Shown: positions 1 through 64,000 of the stretch, piece by piece
How the letters are laid out: each line of letters starts with the position of its first letter
Numbering within the stretch: position 1 is the stretch's first letter
DNA from: Octopus vulgaris
Taxonomy: Eukaryota
Length of the DNA stretch: 64,000 bases
NCBI GenBank assembly: GCA_951406725.2
Contig: OX597837.1
Location: forward strand, 7,936,001-8,000,000
Direction: 5' to 3'
Translations under genes and position numbers: made by a program
Notes under the pieces: generated by a model
What the model saw: the letters and a program-made list of their open reading frames with translations, nothing else
The model's database searches: none
What the model was told of the DNA's origin: nothing

Positions 1-766
1 GAGATGGATAAAAAGAAAAGTGAAACGGAAGTGGGATAAAGAAAAAGAGGGAGAGAAGACAAAAAAGGAAAGAAAGAGAAGAGAAAGGAAAGAAAAGAGA
101 AAGAGAAAAGTGAAAAAGAAGAGAGAGAGAGAGAGGGTGAGAGAAGACTAAGGAGGAGAGAAAGAGACAAAGAGGAAGAAAGAGAGAAAACAAAGAAGGA
201 CGGAGAAAAAGAAAGAGAAGAAAGGTGAGAAAGAAAATGAAAGAGAAGAAAGGTGAGAAAGAAAATGAAAGAGAAGAAAGGTGAGAAAGAAAAAGAAAGA
301 AAAATGCGGAAGTACCAAGGTCTCCTTGTACCACCACCGTTGCGCTACTCTATTTTCACATCAACCACTCACGACTTAATCCGCACACACACACACACAC
401 ACACATAAATCTTGCATTACACACAGACACACCTTTAATTAATCCGAACCAACAGGTATTCAAAATACAAGGTATACATTTACATGTGACAACTTGAATA
501 ACAAAGAAGCCTTAACGTTGCCATAAGGTTCCACAGTTTTTTTTTTCTTTCTTTTTAATTTTTTTTTTCTATTTCGAAGAAAGGGGAAGAGGAAGGTAGA
601 GCTGCTTATACAGCTAGCTACAAAGCAACTCGAAAGGGTTCCAACGGTGACCCTTCTGTCTGATTTTTTTTTCTTTGACATTCTTTCTTTCAAAAACAAT
701 CTGTCTATAGTGTATCTATGGCTACTAGTACATAAAATTATCGAGCAACAATTGAAGTCACTAGAT

Positions 767-1343
767 CAGGGGTTTTCAGCCATTTTGTTTTTTTTTTTTA
801 CCTATGGACCCCTTTCACTACAATTTTATTCCGGTGGACCTACATAATCATTCAATGCTTTTAAAACCTAGTTTTATAGAAACTTCTTTCAAAACTTCTA
901 TTTTTGCTTTTCACACATTAACTTGGGAAGGTTGAGCGATGTAAAATGTTGGAGAAAGAAACCTAGCTGTCTAGCAGGGGTTTCTCAACAATTGTTTTAC
1001 CTAAGGACCCCTTTCACTACAATTTTATTCTGGTGGACCCACATAACAGTTCAATGCCTTTAAAACCTAGTTTTATAGAAACTTCTTTCAAAACTGCAAT
1101 TTTTATTTTTCACACATTCACTTGTGAAGGTTGAGCGATGTAAAATGCTGGAGAAAGAAACCTAGCTGTTTTTTTTTTTTTTTTGCAATATGTACATCTA
1201 AAGCAGGGGTTTCTCAACAATTGTTTTACCTTTGGACCCCTCTGATTACAATTTTATTTTGGTGGACCCCAACATAGCCATTCAATGCTTAAAATCTAGT
1301 TTTATAGAAACTTCTTTCAAAATCTCTATTTTGTTTTTCACGG
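767..1343 (+). mobile_element. Three tandem copies (~210-230 bp) of the left part of a hAT/Charlie-like MITE
   Basis: Each unit starts CAGGGGTTT(T/C)TCA.C and shares ggacccc...caattttatt...ggtggacc...tttatagaaacttctttcaaaa; starts near 767, 975 and 1204. Confidence 0.6.
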
Positions 1344-1415
1344 TTAATAAAGCAGTGAAAACTGAAACCGTGATAAATGAATCACCTGCATAGGCGCAGG
1401 TGTGGCTGCATGGTA

Positions 1416-1650
1416 AGGCGGTGAGCTGGCAAAGACGTTAACACGCCGAGCGAAATGCTTAGCGGTATTTCGTCTGCCGTTACGTTCTGAGTTCAAATTT
1501 CGCCGAGGCCGACTTTGCCTTTCATCCTTTCGGGGTAGATTAAATAAGTACCAGTTACGCACCGGGTTCGATATAATCGACTTGATTCAATTTTCTGTCC
1601 TTGTTTGTCCTCTCTGTGTTTAGCCCCTTGTGGGTAGTAAAGAAATAGGT
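1416..1650 (+). mobile_element. tRNA-derived SINE with a Nin/Deu-like domain (family B); further copies at ~9267-9480, 13735-13940, 26390-26560(-), 26680-26915, 37920-38155, 39005-39145(-), 51238-51380, 60762-60996(-)
   Basis: ggcggtgagctggcaaag...gagttcaaatt (box B-like)...gactttgcctttcatcctttcggggt recurs throughout the window. Confidence 0.8.
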
Positions 1651-2331
1651 AAGAAGCTTGTTTCTCAAATACATGGTTCTGGGTTCAGTCCCACTGCATG
1701 CCTCCCAATAAACACACACACACAGAGGAGTAAGTACATAAATACAAAACAAAGTGTGGAAAATAGTACTCGAATACCGAAGGTAGAGTAATCTAAGAAA
1801 GTACGCGCACACACATACACCCTTACCAGCGAGAATTGTATGTTAGTGACGACAGAAGAATATTTAAACTTCCGAGACAACGTGAAATAATCTTGGGTGG
1901 GGAGCAATGAATCTCGAAGCACATAAAACTATGAATAATAGCGTGTAAATACTGGGTCCACAATATTCATCTCAGGTGAGAATAAAGTTTCTAAAATGGT
2001 TAGAGGAATTCGCGGGATTGCTTAGGTTCATTTAGGTCCAATGGTAGAACGTCTGCAATGTGTACAGACGTGGGCTGGAACTAAGATACATGAAGTTAGT
2101 AAACCGAGACATTTCAAGAGTTAATTGAATTAGGTATCATCTTCACCCGGAATTATGTGTTTCTTTCCTACCACAAAGAGATGTACTCATCTCATACACA
2201 CATAGCGGGTGTGCATAAGCGTAGGCTCGAAACATTAAAGACTTTTTTTCATTTTTCCCCAGCGTCAAACTAATACACCTGCTTGTTGTTCGTACACCTG
2301 TCTTCATCTTTTGTTTTTCTGTAAATTTCAG

Positions 2332-2371
<40 letters not shown>

Positions 2372-2387
2372 TCACTTACACACACAA

Positions 2388-2422
<35 letters not shown>

Positions 2423-2425
<3 letters not shown>

Positions 2426-2624
2426 CGGGAAGCTTTATGAAAATAAACAAAAAACGAAGGCAGGTGGAATACAAACAAATAATTGTATTAGTATGGCGCT
2501 CAGGAATATAAATAAAACAAGTCTTTTACGTTTCGAGCCTACGCTCTTCAACAGAAAGATACACAGAAAAGAAACAAGGAGAGAAAAAAAATGCGTGCAG
2601 AAGCTAGCGAATCAACATGGCGAT
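2423..2624 (-). mobile_element. 5'-truncated 3' end of the same PLE family as 56573-59224, with an HHR motif at 2522-2559
   Basis: Reverse complement closely matches 59013-59224 and ends in (TA)n. Confidence 0.85.
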
Positions 2625-2744
2625 ATACACACAAACATTATATATTCACATGTATACGTATTTGCGCGCACATACACACACAGATATATATACATATATA
2701 CACACATATATATATATGATAGATCGATAGCCACTACACATTCT

Positions 2745-2893
2745 TTATTTTCTCTCCTTGTTTCTTTCTGTGTTCCTTTCTGTGAAAGAGCGTAGGCTCG
2801 AAACGTTAAAGACTTTTTCACTTCCCAAGCATTCTACTAAGACATCTGTTTGTTGTCAACACCACCTGTCTTCGTCTTTTGTGAATTCTCCCT
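2745..2893 (+). mobile_element. Related PLE 3'-end copy with a degenerate HHR (2776-2811); another partial copy at 2218-2331
   Basis: cttt-CTGTGAAA-GAGC-gtag-GCTC-GAAACGTT-aaag, then ...cacctgtcttcgtctttt...(TA)n. Confidence 0.7.
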
Positions 2894-3560
2894 ATATATA
2901 CATATATACAAACACACACACATATATACATATGTATACACACACAAATATATATATATATACACACACACACACATATACATCCACACTCATACACGCA
3001 CACACACACATACATATCATATACAGAGGCTATAAAAAACTCCGCTGAATTTTTCTTTTTGCACGTGAATATAAGGGAAAAAGAAGTAAAAAATAAAAAG
3101 GACACTATCGATTAATATAAACATTATCACGTTATTCATGTCTCTACGACACGTTAGATTGGAGTTTAGTGGTAAATACTTTGTAGTTAACGCTTAGAGC
3201 ACAGACATGCGCACACACGTGTATATATATATGTGTGTGTGTGTGTGTATTTATGTATGTATATATCTGATTATGTATACACTAAAGTTTCATACTCAAA
3301 CGTGCGTAGAGACATACACACACATACATACACACTGATATGTGTACACATTTATAGATACATAAATTTACAGTTATATATATATATATATATAAACACA
3401 CACACACTCACACATATATATATACACCGATGTACGGACACGCACACACATTCACATATACAGATACACACATACAAATACAGACACACATATACAGACC
3501 AATACACATACATATGTAGACAGACCAATATATACATACACAGACAATCAGACACACAAA

Positions 3561-3629
<69 letters not shown>

Positions 3630-4439
3630 GTACACACACATACATGAAGCTAATATACAGACACGCATTAGTGCACGCCGGGTGCATTCCAGAAGTTTCC
3701 AATCCGATATACTTAATGACACGACATAAAAGAATATTTGTTTTTCTTTTTCTCTTTTTTCGTAATTTTTATCTGATTTCAAATTCTTCAAAAGTGAAAA
3801 GAAAAAAAGAAAGAAAGAAAGAAAGAAACCATTAACTTCCCCAAATTCTTCACATTTCTTACAACAGCAGCTGAGAAGAATTTCAATAGAACCAGCAAGT
3901 CCTTCTTGCTCAACCAAGCACCGTTCTCTAGTTGACTGCCGTTCTTCGGAGCAAGAAAATTGTCAGCCTTTCAAATGGTGCTTGATGTTTGGAAACAGGT
4001 GGAAGAATTACAGAGAAACGGTGGGGAAAAAAAGGAAAAAGAAAACAAGAAAAGTATGATGATATATCTATCTTCATTTATCACGGACGGGAGGCGGGGG
4101 CAGTAAAAAAACAGTGAAAACTGAACCAGTGATAAACGAATCATCTCTATATAGGCGCGAGCATGGCTATGTGGTAAGAAGCTTGCTTACCAACCACATG
4201 GTTCCGGAATCAGTCCTACTGCGTGACATTTTGAGCAAGTGCCTCGGGCCGACCAAAGCCTTGTGAGTGAATTTCGTAAACGGAACCTGAAAGAAGCCCA
4301 TTGTGTGTATACGTGTATATGTGTGTATGTATATATATGTGTGTGTGTGTATGTATGTACAGAGTGCGTAAGGTATTTGAGGACATTCCTTTTTTGGGGT
4401 CATTACTGCATTTTTTGCCAACTCTGTATGATCTTTGTT

Positions 4440-5098
4440 TCAGAAAATAATAATGTCAGACCCTCAGCTTACTCAAGAAATGAAGAGGTATGCTGTTATT
4501 GTAGTTATAAAGCCTGAGCATAGCGATTTAGGAATAACTCGAGTTTTAAAAGTTGCCAGATCTTTCATCTACAAAGTTTGTACGGAGCTAGAGACTGAAG
4601 ATGGAAACGTATCACCAGTATCAAAGCATAAAATGCAATTTAAACTTCTGAAATCAACAGAACACCTGAATTTATCCAACAAGTTCAACAGACCATTGAT
4701 TCCAATTCAAGAAAGTCCATGAGGTCAATTGCAAAAGATCTCCATGTGTCAGAAGGAACCGTCAGAAATGATGTCCACGAAGACTTCAGATACAAGTCTT
4801 ATATGATAAGGAAAGGTTAATTTGTTAGAAAAAGCACAAGAAAATCACTACATCAGAACTAAAAGGCCCTTAAACAAAATGAAAAATCCAGCAGAAGATG
4901 TGATTTCGTTTTTCTCAAATGAGAAAAACTTCGACCAAGATCAAAAAGTTAACAGAAGAAATGACAGATGGTTATGTACAAACCCTTCTGAAGTTCAAAG
5001 TGTTATGCATACAAAATTTCCTGTAACTGTCATAGTTTTAGGGGTTGTCAGCAATGAAGGACATGTGATGCCTCCTTACTTCTTTCCACAAGGCCTCA
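4440..5098 (+). pseudogene. Tc1/mariner-superfamily (maT-like) transposase fragment with frameshifts and stops
   Basis: FFSNEKNFDQDQKVNRRNDRWL...VMHTKFPVTVIVLGVVSNEGHVMPPYFF matches the first-D (FSDEK) region of IS630-Tc1-mariner transposases. Confidence 0.8.
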
Positions 5099-5287
5099 GT
5101 AGCTGACGTGTTTCTTCTAGCAGAGAATCAAATAGTATTAAATATTATTTGATTTTCTGTCTGAAGAATTTCTAATAAGAAATTTCTTACATATCTATCC
5201 AACTTATACAATTCTGTGCTTCCTATCATCAAATGAAACACGTGTAATGGTGACTGATGCCAAAACATTTTTTTCAAACTTTCCACA

Positions 5288-5850
5288 GGAGAGCAGGAGT
5301 GGGTGTATGGTAAGGAGCTTGCTTACCAACCACATGAATCCGGGTTCAGTCCCACTGCGTGTCACCTTGGGCAAGTTTCTTCTACTATAGCCTCGGGCCG
5401 ACCAAAGCCTTGTGAGTGGATTTGGTAGACGGAAACTGAAAGAAGCCCGTCGTATATATATATATATGTATAGGCGCAGGAGTGGCTGTGTCGTAAGGAG
5501 CTTGCTTACCAACCACATGAATTCGGGTTCAGTCCCACTGCGTGGCACCTTGGGCAAGTTTCTTCTACTATAGCCTTGGGCCGACCAAAGCCTTGTGAGT
5601 GGATTTGGTAGACGGAAACTGAAAGAAGCCCGTCGTATATATATATATATATATGTGTGTGTGTTTATGTTTGTGTGCCAGTGTTAGTCCCCCACCATTG
5701 TTTGACAACCGATACTGGTGTGTTTACGTCCCCGTAACTTACCAGTTTGTCAAAATAGACCGATAGAATAAGTCCTGGGGTCGGTTTGCTCGCCTAAAGG
5801 TGTTGCTCCAACATGGCTACAGTCAAATGACTGAAACAAATAAAAGAATA
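5288..5850 (+). mobile_element. Abundant tRNA-derived SINE (family A), duplicated head plus tail; other copies at ~4152-4340, 9917-10420, 14795-15155(-), 28070-28575(-), 29035-29458(-), 31647-32185, 36043-36500(-), 50190-50552(-), 55960-56378, 56413-56572, 61130-61551(-)
   Basis: aggcgcaggagtggctgtg.ggtaag...ggttcagtcccactgcgtggcaccttgggcaag...gaaagaagcccgtcg(TA)n...gactgaaacaa repeated many times. Confidence 0.85.
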
Positions 5851-5874
5851 GAATTTTTACAGGCAAAAAGGTTG

Positions 5875-5918
5875 GCAGTCTCTTCGAAGTTTCAGGTCGT
5901 TTACCTTCGTCAGACTGC
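5875..5918 (-). ncRNA. Hammerhead-like motif with a mutated cleavage triplet
   Basis: GCAGT-CTGACGA-AGGT-aaacg-ACCT-GAAA-CTTCGAAG-AG-ACTGC; all three stems form, but AG replaces the UH at positions 16.1/17. Confidence 0.6.
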
Positions 5919-7162
5919 ACGTCTTGGCGAGCAAGATGAAACAACGAAGCATCTGTTAATCTTTTCTTTGTAAAAGCTTAATACATATAGGACACCGCTA
6001 GAAAGTATTCAGTAATCCTTCAGTTTTAATATTAAATAGATTTTGTATATATCTTGACATAAAAACAAACATGAATGTGTATGTGCGTGAGTGTGTATTA
6101 TAATCTCGACTTTTTGAATAAGATTGTCAACTGTGTCCTTTCATAACTTTTAAAGAAAGATCAAAGCATATACGGAAATATGAAAGAGAAACGAAAACAG
6201 TAGCGAAAAGAAAAGAAAACGACTTTTAAATATTTATAGAAAAATCAAAATTTATAAAATCTTTAAAACATTTAACAACTTTTGAAAAATTTAAAGTTAT
6301 TGAATAATAAAACGTGAAAGTAATTATTTGTCCACTTTTTATACATGAACAATATTTAATTTGTTTCTTTAAAATTATAATTGCTATAATAGCGAAAGTC
6401 GGAGTGAATTAGAATTAGAATGGCGGGTGGAAGTGATGAAGAAGTGAATTTAAGCATATCGATGAAGACATTATGTGGGAGGTGATGTAGCCGTTGAGAG
6501 AGAGAGGCTGGAGGTAAGTATAAACAGAGGAAGATCATTAACTTTCTAGCTAGAAAGGTAATTAATTGTTTGCAACATTTTTATTCTTCGTTTGGGGAAA
6601 AGATTTTAATTAGCGAAAAAACGCAAAAAAAAAAAAAAATAATATATATATTTTTTCTTCGTTCGTAAACAAAATGTCTTCGTCAAGCAGGAAAGTCTCC
6701 AAACATTTCAAACTAGAACAAACATTTTTTTTACAGTCGTTAAAAAAAGGAATCTTATGACAATCTTGTCGACAACAACAAAAGCAACATAGCTCACATT
6801 TTTCCAAGCGACAGAGTAAGTCATTTGGAGAAAAACTAAGCGGAGAAGGAAACCTGGTAACTGTTTGTCACAAAAGCAAGTACCTCTTTGCCCAACAGTT
6901 TGTTCATACAAAAGGCAAAGAAAAGTGACAAACGTCTGCTATGCAGCGTGCCCACAAAAGAGCAATTAATTGAACTCCTGTCCGATTGACGGAGGATCAT
7001 TAAACTCAGCAAGATATAGAAGAGGTTCTGTCTGATTTTAAAGAACGAGTGAGGGAAGTGGTAACAAGCCGATTCGGTGAACCACACATCGGCTCATAGA
7101 TTCATACTGCAATACACAGATCAGGGCAATATATGGATGACAACCTGGTGCGCTGAGAGTGA

Positions 7163-7207
<45 letters not shown>

Positions 7208-7208
<1 letters not shown>

Positions 7209-7402
7209 AAGTTAATTCAAACATGAAAACACAACAACGCGAGGACCTGGAACATGTATAGTATTATTGGACGCTCAGGAAAGAAGGAAAGGAGGGTTTA
7301 ACGTTTCGAGCGGAGCACTTCGTCAGAAACATAGGAAAAGGAAAGATCTAAAGAAGGGAAGACGGATGAAAAAAATCGCCAACGGTACACACGCGGTCAC
7401 AT
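7208..7402 (-). mobile_element. PLE-like 3'-end element with a minimal HHR (7296-7330); sister copies 31136-31342 (HHR 31233-31267), 51693-51882 (HHR 51780-51814), partial 31808-31884(+)
   Basis: GTTT-C(T/C)GACGA-A-G(A/T)GC-tcc-GCTC-GAAA-CG-TT-AAAC; every copy ends against a (TA)n tract. Confidence 0.75.
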
Positions 7403-8613
7403 TGTGTTTCAAAAAAGAAAATAGAAACTACACGTGGAAAAGACATGTGGAAAGTAAGAAGGAGAAAAAGCGAAAATGCACATTGAATATCAAATAAAGG
7501 CTCTTTTAAATGAAAAGTAGCGATTAATAAATACAATTAGATGAACTGAGGTAAAATTAAGAGGAATTAAATTCATTATTTTGAATTGTTAAAGAGATTC
7601 AAAATCACACCGGTGTCGTCATTGCTGTTCACTGGCTATACCACATAACGTATACTGAGTGTAAAACAGGACGGGAGACAAACACAGAAGGTCCCTAATT
7701 TTTCGTCAGTTATCAACCAATCGCTAATGCTCAGTTTCGCACCTTTATATATATATATATATATACACCGTTCGTTGTCACTTTTATAGCACAATATGGG
7801 CAGGTGGAAAGCGAACAGGTGAGCAAACACATGTGACCAGAAAGGGTCAGTATAGTCTTACAAGTTCAAATGACACCTGCCTCTACCCTCACCGGAGACA
7901 ACGAGGCCATACTTGTGTTGTGTTCTTCAGCAAGGCACTTTATTTCACGTTGCTCCAGTTCACTCAGCTGTAGAAATGAGTTGCGACGTCACGGGTGCCA
8001 AGCTGTATCGACCTTTGCCTTTCCCTTGGATAACATCGGTGGCGTGGAGAGGAGAGACCGGTATGTATGGGCGACTGCTGGTCTTCCTTAAAACAACCTT
8101 GCCGGGACTTGGTGCCTGGGAGGGTAACTTCCTAGATGCAATCCCATGGTCATTCATGACCGAAGAGGGTCTCTACAATTGTTAGAGTAAGAGCAACTTA
8201 AGAGCTTCCTGCTCTGATGGACAAGAGAGGAATAGAGAGAGAGAGAGAGAGAGATAGGAGAGAGAGAGAGGAAGAGAGAGGGAGGAAGAGAGAGAGAGAG
8301 AGGAAGAGAGAGAGGAAGAGAGAGAGAGAGAGAAGTAATTTGAGATACAGAGAAAGTAGCAGACAGTCGCAGAACTAGCAAGAAGAAGAACAGGTTCCAA
8401 AGGCTTTGCTTTGTTTAATTATTGTGCAATTTCAGTAATTATCTATTTATTTAATGTGGCTAATTTACATCAAGTTTCTAAAATTTCCGCCCACACGGTA
8501 TGTTTTCTTATTCATCGTCTTCATGCAACCTTTTTTTTTTTTTTTTTTTTACCTATTCCCAGAAATTTGCAAATTCCTGTGACAACGTTTATTACTGATG
8601 AATGTATGAATAC

Positions 8614-8644
<31 letters not shown>

Positions 8645-9205
8645 GAGTGAGAGAGCAATGCATGCCATCAAAATGACACTGGGGTAAAATATACGAAGCC
8701 CAGTATACCCATCATGACTACCCGTCTGATAAGGGTACACCACACACATGCATCACAACCATGTGCGCGCAAAATGGTGATCTCATATCAAGATAAACAG
8801 CAAATGACCTTGAAGGTGGGGCCCAGTTAGAATTTTCGTCAGATCGAGTAGTCCATTCCGCTCAAAGGGTCCCTGAATAAGGGTTGTTTAAGGATGATGA
8901 ACAAAACATCCATGTTTCCAAAGGTGAATTATTCAAATCCCAAAGAATCCCTCTCAACACATGGCTATGATGCTCCTCCACCACTTCTGCTCGTGATCAG
9001 AGATGCACATATAGTCAGCCACTAAGGGACATGCTCAACTGGTGAAGGTCAAACAACTGACAAGCAAATCTGTGGTATTGAGCAGAATATTTGCTGTAGC
9101 CCATCTTTTATACCAAGACAAAACAATGTACATGATAACACTTCCAATCAGTTAAGATCAGAAGCCACGAGAGCCACTGTCTTGTACTGCATCAGGGAAT
9201 TTACT
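8645..9205 (-). mobile_element. Non-LTR retroposon 3' end with an (AAT)n tail; second copy 38700-38892(+)
   Basis: Two similar copies in opposite orientation, each ending ...ctctc(t/c)cactc-(AAT)n. Confidence 0.6.
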
Positions 9206-10979
9206 ATCATCATCATCATCATTATTATAATTATTATAATTATTATTATTATTATTATTATTATTAAGGTGGCTAGCTGGCAGAATCATTAGTACGTTAG
9301 GCGATATGCGTAGCGATATTTCGTTTGTCGTTACATTCTGAGTTCAAATTCCGCCGAAGTCAACTTTGCCTTTCATCCTTTCGGGGTCGATAAATTAAGT
9401 ACCAGTTACATACTGGGATCGATCTAATCGACTAGCCCCCTACCCACAAATCCCAGACCTTGTGCCTTTAGCAGAAAGGATTATTATTATTATTATTATT
9501 ATTAGATGTAGGCTTGAACAATCCTATTATTTCGTAGTTGCCGTTAGCTTTTGGCTAACGACATTTTCCAAGGATGTACAATAAATAGGATGTAATTTCT
9601 ACATCTTTTTGTGTCATCTAAAGCTATTTCGTAAGGCAAATATATTTCATTTCATTTTATTCTCTTCCCACCGCCAACCAACTCCCTCCCTCCCCAACCT
9701 AACCCAATCAAATACGATTTTATTGACATTTTGAACTTTATTTAGTTCGATTTGATTCGCAATAATGTTGAGGCACCGAAATAATGCCCAGAAAAAGCAA
9801 GAAAAGAAAAACAAGAGAAAGAATTCTGAATTCTGTGATGGCGAAATAAGGAAACGCGAAAAAGCCTGCCTTTTGTAGAAATACACATGGTTCGAAAATC
9901 AAAACCATTTTCGGGTAGGCGTATGCGTAGGCTCTGTGGTAACAAGCTTGTTGCCCAACCACATGGTTCCAGGTTCAGTCACACTCCGTGGCACCTTCTA
10001 TTATAGCCACGGACCAACCAAAGGCTTGTGAGTGGATTTGGTAGACGGAAACTGAAAGAAGCCGGTCGTATATATATATATATTTATTTATTCGGGTTCA
10101 GTACCACTATGCGGTACCTTGGGCAAATGTCTTGTATTATTATAACCTTGGGCAGACCAATGCCTTGTGAATGAATTTTACAGACGGAAACTGTGTGGAA
10201 ACCCGTCGTGTATGTGTGTGTCTGTATTTTCCTCCCGCCCCACCGGTTGATAACCGGTGTTAGTTCATTTACGTCCTCGTTACGCTCAAAGTCCTTGATA
10301 AAGTAAGTAGTAGACTTTAAAAAAAAAGTGCTGGAGTCGATTTGTTCGACAAAATCTTTAAAGGTGGTGCCCCAGCATGGCCGCATACCAAAGATTGATA
10401 CAAGTAAAAGAATAAAGAACAACAACTAGATTTGTGACCACAAGCAAAAACGTCGCACAGACTTTAGTTTAGTTTCGTCCACGGCGTTTCTATTCTTGCA
10501 TCTTTGAATAACGTTACTCCTACGCCTATAATTAGAATATCACAAAATGGATTCTCCAAGACAAACCAACTGGTAGATGACCCAGGGTCAGACCAAGAAT
10601 GAGATGGTTCGATAATGCCCATGGGATCAGTTGGTCACGCTTTGGAACCCAGCAGGAAAGTTTAACGACAGTTGCTTCTGAGTGGACCCAATTCAAAAGG
10701 AGCTCGAGGACTCCCAATGCTCTCTCAAGAATAATAGGGCGGAGGAAATGGTTGGATGGGTGGAATCTTTGAATATGGACAAAGCACAGTGCCAGACGGA
10801 CCGTGGTAACACAGTGTTCTGAAAAACTGGCGCAAATGGCCTGAAGACTATATTGAGACGTCTACAAGGAGAAAATGGTTTACTTTTGTTTCGCGGAAGG
10901 AGGAAGGGGCTTTGTCTGTGCCCTCAAAGAAACAGATAGCAGATTTTTGGTGAACAGTTGGGTTATTATTCTAATACAG

Positions 10980-11342
10980 TGGAGGCGCAATGGCCCAGTG
11001 GTTAGAGCAGCGGACTCGAGGTCGTAGGATCGCGGTTTCGATTCCCAGACCGGGCGTTGTGAGTGTTTATTGAGCGAAAACACCTAAAGCTCCATGAGGC
11101 TCCGGCAGGGACGGTGGTGATCCCTGCTGTACTCTTTCACCACAACTTTCTCTCACTCTTACTTCCTGTTTCTGTTGTACATGTATTTCAAAGGGCCGAC
11201 CTTGTCACTCTCTGTGTCACGCTGAATATCCCCGAGAACTACGTTAAGGGTACACGTGTCTGTGGAGTGCTCAGCCACTTACACGTTAATTTCACGGATC
11301 AACCGGAACCCTCGTCGTCGTAACCGACGGAGTGCTTCCATC
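10980..11342 (+). mobile_element. tRNA-derived SINE (family C, tRNA-Arg-like head); relatives at 36697-37030, 41035-41375(-), 50090-50165, 63217-63556, 7910-8172
   Basis: ggaggcgcaatggcccagtggttag (box A)...ggtttcgattcc (box B), followed by a conserved body. Confidence 0.75.
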
Positions 11343-12897
11343 CATTCTAATACACTGAGAAGATCGAAGCTCACGGCAACGTCTACCTGATCTTCAGAAA
11401 TGAGGACGAGACTCGTAGACAGGCAGAGATTGTGCGCCATAGATACCCACATAAGCTTGTCCCAGGGCAACAGGTAGAAGAATAGCAACATTGGCCTTTG
11501 GCTCGCTGCTGCCAGTCTTTGTAAAGCAAGAAGACATACGGGTTAGGAGATAAGCCGATGAGTAACGATAAATGATATATGATTGTAAAGGGTTAGCATG
11601 AACTTGAAAATCTTTGTAACTCATAACTCATCAGGGCCACAAGGCCATTCTCGATCTGTGCCTTGTTATGAGCACTGAGTCAAAGCTAATAAAATTAATG
11701 TTGCAGAACAGATTGCCAAGTTGTTATACTCGCGGAAGCAAAATCCACTCGATAGATTTCTGCCCTGAAGAACTGGAAAAAACAAAAACAGAAAAAGAAA
11801 AGTAAAAAAGAACGAGTAGTATCCGGCAGTTCCTCTCTAGATAGCAACGTCGATTGCGTCATCTATCGCAGATCGGACGATGGCCGAAAAATCCGCTTTG
11901 TGCTCGACCCCAGAATCAAAAGATGGTGAGATCAAAAGATCTCCCTGATCGGAAATGAGTTAGGGTTAGCAGAAGAGGTTACCATATGCAGGGTCTCCAA
12001 AGCGGATAATGCTAAGTTTTTGATATGCCCTCACCCTAGCCACTCACGAGGTTGGGGAATACATGGAAACTGAAGGAATCTGGCCAGACTATTGTGGGAG
12101 AGAGAGAAAGAGAGATAGAGAGAAATAAAAAAGAGGAAGGAGGGCAGAGCACTTAGATAGTCTCCACAAGGTGGAAAAAAGGATCCAACTCTGGGATGCG
12201 TATTGTTTTGTAAGTTATCAGAAGCGTGACAAGGGACTGCTTCAGTGTTTATTTGGGCGGAAGTGGGGCATGCGCAACCGATTTAATTTATAGTCGGAAC
12301 AGAGCTGGATACAGTTTAACCTGGAGTATTCAGAAGACAGAATAGTGTGTTGGGTTCTGTTGGATTTCTTCGACTTCTTAGAGGACTGCATCGAGGAGGT
12401 TAACGAGAGTAAAAGGAGGAAATATGTTGAGCTGGTGGAATTATGCCAAAGCAATTGGTGACATGCAAGGTGCGATCCCATCGAGGTGGGATGCAGAGAG
12501 TTTGCAGGTCAGTCCCTCTGCAGAGCGTAACAACATGCTGAGCATCACAAGGACCAGTACCAGTGAGCAGAGGGTCATCAGGTGGCCTGCAGAAGGAGCA
12601 GAGGTTGCTTCAAGGTAACTGTGGATTAAGAGATGCGAGCCCTTAAAGGGCAATTGCTAACAGGGGTAACGCTAACTGGGTACAACAAACTGGGGGTGGG
12701 GGCTTCATCGACCCCGGATTGGTCACCTGGCTGAGGGTGTCTGATGTCGAAAGACCCGAAACACTTGATGATCCCTGGAAACATCACCAATGATACTTCT
12801 CAAATGCATCACAGGATAATGTTAGAAACAATTTACGAGAGAAATAGTTCTGTCCAGACCAGCGGTTCTCAACCGGGCTCCATACGACTCCTATGGG

Positions 12898-13701
12898 CAG
12901 AGCCGTCGCTAAGGCCCTGCAACCCCTGCGGTCACAGGATGTCTCCGCAGTTGAGGGGTCCCATGATAAGAGCAAAGTACGTAGATTAGTCATCTATTTA
13001 TTGTGGTTAAAATGCTGAACAAGAATTAAACTATCTACGTCAGCGGTTCCCAACGGTTTTGCAATCGCGACCCCTTACCCAAAAGCTTGAAACCCACGCG
13101 ATACCCAACAATCAGCAGATCATAAAAAATATAATTGATGAGTTGAAATTAATATTATCCCAAGCTACTTCAAGCAAGGCTACGCGCGACCCGCTCCAGG
13201 GGGCCGGGAACCACTTGTTGGGAACCCCTGATCTATGTTAACTGAAAATCTGAAGAAATAAAATGGTAATACATTGTACCTGCAGAAGTTCTTGTAAAAG
13301 TCTTACATTGTGCCACAAACGTGTACCAGACTTTATAGATTGTCTATGATATCTTTTGAACACGAACTTAGCTCTCAGCTTCATTATTCTGAACGGATCG
13401 ATGATTTTGCAAAGCGAAAAGTGCGCCGTGTTTGTCTTTGAAAGTTGTCTGGATTATAAAAGTGCTCTTTTATTCGTATCTGGAAGACTTACTTATTGAA
13501 ATTTGTAATAGACCTAAATAAATTTAACTTGTACTTTTAAAGATGTTCTTTAGGATAACACGAAATATTGAACTTCGGATAGAATGAAGTAAAAATATAG
13601 CTATGAATAAAAGGTGCGTTGATTATGAAGTTTGATTGAAGGGATGGGGCCTCGAAACAAAAAAGTTGCAGGGGGCCTCTGAAAGTCACGCGACGGAGCT
13701 G
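12898..13701 (+). mobile_element. Deleted hAT element retaining the transposase C-terminus, with a nested hAT MITE (13041-13230)
   Basis: Imperfect TIRs cagagccgtcgc / gcgacggagctg; 13359-13441 reads EHELSSQLHYSERIDDFAKRKVRRVCL*; inner MITE TIRs CAGCGGTTCCCAAC / GTTGGGAACCCCTG flanked by 8-bp atctacgt / atctatgt. Confidence 0.65.
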
Positions 13702-14644
13702 CTTGAGGGTCCATAAGATTTTTGGCAGCTAGTTGGAAGAATCGTTTGCACGCTGGACGAAATTCTTAGCGGTATTTCACCCGTCGCTACATTATGAGTT
13801 CAAATTCCGACGAGGTCGACTTTGCCTTTCATCCTTTCGGGGGTCGATAAATTAAGTACTAGTGAAACACTGGGGTCGAGGTAATCGATTAGCCACCCGC
13901 CTCCTCCAACATTTCAGGTTTTGTGCGTTTACTAGAAAAGATATGAGATTTTTGGAGGGCAAAGCAAGCAAAATAGGGCAAGACTTCCACCCGTTCCCCC
14001 CCCACCAAAAAAAAACCACCCTTTAAAAAAAATTTTTTTTTTCGACACAAGCCCCCACCTTTTCGGCTACAGGGAATACGAATCTGCAAAAAAACTGGCA
14101 AAAATCGACCTTTCTAAATTACCACGCCACCCCTATTTCCTTCATTTTAAACTTTTTTCACATTTTTTTTCAAAATATGCGGGAAAATACGGACAAAATT
14201 TTCAAAACACTTCTGAACTTACGTTTATGGTTTTAGGGTTAGGATGTTAGGGTTTTAGGGTTAGTGTTGAGGAAAAAAGTCAAAATTGAAGAAGTTAGGG
14301 GAACGGGAGGTATTTCACAATGCCGATTTTTGGAAATTTTCCGGAACCTCCGTATCCGAAAACGGGGATTTTTGGCAAAAAAAAGTACAGAAAAAATTTT
14401 TTTTTGAGAAAATTGGGAGGTGGGGGCGGAAGTCTTTTCCAAATTAGCAAATAGGGAATCCGCAGTATTATTTTAAAGGTCCAGGATAAAACTTTGCTTC
14501 GGGTGTATACACTGCAAGAAAAAGCGTCGTTTCTTTCTGCAACATGGTTCAACGTCACACAAGTGAATGCGTGGAAAAACAATTAGGAACATTATTTACA
14601 TTATTTACATTTGACGGATATTTGTCCTCATCTTGTTTGTTGTT

Positions 14645-14690
14645 AACATAACGTTTCGGCTGATATACCCTCCAGCCTTCATCAGGTGTC
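14645..14690 (-). ncRNA. Minimal type I hammerhead ribozyme with a canonical core
   Basis: GACAC-CTGATGA-A-GGCTG-gagggtatat-CAGCC-GAAA-CG-TT-ATGTT; homologous to 45213-45258. Confidence 0.75.
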
Positions 14691-16082
14691 TCATTCCTAA
14701 GGTATTTTTTGATGTTGTTATTGTTATTAAAGTCACATTATCTTTATTCCTCATCTCTTAACAAATTAGGAAGTTTGAAAGAAATAGCTTTTATCTGTTA
14801 TCTTGTTTCAGTTATTTGACTGCGGCCATGCCGGAGCATCACCTTGAAAGGTTTTAGTCGAACAAATCGACCCCACCCAGAATTTTTGTTTTTGTAATGT
14901 CGTGTCGCTTTTGCCGGGCTGCTAGATTACGGGGACGTAAACATACCAACACCGGTTGTCGAGGACAAACACACATAGATATATATATATGTAAAAGACG
15001 GGCTTCTTTCAGTTTCCATCCACCAAATCCACTCGCAAGGCTTTGGTTGGCCCGAGGCTATAGTAGAAGACACTTGCCCAAGGTGTCATATAGCGGGACT
15101 GAACCTAGAACCATGTGGTTGGGAAGCAAGCTTCTTACCACACTGTCACGCCTATAAAACGAGTACAGACAATGTTTGATGAGGAGCAGAGCTGTGGGGC
15201 GCTGTGACCCGGCCTTAACGAAAGAGTTTTTCAGTGTGGGCGGGTAACCCTAAATGATATTTTTGAAATTTTAATTACTATCACGACCATCACTACAACC
15301 ACCAACATGATCACCACCACCACAACCACTACCAACACTACAACCATCGCAGCTATCAACGGCACCACCATAACAATCGCAACCGTCACCACCACAACCA
15401 TAATCATCACCACCACCACACCATAACTACCACCACCACTACAAACATCACTACCACAACAGCAGCCACTACCATTACCACTAACACCAATACTATCACC
15501 ATCACAATCATCAACACAACCATTGCCAAAACTACAACCACCACCACCACCACCACCACCACCACCATAATCATTAACACAACCACCACCATCGCAACCG
15601 TCACCAACAATACCACTACCTATACTACAGATGGTAAAAACGTTGAATAGATTATATTTGAGTTTCGAGTTGCTGTTGTTGCAATTAATATTAATTTAGT
15701 AAATTAATAATTGAACTTTGATTGTGTGTGTGTGTATGTGTTAGAGAGAAATGGCGGGTATGTGTGATAATGTGTGTTGTGTGTGTGTGAGCGAGCACGT
15801 GTACCTATGTGTAAGTTTCTGATGTGTGTGTATGAATGGGTGTGTGAGAGAGAGAACGTGTGTGTTTGTGTGTGTATGTATGTGAGTGAATATATCTGTG
15901 ATATGTGAGTGAGAGTATGTGTGTCTGAGAGAGAGTATGTGTGTGTGTGTGCATGTACTTGCACAAGTCTATGTGGACTGATTTAGAGAGAGAGAGAGAG
16001 AGAGAGAGAGCACGTGTGTACGTATATGTAAGAGCATAAGAGTGTATGTATGTGTGAGTGGACTTCTATACAGATATGTGTT

Positions 16083-16113
<31 letters not shown>

Positions 16114-16511
16114 AATAATGTGCGTGTGAGAGATAGCACGTGTGTGCGTGTATATAAGCGCTTGAGTGTGTGTGTGTGTAAAATATGTGTGAAATATTGT
16201 TCACGTGTGTATGTATGTGCGTGACGCGTCTGTGTATATATGTATGCGTCAGTGAGAAGTGTGTGTGTGTGTATGGAACTGTATATGTCTATATACATGT
16301 GTTTGCAGAGAGAGAGAGAAAAAAAAATGAACATGCAATTTCGAAAGCAAATCAAAATTGATGTTAATTACATATGAGAATATGTGCGCGCGTGTATATA
16401 TATGTATGTACACACAGATATATACACACACAATACATTTATGCCTACATACAAAATATTTTTTATGCATATTGTATACATACATATACAGAATATGTAT
16501 TGTGTGTGTAT

Positions 16512-16594
<83 letters not shown>

Positions 16595-17026
16595 ATATAT
16601 ACACACACAAATACGTACACCCATATTCATATATATATACGCAAACATTTATATATTCGTATATGCACCCATATATTTCTATAATACACACCCAAGAAAA
16701 ATATACACATATAATATTATAATATACACAAGTATAAATACGTAGATATATACAGATACAAGTGTATTTATATTAATAAATGCACATACACACACATATT
16801 TACGTCCCAAGAGACATATTCATATACCTATGCAAGCGCTTCCACCTCGTAATATATATATATACACACACACACACACATACATATGTATACAATATAT
16901 ACATCAACATCTGCTTATATTGACACGCATACACACATATATATATATATATGTACACACATATGCATAAACATTATATACACACGCATGTGTATACAAT
17001 ATATACAGCAGCATTTACTTATATTG

Positions 17027-17071
<45 letters not shown>

Positions 17072-17435
17072 CACACGTACACACATGCATAAACATTATA
17101 TATACGCACATGTATATACACATATCAATATTTATATTCACAAGACCTGAAATTTTGGGGAGGAGGCGGGGCAGTCGATTAGATCGGCCCCCAGTACGCA
17201 ACAGGTACTTCATTCATTGACATACACATTCACACACACATATACGTAGATACACACATGCATAAACACACACACACACACAATATATATATACACAACT
17301 AAAAGAATGAAAGAGGCGAGAGAAGGACGATTGAAGCAGGTGGAAGTATGTGGCAAAACGAAGGTACATGTGTGTATATATACATGTGTGTATATATACA
17401 TGTGTGTACATATACACACATTCACTAACGCTCAA

Positions 17436-17468
<33 letters not shown>

Positions 17469-17799
17469 CACGTTACACGCAAGTACATGAATACATCTGT
17501 TAACAAAGTAGCGAAAGATTTTTCGAAGCTTTATTGATAAAAAGAAAAGAACCTTAAAAGAGAAGCCACAGTTGTGTGTGTGTGCGTGTGTCAGTGAGAG
17601 AATATGTATGTGTGTGTGTTTGCGTGTGTTGAACTGTATAATTGCTTCACAGGTGCTCTTTTCTGTGTTCACAAGACGAAACACGCGCAGCAAACCCTTT
17701 TATTTATATATATATATATATATATCTCTATCACTAACACACACAACTATATAAATATATAAGCCTCTTAGTGTTTACACACAGATATATACACACATC

Positions 17800-17854
<55 letters not shown>

Positions 17855-17859
17855 GTAGG

Positions 17860-17890
<31 letters not shown>

Positions 17891-17909
17891 GTAGATAGAT
17901 AGGTAGATT

Positions 17910-17944
<35 letters not shown>

Positions 17945-17989
17945 GGATGGATAGATAGATAGGTAGATGGATAGATAGATAGGTAGATT

Positions 17990-18032
<43 letters not shown>

Positions 18033-18107
18033 TGATTGATTGATTGATAGATAGATAGATAGATAGGTAGATAGATAGATAGATAGGTAGATAGATAGAT
18101 AGATAGG

Positions 18108-18138
<31 letters not shown>

Positions 18139-18241
18139 GTAGATAGATAGATAGATAGGTAGATAGATAGGTAGATTGATAAGTAGATGGATAGATGGAT
18201 AGGTAGATGGATAGATAGATGGATAGATAGATAGGTAGATG

Positions 18242-18292
<51 letters not shown>
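17800..18292. repeat. (GATA)n tetranucleotide microsatellite, ~490 bp
   Basis: Direct inspection; representative of many (TA)n, (CA)n, (GA)n, (TATC)n and (AAT)n tracts. Confidence 0.95.
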
Positions 18293-18555
18293 GCGTGTGT
18301 ATTTGTGTATCAAGTTTTACAGGATAAAAGTGTGTATATATTATATATATAAATACAAACAAGATTTTTATATACTAATAAGCAACGCAGACACCATAAA
18401 CTTATAGACAATATATGTGCGTATATGTATGTATGTTTAACGGTTTTATACCTTGACTTAATACACACCACTATATAACACTTTTACCGTGAATTATACA
18501 CGCATATCGAAAGCATAAAAGTACAGTAGGCATATAAATGTGTGTGCATGCAAGC

Positions 18556-18589
<34 letters not shown>

Positions 18590-19014
18590 CATTTTCCATG
18601 CTTTTGTTTTTTGTTCTCGTTTCATTTTGTTCACGTTTTTTTTGACGTCCTGTACCCTTATATGCATATATATGTATGTATATATGCATATATATATATT
18701 ATTTATATTATTATCATTATTATTATTATTATACACACACACGCTATGAATATAATTATGTTAGAAAATGAAGTTCTCTTTGATATCAACAGAATCTATA
18801 TTCCTCGTGTCGCTAATACACCTTATATACACAGAACACGATGAAGCGGGTGTATGTGTATACACACACACACAAACACACACATATTTATATACATAAA
18901 ATCATACACGTACACATATATACATACACATATAGAAACAAATATACGCATGTAAACACACACAATTCTCCCTTTTCCATTGGTATTTATATATGTAAAG
19001 CAGGAAAGTGTTCG

Positions 19015-19065
<51 letters not shown>

Positions 19066-19077
19066 GTGTGTGTCTAT

Positions 19078-19111
<34 letters not shown>

Positions 19112-20611
19112 CACACACGTGCACGTATGTAAGTGTATATTTATATATCCATGCATTAATTAAATTATTTGAACGATTATTCGTTAACCTACGATATGTT
19201 TGAGAGAGAGAGAGAGAGATAATCTCTATGAAGAAGAGATTAAACTGAGAGATAGACAGATTGAGAGGAGGGGGAGAGAGAGAGAGAGAGCAACAAGATT
19301 GTGTGTGAGAGAGAGATAGAACGTGTGTGAGGGATAGTAAGAGGAGAGTGGTAGAAACTGACGAAAAGATAGTAAGAGAGAGAGAGAGAGAGAGATAGTG
19401 TTAGAAAGTGTAAAAAAAGGGGAGAAAGAGGAATAATGTGAGAGTGAGTAAGAGATAGAAAGAAAGATATACAGGCTGTTTTAGAGAAGCAAGGTGAGAG
19501 AGAGAGAGAAAGAGAGAGAGAGGCTGTGTTTGTGATGAGAGACGGACAGACTGTATTAGAAAGAGAGAAATTGTGTTAAAGAGAAGAGAAAGGGTAAAAG
19601 AAATATGTAGAGAGAGAGAGTAAGAGAGATAGACAGACTGTGAGAGAGAGAGACAAACTATGTTAAAGAGGGAATGAGAGCGAGAGAAAGAGAGACAGAA
19701 ACAGCGTGAGAGAAAAGGCGAGAGAGAGAGAAACAGACTGTGATAGAGAAGCAGAGAGATACATAGATTGTGCATGAGAGAGAGAGAGATGTGTATAAGA
19801 GGGAGAGAAAGGAGGATAGATAGAGACAAGGTGTAAAGAGAGAGTTATAGTTTGTGTGTTGAAAGGAAGATAAACTGTGTGGAGAGGATAGGAGAGCGAG
19901 AGATGAGAGATAGACAGAAAAAGTATGTGAGAGAAAGGAAGGAGGATGGATATATAGAGAGTGAGTGAGAGAGAGAGAGGGATAGGATTGTGAAAGAGAG
20001 AAAGTAAGAGTTGTGCTAATACGTGTGGTTTTTTTTTTTAAAACAAAAATTTTGTTGTTTTTGGTTAACTTGCAAGGACAGGTGGAGTGGATAAAGAACA
20101 TGAATACAACGAAAACAGCTTAATAATAATAATAATAATAATAAACGATAATTTAAACAGGCTGTAACTGACAGTAAAGAACAATAAGAATATGTGTATA
20201 TATATATATATACAAACACGTATTTGTGACACGAAATGGGGAGGTGGGGAAGTTCAGGTAAAAATCAAGGTAGAACGAAAGAGTTATAAGACACGACAAT
20301 GTGAAACAAAAAAAAAATATTTATAAACTAGCAAAGAATAAAGGTATTATATATAGCTATATATATATACATATGTTGATAAATATATATGTATATATAT
20401 ATATATAGACGCACCGATAATTAACAAAACGTATTATATATATACACAGCACATGTCTGTGTGTAGATATATATAAATATATAATCTACCTGAATGAACA
20501 TACGTATTTGATTCAAACTATATTACCCATTTATACGTGTTTTCTGTAATAAACATACGTACAAGTATTAAATTATGTTATATATACAATACACACACTT
20601 TAACTATACTT

Positions 20612-20664
<53 letters not shown>

Positions 20665-20899
20665 CGTATTTTATTTGACTAGCGAAATTACTTCAGGTGT
20701 GTGTGTGTATCGACGAAGAAGTACAAGATGTATAGACATAGTTATATATTTTTATGTGAACACATGGTGTGTTTAAATTAACGGTGTATTTATAATGCAA
20801 AAGGACGAAATAGAATAAAAAGGGATGGGTTTATAACATTTTATTTTTAAACATACACGGACATATAGACAAAAATCAACAACTCCGTTACGCACACAC

Positions 20900-20934
<35 letters not shown>

Positions 20935-22015
20935 ATACACATATATATAACGGGTTAAATATACATACATATGTGTGCATATATATCTTGCCGTTATTTT
21001 CTGTGCATACACGAGAGCTAATTATATAAATTTATATAAAACCGGGAACTTGTATATACATATACACATATAATAAACGTATGTATATGCCTACAGGTAC
21101 ACACAAAAATATGACCCGAGGAATTAAACAGATATATACACATATTTATATATTTATATACACATTTCTACTTCATGTACTAAAAGCAATTCTATATATA
21201 CATATATATACACGCATTTATATAATACCGGGAAACAAACGCACACACACACACACATATATATACATATATAGATAGATATACAGCATACATACATATA
21301 TAAATTTAATATATATATTTATATACACACATACAAATTGCCGGATTTTCTTACATGCACCAAAACAGCGAACCAACATATATATATATACATATATACA
21401 TACACATATACATAAATATATATATATATAATTTGCCGGGTTTTCTTCGATTACATGCGTCAAAATCCTAAACCTACATATATCTATATTCCTAAACACG
21501 CACACATATATTTTCTCTTTTATATATATATATATATACATATATATACACAGACACATTTTTACCTACTTATACACATACGTAGACACGAAATGCACTT
21601 TACCTAGCCATTTAAATTACATACACACACACATATATATATATTTTATATACATACAAAACATATACCAACAATTATATACATATGTAATCCAGAAAGC
21701 AGGTACTCCACACACACCTTTGTATCTCTCTATACATATAACTATATATCTATCTATATATATACCTATATATTTACACACCTACACAAACACACACATA
21801 TATATATACATATATATAATATATATACGTACAAAACATATACCAACAATTATATACATATGTAATCCAGAAAGCAGGTACTCCACACACACCTATATAT
21901 CTCTCTATACATATAACTATATATCTATATATATACCTATATATTTACACACCCACACAAACACACACACACACATATATATATCTATCTATATATATAT
22001 ATATTTATAACTTAC

Positions 22016-23110
22016 CTCTTCTCCTTGTTGGTGGTCGTTTAGTATATTATCTCCGTTAGTCAATCCTTGCTCCCCGTTTTGTAAAGTAGAGATACCAACC
22101 ACACGTTCCAACTTGGACTCCTTCCGTAAAGCGTCGTTGTTGTTGTTCTGCTTAGTATTATTATTATTATTGTTGTTGTTGCTATTAAAACAACCGTTGT
22201 TATTAAGAATATTATTTGTACTATTATTATTATTATTACTACTACAGCTATTACTATTACTACTACTACTAATACTACTAGAATTACTACTACTACTATT
22301 GTTACTATTAACATTACCGTTATAAAAGTTAACGGCAACTGGGGAGGCACAGGTCGTCGTCGCCGTATTGGCCGACCTGTTGTTGTTGCTGTTGTTAGTA
22401 TTATTATTATTATTAGTATTATTACTAATTGGTGTTGTGTTTATTGTTGTTGTTGTGGTGTTGTTGTTGTTGTTGGCGTTGTTGTCGTCTTTCTTGACAA
22501 CAACAACCATTGCTGCTGCTGAGGTTGTTGCTGCTGCTGCTGCTGGTAATATTGTTGTCGTGGCCGTCGTTGTGGTGGTCGTGGCGGTCGCCGTGACGGC
22601 GGCAGTGGCTGCTACAGCTGTTGTTGCTGCTGCTGCTGCTGTTGGCAGTAATTGCTGCTGCTGTTGATGTTGTTGTTGTTGCTGTTGTGTCGAATTCACC
22701 ATCAGCATTATTTTCGACATTTCCATCGAAGATAACGCTGCTGTTGTTGTTGTTGCTGATGCTGCTGCTGCTGCGATTGCTGCTGCTGATGATGCTGCTG
22801 ATGGTGGCGGCGACTGCGACGGCGGCGGTGGCGCTGCTACCGTTGTTACCGTTCCTGCTGTCATCATTGTCATCGCCGTCGTCATCGTCGTCGTCGTCAT
22901 ACAACCAGCTGCTGCTGCTGCTTCTTCCGCTGCTGCTGCTTCTGCTGCTGATGGTGTTATTACCGCTGCTGCTGCTGTTGATGTTGCTGCTGTTGTTGTT
23001 GTTGTTGGTATTTTTGTCATCATCATCATCGTTGTCATCGTCGGCTGCCTCTTCATCGCCGCCACACTTTTCGTCGTCGTCATCACATCAGAGGTCGCTG
23101 TCGTCGGTGG
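22016..23110 (-). CDS. Probable coding exon (365 codons) of an unidentified host gene; Thr/Ala/Asn/Gln homopolymer-rich
   Basis: Polypyrimidine tract + AG at 23111-23112, GAG|GTAAG donor at 22016/22015, 1095 nt open and phase 0 at both ends, only trinucleotide repeats inside, complex C-terminal part DALRKESKLERVVGISTLQNGEQGLTNGDNILNDHQQGEE. Confidence 0.7.
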
Positions 23111-23694
23111 CTAAAAAAGAAAACCAAAAAAAAAAACAACAAAAAAAAGAACCTTTATTGTTGTTGTAATTGTTGTTGTTGCTTTCGTTGTTCTTGTAAG
23201 CGAAGCTGTCGCCACCTTACGGACTCAACTGACAGCTTGACTGCCGCCGTCTTGCGACGTGTGCCCGCCTCTGTGTGTATGTGTGTGTTTATTTTCTGTA
23301 TATATATATATGCGTGTGTGTGTGTTAACAGTTATCTGTATGTATGTATCTACCTCTACATGTATGTATATATGTATGTATGTGTGTGTGTGTGTGTATT
23401 TGTTTATTTTTCTGTACCTGTATGTAAATATATATATATGTATATATCCATACTTCTGTTTGTGTGTGTCTTTACCTAATAGTGTATGTTTACCTGTGTG
23501 TCAAAGCGTGTATTTACCTATGTGTACGTGTGTGTTCATATATATAAATATATATGTGTGTGTGTATTTGTTTATTTTTCTGTACCTGTATGTAAATATA
23601 TATGTATGTATATATCCAAACCTCTGTGTGTGTCTTTACCTAATAGTGTATGTTTACCTGTGTATCAAAGCGTGTATTTACCTGTAAGTACGTG

Positions 23695-23746
<52 letters not shown>

Positions 23747-24107
23747 ATTATATGTATATATGTATGATTATATGTATATATGTATGTTTATATGTATGTA
23801 TATATGTATACCTGTGTATGTATATGTATGTTTACCTTTGTGTAGCAATGCGTGAATGTGTCTGTGATTGCGTATACATATATTTATCTCCCTATATATG
23901 TGTGTGTGTGTATGTATGTGTATTTACCAGTGTGTGAGAATGTATGTGCTCATGTTTGTGTTTACCTCTGTGTAACTATGCATGGAAGTACGTCCGTACC
24001 TGCGTGTGTATATACGTGTGTGTATAAATATATATGTGTGTTCTTACCTGTGTTCATTCATACCTGCGTGAGTTCGTCAGTGTATGTATGTACATTTCTC
24101 TCTCTCT

Positions 24108-24147
<40 letters not shown>

Positions 24148-24594
24148 TGTCTTCTTTCTAACCCTCTCTCTCTTCCCCTCTCTCATATAAGTGTGTGCGA
24201 GTGTCTTTCGGTTTGTGTATATTTGAGGCTACGTTATACATACATACAGACGCATACAAACTTACACACACTCACATATATATAAATATGCATGCGTCTG
24301 TGTGCGTGTGTAATTATTTGTGTGTGTGTGTGTGAAATCGTCCGTGTGTCTAGATGTGCGCACCTGTCTCCAACGAGATACAGCTATATGTGTGTATGCT
24401 TGCGTTATGATTCTCCCTTGTACGTCTGTGTGTGTGTGTGCGTACGTGTGTGTGTGTGTGTTACTATTTCAACTGTTCTTTTTTTTGCTGTTTACTACGG
24501 CTTCTGTCACCTCACCACCACCACCACCACCACCACTACTACTACTACTGCTGCTGCTGCTGCTACTAATACTACTACTACTACTACTACCACC

Positions 24595-24628
<34 letters not shown>

Positions 24629-24682
24629 ATTAAGGTTATTAGGATTGCTTATAACTTGTGATGAAGATATTGATGACGATGG

Positions 24683-24715
<33 letters not shown>

Positions 24716-24939
24716 CGATGGTAATGATGACGATCACGACGATGATGATGACGATGGTGATGACGACGGTGATGACGATGATGAAGATGGTGATATTGGT
24801 GTTATTGTAGGTGATGGTAGAAATGCTGCTGTTGCTGCTGTTGCTGCTGCTGATGAAGCTGATGATGATAATGATGATGATGATAAGGAGGAGGAGGAGG
24901 AAGTGGATTAACAGCAGCACCACACCACCACCAATATCA

Positions 24940-25640
24940 TATGCCATATACCATCACTAAGTACTACCTCCTATACACCAATAACCCCCCCTCTAACCAC
25001 GGGCTACTATCTCCCATACACAAGGTACTCCCTCCCATATATTTAATACCACTGATTACAAGGCACTACCCCTATACTCTAATACTACAACCAATACCAC
25101 CACTACCCACAAGGTACTACCTCCCATACACAGGCACCGCAACTAACACTGAGTACTACATCCCATACACTTAATACCACCACTAACCAAAAGATACTAC
25201 CTCCCATACACCAATACCACTACTAATCACAAGCTACTATCTCCCAAACACTAACACCAAATCCTAAGCACTATATCCCAAACACCAGTATCTTCACTAG
25301 CACTAACTACTACTACCAATACCACCATTAACCACAAGGTACTACCTCCTATACACAGGCACCGCAACTAATACTGAGTACTACATCCCATACACTTAAT
25401 ACCACCACTAAACAAAAGATACTACCTCCCATACACCAATACAACAACTTATCTGAAGCTACTATCTCCCAAACACTAACACCATCACACAAACAGTAAG
25501 TACTATTATACATCCTAAGTACTACATCCTATACACCAGTATCTTCATAGCACTAACTACTACCTCCCATACACCAATACCACCACTAACCACAAGGTAC
25601 TACCTTCCCAACACTAACATTACACTACCACTAACACCAA
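24940..25640. repeat. Degenerate ~40-bp minisatellite (tactacctcccatacaccaataccaccactaaccacaagg-like)
   Basis: Recurrent motif with a larger internal duplication (~25095-25310 vs ~25320-25560). Confidence 0.7.
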
Positions 25641-27640
25641 GAGCACAGCCCCAACTGCACCAGCACCACCATCTATCTCGGTCATCCGATTAATCTTGTT
25701 CCGATTCACGTGACCTTGATCCACCAATCCCATTTCTCTTCTATGTCATGTGATAGCTCTTCACGGCGACATCGAACGTTGTCTGTCAACTGATCGATTT
25801 ACGTCTTTCTAGAACGACCAGTACGAATACTAATGGCGTAGCTGGTGTGTGTCGCTCGGAGAAGACCCTGAGCTGGCTCTCCGCTCCCCCAAAGTGTCGC
25901 CCCCGTAAAAGCGTCGCTCGAGGCGGACCTCCCCTACTCGCCCTCAACCTCTACCAATACCACTGATTATTTCGAGGTGTCCAAGATGGGGTACCACTAG
26001 CAAGATCTTTATTTCACTTGCAGCAATGTCCGACAACGAATCCTTGTTTCTCCAATTGTGTCCGAAAATTCAGGTAATTTATTGCATACCTTCCCAAGTC
26101 ATCTCTACAGATTTGCTTTGGAAATTAGAGCCGGCAGTGAAAGTTACGACGTTTCGTATACGAATATGTCTATGTAAACAAAGCATTCGAAGATGGAAAA
26201 ATGGGAAGTAGGTGTATATGCACATTTCGAGAGTTATTGCTCCTTCTTCAGTATTGCAACTGATATATTAACCACGCATGAACACATTTCTTAAAGAGTC
26301 ACTAAGCTTAGCGGTGCAACATAATTGGATAGACTAATCTTGCATATTAAGTACATTCATGTAAACTGGTACGTATATATTGCTCTCTAATTCTGGCACA
26401 AGGCCAGCAATTTCGGGGTAAGAGCTAAGTCGATTGCATCGAACCCCAGTACTCCACTGGTACTTATTTTATCGACCCCGAAAGGGTTTCAGGCAAAGTC
26501 GACCTCGGCGGAATTTCAACACAGAACGTAACAACGGATGAAACGCCGCTAAGTATTTAGTCCAGCTCTTCCCCTTAAACCAAGTTTTACATATTAAACC
26601 CATTCCTGGCCACTGGTATGTATATATGAATTGCTGGTAGGGACACTGTATTTCGTTATACAACCATAATATACTACGAGGTGCGGCGAGCTGGTAGAAC
26701 CGTTAGCACGCCGGGCGAAATATGTAGCCGTATTTCGTCTGCCGTGACTTTCTGAGTTCAAATTACGCCGAGGTCGACTTTGCCTTTCATCTTTTCGGGG
26801 TCGATAAATTAAGTACCAGTTACGCACTGAGGTCGATGTAATCGACTTAACCCGTTTGTCTGGCCTTGTTTGTCCCCTCTATGTTTGGCCCCTTGTGGGC
26901 AATAAAGAAATAAGTGTTGCACACACTTTCCTTCCTCTTTCCCTCCCTCACTCCCTCTCTCGCATGTGGGTGAGCGCACACACGCATGCACTCTTCAACG
27001 TCCTCACACAACGTCCTGATAATATTCTTTTACGTTAACATGGTGGACAGGTCAGTTTTAGCTTCCCTACTATTATAATGTAAACCTTTTTGAACTCATA
27101 ATATTCTGTGCGTGTATACCAATATTCCACTGAACTTTTTAATAATTCCTTCTGGAAATTATCTTGAGAATGTATAATATATTTACTGCAATCTTTTGTG
27201 CCCAATATTTCAATGAACTTGTTAAACTTTTTTATATTCTTAACATGCTCTTGTCACCAAAGAATGTATATATATGTATTGTAGTACTCTGTGTCAACCA
27301 ATATTCTGTGCGTGTTTGAATATACAGATACAATACCAATATCCCACTGAACTTTTTAATAATTCCTTCTGGAAACTATCTTTAACATGTTCTTGAGAAT
27401 GTATATTTATGTTGTAATCTTTTGTGCCCAATATTTTAAGGAACTTGTTAAACTTTTTTATGTCCTTAACATGTCCTTGTTACCAATGACTGTATATATG
27501 TAATGTAGCATTTTGTAACAACCAATAATTAACGCAACCAAACTTCTACATGTTACTTTTGACAATCTTTTTCCAAAGAGTGAAACCGGTAAAGTAAATG
27601 AACATCTTTTAAAATTGCATTTTCAAACCTTCTTTCGTAT

Positions 27641-27713
<73 letters not shown>

Positions 27714-28316
27714 AAAGGTGCAAGGGTATCTCATTGTTAAACACAAGTAAGAATACCGGAAGCTTGTGTCCCATGTCTTCTAGACTTTATTAGGGTAAAT
27801 CCATGTTCCTCTTCTGTTTGAGGTAGAGAGCATAATCAAGTCGTAATATGAATTTCTTTAAAAAGGTGCAAGGATATTTCCTTGTGAAACTCCTACCCTG
27901 CTTAACTTTACGTTGAGAAAACCATGTTCCTTGTGACCTATTGCGAGACAGAATGTAAATAAGAAAAGTGTGATTGTGTCTCCTTGTTAAACACAAGCGA
28001 GGATTTAGAAATATTGTCTGTCCCTATGTCGAACTTCGTGAGGGTAGAGCCAGGTTTCTTGTGAATAACTTGTTTCAGTCATTTTGGTTGTGGTGGCCAT
28101 ACTGGAGCACCGCCTTTTAGTCGAAGAAATCGCCCCCTGGACTTATTCTTTGTAAGCCTGGCACTTATTCTATCGGTCTCTTTTGCTGAACCGCTGCGTT
28201 ACGGAGATGTAAGCACACAAAGATCGGTTGTCAAGCGATGATAGGACAAACACAGACATAAACACACAAATACATACACACCCACACCCCACACACACAT
28301 ATATATATATATATAT

Positions 28317-28361
<45 letters not shown>

Positions 28362-28376
28362 TATACATATATATAC

Positions 28377-28515
<139 letters not shown>

Positions 28516-29254
28516 CATACATACATATATATATACACGACAGGCTTCCAGTTTCCGTCAACCAAATGCACTCACAGAAGACATAACCAAAACAGAATAT
28601 AAACACGAGAAAGAAAGGTGTACGGTCGACTTCTTATAAAAGTCCTGCAAGAATGTTGAAAGATTCGGTGCCCCTGTCTTCTTGATTTTCCGAGGGTAAA
28701 GCCGTGTTCTTCGTGAGCTAATCGCCGTTGTCAAGACAGAATATACAATACGAAAGGTGTAAGAGTATCCCCTTGTAAAACGCAAACGGGAATGCCGAAA
28801 ATATCTGTATTCTTCGTTAGGTGAATGCATCTTAGCTCAAATGGTTTTTCTAGAACTATATTATGACATCCACTGTTTATTGAAGGAACCCACAGTAGAA
28901 TTAGTAGCGTTTTACTTCTGTCAATTGAGCTTAAGGTCTTTTTTAAAGAAATCTATAAATAATTAGAATGGCAGGAAGATTCCTGCCTTGAGCACACACT
29001 CTATAAGTTGTCTAACAATTAATAAAACTATATCTTTTTATTCTTTTACTCTTTTACTTGTTTCAGTCATTTGACTGCGGCCATGCTGGAGCAACACCGT
29101 TAGTCGAGCAAATCGAACCTAGGACTTATTCTTTGTAAGCCAAGTACTTATTCTATCGGTCACTTTTGCTGAACCACTAAGTTACGGAGACGTAAACACA
29201 CCAGCACGGTTGTCAAGCGATGTTGGGGGGACAAACACAGACACACAAATACAG

Positions 29255-29291
<37 letters not shown>

Positions 29292-30123
29292 TACGACGGG
29301 CTTCATTCAGTTTCCGTCTACCAAATCCGCTCAGAAGGCTTTGGTCGGCCCTGGGCTATAGTAGAAGACACTTGCCCAAGGTGGCACGCAGTGGGACTGA
29401 ACCCGGAACCATATGGTCTGGAAGCAAGCTTCTTACCATACAGTCACGCCTGCGCCTACACACACACACACACACACACTCGCGGCGAACTTCTACACAG
29501 TTTCTATCTACCCAACTCACAAGGTTATTGGTCGGCCCAGGGCGATGCTTACCAAAAGTTTCGCCGCTTAGTGGGACTGAACTCAAAACCCCCCGCATGG
29601 TTAGAAAATGAGTGTCTTAACCACGCAGCCACCACCTATATTATATCATGCAATAAATTATACCGGGTGAAAGGGTCAGCTATTGAGCGGGTACACTGAA
29701 ACCCAAGTAGTGTAGTGGACAGAGACAACAACAACAATAACAACAACAGCAAAGACGACCACGACAACAACAGCAACAACAACGGGGCTTTTAGCTTAGA
29801 ATAGGCGATTGTGTAGAGAAGTATTGTATAATTTCTGATGACCATAGAAGTATTAATCAACGCCAGTTGACTTGGAAACAGTCCAGGACAGTCCAGCTGG
29901 TCAAACAATGGTTCGGAATACACACACGCACGCACACACGAACGCACGCACGCACACACACACGTGCGCGCGCAACTAAATTCATATGCTTATGCACTGA
30001 TACAAATACACACATACACATTAAAACACACACACACACACACATATATGTACACGTACGCTTGTTTATAAACACATTCAAACAGCTGCGCGCTTATGTA
30101 TACACACATGTACACAGACGTTG

Positions 30124-30163
<40 letters not shown>

Positions 30164-30398
30164 GCACACACGCACACACACACATACACACACATATACA
30201 TACATGCATACATACATACACAATCCTCTTTTTACTCTTTTACTTGTTTCAGTCATTTGACTGTGGCCATGCTGGAGTACTGCCTTTAGTCGAGCAAATC
30301 GACCCCAGGACTTATTCTTTGCCGAACCGCTAAGTTACGGGGACGTAAACACACCAGCATCGGTTATCAAGAGATGTTGCGGGGACAAACAGACACAA

Positions 30399-30493
<95 letters not shown>

Positions 30494-31100
30494 AATACAA
30501 AATGGGACAAGAACGCAAAACATCCAGAAGATGATACAAAAGACACGGACGGGTAATTCGAAGCCTTTAATCTTCAGTCAAGAACCGGATCATCCTCGCA
30601 ATTTCGGCTGATTAAACTTGAGATTGCTTCAATCTGGCCAGCCCCAAGGAAAAACTAAGCTAAGAGCCTTAGATTCCTTGGAAAAAAGCTTCGAATGTAT
30701 ACGAAACAAGGACGGAAAAACGGACGATGTTACACGAATACATATATATATATACATATATACGACGGGCTTCTTTCAGTTTCCGTCTACCAAATCCAAT
30801 CGAAACGCGGAGTAGATGAAACAAAGGCGACTGAAGAAGGGGAATTTTCCTTGTGTTATTTGTCCTGTACTCTATTTTTTCGTTGTTTAAGAAAAATGTC
30901 CATTTCCTTGGTTTTGTGTTTATGTTTTCGTTACTCATTGTGTTCGACGTTTTTTTTTGGTGTCCTGTACCCATACATGCATGTATATATACATGTAGAG
31001 GTAGGTACGTACATATATGTATGTATATATGCATATGTTTTATTTTATTTATTAATTTATTATATGATGGAACGCACAAATCCATTTCTAAGTAAGATTG

Positions 31101-31139
<39 letters not shown>

Positions 31140-31346
31140 TAATCCAAACAAGAAAGCACAAAACACAACAACGCGAGGACGTGGAACAAATTTAGTATTA
31201 TTGGACGCTCAGGAAAGAAGGAAAGAAGGAGGGTTTAACGTTTCGAGCGGAGCTCTTCGTCGGAAACATAGGAGAAGGAAAGATCCAGAGAAGGGAAGAC
31301 AGGAAAAAAAATCGCCAACAGTACACTCGCGGTCACATTTTGAATG

Positions 31347-31381
<35 letters not shown>

Positions 31382-31603
31382 TGTGTGTGTGTGTGTGTGT
31401 ATAAATACACACACACATACACACACACACACACACAACATACATTATGTAGGTGATTTTTTTCAACTGAGACGTTAGAATCGTATCTGATTCTTCTAGT
31501 TCTTCAGTTCTGTGTTTGCACATATATTTACTATAATAGATAGCTGACATTTATTAATGGTTTTCCCCATCCTGTTGATGTGTTATTTTCCATCATTAAA
31601 AAA

Positions 31604-31635
<32 letters not shown>

Positions 31636-31879
31636 AATAATAATGATAGGCGCAGTAGTGGCTATGTGGTAAGTAGCTTGCTTACCAACCACATGGTTCC
31701 GGGTTCATTCCCACTGCGTGGCACCTTGGGCACGTGACGACCAAGTGCCGACTAGTCTTGTGAGTGGATTTGGTAGACGGAAACTGAAAGAAGCCCGTCG
31801 TGTGTACCGTCTAATAATACTATATTTGTTCCACGTCCTCGCGTTGTTGTTTTCTCTCTGTGTTTTCATGTTTAGATTA

Positions 31880-31954
<75 letters not shown>

Positions 31955-32326
31955 TGTATGTATGCGTGTGTGTATATGTTTGTGTGTCTGTGTTTGTCCC
32001 CCCAACATCGCTTGACAACCGATGCTGGTGTGGTTACGTCCCCGTAACTTAGCAGTTCGGCAAAAGCGACCGATAGAATAAGTACCAGGCTTCCAAAGAA
32101 TAAGTCCTGGAGACGATTTGCTCGACTAAAGGAAGTGCACCAGCATGGCCACATTCAAATGACTGAAACAAGTAAAGAGTAAGGAGCATAATAATGAAAA
32201 CTTTCGTCATTTTTGCCGACACGGGTATGCTAGTATACATATATTGACCGACAAATAGATATTTAAGTAGGTTTCTTTCTGTGTCTCTTTGTAATCTGTC
32301 AGAGAATCCTTTCTTTCTCTTTGTTA

Positions 32327-32371
<45 letters not shown>

Positions 32372-33056
32372 TTCTGTCTCTCTTACAGTCTCTGTCTTTC
32401 TCTCTCCCATATTTTTCCCGCCATCTAAAATCAAAGGCAACGACGTCTGCTTCTTACCTTTATATTTCGTTTCTTCACCTTCCTCCCCGCCTCTCCCCCT
32501 GCACCTGGGCCGTCAAGGAAATCTCCTCCTTTCTACGTCACTTCCTCTTCTTTGTCATGCTCTCCACCGCCTCACCCTAATAATAATAATAATAATAATA
32601 ATAACAATAATTATAATAATAATAAGGTCACCTCTATACTTTCACCTCACACAGAAATGTGTCACCAGCCATCACCACCACCACCACCACCACCGGCGCA
32701 ACCACCATCTTTGCCACCACTGCCTTACATTCCAGTCAGCACTTCGCTTCTCCACCATCGCTTGTACCACTAACCAACCACCACCACCACTAACCACCAC
32801 CACCACCACCACCACCATTACCACCATTAAACTTGGGAACAGTCAGCTCGTCTCTTTAATCACTAATACCCACTACCAACATCACCAGCACCACCACCGC
32901 CACCGCCACCACCAATTTCACTAACATCATCATCATCACCATTGGTGAACTATTGTGGTGGGGCCGGGTGTGTGGTTGCGATGCGTTCTAACCACTCCCT
33001 CTCATCTTATCTATTTATCTTTCTCACACAATCCATTCTCACACTGACAGCCTGCC

Positions 33057-33100
<44 letters not shown>

Positions 33101-33134
33101 CATTCATCCATCTTGTCTATTAATCTTCTATGCA

Positions 33135-33930
33135 CTAGGCACAAGGCCCGAAATTTTGGGGGAGGTGGGGGGGGGGGGGGGTCAGTCAATTAGATTGACC
33201 CCAGTACGCAACTGGTACTTATTTTATCGACTCCGAAAAAGATGAAAGGCAAAGTCGACCTCGATAGAATTTGAACTCAGAACGTAGTGGCAGACGAAAT
33301 ACCTATTTCTTTACTACCCACAAGGGGCTAAACACAGAAAGGACAAACAAGGAGAGACAAACGGATTAAGTTGATTACGTTGACCCCAGTGCGTAACTGG
33401 TATTTAACTTATCGACCCCGAAAAGGATGAAAGTCGACTTCGGCGGAATTTGAACTCAGAACGTAGCGGCAGACGAAATGCCGCTAAGCATTTCGCCCGG
33501 TGTGCTAACAATTCTTATTTCTTTATTGCCCACAAGGGGCTAAACATAGAGGGGACAAACAAGGAGAGACAAAGGGATTTAGTCGATTACGTCGACCCCA
33601 TTGCCTAACTGGTACTTATTTAATCAACCACGAAAGGATGAAAGGCAAAGTCGACCTCAGCGGAATTTGAACTCAGAACATAAAGACAGACGAAATACCT
33701 ATTTCTTTATTACCCACAAGGGGCTAAACATAGAGGGGACAAACAAAGAGAGACATAGGGATTTAGTCGATTACATCGACCCCAGTGCTTAACTGGTATT
33801 TAATTTATCGACCCCGAAAGGATGAAAGGCAAAGTCGACCACGGCGGAATTTGAACTAGTAACGTAAAGACAGACGATATACTGCTAAGCATTTCGCCCG
33901 GCGTGATAACGTTTCTGCCATCTCGCCGCC
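33135..33930 (-). mobile_element. Tandem array of about four family-B SINE units
   Basis: Repeated gatgaaag...gtcgac...atttgaact...gacga segments with ~180 bp period. Confidence 0.75.
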
Positions 33931-34064
33931 ATATCCATCTGTCGATCAATATATATGGAAAGCATATGTGTAATAATTATATATCTCTATCTCTCTCTCT
34001 ATCTGTCTGTCTGTCTGTCTATCAATCTCTGCCTCTGTTTCTCTGCCTCTCTCTCTCTCTCAAC

Positions 34065-34122
<58 letters not shown>

Positions 34123-34123
34123 G

Positions 34124-34199
<76 letters not shown>

Positions 34200-34999
34200 G
34201 CTATATGACTGTCCATTTGTATATCTATATTTATTGCCGTGTGTAGACGTGTACAAGTATTTGCCTATGTGTGTGTTTGTGTACGTGTGTTCGTTGGTGT
34301 GTGTGTATGTGTGTGTGCGCGCGCGCGAGCTCACGTTAGTAAGATCTTTTGCCGTGACGTATAATCAGTACTTTTGTCACCAGATGGCGCTAAAAGCGGT
34401 CAGAAACACCTTCTCTTTCATCCCATCGTGACCTCTCTTCACCCACTTAATATAACCCTAAGAACACTAATGCAATAGTCCTGTATGTAGTCGTTCACCC
34501 TGCTAAAAATAGCAACCATATGTTGCCTCAAATCATATCTTATTGCTTTGTGTACCTAGTATGAACTAAAAAGGTGGGCCTCCACATGCTAGAAATAACA
34601 GCTAAATCTCCCTCAAATGATGCATTTTACCTTATGTGTAGATATATGAACTAAGTTGTCGACTTCTACATGGTAAATAAACTTGGTAGAAATAGCAGCT
34701 AAATCTATTACAAAGTCATCTTTTTGTCCTACATATGTACGAATGTGTGTGTGTGTATGTGTGTGTGTGTGTGTGTGTGTGCGTGCTTAAGACAATGAAT
34801 AATGAGACAGACGTCTACATGGTTCCGAGATTTGCGAGAAATAACAGTCAAACCAATTTTAATCAGAAACTTCTGTCTTACATGTAGCACATACATACAC
34901 ACACACATAATATAAAGGTAAGAAGCAGACGTCGTTGCCTTTGATTTTGGATGGCGGGAAAATGTGGGAGAGAGAAAGACAGGGACTGTAAGCGGGAGT

Positions 35000-35079
<80 letters not shown>

Positions 35080-35328
35080 TAACAAAAAGAAAGAAAGGAT
35101 TCTGTGACAGATTGCAAAGGGTCACAGAAAAAGGGAACAGAGAGAAATTACCCCAGACGAAGGGAGACAGAAAGTAGGATCGGATATTTTCTATCTACCT
35201 ACCTAAATATCTATTTGTCGGTTTTAATTGGTATTTGGTAATTATAATACATCCTCTACAGACTAAGATGACGTTTTAAAAAAGAGTCAAGTTTATGTTA
35301 TATAGTATTTGATATACCTGTATTTGAC

Positions 35329-35374
<46 letters not shown>

Positions 35375-36266
35375 TGTCTGTCTGTCTATCTGTTTGTTTG
35401 TCTATCTATCTATCTACCTATCTATCTATCTTTTTCTCTCTATATAAATATGTGTGTGTCTGTCTGTCTGTCTTTCTGTTTCTGTTAGTCTATCTGTCTG
35501 TCTTCTGCCTCATTTTCTCTCTGTCTTTCTCTCACCCCTCTCCCTGTCTATATATACCCACACACATACACACACAGAAACACACACACAGACACACACG
35601 CACATACACCAACAGAAAAAACACACACACACACACACACATCTGCAGGCATACCTCATCCTACGTTGATAATTGGTTCCAGAAGACACGACTTAAGTCG
35701 AATTATCTTGTCTCTAGGCTAAGCTAGGTTGAATTTACTTGTCTCTAGGCTAAACCGATAATAACCATTCCCAGTTCTGTACTTTATTTATGAATGCATT
35801 TTCAATAATACACGGTTAATAAAAACCTATTTTAAGATTACAAACAAATAACTTCAACTTCTTTATACAGTACAGTAAAAAAACCAAGATGGAATCTAAA
35901 TTTACGAATACAATTTGGCGGTGTTTACTGTACATGGCGGACGCTTTATTTATGCGGTTTGCGGTTTGCAATAAGACATGGTAAAGTAGAAACCTTTTTT
36001 AAGCTTAAAAAACAAATTAAGTAATTATTATTATTTTGCAATACTCTTTTTACTCTTTTACTTGTTTCAGTCATTTCACTGCGGCCATGCTGGAGCACCG
36101 CCTTTATTTAATCGAGCAACTCGACCCCGGGACTTATTCTTTGTAAGCACAGTACTTATTCTATCTGTCTCTTTTGCCGAACCGCTAAGTGACGGGGACG
36201 AAAACACACCAGCATCGGTTGTCAAGCAGTGGTAGGGGGACAAACACAGACACACAAACATACACG

Positions 36267-36326
<60 letters not shown>

Positions 36327-37260
36327 CATATATACGACGGGCTTCTTCCAGTTTCCGTCTATCAAATCCACTCACAAGGCAATGGTCGGCCCGAGGCTAT
36401 AGTAGAAGACACTTGCCCAAGCTGCCACGCAGTGGGACTGAACCCGGAACCATGTGGTTGGTAAGCAAGCTACTTACCACACAGCCACTCCTGCGCCTCC
36501 ACACAGCCACTCCTGCGCCTCCACACAGCCACTCCTGCGCCTCCACACAGCCACTCCTGCGCCTCCACACAGCCACTCCTGCGCCTCCACACAGCCACTA
36601 GTAAAAAAAAATTATTTTAAATTTACCAATACGTACATAACATTTGGTGGTTTACATCGTGGATGGAGATGGCTATGGATCGTCAACATCAACAGCTGGA
36701 GGCGCAATGGTCCAGTGGTTAGGGCAGCGGACTTGCGGTCGGAGGATCTTGGTTTCGATTCCCAGACCGGACGTTGTGTATGTTTATTGAGCGAAAACAC
36801 CTACAGCACCTCGAGGCTCCCAAAAGGGGTGGTGGCAACCCCTGTTGTACTCTTGTACTCAATGGCCCAACGGTTAGGGCAGCGGACTTGCGGTCGGAGG
36901 ATCTTGGTTTCGATTCCCAGACCGGGCGCTGTGTGTGTTTATTGAGCGAAAACACCTAAAGCTCCACGAGGCTCCGGCAGGGGTGGGGGGTGGCGACCCC
37001 TGTTGTACTCTTTCGCCCCAACTTTCTCTCACCCTTTCTTCCTGTTCCTTGTCCCCGACTTTCTACGCAACCGCTGAGCCTGGATGCGCATTCATCCATC
37101 CGTCGATGATCTCGGTGTCGGGGGTTGACCTGCTATCCCTTCTGCAGGTCTTACGAATAGCAAAGGACCACGTTTCGAACTTCTCCCATCTTGCGAGCTC
37201 TGGGACGAAGATCGTTCGCTCAACAGCAATAGCAACAACAGCTGACTCTCGCTGTTCTTG

Positions 37261-38285
37261 TTATTCGATGCGCTTAAAAAACCGGTTGAGAGTTCCTTGA
37301 ACTGTCTTCTTCTTTTCCTCAAGGATTACATTATAAGGAGCCAAAGCTTCGTGACAAACCCCCATAATCCTAGGAAAGCACTGAGCATTTGAATTCCTAT
37401 CATCGAACATACAAAGACCTTTTTTGATATATGCAAATGCTTGCTGCATTTTCTTAATGGTAAAATAACGTGGCTCAAGTTCGACTTCCTCTTCTTCTTT
37501 ATTTTGTTGCTCGTGAAGCCCTATCAAATCCTCGTTCGTCAGGGGCTGCTTGTCTTTTTCAAATAAATCTGTGAAATCCTCCTCCTCCAATTCCATTTCC
37601 AGTTCTTTGCTCGTAGCCACCAACGTTTTGTTGATTGCAACTTTATCAAACCCCTAAAAATCATTCACGAATTACGAGCATAGCTTCTTCCATACATCAT
37701 TCATAGCCATGCTCTACATTCCCTGCCGCTGCTTTGTTCTGTACAGCTTTGCAGATATCGTATCTCTTCTAAAAGTCACTAAGTGTGATGGACCCATCAA
37801 GATCTGTTGCAGCCATTGCTTGCTGCTGCGTACGCTTCACATAGAAATGCTTGAAGATAGCAATTATTCCCTGATTCATTGGCCGCAGAAGAGATGTGGT
37901 GTTTGGAGGTAAGTATACGACGGTAGCGAGCTGGCAGAAACGTTAGCACTCCGGGCGAAATGCGTAGCCGTATTTCGTCTGCCGTTACGTTCTAAGTTCA
38001 AATTCCACCGAGGTCGACTTTGCCTTTCATCCTTTCGGGGGCGATAAATTAAGTACCAGTTACGTATTGGGGTCGATGTAATCGGCTTAATCCGTTTGTC
38101 TGTCCTTGTTTGTCCTCTCTGTGTTGAGCCCCTTCTGGATAATAAAGAAATAGGCAATGTTGGGGGTCAAAATCTACGATGTTTTGCGGGTGGTCAGGAG
38201 TATTATCTATGATAAGTAAAATCTGAAAAGGAATCCCTTTCTCCTTAAAGTACTTATCTGCTGCTGGGATAAAATGATCGATCCG
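37261..38285 (-). pseudogene. Tigger/pogo (CENP-B-related) transposase fragment interrupted by a SINE
   Basis: HFIPAADKYFKEKGIPFQILLIIDNTPDHP, then across the SINE YLPPNTTSLLRPMNQGII, and C-terminus LEEKKKTVQGTLNRFFK; typical Tigger motifs. Confidence 0.85.
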
Positions 38286-38940
38286 AAAATCTAATTGGTT
38301 CGTGCCAGTCACGGGGCCAAACATCCCTGAAAGTTTCATCCGAATCCATCCATCGGTTCTTGAGATATGTTATTTTGTCCACGGACAAAGAAACTAATAA
38401 ACAAACATTACTGAAAACAATACCTCTGCCTTCGCTAAGGCGGAGGTAATAACTTTAGAAATTGATAGATTAAGAAAAAAATAATTCTTTAGGTGCAAAC
38501 AATTTCTTGTTTTTTTTTTTTCATTTTTCTTTTTTTTGTGTACTCAAGTCACATAAAGAACAGCAGGTGCTGCGAAACAAAACGTTTGTTTTCCCTTAAG
38601 CAACACCTGGTGTAACTTCTCGTAGATAACACCGCAGTCGTTGTTGTGAACATCTCTGCTTGACGTCCAAAAAATCAGTGAGAAAGAGAATATTTAGTTG
38701 GGACTGCTTCGATTCCACCAGGAAGGTCATGGGCTGTTTATCTTGATATGAAATCACCATGTCGCGCACATATGGTTGTGATGCATGTGCCTGGTGTACC
38801 CTTGTCAGACAGGTAGTCATGATGGGTATACTGGGCTTCGTATATTTGTACCCCGGTGTCACTTTGATGGCATGCACTGCTCTCCCACTCAATAATAATA
38901 ATATTGAATATAATAACAACAACAACAACAACAACAACAC

Positions 38941-38982
<42 letters not shown>

Positions 38983-39427
38983 TTATGATGATGATGATAA
39001 TCTTTTCTGCTATGGGCACAAGGCCTGATATTACATCGAACCCAGTGCGTAACTGGTACTTAATTTATCAAACCCGAAAGGATGAAAGGCAAAATCGACC
39101 TCGGTGCATTTCGTCCGGCGTGTTAAAGATTCTGTCAGCTCGCTGACTTAGGCATCCACAAATATATTCATTACAAAACTCACAGGTATGCCATCTTTTT
39201 GTACAATTCATTTTGAATTACTCTGTACAATATAACTGAAAGGCTAATAATCTCCGGTACTCCGAGTTTGCCGTTTCCGTTCATTTACTTCGTAATCCGA
39301 GCCTGTTTTTATTTTTTTTTTTTTGGTTTATCATTTATTGGGATATATTTTGAAATATTATACGAAAGCTATCAAGAAAATATTTATCTGGTATATGGGC
39401 GTGTGTATGTGTGCATGTGCAAGCGTG

Positions 39428-39483
<56 letters not shown>

Positions 39484-39509
39484 GTATGTGTGTATGTGTA
39501 TGTGTATTT

Positions 39510-39540
<31 letters not shown>

Positions 39541-39615
39541 TCGTGCATGTATACAGATATATATATACACACATACATATGTAATTATAAATATTTGTAT
39601 ATACACTTATATGTG

Positions 39616-39667
<52 letters not shown>

Positions 39668-39811
39668 CATACATACATACATACATATGTATATATATAT
39701 ATTTGTTCATGTGTCTTTAGGTTATACATCATAGTTATGGCTAAACTTTGTGTTGCTGACATTAGATAATACTACTGATTCTATATATACATGTGCACAC
39801 GCATATATTTA

Positions 39812-39864
<53 letters not shown>

Positions 39865-40477
39865 GTACCTGTATATATCTTATAAAACCATTTAAGTATA
39901 CCAGTAATTCTCCCTCAAACGCTGACAATAGTCAAACGAAATGAAAGGTTATTTTTTAAACTTCACTTTGGCTTAATGTACTTCCGGTAAATAGCTTGTC
40001 ATACAGGAAGTTAGACACATATGCATCGCTGCTTCAGGCACGCAACGTTGCAAATACTTTTAATTGACAGCGGTAGAGAAGGAGGGGGGAGATGGGGGGG
40101 GGAGAGAGATGGTGGGAGAGAGAGAAGAGATGGAGGAAAGAAATGGAAAGGAAGATCTAAGCAATGAATAGAAAGGAAAGATGATGGATGAATGGAAGGA
40201 AAGTTGGAGGAAAAAAGAAATGAGAAAAAAAAGAGAAATAAATAAATAAATAGATAAATAGATAAATAAATAGATAAATAGATATTAAATGAATAAATAA
40301 ATAAATAAAAATAGCATTTAAGATGATGAATCTGCTTCCTGAAAAATTTGAAATTGTTGTTTGTGATATATCTTGTTGTTGTTGTTGACGTTGCCATCAT
40401 CGTCGTCATCGTCGTCATCAGCATCGCCATTGCCATCGTCGTTGCCGTGGTTTTCATCGTCGTCGTCATCATCATCA

Positions 40478-40511
<34 letters not shown>

Positions 40512-40804
40512 TGTCGTGGTTATCGTCATCATCATCATCATCATCAATCATCAAACATCATCAACATCCTCCTCCTCCTCCTCCTCATCATCATCATCAT
40601 CGTCATCATCATCATCTCCTTCATCATCAACATCATCATCATCGTCATCCTCCTCCTCCTTCTCCTCCTCCTCATCATCGTCGTCGTCGTCATCATCATC
40701 ATTCTCATCTTCATTCTTATCTACATTCATCATCTTCATTCATTATTCATCATCATCATCATTCATCATTCACCATCATCATCATCATCATCCTCATCAT
40801 TCAT

Positions 40805-40865
<61 letters not shown>

Positions 40866-41499
40866 TACTATAACTGCAATTTGTATGAATATTAACATTG
40901 AAAAAAATTCCACTTTTTTGGCTAAAAAGAAATTCGGACCCGTGTTTGTATCGCTTGAGCAAATTTCGTTCACGGGTCACTGGAGGATGAATGATGATGA
41001 CGATGATGACAACCACGTCGATGATACTGATGATGTCCAGGAATCGAAACCACAATGTTACGATCATGAGTCCGACACCCTAACCCATAAGCCACTCGCC
41101 TCCACTGTATTCCAAACGTAAAAAGCAAAGCAAAGTTTTCTTCTCGAGTCATACCGATTCATACGGACCCCGTTTCCCCGGTTTCCATGGCATGTATATA
41201 TTCCCCACTTGGACTGGAAGCCAGCCCCTCACAGGGTTACTCCTTTTGGCTAGCTGAGTGGACTGGAGCCACGTGAAATGAAGTGTTTCGCTCAAGAACA
41301 CAACGCATGGCCCAGTCCAGGAATCGAAACCACAATCTTACGATCGTGATTCCAATAGCAAGCCGCGCACCTCCACTACGGAGGTCTCTTTTCGGTGACC
41401 TCATTTGTCATTCTATTGACTGAAAGACATTAGGCAATGGAAGAGTTCTGAAAGCAGTTATGCTGATCTGCAGCTGACATGAATGGTCACCTGTCAGAA

Positions 41500-43170
41500 A
41501 TACTATTGACTGGGAGTCAAAAGTGCTATTGACGGGGAGTCAGAAATGCTGTTGGCAGAGTCAGAAATGCTATTGATTGGGAGTCAGAAATGCTGTTGGC
41601 AGAGTCATAAATGCTATTGACTGGGAGTCATAAATGCTATTGACGGGGAGTCAGAAATGCTGTTGACTGGGAGTTAGAAATGCTATTGACTGGGAGTCAT
41701 AAATGCTATTGACGGGGAGTCAGAAATGCTGTTGGCAGAGTCAGAAATGCTGTTGACTGGGAGTCAGAAATGCTATTGACTGGGAGTCAGAAATGCTATT
41801 GACTGGGAGTCAGAAATGCTATTGACTGGGAGTCATAAATGCTGTTGACTGGGAGTCATAAATGCTATTGACTGGGAGTCAGAAATGCTGTTGACGGGGA
41901 GTCAGAAATGCTATTGACTGGGAGTCAGAAATGCTGTTGACTGGGAGTCATAAATGCTATTGACTGGGAGTCATAAATGCTGTTGGCAGAGTCAGAAATA
42001 CTATTGACGGGGAGTCAGAAATGCTATTGACTGGGAGTCAGAAATGCTATTGACTGGGAGTCAGAAATGCTATTGACTGGGAGTCATAAATGCTGTTGGC
42101 AGAGTCAGAAATGCTGTGGACTGGGAGTCAGAAATGCTATTGACTGGGAGTCAGAAATGCTGTTGACAGAGTCAGAAATACTATTGACGGGGAGTCAGAA
42201 ATGCTATTGACTGGGAGTCAGAAATGCTATTGACTGGGAGTCAGAAATGCTATTGACTGGGAGTCATAAATGCTGTTGGCAGAGTCAGAAATGCTGTTGA
42301 CTGGGAGTCAGAAATGCTATTGACTGGGAGTCAGAAATGCTGTTGACAGAGTCAGAAATACTATTGACGGGGAGTCAGAAATGCTATTGACTGGGAGTCA
42401 GAAATGCTATTGACTGGGAGTCAGAAATGCTATTGACTGGGAGTCAGAAATGCTATTGACTGGGAGTCAGAAATGCTATTGACTGGGAGTCATAAATGCT
42501 ATTGACGGGGAGTCATAAATGCTGTTGGCAGAGTCAGAAATGCTGTTGACTGGGAGTCATAAATGCTGTTGGCAGAGTCAGAAATACTATTGACGGGGAG
42601 TCAGAAATGCTATTGACTGGGAGTCAGAAATGCTATTGACTGGGAGTCAGAAATGCTGTTGACTGGGAGTCATAAATGCTGTTGGCAGAGTCAGAAATGC
42701 TATTGACGGGGAGTCATAAATGCTGTTGGCAGAGTCAGAAATACTATTGACGGGGAGTCATAAATGCTGTTGGCAGAGTCAGAAATACTATTGACGGGGA
42801 GTCATAAATGCTGTTGGCAGAGTCAGAAATGCTGTTGACTGGGAGTCAGAAATACTATTGACGGGGAGTCATAAATGCTGTTGGCAGAGTCAGAAATGCT
42901 GTTGACTGGGAGTCAGAAATACTATTGACGGGGAGTCAGAAATGCTGTTGACAGAGTCAGAAATGCTATTGACGGGGAGTCATAAATGCTGTTGGCAGAG
43001 TCAGAAATACTATTGACGGGTAGTCAGAAATGCTGTTGACAGAGTCAGAAATGCTATTGACGGGGAGTCATAAATGCTGTTGGCAGAGTCAGAAATACTA
43101 TTGACGGGGAGTCATAAATGCTGTTGACAGAGTCAGAAATGCTATTGACGGGGAGTCAGAAATGCTGTTG
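41500..43170. repeat. Minisatellite of 23-bp (gagtcagaaatgctattgactgg) and 21-bp (gagtcagaaatgctgttggca) units with a 180-bp higher-order period
   Basis: Lines starting at 42001, 42181 and 42361 are identical; 6x23 + 2x21 = 180. Confidence 0.9.
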
Positions 43171-44094
43171 AAAATGTGAGAGCACAAGGGAAAGACAATC
43201 ACCTATGAAGATGGAAGCATCAACATGTATGTATGTATGTATGTGTGTGTGCGTCTGTATGTATATATGTATGTATGAATGTATGTATGTATGTATGTAT
43301 GTATGTATGTGTGTGTGTGTGTATGTATGTATGTGTGTGTGTGTGTGCGTGTGTATGTGTTTTGTGCGTGTATATGCATATATATGTATAAAGGCATATA
43401 TGTTTATGTAAACATGTGTGTGTATATGTATGTATGCATGTATGTATGGATGGATGTATACTTGTACTTGTGTGTGTTTATGCGAATGCGTGTGTATGTG
43501 TATATGTGCGTGTGTTTGCGTGTGTGTGTGTGTGCGTAATACAGTCCTTAACAATATCTTATCATGGTGGTGATGGTGGTGGTGGTGATGGTGATGGTGG
43601 TGGTGGTGGTGGTGGTGGTGGTGGTGGTGGTGGTGGTGGTGGTGGTGATGGTGGTGGTGGTGATGGTGGTGGTGTGTGGTGGTGGTGGTGATGGTGATGG
43701 TGGTGATGGTGGTGGTGGTGGTAATGGGATAAAATGTTGAAATTAAAAAAAAAAAAGAATTAATTTCTAAAGGAAAAAAAAAACAAACAAACACGAAACA
43801 AGAATAAAATAAAAGGGGAAAATAAAGAACAAAAATTGAACAACGCTAACATCAACAACAATAACAGCAACAACAATAACAACTTCAACAACAAAATCCG
43901 TTAAACATTTATAACCGAAAACATCGAGGAAATTTTAGAGAAAAAAAAAGAACGAAACGGAACTGGGTTCATCAGGTACTTTTGAGTCTATTAATGTTAC
44001 TTCTGAGGAACAACAACTACTGCAGCTGCTACCACTACTACTATTACTATTGTTACTGCTGCTACTACTACTACTATTACAATTACTGCTGCTG

Positions 44095-44149
<55 letters not shown>

Positions 44150-44188
44150 CCGTACTACTATTACTACTGCTGTTACTACTGCTTCTGT

Positions 44189-44236
<48 letters not shown>

Positions 44237-44294
44237 GACTACTGTTGCTGCTGCTGCTGCTGCTGCTGCCCCTATAGAACCGCTTCCGCTGCTG

Positions 44295-44362
<68 letters not shown>

Positions 44363-45041
44363 ATTACTACTACTACTGCTACTACTACCCACTCTGAACC
44401 TCCCTTTCAATCTACTGTCGCACAATATTACGCACTAGCCGCAGGGAGGGAGTCGCCCCCTTTTTCTCCGCATACCCCTCCTCGCCCCATTTTCCCCCCT
44501 CCCAATCCGACACCCCACCACATCCCTCGCTCAGATTCCCTATCTGCGGCTCACACATAACCCACCCCCCATCCACACGCACTGACGCACCTGCTCACAT
44601 GCGAACGTACACATATTCACGCATCATATCCGCCGGGAGTTTGACAGTCATCTCTGCACACCGATTCTACCCTCTTTCCACCCTAAACAGCATACCCACG
44701 GTTAATGAATTTTTATTACCTTCAAGCCATGTGCAGAGAGTGACTCAATGCATAAAGTGCACCGAATGGCACACGCGACTCTGCACTTCCCAATATTTAA
44801 GTGTTCTAGCCATCATGTCGGTAAAAACCTGAATAACCGGTACTTCGTCGGTTTCCACGACGAGTCTTCTAGTTGATTCGATCAACGGAACAGCCAGCCC
44901 GTGAAAGTAACGTGCAAGTGGCTGAGTACACCACAGACACGCGTAACCCAGTTGCAAAGCGGTCTTTTGCTACATTTGTATCTGTCTTTTGACGACGGTT
45001 GCTGCTCTGACAGATATTGTTTTACAGTTCTATATGCCCAC

Positions 45042-45123
45042 GGGCATATGGCATAGTGGTTAAGAGCGCGGGCTACTAACCCCAAGATTCCGAGTTCGAT
45101 TCCAGACAATGACCTGAATAATG

Positions 45124-45162
<39 letters not shown>

Positions 45163-45262
45163 TCATCGAAACATACCTTAGGAATGAGAACCCAGGTTCG
45201 AAACTTCCCCAAGACCCCCGATGAAGGCTGGAGGGTATATCAGCCGAAACGTTGTGTTAATA
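45042..45262 (+). mobile_element. tRNA-headed SINE-like unit: Pol III head + (AAT)n + hammerhead module (45213-45258)
   Basis: Box A TGGCATAGTGG (45049-45059), box B GAGTTCGATTC (45092-45102), then CCGATGA-A-GGCTG...CAGCC-GAAACGTT-GTGTT. Confidence 0.7.
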
Positions 45263-45717
45263 ACGGGTTCAGTCTCACCGCGTGGTACCTTGGCCAAGTG
45301 TTTTCTACTATAGCTTCGGGCTGACCAAGCCTTGTGAGTGGATTTGGTAGACGGAAACTGAAAGAAGCACGTCGTGTATATATATATATATATATATCTG
45401 TGTGTGTGTGTGTGTGTGTAATAATTGATCGGGAAGACAGAGTGTACAGTAAGCTTTATGTAGCACGACGATCGTTTCGGCTTACATCCGCACAGCTTTC
45501 TTTCGCTAATGTGTGTGTGACAGGATTGTGTTGGTATGATGCGTTCGTTTATAGTACCAACCACTACCACGAATATATACCGAACATCCTGTCTCATTAA
45601 TGGATTTCTGAATGACTATAAACGCACGCTTCATATATACATGATTTTATATATAAGTTAATATTTCGGTATCTTCATCCTACGAGTTAAATATTTTCAC
45701 ACACACACACACACACA

Positions 45718-45756
<39 letters not shown>

Positions 45757-45895
45757 ACACATACATATATACACACATGCATATATGTCTATCTATGTAT
45801 GTATGCATATATATATATATATATATATACATACACATGTATATATATATACACATATATATGCATTATATATATACATACACACATACATACAT

Positions 45896-45948
<53 letters not shown>

Positions 45949-46639
45949 TATATATATATGCATACATACGCTCACGCATGTATACACACCATATTTCTAG
46001 GCTCAGGTGAAACTACAATTGATAATTAACAAAATATATTGGAAAAAAAACATAGTTTTCGGCGATTCATAAATATATTAACAAAAATATATTTGGTATG
46101 AAAATCTGAAGTGGACTAAAATAATTGTGCATAAACAGGACTTGGCATCGTAGCTGCTGGGCAGGTATTATTATTGTGAACTGTCCTCAGCCTTTGTTAG
46201 TATTCGAACTAGCGATGCAGGTGTTGACAGTGAACTTGCTTGATCTCTACTATACACTTTGGAAATTTGTGGTACACCTGCGTCTTCATATTCACAGAGA
46301 AGAAGGAAATGTGAGAGGGAGTTTATGCGTGAGGGAGCGAACGTCCTTATAAAGAAGATGGAATTTCGTCACCTTTTAGGTAAATATTTAATGTGAAATA
46401 TGTTTTTGAAATGCCTCACAGAAACTGTATGGCACTGAAATTCTTTTATTGAACCAGGATTCTTTTTCTATTTTTAATATTTTACTTCTTTTTACAGTTA
46501 TTGGACTGCGGTCATACTGGAGCACCGACTTGCAAAGTTCTGTGCTTTTTAGTCGAACAGATAGGCTCCAGTATTTATGATTTTGTTTTTAAAGTCTGGT
46601 ACTCATTCATTCATTTGGTCTGTTTTGCCCAACCGCTAA

Positions 46640-47177
46640 GTTATGGGGATATAAAGAAATCAACACCGGTTGGGAAGCGGGGACGAGGGTGGAACACACA
46701 GACACACAGACATGCATATTTTTACACACACACACACATGACGGGTTTCCGCACAGTTTCGGACTACCAAATTATTGGTTGGTATGGGGTTATGGTAGAA
46801 GACCTTGCCCAATGTGCAGCACAGTAGGGCCGAGCCCCATACCCCGTATTGCAAAGTGGCACCCAATTAAAGCAAAAAATAAAACAGAAATACCATAAAT
46901 GATTACCCTCATATTAAAAATTTTTTGCCCACGCAAACAAGGGAGATAACTTCGAGTATATTTCATGATAATTCTGACATCCTCAGTGGAACATCTCCCT
47001 CACAGAACTTCTTGAAGTGAAGAATACAGAACCACAAATGAAATGACATCGAAAAATGGACTTGTTGACAGATGCTATGTTGCCGAACCGCTAACTTACA
47101 GGGATGTAAAGAAACCAGCACCGATTGAAAAGCGGGAATGGGGATGAAACAAACACAGACGCACAAAGACACGCATA

Positions 47178-47232
<55 letters not shown>

Positions 47233-47348
47233 GACAAGTTTCCACAGTTTCTGTCAAATAAAATATTGGTTGGTTCGGAGCTATACTAGAAGACACCCCA
47301 AGGTACCACACACTGAGATTGAACTCCTTTCCCTGCACTGTAGAAGAA

Positions 47349-47404
<56 letters not shown>

Positions 47405-47585
47405 ATATAAAAAAGAAAAAGAAAACACGAATACCCTCGCGTCATATTTCAAATTTTGGAGACAACTTCGAGTATATTTCATTATAATTCTGACATCCTC
47501 AGTGGAACATCGCCCTCACAGAACTTCTTGAAGTGAAGAATACAGAATCAGAAAAAATGAACCAACATCGGAAAATAGACTTGTT
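46640..47585. repeat. Diverged tandem duplication (~500-bp unit) containing SINE remnants
   Basis: aacttcgagtatatttcat.ataattctgacatcctcagtggaacatc.ccctcacagaacttcttgaagtgaagaatacagaa at ~46948 and ~47464. Confidence 0.7.
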
Positions 47586-47645
47586 ATTTTATAGATGATA
47601 ATGTATTCAGAAATATTTATTTATAAGTACATCATCAAATCTCTA

Positions 47646-47740
<95 letters not shown>

Positions 47741-47991
47741 ATATATATATATATTGGTCTTTTTCTTCAGATGTTCTAAATATCAACGTGATTGTAAACA
47801 ACACACAATAGACAATAGATAATGATGCACAGTACCCAGTACTCGGTAAACTGCGCATACGCAGTGAAACAATGTTTCTTTCTCTTTCAGAATTCTTCTT
47901 CTTTCCGATGGAATCGTAATCTGTTATATTTGCACTTATTGACAGAGATACACACTCCAAATTACGTTTCTTTATTCGAAATGGTTCTCAC

Positions 47992-48036
<45 letters not shown>

Positions 48037-48257
48037 TCCTTCCTTTCTAATAGACATATCTTTGTATATATGCATACATACATGCATATATATATAATAT
48101 ATATTCATATATACATATACATATATATATATATACATATAATGTATGTATATTATATATACATATATATTCACACATACGCATGTACATACATATATAT
48201 ATGTGTGTATGTATATATGTATATATATATATGTATATATGTATATATGTATATATG

Positions 48258-48318
<61 letters not shown>

Positions 48319-49258
48319 AAACATGTGAGTTAGATATTTATTTATAACTTTATCTACTTCAAGTTTTACCGTTCCAAAGACAATAAATATATATGTGTGT
48401 ATGTGTGTGTATGTATATATATTTATGGATATATATATATATATATATACACACATACATGCCTACATAAATACACACACACACACATATATGCATATAT
48501 GGTGATTACTCCATCTTCACAGGTAATTGGCATTTCCTTGTGTTTCTTGTCAGTGGTATTTCTGACTCTCTAATCATAGTTTAACCCTTGTTTCTTATCC
48601 TCCACCCCAGCCATTGCGCAACGGGGACCACATTTTCAAATGCACCCCATTTCTTCCCCCCTCTCTCTGTTCAGTTCCTTTGCAAATTTGCTTGGTTTGA
48701 AACATAGGTGACAAAAGTCGTAACTCGCTGCACGCTTCCTGCTGGTTAAATCTGCACCCGTCACTATTCTTTCATCGCCATAGGACCGCCAATGAGGATG
48801 GAATGACAAAAGAGGTTACCGTAAAGGGAGATCAGTACGTCATTGGATTTTAGTGATAAACGCGTGTACAACACAAGTACCACTCTCTGAGTTTTTGTGG
48901 TTAGTACCTTGTGAGAAGCCGAAGCCAGACGACCAGTAATTATGTGAAACTGCAGGTTTTATATCACATCAGAGTGTCCCTCTCTGAGAAAGATCCTGTG
49001 AAAATAATTAGGTTACCGTCTCTCTCAATGGTTTGGTTTTACAGTACACTTTGATGCCAGGCCATTATATTAAAGAAAATACAGTTAGAGCACTTATGTT
49101 TCTACCTTAATGTACGTCATCAGCACAGCAGATGTAATACTGCGAATGAAGCAGAGGTATAGAAAAAGAGTTCATAAACACATACATACATATTATACAT
49201 ACGTGTATATATGTGTATGTATGTATGTATGTCCACACAAACACACACACGCGCGCAC

Positions 49259-49340
<82 letters not shown>

Positions 49341-49590
49341 ACACACACATACATACGGAACAATCCGGAGATGAAGGGCCACAACTTCGAAAGTCTCAAA
49401 AAGTCACACTGTTTGATTAAACGCCAGTGCAAAAATCATGCTCTCTCACTCTCTCTCACACACACACACTCTCTCACTCTCTCACACACCCACACAGAAA
49501 AACATCCCTTCTCTCTCTCTCCCACACTGTCACCCTCTGTTAATAAAAGTAATTGAAGCTGGCGAACGTTGAAAACACAAAGATACGTAC

Positions 49591-49640
<50 letters not shown>

Positions 49641-49647
49641 TATCCAC

Positions 49648-49708
<61 letters not shown>

Positions 49709-49714
49709 CATCTA

Positions 49715-49761
<47 letters not shown>

Positions 49762-49764
49762 TAA

Positions 49765-49809
<45 letters not shown>

Positions 49810-51385
49810 CTTTCTCTTTCTACCTACCTACATTTGATTGAATAAACGTAGGCGCAAATTGGTTTAGTACAAACATGAATAAGTAAATGGGAAAAAGAGT
49901 TATTTTCGAAGCAGACGATAAGGCTGTGTTTTTCTATTTTATTTTCCTTGATTTCATTTCATTTCATCAACGTCTGATGTATTTTATTAACCAATGAAGT
50001 AATACTTCTGACGGCATTTATCGTCGCCTCTGATGAACAATGTCGCTTTGTCTTTTAGTCCTATAAGACGCAGACGACAGCCATAGAGCGGAGGCTCATG
50101 GCTTAGTGGTTAGGGTGTTGCGCTCGTGGTTGATACATGCGGTTGCGGTTTCGACTCTTGCACCGTTCAGAGCTTTATTCATTTATTCATTTATTTGTTT
50201 CAGTCATTTGACTGCGGCCATGCTGGAGCACCGCGTTTTAGTTGAGAAAATCGACTCCAGGACTTATTCTTTGTAAGCCTACAACTTATTCTGTCAGTTT
50301 CTCTTGCCAAACCGCTAAGTGATGAGGACGTAAACACACCAGCATCGGTTGTCAAGCGATGCTAGGGGGACAAACACAGACACACAAACATATACATATA
50401 TACAACGGGCTTCTTTCAGTTTCCATCCACCAAATCCACTCACAAGGCTTTGGTCAGCCTGAGGCTATAGTAGAAGGCACCTGCCCAAGGTGCCATGCAG
50501 TGGGACTGAACCCGGAGCCATGTGGTTGGTAAGCAAGCTACTTACCACACAGTCGATCCAGCAGCTTTGTTTGTTTTTTTGTTTTTTTTTTGAGCAAAAC
50601 ATTTCATTTTGCGAAATATTTCATTTCACGTTGCTGGAAAAATTAAGTAGTCATGCGATAGACCGGCGACCCGCTTCAGAATCCGGGAAACCGGCCTCAC
50701 GAGGATCCTTTTGATCCTTTTGACAGCCATAGAGGGGACATAAAGGGAACATGGAGGAAATATCGAGGGAACAACCGATCCATGCTAAAAATAACAAGAA
50801 AATCTCACTTTGGGGTCATACTTTATCGGAGAGAAAGAAAGAGTGGAAGAGGAGGGGAGAAAAGGGGTGCATTTGAAAACGTGGTCCGAGATGCACAATG
50901 CCTGGAGTGGAGGATAAGAAACAAGGGTTAAACTATGGCTGTTTTACTTTCAGTTACTGTGTCTAGTTCGGTAGGGGTTGACTTGAAGCTAAACAACCGC
51001 TAGACAATAACAACCCCTTAGCGGTCACATGACAGCCACCGAAAACTCAGTTTGGTGTTCATTCGCCATGTTAGAAACAGCTGTAAGGTTTCACCTTAAA
51101 TCACACATTATTCGCTGTAAAAAAAAACAAAATGAAAAAGGGACACACACACACATACAGACAGACGTGATCTGATCAATAAGTACAAAGAATGTTGCTA
51201 TAGTAACGAAGCTAAAGCACGTAAGGTAAAGCTGCTTCCGAGGTCGACTTTGTCTTTCATCCTTTCGGGGTCGATAAATAAAGTACCAGTTTTGCACTGG
51301 GGTCGATATGATCGACTTAATCCGTTTGTCTGTCCTTGTTTGTCCTCTCTGTGTTTAGCTCCTTCTGGCTAATAAAGAAATATAT

Positions 51386-51430
<45 letters not shown>

Positions 51431-51629
51431 GATAGATAGATGTAGCAAAATAATTGAGATTCAGATGAATTAGGTACTTAAGTTGAAGCACCGAAATTGG
51501 TGCGGTTTTATCCGTACAACTTCAAAATAAAGTGAATAAAATCAAAATAAGCAACAGGGTATCCAGATGTCGTACTGCATCACCTCTGGATATCCTGCTG
51601 CTTATTTTGATGATATAATCAATATATAT

Positions 51630-51696
<67 letters not shown>

Positions 51697-51961
51697 ATCC
51701 AAAAATGAAAGCACAAAAAAACACAACGCGAGGACGTGGAACAAATATAGTATTATTGGACACTCAGGAAAGAAGGAGGGTTTAACGTTTCGAGCGGAGC
51801 TCTTCGTCGGAAACATAGGAAAAGGAAAGATCCAGAGAAGGGAAGACAGAGGGAAAAAAATCGCCAAAGGTACACACGAGGTCAGGAGTGGCTGTATACA
51901 TATATATAAATATATATACATATATATATACACATATATATATACATATATATATGTATAC

Positions 51962-52016
<55 letters not shown>

Positions 52017-52092
52017 CATAGATTTATCTGTCGGTAAGTCTGTCTAACCATCGATCTTTATGTCCGTCAGTGGATCCGTCTAAATTCCTGTC

Positions 52093-52181
<89 letters not shown>

Positions 52182-52194
52182 GTCTGTCTATCTG

Positions 52195-52261
<67 letters not shown>

Positions 52262-52958
52262 GCCCGTGTGCCAGTCTGTTCGACTGTCAAGCAATCTATG
52301 CATTTAATAATTGATGCGCATTTTTACACACCACACACACACACACACACACACCACACTTACACACATGCACACATTCACGTACACACTCACAAACTGG
52401 TATAGAGACACACATACGCAAAAAGTACATGCATATAAAAGACCTTCTATCCCTCTCTCTCTCCCCCTCCCTCCCTCCCACCCTCACTTTTCATCCATCA
52501 AACTGTCACATTACATATCCAGATATTCATTCACTCTTCCCTACTCGTCTTGTTTTTAAACACACAACACTTTAAACCTGTCAACACCAACAGCTCCACT
52601 GAGCACACACACACACACACACATACACAAGTGTGCATATATTTGTATATTTATGTATATATATACGCATATATATATGTATATATGTATATATGAATCT
52701 ATATATATATATGTACATATATATATGTATATATGTATATATATGTATATGTATATATGTATATATATATATATATATATAAGTATATATATATGTAAGT
52801 ATACACATATATGTATATATTATGTATGTATGTGTGTGTATACATGAATACACACACACATATATACATATACAAATATATTTATACCTATCTGCATATA
52901 TATATATATATATATATATATACAAATATACATACATACATATATAAATATATATATT

Positions 52959-52993
<35 letters not shown>

Positions 52994-53026
52994 ATACATA
53001 TACATACATACACACACATACATACA

Positions 53027-53060
<34 letters not shown>

Positions 53061-53073
53061 CACACACACACAC

Positions 53074-53122
<49 letters not shown>

Positions 53123-53974
53123 TTATAAACACACACAGATATAGATCACACCGCTGCCGTACAAGAACACTGAAAGCTTAGTCATAATGACATAAATTCT
53201 ACAGAAAAACGCGTTGATCTTCCTCTGCATTCTTTCCAGCAAGAATTACGCGATTTTATGCAACATGAACAACAACAACAACCACAACAACAACAGCAGA
53301 GGCCACAACAGTGACAGCAATAGCAGCAACAACAAGAAACCTTGTAATGCTTCATCCAGTTGGAATAACCAAAAGCAAAAAAAAAAAAAAAAAAAAAGAA
53401 TTCTGTAGAAAACTCTGAAATAAATTCTGTAGAAGCAACGAAACGGTTTGATTTGGAATGGAAATTCTTTCTGTCATGTTATTTCGTTAAGGAGATTAAG
53501 TGTTTCAAGTCGTTTTTTCTTGTTTTCTTTTTTCATTTGTTTAAATCAAATGGTTTTGTCGTATCATAACATCCCGAACTTCCTTACATCGTAACACCGC
53601 AACATCGGAACTATTTCTTCTTTGCTCTCGCCATGTTGAGCTGAGACGAACCGAACCGAGCCGCAGCGAAACCGCTGGTGAGTAGCACTCGGAAATATGG
53701 CGTTTAGAAGTTTATAAAACTGATTTTGGATTATAACAGAAATATGTATGAGTTAAGAGTGTTGTGTGATTCTGTTTAAGTATATATAATTATAATAAAA
53801 GGTTTTTTGCAACGAGTTGCTTAAACCACATACCGAAAATATTAGAAATAGCAGTCAAAGGGCTACTATTACTATTACTACAAAAATAAGTCTCCGCAAA
53901 CAACAGTATTTGTAACTCACATATGACAAAAATAAAAGAAGAAAAACAACGAAACCACACAGTCTGCTGGATTA

Positions 53975-54032
53975 ATTATGGACGATCGTTTCTGGATTAG
54001 AATCGCAAAGTTCATTTCCTTATCAACATAAT
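53975..54032 (-). ncRNA. Type I hammerhead ribozyme with a U3:A8 covariant core, inside a PLE-like end (~53695-54060)
   Basis: ATTATG-TTGATAA-GGA-[20 nt]-TCC-A-GAAAC-GATC-GTC^CATAAT; 6-bp stem I, GUC triplet, palindromic stem III loop. Confidence 0.7.
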
Positions 54033-54120
54033 ATTTCCCATAAATCTAGGTCCTTTCCATACCGAATACTACTAAGTGAAATTTATTGATTTTATTAAAT
54101 TAATTATATTTCACCCTTTA

Positions 54121-54227
<107 letters not shown>

Positions 54228-54272
54228 ACATATATATATATATATATTATTGGTATATATATATATATTATT

Positions 54273-54350
<78 letters not shown>

Positions 54351-54354
<4 letters not shown>

Positions 54355-55907
54355 AAAAAAGGAGATGTCGAACACGAGTGGTGATATATAAAAAAGGAAA
54401 TGAAGAAAATGCTGACAAATAATTGAAGTAATTTAAGTAATTTAATTAGGTGAAAGTTCTTTTTACCGGTTGCGCATTTGTTATGCTTATCAAAATATAA
54501 AAGAGAGATTAGAGTCTGTCTCTTATATGTGAAAAAAAGAGGCTCCAGAGTTGTTTGGGATTTGCTTGGTTTCGCGCCTAAAATTTTGATTGGTCATTAT
54601 GAAGGGGTCACGTGAATGTTTGAATGGAAGTTGGTGTTGGGGTAAGAAAAAAGGCTCCAGAGAAGTTAAAATTTGGCTAGTGTCCCGCCTAAAATTTCTT
54701 ATTGGCCATAATAAAGAGGTCACGTGAATGTTTAGAATTTTCGAAAATAGTGTTGTTGAAAATTCTTATTGTTCAGGCTGGTCAGTAGACGTCATGTGGA
54801 TATTTTAAATAGCTTTTTAGCGCGTAGTTAGGGAGTGTATTTTCCGCTTGACTGGATAAGTAAGTTCGTTTAGAACAGGGAGAGCTGTATGTATGTATGT
54901 GTGTGCGCGCGCGCGCGTGTGTGTGTTTATATGTATGTTGGGGCGCCGCGCGTGTATAAATTTAAAGACAATGCCACTCATACCCAGCGAATAACCATGG
55001 AATCCCACCTTATTAATAAATACAGACCACTTCTAAACACATGCCCCTAACACGAACCCACAACAAACACACTTACACCTGCACACACCCTACACACACC
55101 TTTACCCAGATATTAACACCATGACACACACAAATATATGGTTCCACACATACACATAATTGAATACGGGTGCAAAACATCCAACACTATTTTTTGGAAA
55201 TGGCTGTAAATATTGACTTCACACAAATACGTTGCTTCCCGATACAGGCACAAGGCCAGCAGAACTATAAATATTGAAAATTGTACCCACACACACACAC
55301 ATATATACACGCGCGCGCGCCCCAACATACATATAAACACACACACGCGCGCGCGCGCACACACATACATACATACAGCTCTCCCTGTTCTAAACGAACT
55401 TACTTATCCAGTCAAGCGGAAAATACACTCCCTAACTACGCGCTAAAAAGCTATTTAAAATATCCACATGACGTCTACTGACCAGCCTGAACAATAAGAA
55501 TTTTCAACAACACTATTTTCGAAAATTCTAAACATTCACGTGACCTCTTTATTATGGCCAATAAGAAATTTTAGGCGGGACACTAGCCAAATTTTAACTT
55601 CTCTGGAGCCTTTTTCTTACCCCAACACCAACTTCCATTCAAACATTCACGTGACCCCTTCATAATGACCAATCAAAATTTTAGGCGCGAAACCAAGCAA
55701 ATCCCAAACAACTCTGGAGCCTCTTTTTTTCACATATAAGAGACAGACTCTAATCTCTCTTTTATATTTTGATAAGCATAACAAATGCGCAACCGGTAAA
55801 AAGAACTTTCACCTAATTAAATTACTTAAATTACTTCAATTATTTGTCAGCATTTTCTTCATTTCCTTTTTTATATATCACCACTCGTGTTCGACATCTC
55901 CTTTTTT

Positions 55908-55911
<4 letters not shown>
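54351..55911. repeat. Inverted duplication: ~607-bp arms (54351-54958 / 55304-55911) around a ~345-bp spacer, with (TA)n at both outer ends
   Basis: Arms are near-perfect reverse complements by direct comparison. Confidence 0.9.
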
Positions 55912-55963
<52 letters not shown>

Positions 55964-56572
55964 CGCAGGAGTGGCTGTGTGATAAGTAGCTTGCTAAACA
56001 ACCACATGGTTCCGGGTTCAGTCCCACTGCGTGGCAACTTGGGCAAGTGTCTTCTGCTATAGCCCTGGGCCGACCAATGCCTTGTGAGTGGATTTGGTAG
56101 ACGGAAACTGAAAGAAGCCTGTCGTATATATGTGTATATATATATAAGTGTGTGTGTATATTTGTGTGTCTGTGTTTGTCCCCCTAGCATTGCTTGACAA
56201 CCGATGCTGGTGTGTTTATGTCTCCGTCACTTAGCGGTTCGACAAAAGAGACCGATAGAATAAGTACTGGGCTTACAAAGAATAAGTCCCGTGGTCGATT
56301 TGCTCGACTAAAGGCGGTGCTCCAGCATGGCCGCAGCCAAATGACTGAAACAAGTAAAGGAGTAAAAGAGTAAAGAGTATATTATAAATATATATACATA
56401 TACATACGTACGAGTGGCCGTGTGGTAAGTAGCTTGCTTAAGAACTACATGGTTCCGGGTTCAGTCCCACTGCGTAGCACCTTGGGCTAATGTCTTGTAC
56501 TATATCGTCGGGCTGACCGGACCCTTGTGAGTGGATTTGATAGACGGAAACTGAAAGAAGCCCGTCGTATAT

Positions 56573-58771
56573 ATGGAGCGGTTCAACTTCTCCAGGCGCC
56601 AACGCCGCCTCAACATCTCCCCGGCTGAGCTCTTGGCTCTTCGTTCCCTCCAACGGCGCGCTGACATTATCATCAAACCGGCTGACAAGGGTGGAGCTGT
56701 AGTGGTGTGGCGCGCGGACCTCTATAGGGCCGAGGCTTTCCGCCAACTCAATGACACCTCCTTCTACTCCCCTCTGCCCTCTAACCCCACACGTAGCTAC
56801 CAACAGACGGTATCCTCTACTGTCCGCGACCTCATCTCGTCCTCCCGTCTCCCCCACACCGCATCCAATCTAATTGTGCGAACCCCACGTACCCCCACCA
56901 TTTACTTCCTCCCCAAAATCCACAAACCCAACAACCCTGGCCGCCCCATCGTCTCCGCCTGTAACTGCCCCACGGAGCTCATCTCTAAATACCTCGACCG
57001 TGTCCTTGCCCCCCTAGTGGCATCTCTTCCCTCCCACATCCACGATACCAACCATGCTCTCCGGCTTTTCAACTCTTTCTCCTTTCCTCCCGGCTCCTCC
57101 AAAATCCTTTTTACTATGGACATCCAAAGCCTCTATACTGTTATCCCTCACCACGAAGGACTGCAGGCCCTTCGACACTTTCTTGACCTCCGCTCCAACC
57201 CTGTACCTGACACCTCCACACTCATTCGTCTGGCCGAACTTGTCCTTACTCTGAACTGCTTCTCGTTCGCGGGCGAGTTCTACCATCAGGTCTCGGGAGT
57301 GGCCATGGGAACGCGAATGGGCCCCAACTATGCGAACCTGTTCGTTGGCTATGTTGAGGCCCAAATATTCTCTAATTTCACTGGTCCCACTCCTGAACTA
57401 TATGGTCGTTACATTGACGACATTATCGGTGCCACCTCACTCTCCCGTGAACATCTAGATTCCTTCCTCTCTTTCGTCCAATCTTTCCATCCAGCCCTCC
57501 ACTTCACTTCCACTATCTCCAACACCTCTGTCTCCTTCCTCGACATTTCGGTTAGCATTCTTCACTCCACTCTTACCACCTCCATTCACTACAAACACAC
57601 AGACTCACACTCATACCTCAACTTCTCTTCCTCCCACCCAGAACACACCAAGCTTTCCATCCCCTATTCCCAATTCCTCCGTCTACGTAGGCTCTGTAGT
57701 GACGACCATGACTTTGAGACTCAGTCTCAACGTATGGCTCACCACTTCACCCTACGTGGATACCCCCTCACCACTATCCACACCGCCCTTGCCAGAGCAC
57801 GGTCCGTGGACCGTGTATCTGCTCTCTCTCCCCGAACCCGCCCTGTAGTCTCCCGCCTCCCTTTTCCCCTCACTTACCACCCCACGACCCTACGTCTCCA
57901 ACGCACCATTCTTCGAGCTTTCCGTCATCTCCAGTCCGACCCGTCCACTTCACACCTCTTCCCTAACCGACCCCTCCCCTCTTTCAAACGAGCCCACAAC
58001 CTTCGAGACCTTTTGGTCCATAGCTCCTTCCCTGACCCTACCTCCCAACCCGGCTCGTTCCCCTGCTCCCGCCCACGTTGCCGCACTTGCCCTTACCTCT
58101 CCAACACCACCCTCCTCACTAGCACCCATCATCGACCCTATCCCATCATCCACTCCTTCACCTGCACCTCCAGCAATATTATCTATTGCGTCTCTTGCTC
58201 TCTCTGCCATTCCTTGTACATCGGACAAACGGGACGCCGCTTGGCTGACCGGTTCGCGGAACACCTTCGTGACATCCACCTTGCGAACGACACACCGGTC
58301 TCTCGCCATTTCCGCTCCACCGGTCACTCCTTGCAACACCTATCTGTGTTCGGTTTGTCCTTACACAGAGGCCATCCGGATTCCCGTTTGCGCCGTGAAC
58401 AGGAATTAATCTTCTCTCTTCGCTCTTATACGCCATTTGGTCTCAACTCTCCCCCCTCCTCATCTAACCCCCTCTCCCCCCTCCTCACCTACCTTTCCCC
58501 CGACCCCTACTTCTTCAGTCCTTCATCCTTTCACCCCTACTCCCTTCCCTTCTTCCCTCTTTCTCCCTCCCTCCTTCCCTCTTCCCCTTCCCTCTGCTCC
58601 CTCACTCCCCTTCTCTCTCCCCCTCTCCCTCTTTCCTCCTTCCTCCTCCCCTCCTCCTCCCCTTCCTTCTCCCCCTCCTCTCCTCCCCCTCTTCTCCTCC
58701 CCCTCTTCTCCTCTCTCCACACTACACCACATGACTTTACACATCACATCATATATGATGTGCCATACTAA
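56573..58771 (+). CDS. Penelope-like element RT / GIY-YIG endonuclease ORF (Neptune-like), 5'-truncated; homology ends near 58446 (PFGLN) and the rest is low-complexity extension
   Basis: IIIKPADKGGAVVV, YFLPKIHK, GRPIVS, TMDIQSLYT, GVAMGTRMGPNYANLF, YGRYIDD, linker CSRPRCRTC, NIIYCVSCSLCHSLYIGQTGRRLADRFAEH, REQELI. Confidence 0.95.
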   Translation: MERFNFSRRQRRLNISPAELLALRSLQRRADIIIKPADKGGAVVVWRADLYRAEAFRQLNDTSFYSPLPSNPTRSYQQTVSSTVRDLISSSRLPHTASNLIVRTPRTPTIYFLPKIHKPNNPGRPIVSACNCPTELISKYLDRVLAPLVASLPSHIHDTNHALRLFNSFSFPPGSSKILFTMDIQSLYTVIPHHEGLQALRHFLDLRSNPVPDTSTLIRLAELVLTLNCFSFAGEFYHQVSGVAMGTRMGPNYANLFVGYVEAQIFSNFTGPTPELYGRYIDDIIGATSLSREHLDSFLSFVQSFHPALHFTSTISNTSVSFLDISVSILHSTLTTSIHYKHTDSHSYLNFSSSHPEHTKLSIPYSQFLRLRRLCSDDHDFETQSQRMAHHFTLRGYPLTTIHTALARARSVDRVSALSPRTRPVVSRLPFPLTYHPTTLRLQRTILRAFRHLQSDPSTSHLFPNRPLPSFKRAHNLRDLLVHSSFPDPTSQPGSFPCSRPRCRTCPYLSNTTLLTSTHHRPYPIIHSFTCTSSNIIYCVSCSLCHSLYIGQTGRRLADRFAEHLRDIHLANDTPVSRHFRSTGHSLQHLSVFGLSLHRGHPDSRLRREQELIFSLRSYTPFGLNSPPSSSNPLSPLLTYLSPDPYFFSPSSFHPYSLPFFPLSPSLLPSSPSLCSLTPLLSPPLPLSSFLLPSSSPSFSPSSPPPLLLPLFSSLHTTPHDFTHHIIYDVPY

Positions 58772-59087
58772 TACATACACCAACTAATACATACTAATAC
58801 ATACTAATACATACACCAACCCTATACATACACCAACCCTATACACACACCAACCCTATACATACACACGTCCAGACCTCTCATACGCACTAATACTCTC
58901 TCATACATACACACACACCCTTATGTTGGAGCTGGTCACTCAACCCTATTATCTCCCCTAATTTCGCTCTCGCGTCTCATGTTTGATCTTTGACTTCTGG
59001 CCGAAATCAGATCGCCATGTTGATTCGTTAGTTACTGCACGCATTTTTTTTCTCTCCTTCTTTCTGTGTTTTTTTTCTCTCTGTGTA

Positions 59088-59125
59088 TCTTTCTGTTGAA
59101 GAGCGTAGGCTCGAAACGTTAAAGA
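59088..59125 (+). ncRNA. Minimal hammerhead motif of the PLE 3' end with a variant core (CUGUUGA)
   Basis: TCTTT-CTGTTGA-A-GAGC-gtag-GCTC-GAAA-CG-TT-AAAGA; the same core variant occurs at 2522-2559. Confidence 0.65.
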
Positions 59126-59222
59126 CTTGTTTTATTTATATTTCCTGAGCGCCATACTAATACAATTGTTTGTTTGTTTTCCACCTGCCTTCGTCTTTTG
59201 TCTATTTTCATAAAGCTTCCCG

Positions 59223-59263
<41 letters not shown>

Positions 59264-59269
<6 letters not shown>

Positions 59270-59652
59270 TATGTATGTATGTATATAGACACATACAGTT
59301 ACACATGCACATACGAATCATACACACACATATATACGCACACACCCATATACATATACGCACCACACACACACACACATACACATATAAATCCTAAATT
59401 CACGTCATTTGAAAGTCAGTTTAAAAAATCCCAATGGAACATTTACTAGTGGAACGACCCCACAACAGGGGTAGAGTCATGTTCCATTGGGATTTTTTAA
59501 ACTGACTTTCAAATGACGTGAATTTAGGATTTATATGTGTATGTGTGTGTGTGTGGTGGTGCGTATATGTATATGGGTGTGTGCGTATATATGTGTGTGT
59601 ATGATTCGTATGTGCATGTGTGACTGTGTGTGTCTATATATATACATACATA

Positions 59653-59658
<6 letters not shown>
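59264..59658. repeat. Palindrome with ~180-bp arms and a 36-nt loop (59443-59478), flanked by (TA)n
   Basis: ...tcctaaattcacgtcatttgaaagtcagtttaaaaaatcccaatggaacat / atgttccattgggattttttaaactgactttcaaatgacgtgaatttagga... Confidence 0.9.
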
Positions 59659-59688
<30 letters not shown>

Positions 59689-59777
59689 TCTATATACACA
59701 TACATATGTATATACACATGCGCACATACTTGCATATCCATATACATATATGTATATATATATATATACATGTGTAT

Positions 59778-59813
<36 letters not shown>

Positions 59814-59919
59814 ATATACATGTATGTATACACATATATGTATCATATATGCATACATACATCTGTATATATGTATGTATTTATATACATATACATCCAT
59901 CCTTCCATACATACGTACA

Positions 59920-59986
<67 letters not shown>

Positions 59987-60309
59987 CTTGCAGCTATCTA
60001 AACACCTGTATATTTTCTAATCAGTGATTTGAACAAAGCCGTAATGGAAATATGTTTGAACGAAAAAAAATTTTAAAAAAGGAAGACTCTTCTTTTTTTT
60101 TTTAGTACGGCTTCTGGGTGTAATGGTAGTGGTTGTAGTGGCAGTAGTGGTGATGGTGGTGGTTGTAGTAGCTGTGGTGGTTACCATAATATATATGGTG
60201 GAGAAACAAATATATCACAGCAAAAATATATTACAAATCAACCGACACACACATTGTATATGTGTGTGTGAGAGCGTGAGTGTGTGTGTGTGTTTTATTC
60301 TTTAGTATC

Positions 60310-60760
60310 TTTTTGTGGTCATTAAGTGTTATTTCCTACTTACTTCTATCTAGAAATCAAAGTAAATGACTACTGTTCCCTTCAAACTTTGCTTTTGTGA
60401 CCTGGACATCCGATGTTTTGAAACTGACCAATTTTCCATTACATTTCAAACAGATTCAGCGTTGAATTGCTGGAGCAGAAATATCGTTAAAGAAAATATT
60501 CTGTTTAAAGCCACAGATTTGTTTGTTTTCCTTGGTCAGTAAGTGTTACTTTCTACTTGCTTCTATCTAAAAATCAAAAGAAATTACTATAATTCCCTTC
60601 AAAGGTTTTTTTTTCTAACTGGACATCTGTTTTAAACTGGACATCCTCTTTAAGCTGGACATCGATATTTTGAAACTGACCAATTTTCCATTACATTTCA
60701 AACAGATTCAGTGCTGAGTTGCTAACGCAAAGATATCGTTCTAGCAAATATTCTGCTCAA
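60310..60760. repeat. Tandem duplication (~220-240 bp unit)
   Basis: ctggacatc...ttttgaaactgaccaattttccattacatttcaaacagattcag occurs twice. Confidence 0.7.
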
Positions 60761-61548
60761 TAACTATTTCTTTACTACCCACAAGGGGCTAAACACAGAG
60801 AAGACAAACAAGGACAGACAATGGGATTAAGTCGATTATATCGACTCCAGTGCGTAACTGCTACTTATTTAATCGACCCCGAAAGGATGAAAGGCAAAGT
60901 CGACCGCGGCGGAATTTGAACTCAGAACGTAGCGGCAGACGAAATACCGCTAAGCGTTTCGCCCGGCGTGCTCACGTTTCTGCCAGCTCGCCGCCTAACA
61001 AGTAAACCTGGTCAATACCACAAGTTTACTTGTCAGTTGTTTGACCTTAACCAGATGAGCGTTTCCGTTGGTGGCCGACCATATGTGTATCTCTGATGAG
61101 GAGCAGGAGTATTACTCTCTCTCTCTCTCTCTCTCTTTTACACTTTTACTTGTTTCAGTTATTTGACTGTGGCCATGCTGGAGCACTGCCTTTAGTCGAG
61201 CAAATCGACCCCAGGACTTATTCATTGTAAGAATAGTACTTATTCTATCGCTCTCTTTTGCCGAACCGCTAAGTTACGGGGACGTAAGCACACCAGCATC
61301 GGTTGTCAAGCGATGTTGGGTGGGGGACAAACACAGACACAAACATATACACACACATACATATATATACATACATATACAAATATACGACGGGCCTCTT
61401 TCAGTTTCCGTCTACCAAATCCACTCAGAAGGCTTTGGTCAGCCCGAGGCTATAGTAGAACGCACTTGCCCAGGGTGCCACGCAATGGGACTGAACCCGG
61501 AACCATGTGGTTCGTAAGCAAGCTACTTACCATACAGCCACTCCTACG

Positions 61549-61592
<44 letters not shown>

Positions 61593-61664
61593 GGGAGTAA
61601 ATCGAAACTTACAGGGAAAAATTAGATTTAGGATTAAATCTAATTTTACAGTATAAATATATAA

Positions 61665-61921
61665 ATTAAATTAGAGATAAAACCACTATTAGGCAAGTCA
61701 AACAGTGAAAAACATAAACCGAAACATAGAAATAAAGTTAATTAATATAATATACAAAATATATAAAATATAAAATTCAAAATTTAAAATTTTAAATTTA
61801 GAATTTAAATTTTGAATTTTATATTTTATATATTTTGTATATTATATTAATTAATATTATTTCTATGTTTTGGTTTATGTTTTTCACTGTTTGATTTGCC
61901 TAATAGTGGTTTGATCTCTAA

Positions 61922-61927
<6 letters not shown>
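61665..61927. repeat. AT-rich imperfect palindrome, ~130-bp arms, almost no loop, between (TA)n tracts
   Basis: attaaattagagataaaaccactattaggcaagtcaaacagtgaaaaacataaacc... mirrored by ...ggtttatgtttttcactgtttgatttgcctaatagtggtttgatctctaatttaat. Confidence 0.85.
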
Positions 61928-61978
<51 letters not shown>

Positions 61979-62037
61979 AACACACAGAAGGAGGAGGGGG
62001 AAAAGAGGGCTTAAGGGTCACATCTCTCACTCTCACA

Positions 62038-62081
<44 letters not shown>

Positions 62082-62681
62082 GTATCTATCTATATACGGT
62101 CATTATATACCTCATACTTTCCTCATACATAATACCGAACCAAGCAAATTATCACGTGACGAGATGGGTAGTCTTTTTCTTTGACAATTATGATAGAGTC
62201 ACCAAATTCACCCTCAAATTTGGTTTTAAAGTTACTCGTCAGTTCGGTTCCCAAATCAAATTACTAACATTGTTCGAAGATAATCAAAACCATTATGTTC
62301 TATCAGAATGTCAACGAATCCCAGAAGACTAAAATTTTTACGAAATTGACCAATAAACCTATTAAAGATGTCTCCCAAACACCATTAGACTAGCGTAAAA
62401 GATGCAAACTCACGAACATCATCGCGAAATGTAGAAAGCGCATGATATATCTTTCTTTGTCTTTTACTTGTTTCAGTCATTCGACCGTGGCCATACTGAG
62501 GCACCGCCTTGAAGAATTCTTTGTTGAATGGTTCGACTCCAGTCCGTATTTATTCTTATTTGAGGCCTGGTAAATATTCTATCGGTCTCTTTTTAGTGGA
62601 ACAAACACAGACACAAACACACATTCACTCTCTCTCTCTGTCACTGTCTGTCTTGCTCAGTTTCTCAATATATATATATAT

Positions 62682-63108
62682 ATAACAAAAGGGACATTAG
62701 CCATTTGAATGTGGCTAGGGACAGGGCAGGGCGGTGGGGGTGTTACTGTTGCATTTAGCCCCAGGCGAACATCAACGTCACCAGAAAGGCTTGACACCAT
62801 CACGGCGTCCTCTATCCTGCAAAGGGAGATCATCTACCGAAGAAGCGGAAGCCACATACGGACCCAGGTTTCGAGGTGTTTGCCTCTCGTCAACGTATGG
62901 TAGGCATCGCCTTTCGATGAACGACTCTCCATATGTGGCTTCCGCTTCTTCGGTGGATGATCTCCCTTTGCAGGATAGAGGACGCCGTGATGGTGTCAAG
63001 CCTTTCTGGTGACGTTGATGTTCGCCTGGGGCTAAATGAAACAGTAACACCCCCACCGCCCTGCCCTGTCCCTAGCCACATTCAAATGGCTAATGTCCCT
63101 TTTGTTAT
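62682..63108. repeat. Foldback element: 181-bp arms (62682-62862 / 62928-63108, about 3 mismatches) and a 65-nt loop
   Basis: Direct reverse-complement comparison; the left end abuts (TA)n. Confidence 0.95.
62855..62899 (-). ncRNA. Type I hammerhead ribozyme in the foldback loop; predicted cleavage between 62861 and 62860
   Basis: CATACG-TTGACGA-GAGG-caaaca-CCTC-GAAAC-CTGG-GTC^CGTATG; perfect 6-bp stem I, 4-bp stem II, GUC triplet, C3U core variant. Confidence 0.8.
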
Positions 63109-63150
63109 GGAGCAGTTACTGTCTATATCTCATTTAGAGAATTATTATTG

Positions 63151-63217
<67 letters not shown>

Positions 63218-63558
63218 AAGGCTTATGGCTCAGTGCCAAGAGCGTCGAGCTTACGATCGTGAGGTTGTGAGTTCGAATCCCGCACAGGGCTGCGTGTTGT
63301 GTTCTTGAGCAAGACACTATATTTCACGTTGCTGCTCCAGTTCACTCAACTGTAGAAATGAGTTGCGATGTCACAGGTGCCAAGCTGTATCGGACCCTTT
63401 GCCTTTCCCTTGGATAACATGGGTGGCGTGGAGAGGGGAGGCCGGTATGCATGGGCGACTGCTGGTCTTCCATAAACAACCTTGCCCGGACTTGTGACTG
63501 GGAGGGAAACTTTCTAGGTGCAATCCCATGGTCAGTCATGACCGAAGGGAGTCTCAGA

Positions 63559-63635
<77 letters not shown>

Positions 63636-63726
63636 GTTTATCAATTTGTGTTAGAAGATTTCTGAGGTGAAATCATGTGTTGAAACAGATATTGTTGTAT
63701 TTCGGGATGGTCATTTCTTTTTCTTT

Positions 63727-63972
63727 TTTGCCAAATAAACTCACGCACTACATGTTTGTTCTTCACTCGTTTGTCCATTGTCCGGAAATATTTCCTCTTT
63801 CGTCACACAGAATGGAGTAAGCAGAGCAAGAGCACACACACGAAAACGCAAAGTGTCGCTGAAGAGGTCACAGATGTGTGACGACAGATTTCCGGACAGT
63901 GGACATGAGTTAAAATAAGAACAGTAATAAACGAGTGAAGCGCAAATATATAGCGCGTGTTTATTTGGCAAA
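63727..63972. mobile_element. MITE-like imperfect foldback
   Basis: tttgccaaataaac...cttcactcgttt...gtccattgtccggaaat...tcgtcacaca mirrored by tgtgtgacga...atttccggacagtggac...aaacgagtgaag...gtttatttggcaaa. Confidence 0.6.
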
Positions 63973-64000
63973 ATAATAAAAAAAATTGCTGTGTGGTAAG

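What the first reader, a model, noticed from the sequence alone, without database searches (positions are those of the whole stretch)
62682..63108. Foldback element whose inverted arm starts at a hammerhead cleavage site
Seen: a 427-bp hairpin with 181-bp arms. On the minus strand the loop holds an HHR whose GUC^ site (62861/62860) lies within 2 nt of the arm boundary (62862), so the duplicated arm is essentially the 3' cleavage product, which ends at (TA)n. The 3' strand of stem I (CGUAUG) is also the start of the long stem, making ribozyme and long hairpin mutually exclusive folds. Inference: either a direct footprint of how self-cleavage defines the inverted pseudo-LTR during PLE-type reverse transcription, or a non-coding rod-like ribozyme retroelement with a built-in conformational switch. 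The core has C3U (U3-G8), so this copy may be weakened.
Basis: partly seen in the sequence, partly recalled or inferred. Interest (0 to 1): 0.85.

Follow-up and report, generated by a model that had tools for sequence, protein, structure and literature searches.

The report
Ordinary Penelope-type retrozyme insertion, chance breakpoint
The hairpin is real, but it is one truncated copy of a common 358-base ribozyme-bearing repeat that is likely pasted in by a Penelope-type jumping-gene enzyme, and its fold point lies near the ribozyme cut site no more often than chance across the other copies examined.

Summary
The hairpin and the type I hammerhead are real. The inferred link between them is not. 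The element is a 471-bp insertion (62682-63152) of a 358-nt tandem, ORF-less retrozyme family with at least 773 tail ends in this genome. Copies end at two fixed points 44 nt apart, sit in (TA)n and carry 11-14-bp duplications at non-TA targets: the known Penelope-like (PLE) signature. In 153 unbiased loci, 4 of 294 5' ends fall within -2..+5 of the cleavage site (5.1 expected), against 210 read-throughs. In the canonical-core sister family it is 0 of 95. This copy's true break is at +3/+4. U3 is fixed in the subfamily (37 of 37), not copy decay. The 'switch' is a by-product of inversion, met in 34 of 49 comparable loci. What remains of interest: ends pair almost obligatorily (94 AB, 1 BB, 0 AA) and junctions are near-symmetric, suggesting two polymerases starting on one RNA. 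The scan noted similar PLE foldbacks in other genomes.

The parts
62669..62681 (.). (TA)n target, left side
   Evidence: sequence; 118 of 130 A-type and 123 of 139 B-type ends in the family abut TA runs
62682..62932 (-). Direct arm (end type A): unit positions -72 to +179 relative to the cleavage site; holds the single hammerhead
   Evidence: one substitution (62835) against sister copy L002 over +3..+179
62851..62905 (-). Type I hammerhead: distal stem 62905-62903/62853-62851; stem I 62899-62894/62860-62855; core with U3 62893-62887; stem II 62886-62873; 2-bp stem III with self-complementary loop 62869-62862; predicted cleavage 62861/62860
   Evidence: cleavage itself not tested
62928..62933 (.). 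Head-to-head inversion junction: 1-nt exact overlap (62932) inside a 4-of-5 near-microhomology
62932..63108 (+). Inverted arm (end type B): unit positions +3 to +179
   Evidence: one substitution (63039)
63109..63152 (+).
   Evidence: tail end followed by AT matches 773 places in the genome
63153..63192 (.). (TA)n target, right side
   Evidence: sequence

Best explanation
This is a young, 5'-truncated insertion of a 358-nt tandem hammerhead repeat (a non-LTR retrozyme) with the end structure of Penelope-like elements, and it was likely written by a borrowed PLE reverse transcriptase-endonuclease that likely started one cDNA on each cut strand of a (TA)n target from two fixed sites on the RNA. 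Shown: ends at +179 and +223, head-to-head arms, TA targeting, target duplications in sister copies, scattered 5' breakpoints, read-through of the cleavage site. Inferred: the enzyme cuts both strands with an about 12-nt stagger; one cDNA starts at +179 and the other at +223 on an uncleaved multimeric or re-ligated circular RNA; both stop early at variable points and are joined head to head, often through 1-4 nt of microhomology. In this copy one cDNA stopped at about -72 and the other at +3/+4, near the cleavage site by chance. With a single ribozyme whose stem III is predicted to need a partner copy, and with stem I blocked by the inverted arm, this copy is predicted to be a dead end.
For: Unit and tandem arrays: 357 of 358 identity between neighbouring units in L009; arrays of 2 kb and more; 30 of 314 arms hold two or more whole ribozymes. 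Ends: unbiased two-sided loci are 94 AB, 1 BB, 0 AA and 17 with one untyped end. Duplications of 11-14 bp at non-TA or partly non-TA targets, e.g. L045, L062, L069, L160, L170, L190. No pile-up: 4 of 294 ends within -2..+5 against 5.06 expected, p=0.75; 210 read-through passes; canonical-core family 0 of 95 with 68 passes. Microhomology of 2 nt or more at 34% of 87 flush junctions against 16% at random. In 51 of 83 two-arm loci, this one included, neither arm is contained in the other. The two arms of a locus are closer to each other (mean 1.6%) than to other loci of the family (5.0%) in 61 of 65. Literature: an inverted 5'-truncated copy plus a one-sided 30-40-bp tail is typical of PLEs (PMC8557442, passages; PMC3846280, passages). 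PLE protein cuts both strands at AT-rich DNA and starts at two internal sites whose spacing is the tail; hammerhead cleavage was not needed for insertion in vitro (PMC11167929, parts 1-2 of 4).
Against: No autonomous PLE sharing sequence with the unit was found: the RT-EN element at 56.6-59.2 kb shows only 11-nt chance matches to the units. The tail (44 nt) is a little longer than the 30-40 bp in the cited papers. 9 ends among all 164 loci, the window included, do lie within -5..+8 of the site, so a small run-off contribution (upper 95% bound about 5% of passes) is not excluded. The twin-start step cannot be told from fold-back plus trimming by sequence alone. No long reads and no cleavage or expression data.
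Confidence: 0.8

Rival explanations
1. Same family and enzyme, but the inverted arm is made by fold-back self-priming of one cDNA, and the 44-nt asymmetry by endonuclease trimming of one end.
For: Junctions are near-symmetric more often than chance: within 40 nt in 31 of 80 loci against 12.2 on permutation. Arms within a locus are alike. Self-priming and EN-mediated resolution are proposed in PMC3846280 and PMC8557442.
Against: In 51 of 83 loci neither arm contains the other, so trimming must be added. The tail-less arm reaches further 5' in 58 of 77 untied loci, which this model does not predict. Two start sites were seen in vitro for another PLE.
Confidence: 0.3
2. One reading: self-cleavage defines the inverted arm, because reverse transcription runs off the 5'-OH end of the cleaved RNA.
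For: This copy's break is 2-3 nt from the site. L084, L111, L124, L068 and L045 also end at +2 to +5. A first, smaller pass showed a broad excess over +1..+30 (23 against 15.1, p=0.03).
Against: No excess at the site in any of three window widths; 0 of 95 in the canonical-core family; 156 of 294 arms read through. The tip is at +3/+4, not +1, and the longer near-microhomology would need template beyond the cut.
Confidence: 0.06
3. A self-propagating rod-like foldback element with an evolved ribozyme on/off switch.
For: The two folds are mutually exclusive in silico.
Against: The junction at this position was not seen in another of the 164 loci. Occlusion of stem I occurs in 34 of 49 two-arm loci with a whole ribozyme simply because arms overlap. 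The copy is shorter than one unit in each direction.
Confidence: 0.02
4. Assembly or library foldback artefact.
For: Long palindromes are a known artefact class (own knowledge). No laid contig spans the whole stretch, which is uninformative for a repeat.
Against: Each arm has its own substitution, and only one has the tail. 98 of 164 loci share the same AB architecture with different junctions.
Confidence: 0.02

Closest known systems
Non-LTR retrozymes of metazoans (Cervera and de la Pena 2020, PMC7229834; Li et al. 2026 preprint 10.64898/2026.07.22.740005)
   Same: 150-450-bp tandem unit with one type I hammerhead, no long ORF, dispersed monomers to multimers, duplications longer than 4 bp; mussel units are about 350-390 bp (passages).
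   Different: Most copies here carry non-consensus cores (U3 with G8, or C4). Copies show inverted arms and a fixed tail; 'inverted' has 0 occurrences in PMC7229834 and 1 (a reference title) in the preprint, and 'tail' has 0 in the preprint (supplements not seen). Circular RNA was not tested here.
EN+ Penelope-like element insertions with inverted 5'-truncated copy and tail (PMC8557442 Fig. 2 legend; PMC3846280; PMC11167929)
   Same: Partial tandems, head-to-head inverted copy, one-sided tail between two fixed ends, AT-rich or (TA)n targets, duplications of about 10 bp, microhomology junctions, hammerhead in the repeat.
   Different: No RT or GIY-YIG ORF in the unit. The ribozyme has canonical proportions (6-bp stem I, 4-bp stem II), not the minimal PLE form of PMC4209133. 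No partner element identified.
L1 twin priming
   Same: Inverted 5' segment joined head to head by microhomology; two primers from the two target strands.
   Different: In L1 the second start is variable and internal; here both starts are fixed and 44 nt apart.

Membership tests
Type I hammerhead ribozyme | Three helices around the core, with covariation | tested here: met
   96% of 150 cells paired, 4 pairs with two-sided changes over 10 haplotypes, slid controls 19-58%; the rows are related, so not independent
Type I hammerhead ribozyme | Consensus core C3 U4 G5 A6 N7 G8 A9 / G12 A13 A14 / A15.1-U16.1 / H17 | tested here: not met
   U3 opposite G8 in 37 of 37 subfamily matches; all other positions match. 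A sister family at 81% identity has the full consensus
Type I hammerhead ribozyme | Match to an Rfam hammerhead model | tested here: not met
   no hit at E<=1 in the window or at E<=0.5 in 4 loci including the canonical-core L154, so the models miss this short-stem-III form
Type I hammerhead ribozyme | Self-cleavage | not testable with these tools
   needs an in vitro assay
Non-LTR retrozyme | 150-450-nt head-to-tail unit with one type I HHR per unit | tested here: met
   358, 359 and 360-nt units; tandem arrays
Non-LTR retrozyme | No protein-coding ORF and no LTR | tested here: met
   longest open frame 83 codons, broken by frameshifts in sister families, no homologue among longer proteins (weak negative); PBS and PPT were not searched
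Non-LTR retrozyme | Expressed as linear and circular monomers | tested here: inconclusive
   only assembled contigs of uncertain type were available
PLE-type integration | Inverted 5'-truncated copy with a one-sided tail | tested here: met
   98 of 164 loci have the AB architecture; the window is one
PLE-type integration | AT-rich or (TA)n target with a duplication of about 10 bp | tested here: met
   of 117 two-sided loci, 79 pure-TA, 20 other duplications (several partly TA), 18 none; not resolvable in the window itself
Autonomous PLE | ORF with RT and GIY-YIG endonuclease | tested here: not met
   none in the unit; RT hits in 4 fetched loci lie outside the mapped arms
Non-autonomous derivative of a named PLE | Shared pLTR or tail sequence with an autonomous partner | tested here: inconclusive
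   only the one PLE in the window was compared, with no similarity; no genome-wide partner search was run

The most novel reading that the evidence does not exclude
The family is a genomic record of two PLE reverse transcriptases loading at two fixed sites on one RNA, the trailing one stalling just behind the leader (ends pair A with B in 94 of 95 typed loci; near-symmetric junctions have the leader 4-37 nt further in 22 of 28). In addition, lineages with weakened ribozyme cores (U3 or C4, more than 1,400 motifs) have out-multiplied the consensus-core lineage (44 motifs by one pattern), as if slow cleavage favours spreading.
Probability: 0.25. Interest if true: 0.6.

Novelty: new member of a known kind. 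Interest (0 to 1): 0.27.

Why it matters
The flagged claim, that self-cleavage sets the inversion point, fails, and the copy itself is ordinary. The negative result has some use: across three sister families, including one with a consensus core, inserted cDNA reads through the cleavage site, so the template is likely uncut multimer or re-ligated circle. The family also joins two literatures. It is an ORF-less retrozyme carrying the full PLE integration signature, which is structural support for the proposal (2026 preprint) that animal retrozymes ride on PLE proteins. With hundreds of young copies and two fixed ends it is a convenient data set and substrate for the open question of how PLE inverted repeats and tails form.

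Tried and rejected
Rfam scans found no hammerhead; the MIR1858 hit (73.9 bits, gathering 137) only reflects a long hairpin. Sequencing runs: no RNA holder listed on record; contigs from 4 runs cover parts of the stretch, none spans it, so nothing was concluded on expression or on the palindrome. The 83-codon open frame in the unit: no homologue among longer proteins, frameshifted in sister families; rejected as a gene. The RT-EN element 4 kb upstream as sequence parent: no similarity. A broad excess of ends over +1..+30 (p=0.03) was not re-tested in the larger set and is not site-specific. One search mapped 40 loci only within 1.3 kb of their middle and truncated long arrays; the 29 affected chromosome-1 loci were remapped, and supersedes. 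Rows left out of counts: redundant fetches of the same place; L087, L106, L192 and the second copy in L177 (near-identical duplicates); L147-L153 and L155 (covered by L158 and L154); L207 (not analysed); segments under 15 nt and short AT-rich hits to unit 244-285. Eleven loci found through the ribozyme or the window itself were left out of the 'unbiased' set; including them gives 7 of 314 against 5.5, p=0.31. Paper searches found no paper naming this family or testing breakpoints against the cleavage site, and no passage on activity of a natural U3-G8 core; the library lacks most subscription papers, and no supplements were read.

Full report
Observation. The minus strand of the loop region holds a type I hammerhead with U at position 3 and a predicted cut at 62861/62860. 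Rfam does not detect it, nor a consensus-core relative. The structure is supported by comparison: over 10 haplotypes from the family, 96% of 150 cells pair, 4 of 15 pairs change on both sides, and stems I and III are 100% paired (related rows). The short stem III stays self-complementary in the main lineages. That is the dimer-type arrangement described for metazoan type I hammerheads (PMC4209133, parts 1-2 of 4).

The window lies in a 2.8-Gb genome; from the repeat landscape I guess a cephalopod, which is recall and untested. The element belongs to a repeat family whose unit is 358 nt, head to tail (357 of 358 identity between neighbours in L009). Numbering from the cleavage site, the window's minus-strand arm ends at +179 and the plus-strand arm continues 44 nt further to +223 (63109-63152) before (TA)20. 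These two ends are family-wide: 54 ends at +179 and 55 at +223 in the window's family, with equivalents in two sister families of 81% and 85% identity. An exact tail end followed by AT occurs 773 times. 241 of 269 typed ends abut TA runs, and several loci outside pure TA show 11-14-bp duplications. Of 164 distinct loci, 98 have head-to-head arms with one end of each type. This is the arrangement drawn for PLEs, an inverted 5'-truncated copy with a one-sided tail (PMC8557442, passages; PMC3846280, passages).

The junction. Against the closest sister copy L002, base 62931 and bases 62928-62930 belong to the direct arm. The simplest parse ends the inverted arm at +3/+4 with a 1-nt overlap; the alternative is a 4-of-5 microhomology reaching to -2. 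Neither is +1. The copy differs from L002 at one base in each arm and one in the tail, so it is young and the arms are not an exact duplicate.

The decisive test. I sampled loci by 3'-anchored patterns that do not depend on where arms stop: the matches listed for C1 to early C8 (100 of 216), all 47, 29 further chromosome-1 loci (of 773), and the loci of the first 100 of 117 matches. Each was mapped to a real unit. In 153 loci, 4 of 294 5' ends fall within -2..+5 of the cleavage site, against 5.06 expected from exposure (p=0.75). For inversion junctions alone it is 3 of 230 against 3.92. Arms read through the site 210 times; the stop fraction is 1.9% (95% CI 0.5-4.7%). The consensus-core family gives 0 of 95 with 68 read-throughs. 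Narrower and wider windows agree, and adding the window and 10 other ascertained loci gives 7 of 314 against 5.5. 3 of 114 unbiased inversion loci look like this one. Against my reading: five other loci do end at +2 to +5, and the smaller first pass showed a broad excess over +1..+30, so a minor run-off route is not excluded.

The switch. Folding confirms that stem I is lost in the full minus-strand transcript and forms without the inverted arm or in a natural tandem. But 34 of 49 two-arm loci with a whole ribozyme have the same overlap, and this junction was not seen in another mapped locus. It is a by-product of inversion.

The core. U3 is fixed in the window's subfamily (37 of 37; one consensus-core match with this stem I appears). 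A second pattern matches 1,404 motifs; of the 100 listed, 88 have C3 C4, 12 have U3 U4 and none has the consensus (my count). A consensus-core sister family gives 44 matches (an undercount, since a loop variant is missed). Natural U3-A8 covariation and a U-U pair at 10.1-11.1 are in print (PMC3088659, passages and section 8; PMC4209133). In what I read I found no activity data for U3-G8 (PMC7151607, 2 passages was uninformative). Reduced activity is inferred, not shown.

Mechanism. The best model borrows from the one reconstituted PLE: the protein cuts both strands at AT-rich DNA, starts at two internal RNA sites whose spacing is the tail, is predicted to be a dimer, and does not need hammerhead cleavage (PMC11167929, parts 1-2 of 4). 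Here unbiased two-sided loci are 94 AB, 1 BB and 0 AA, with 17 having one untyped end. In 51 of 83 simple loci neither arm contains the other, and arms within a locus match each other better than other loci in 61 of 65. Flush junctions have microhomology of 2 nt or more in 34% of 87, against 16% at random. The two stops lie within 40 nt of each other in 31 of 80 loci (12.2 on permutation), and the tail-less arm goes further in 58 against 19, more than independent lengths give (46.4, p=0.005; clear in the window's family, not in the smallest). I read this as two cDNAs started on one RNA; within the best explanation I give twin initiation about 0.6 and fold-back with trimming about 0.35. These steps are inferred.

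Comparison. By unit size, tandem layout and one type I hammerhead per unit, the family fits non-LTR retrozymes (PMC7229834, passages). A 2026 preprint proposes that these are non-autonomous PLE derivatives (10.64898/2026.07.22.740005, part 1 of 5 and passages). The helper was not identified. A 5'-truncated RT plus GIY-YIG-like element ending in (TA)n lies at about 56570-59224 but shares no sequence with the unit. Three earlier notes of this scan on other genomes reached similar PLE-foldback readings; none exists for this genome.

Verdict. A real feature and a new member of a known kind; the proposed link to the cleavage site is refuted as a family rule. Interest 0.27.

Noticed in passing
window 56570-59224 (+): 5'-truncated Penelope-like element with an open RT frame (RVT_1 E=7.7e-8), a Cys-rich linker and a weak GIY-YIG match (E=0.075), ending in (TA)n; Neptune-type by the linker (recalled criterion). 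Possible helper class, no sequence shared with the unit.
   Followed up: partly
window 14685 (-), 7326 (-), 59096 (+), 2551 (-): Motifs resembling minimal PLE-type hammerheads of other repeat families; the last two lack a consensus core.
   Followed up: no
window 61652-61940 and 59226-59696: Two more foldbacks flanked by TA runs (arms of 144 nt, and 141+77 nt); the first has a one-sided extension at about 61587-61651 and may be another tail-bearing stump.
   Followed up: no
G000 genome-wide: Lineages with non-consensus hammerhead cores (U3 or C4) far outnumber the consensus-core lineage while keeping stem I covariation and a self-complementary stem III.
   Followed up: partly
two-arm loci: The two 5' stops are near-symmetric far more often than chance, with the tail-less arm usually 4-37 nt further.
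   Followed up: partly
L194:3040-3098 (-): A fourth, more diverged relative of the ribozyme with a consensus core and another palindromic stem III.
   Followed up: no
L009:1431-1679 (-): An 83-codon open frame starting at the cleavage site; its last 55 or so codons stay open in all three families; no homologue found.
   Followed up: partly
L087/L088, L105/L106, L191/L192, L177: Near-identical pairs of insertions 4.5-160 kb apart, probably segmental duplications.
   Followed up: no
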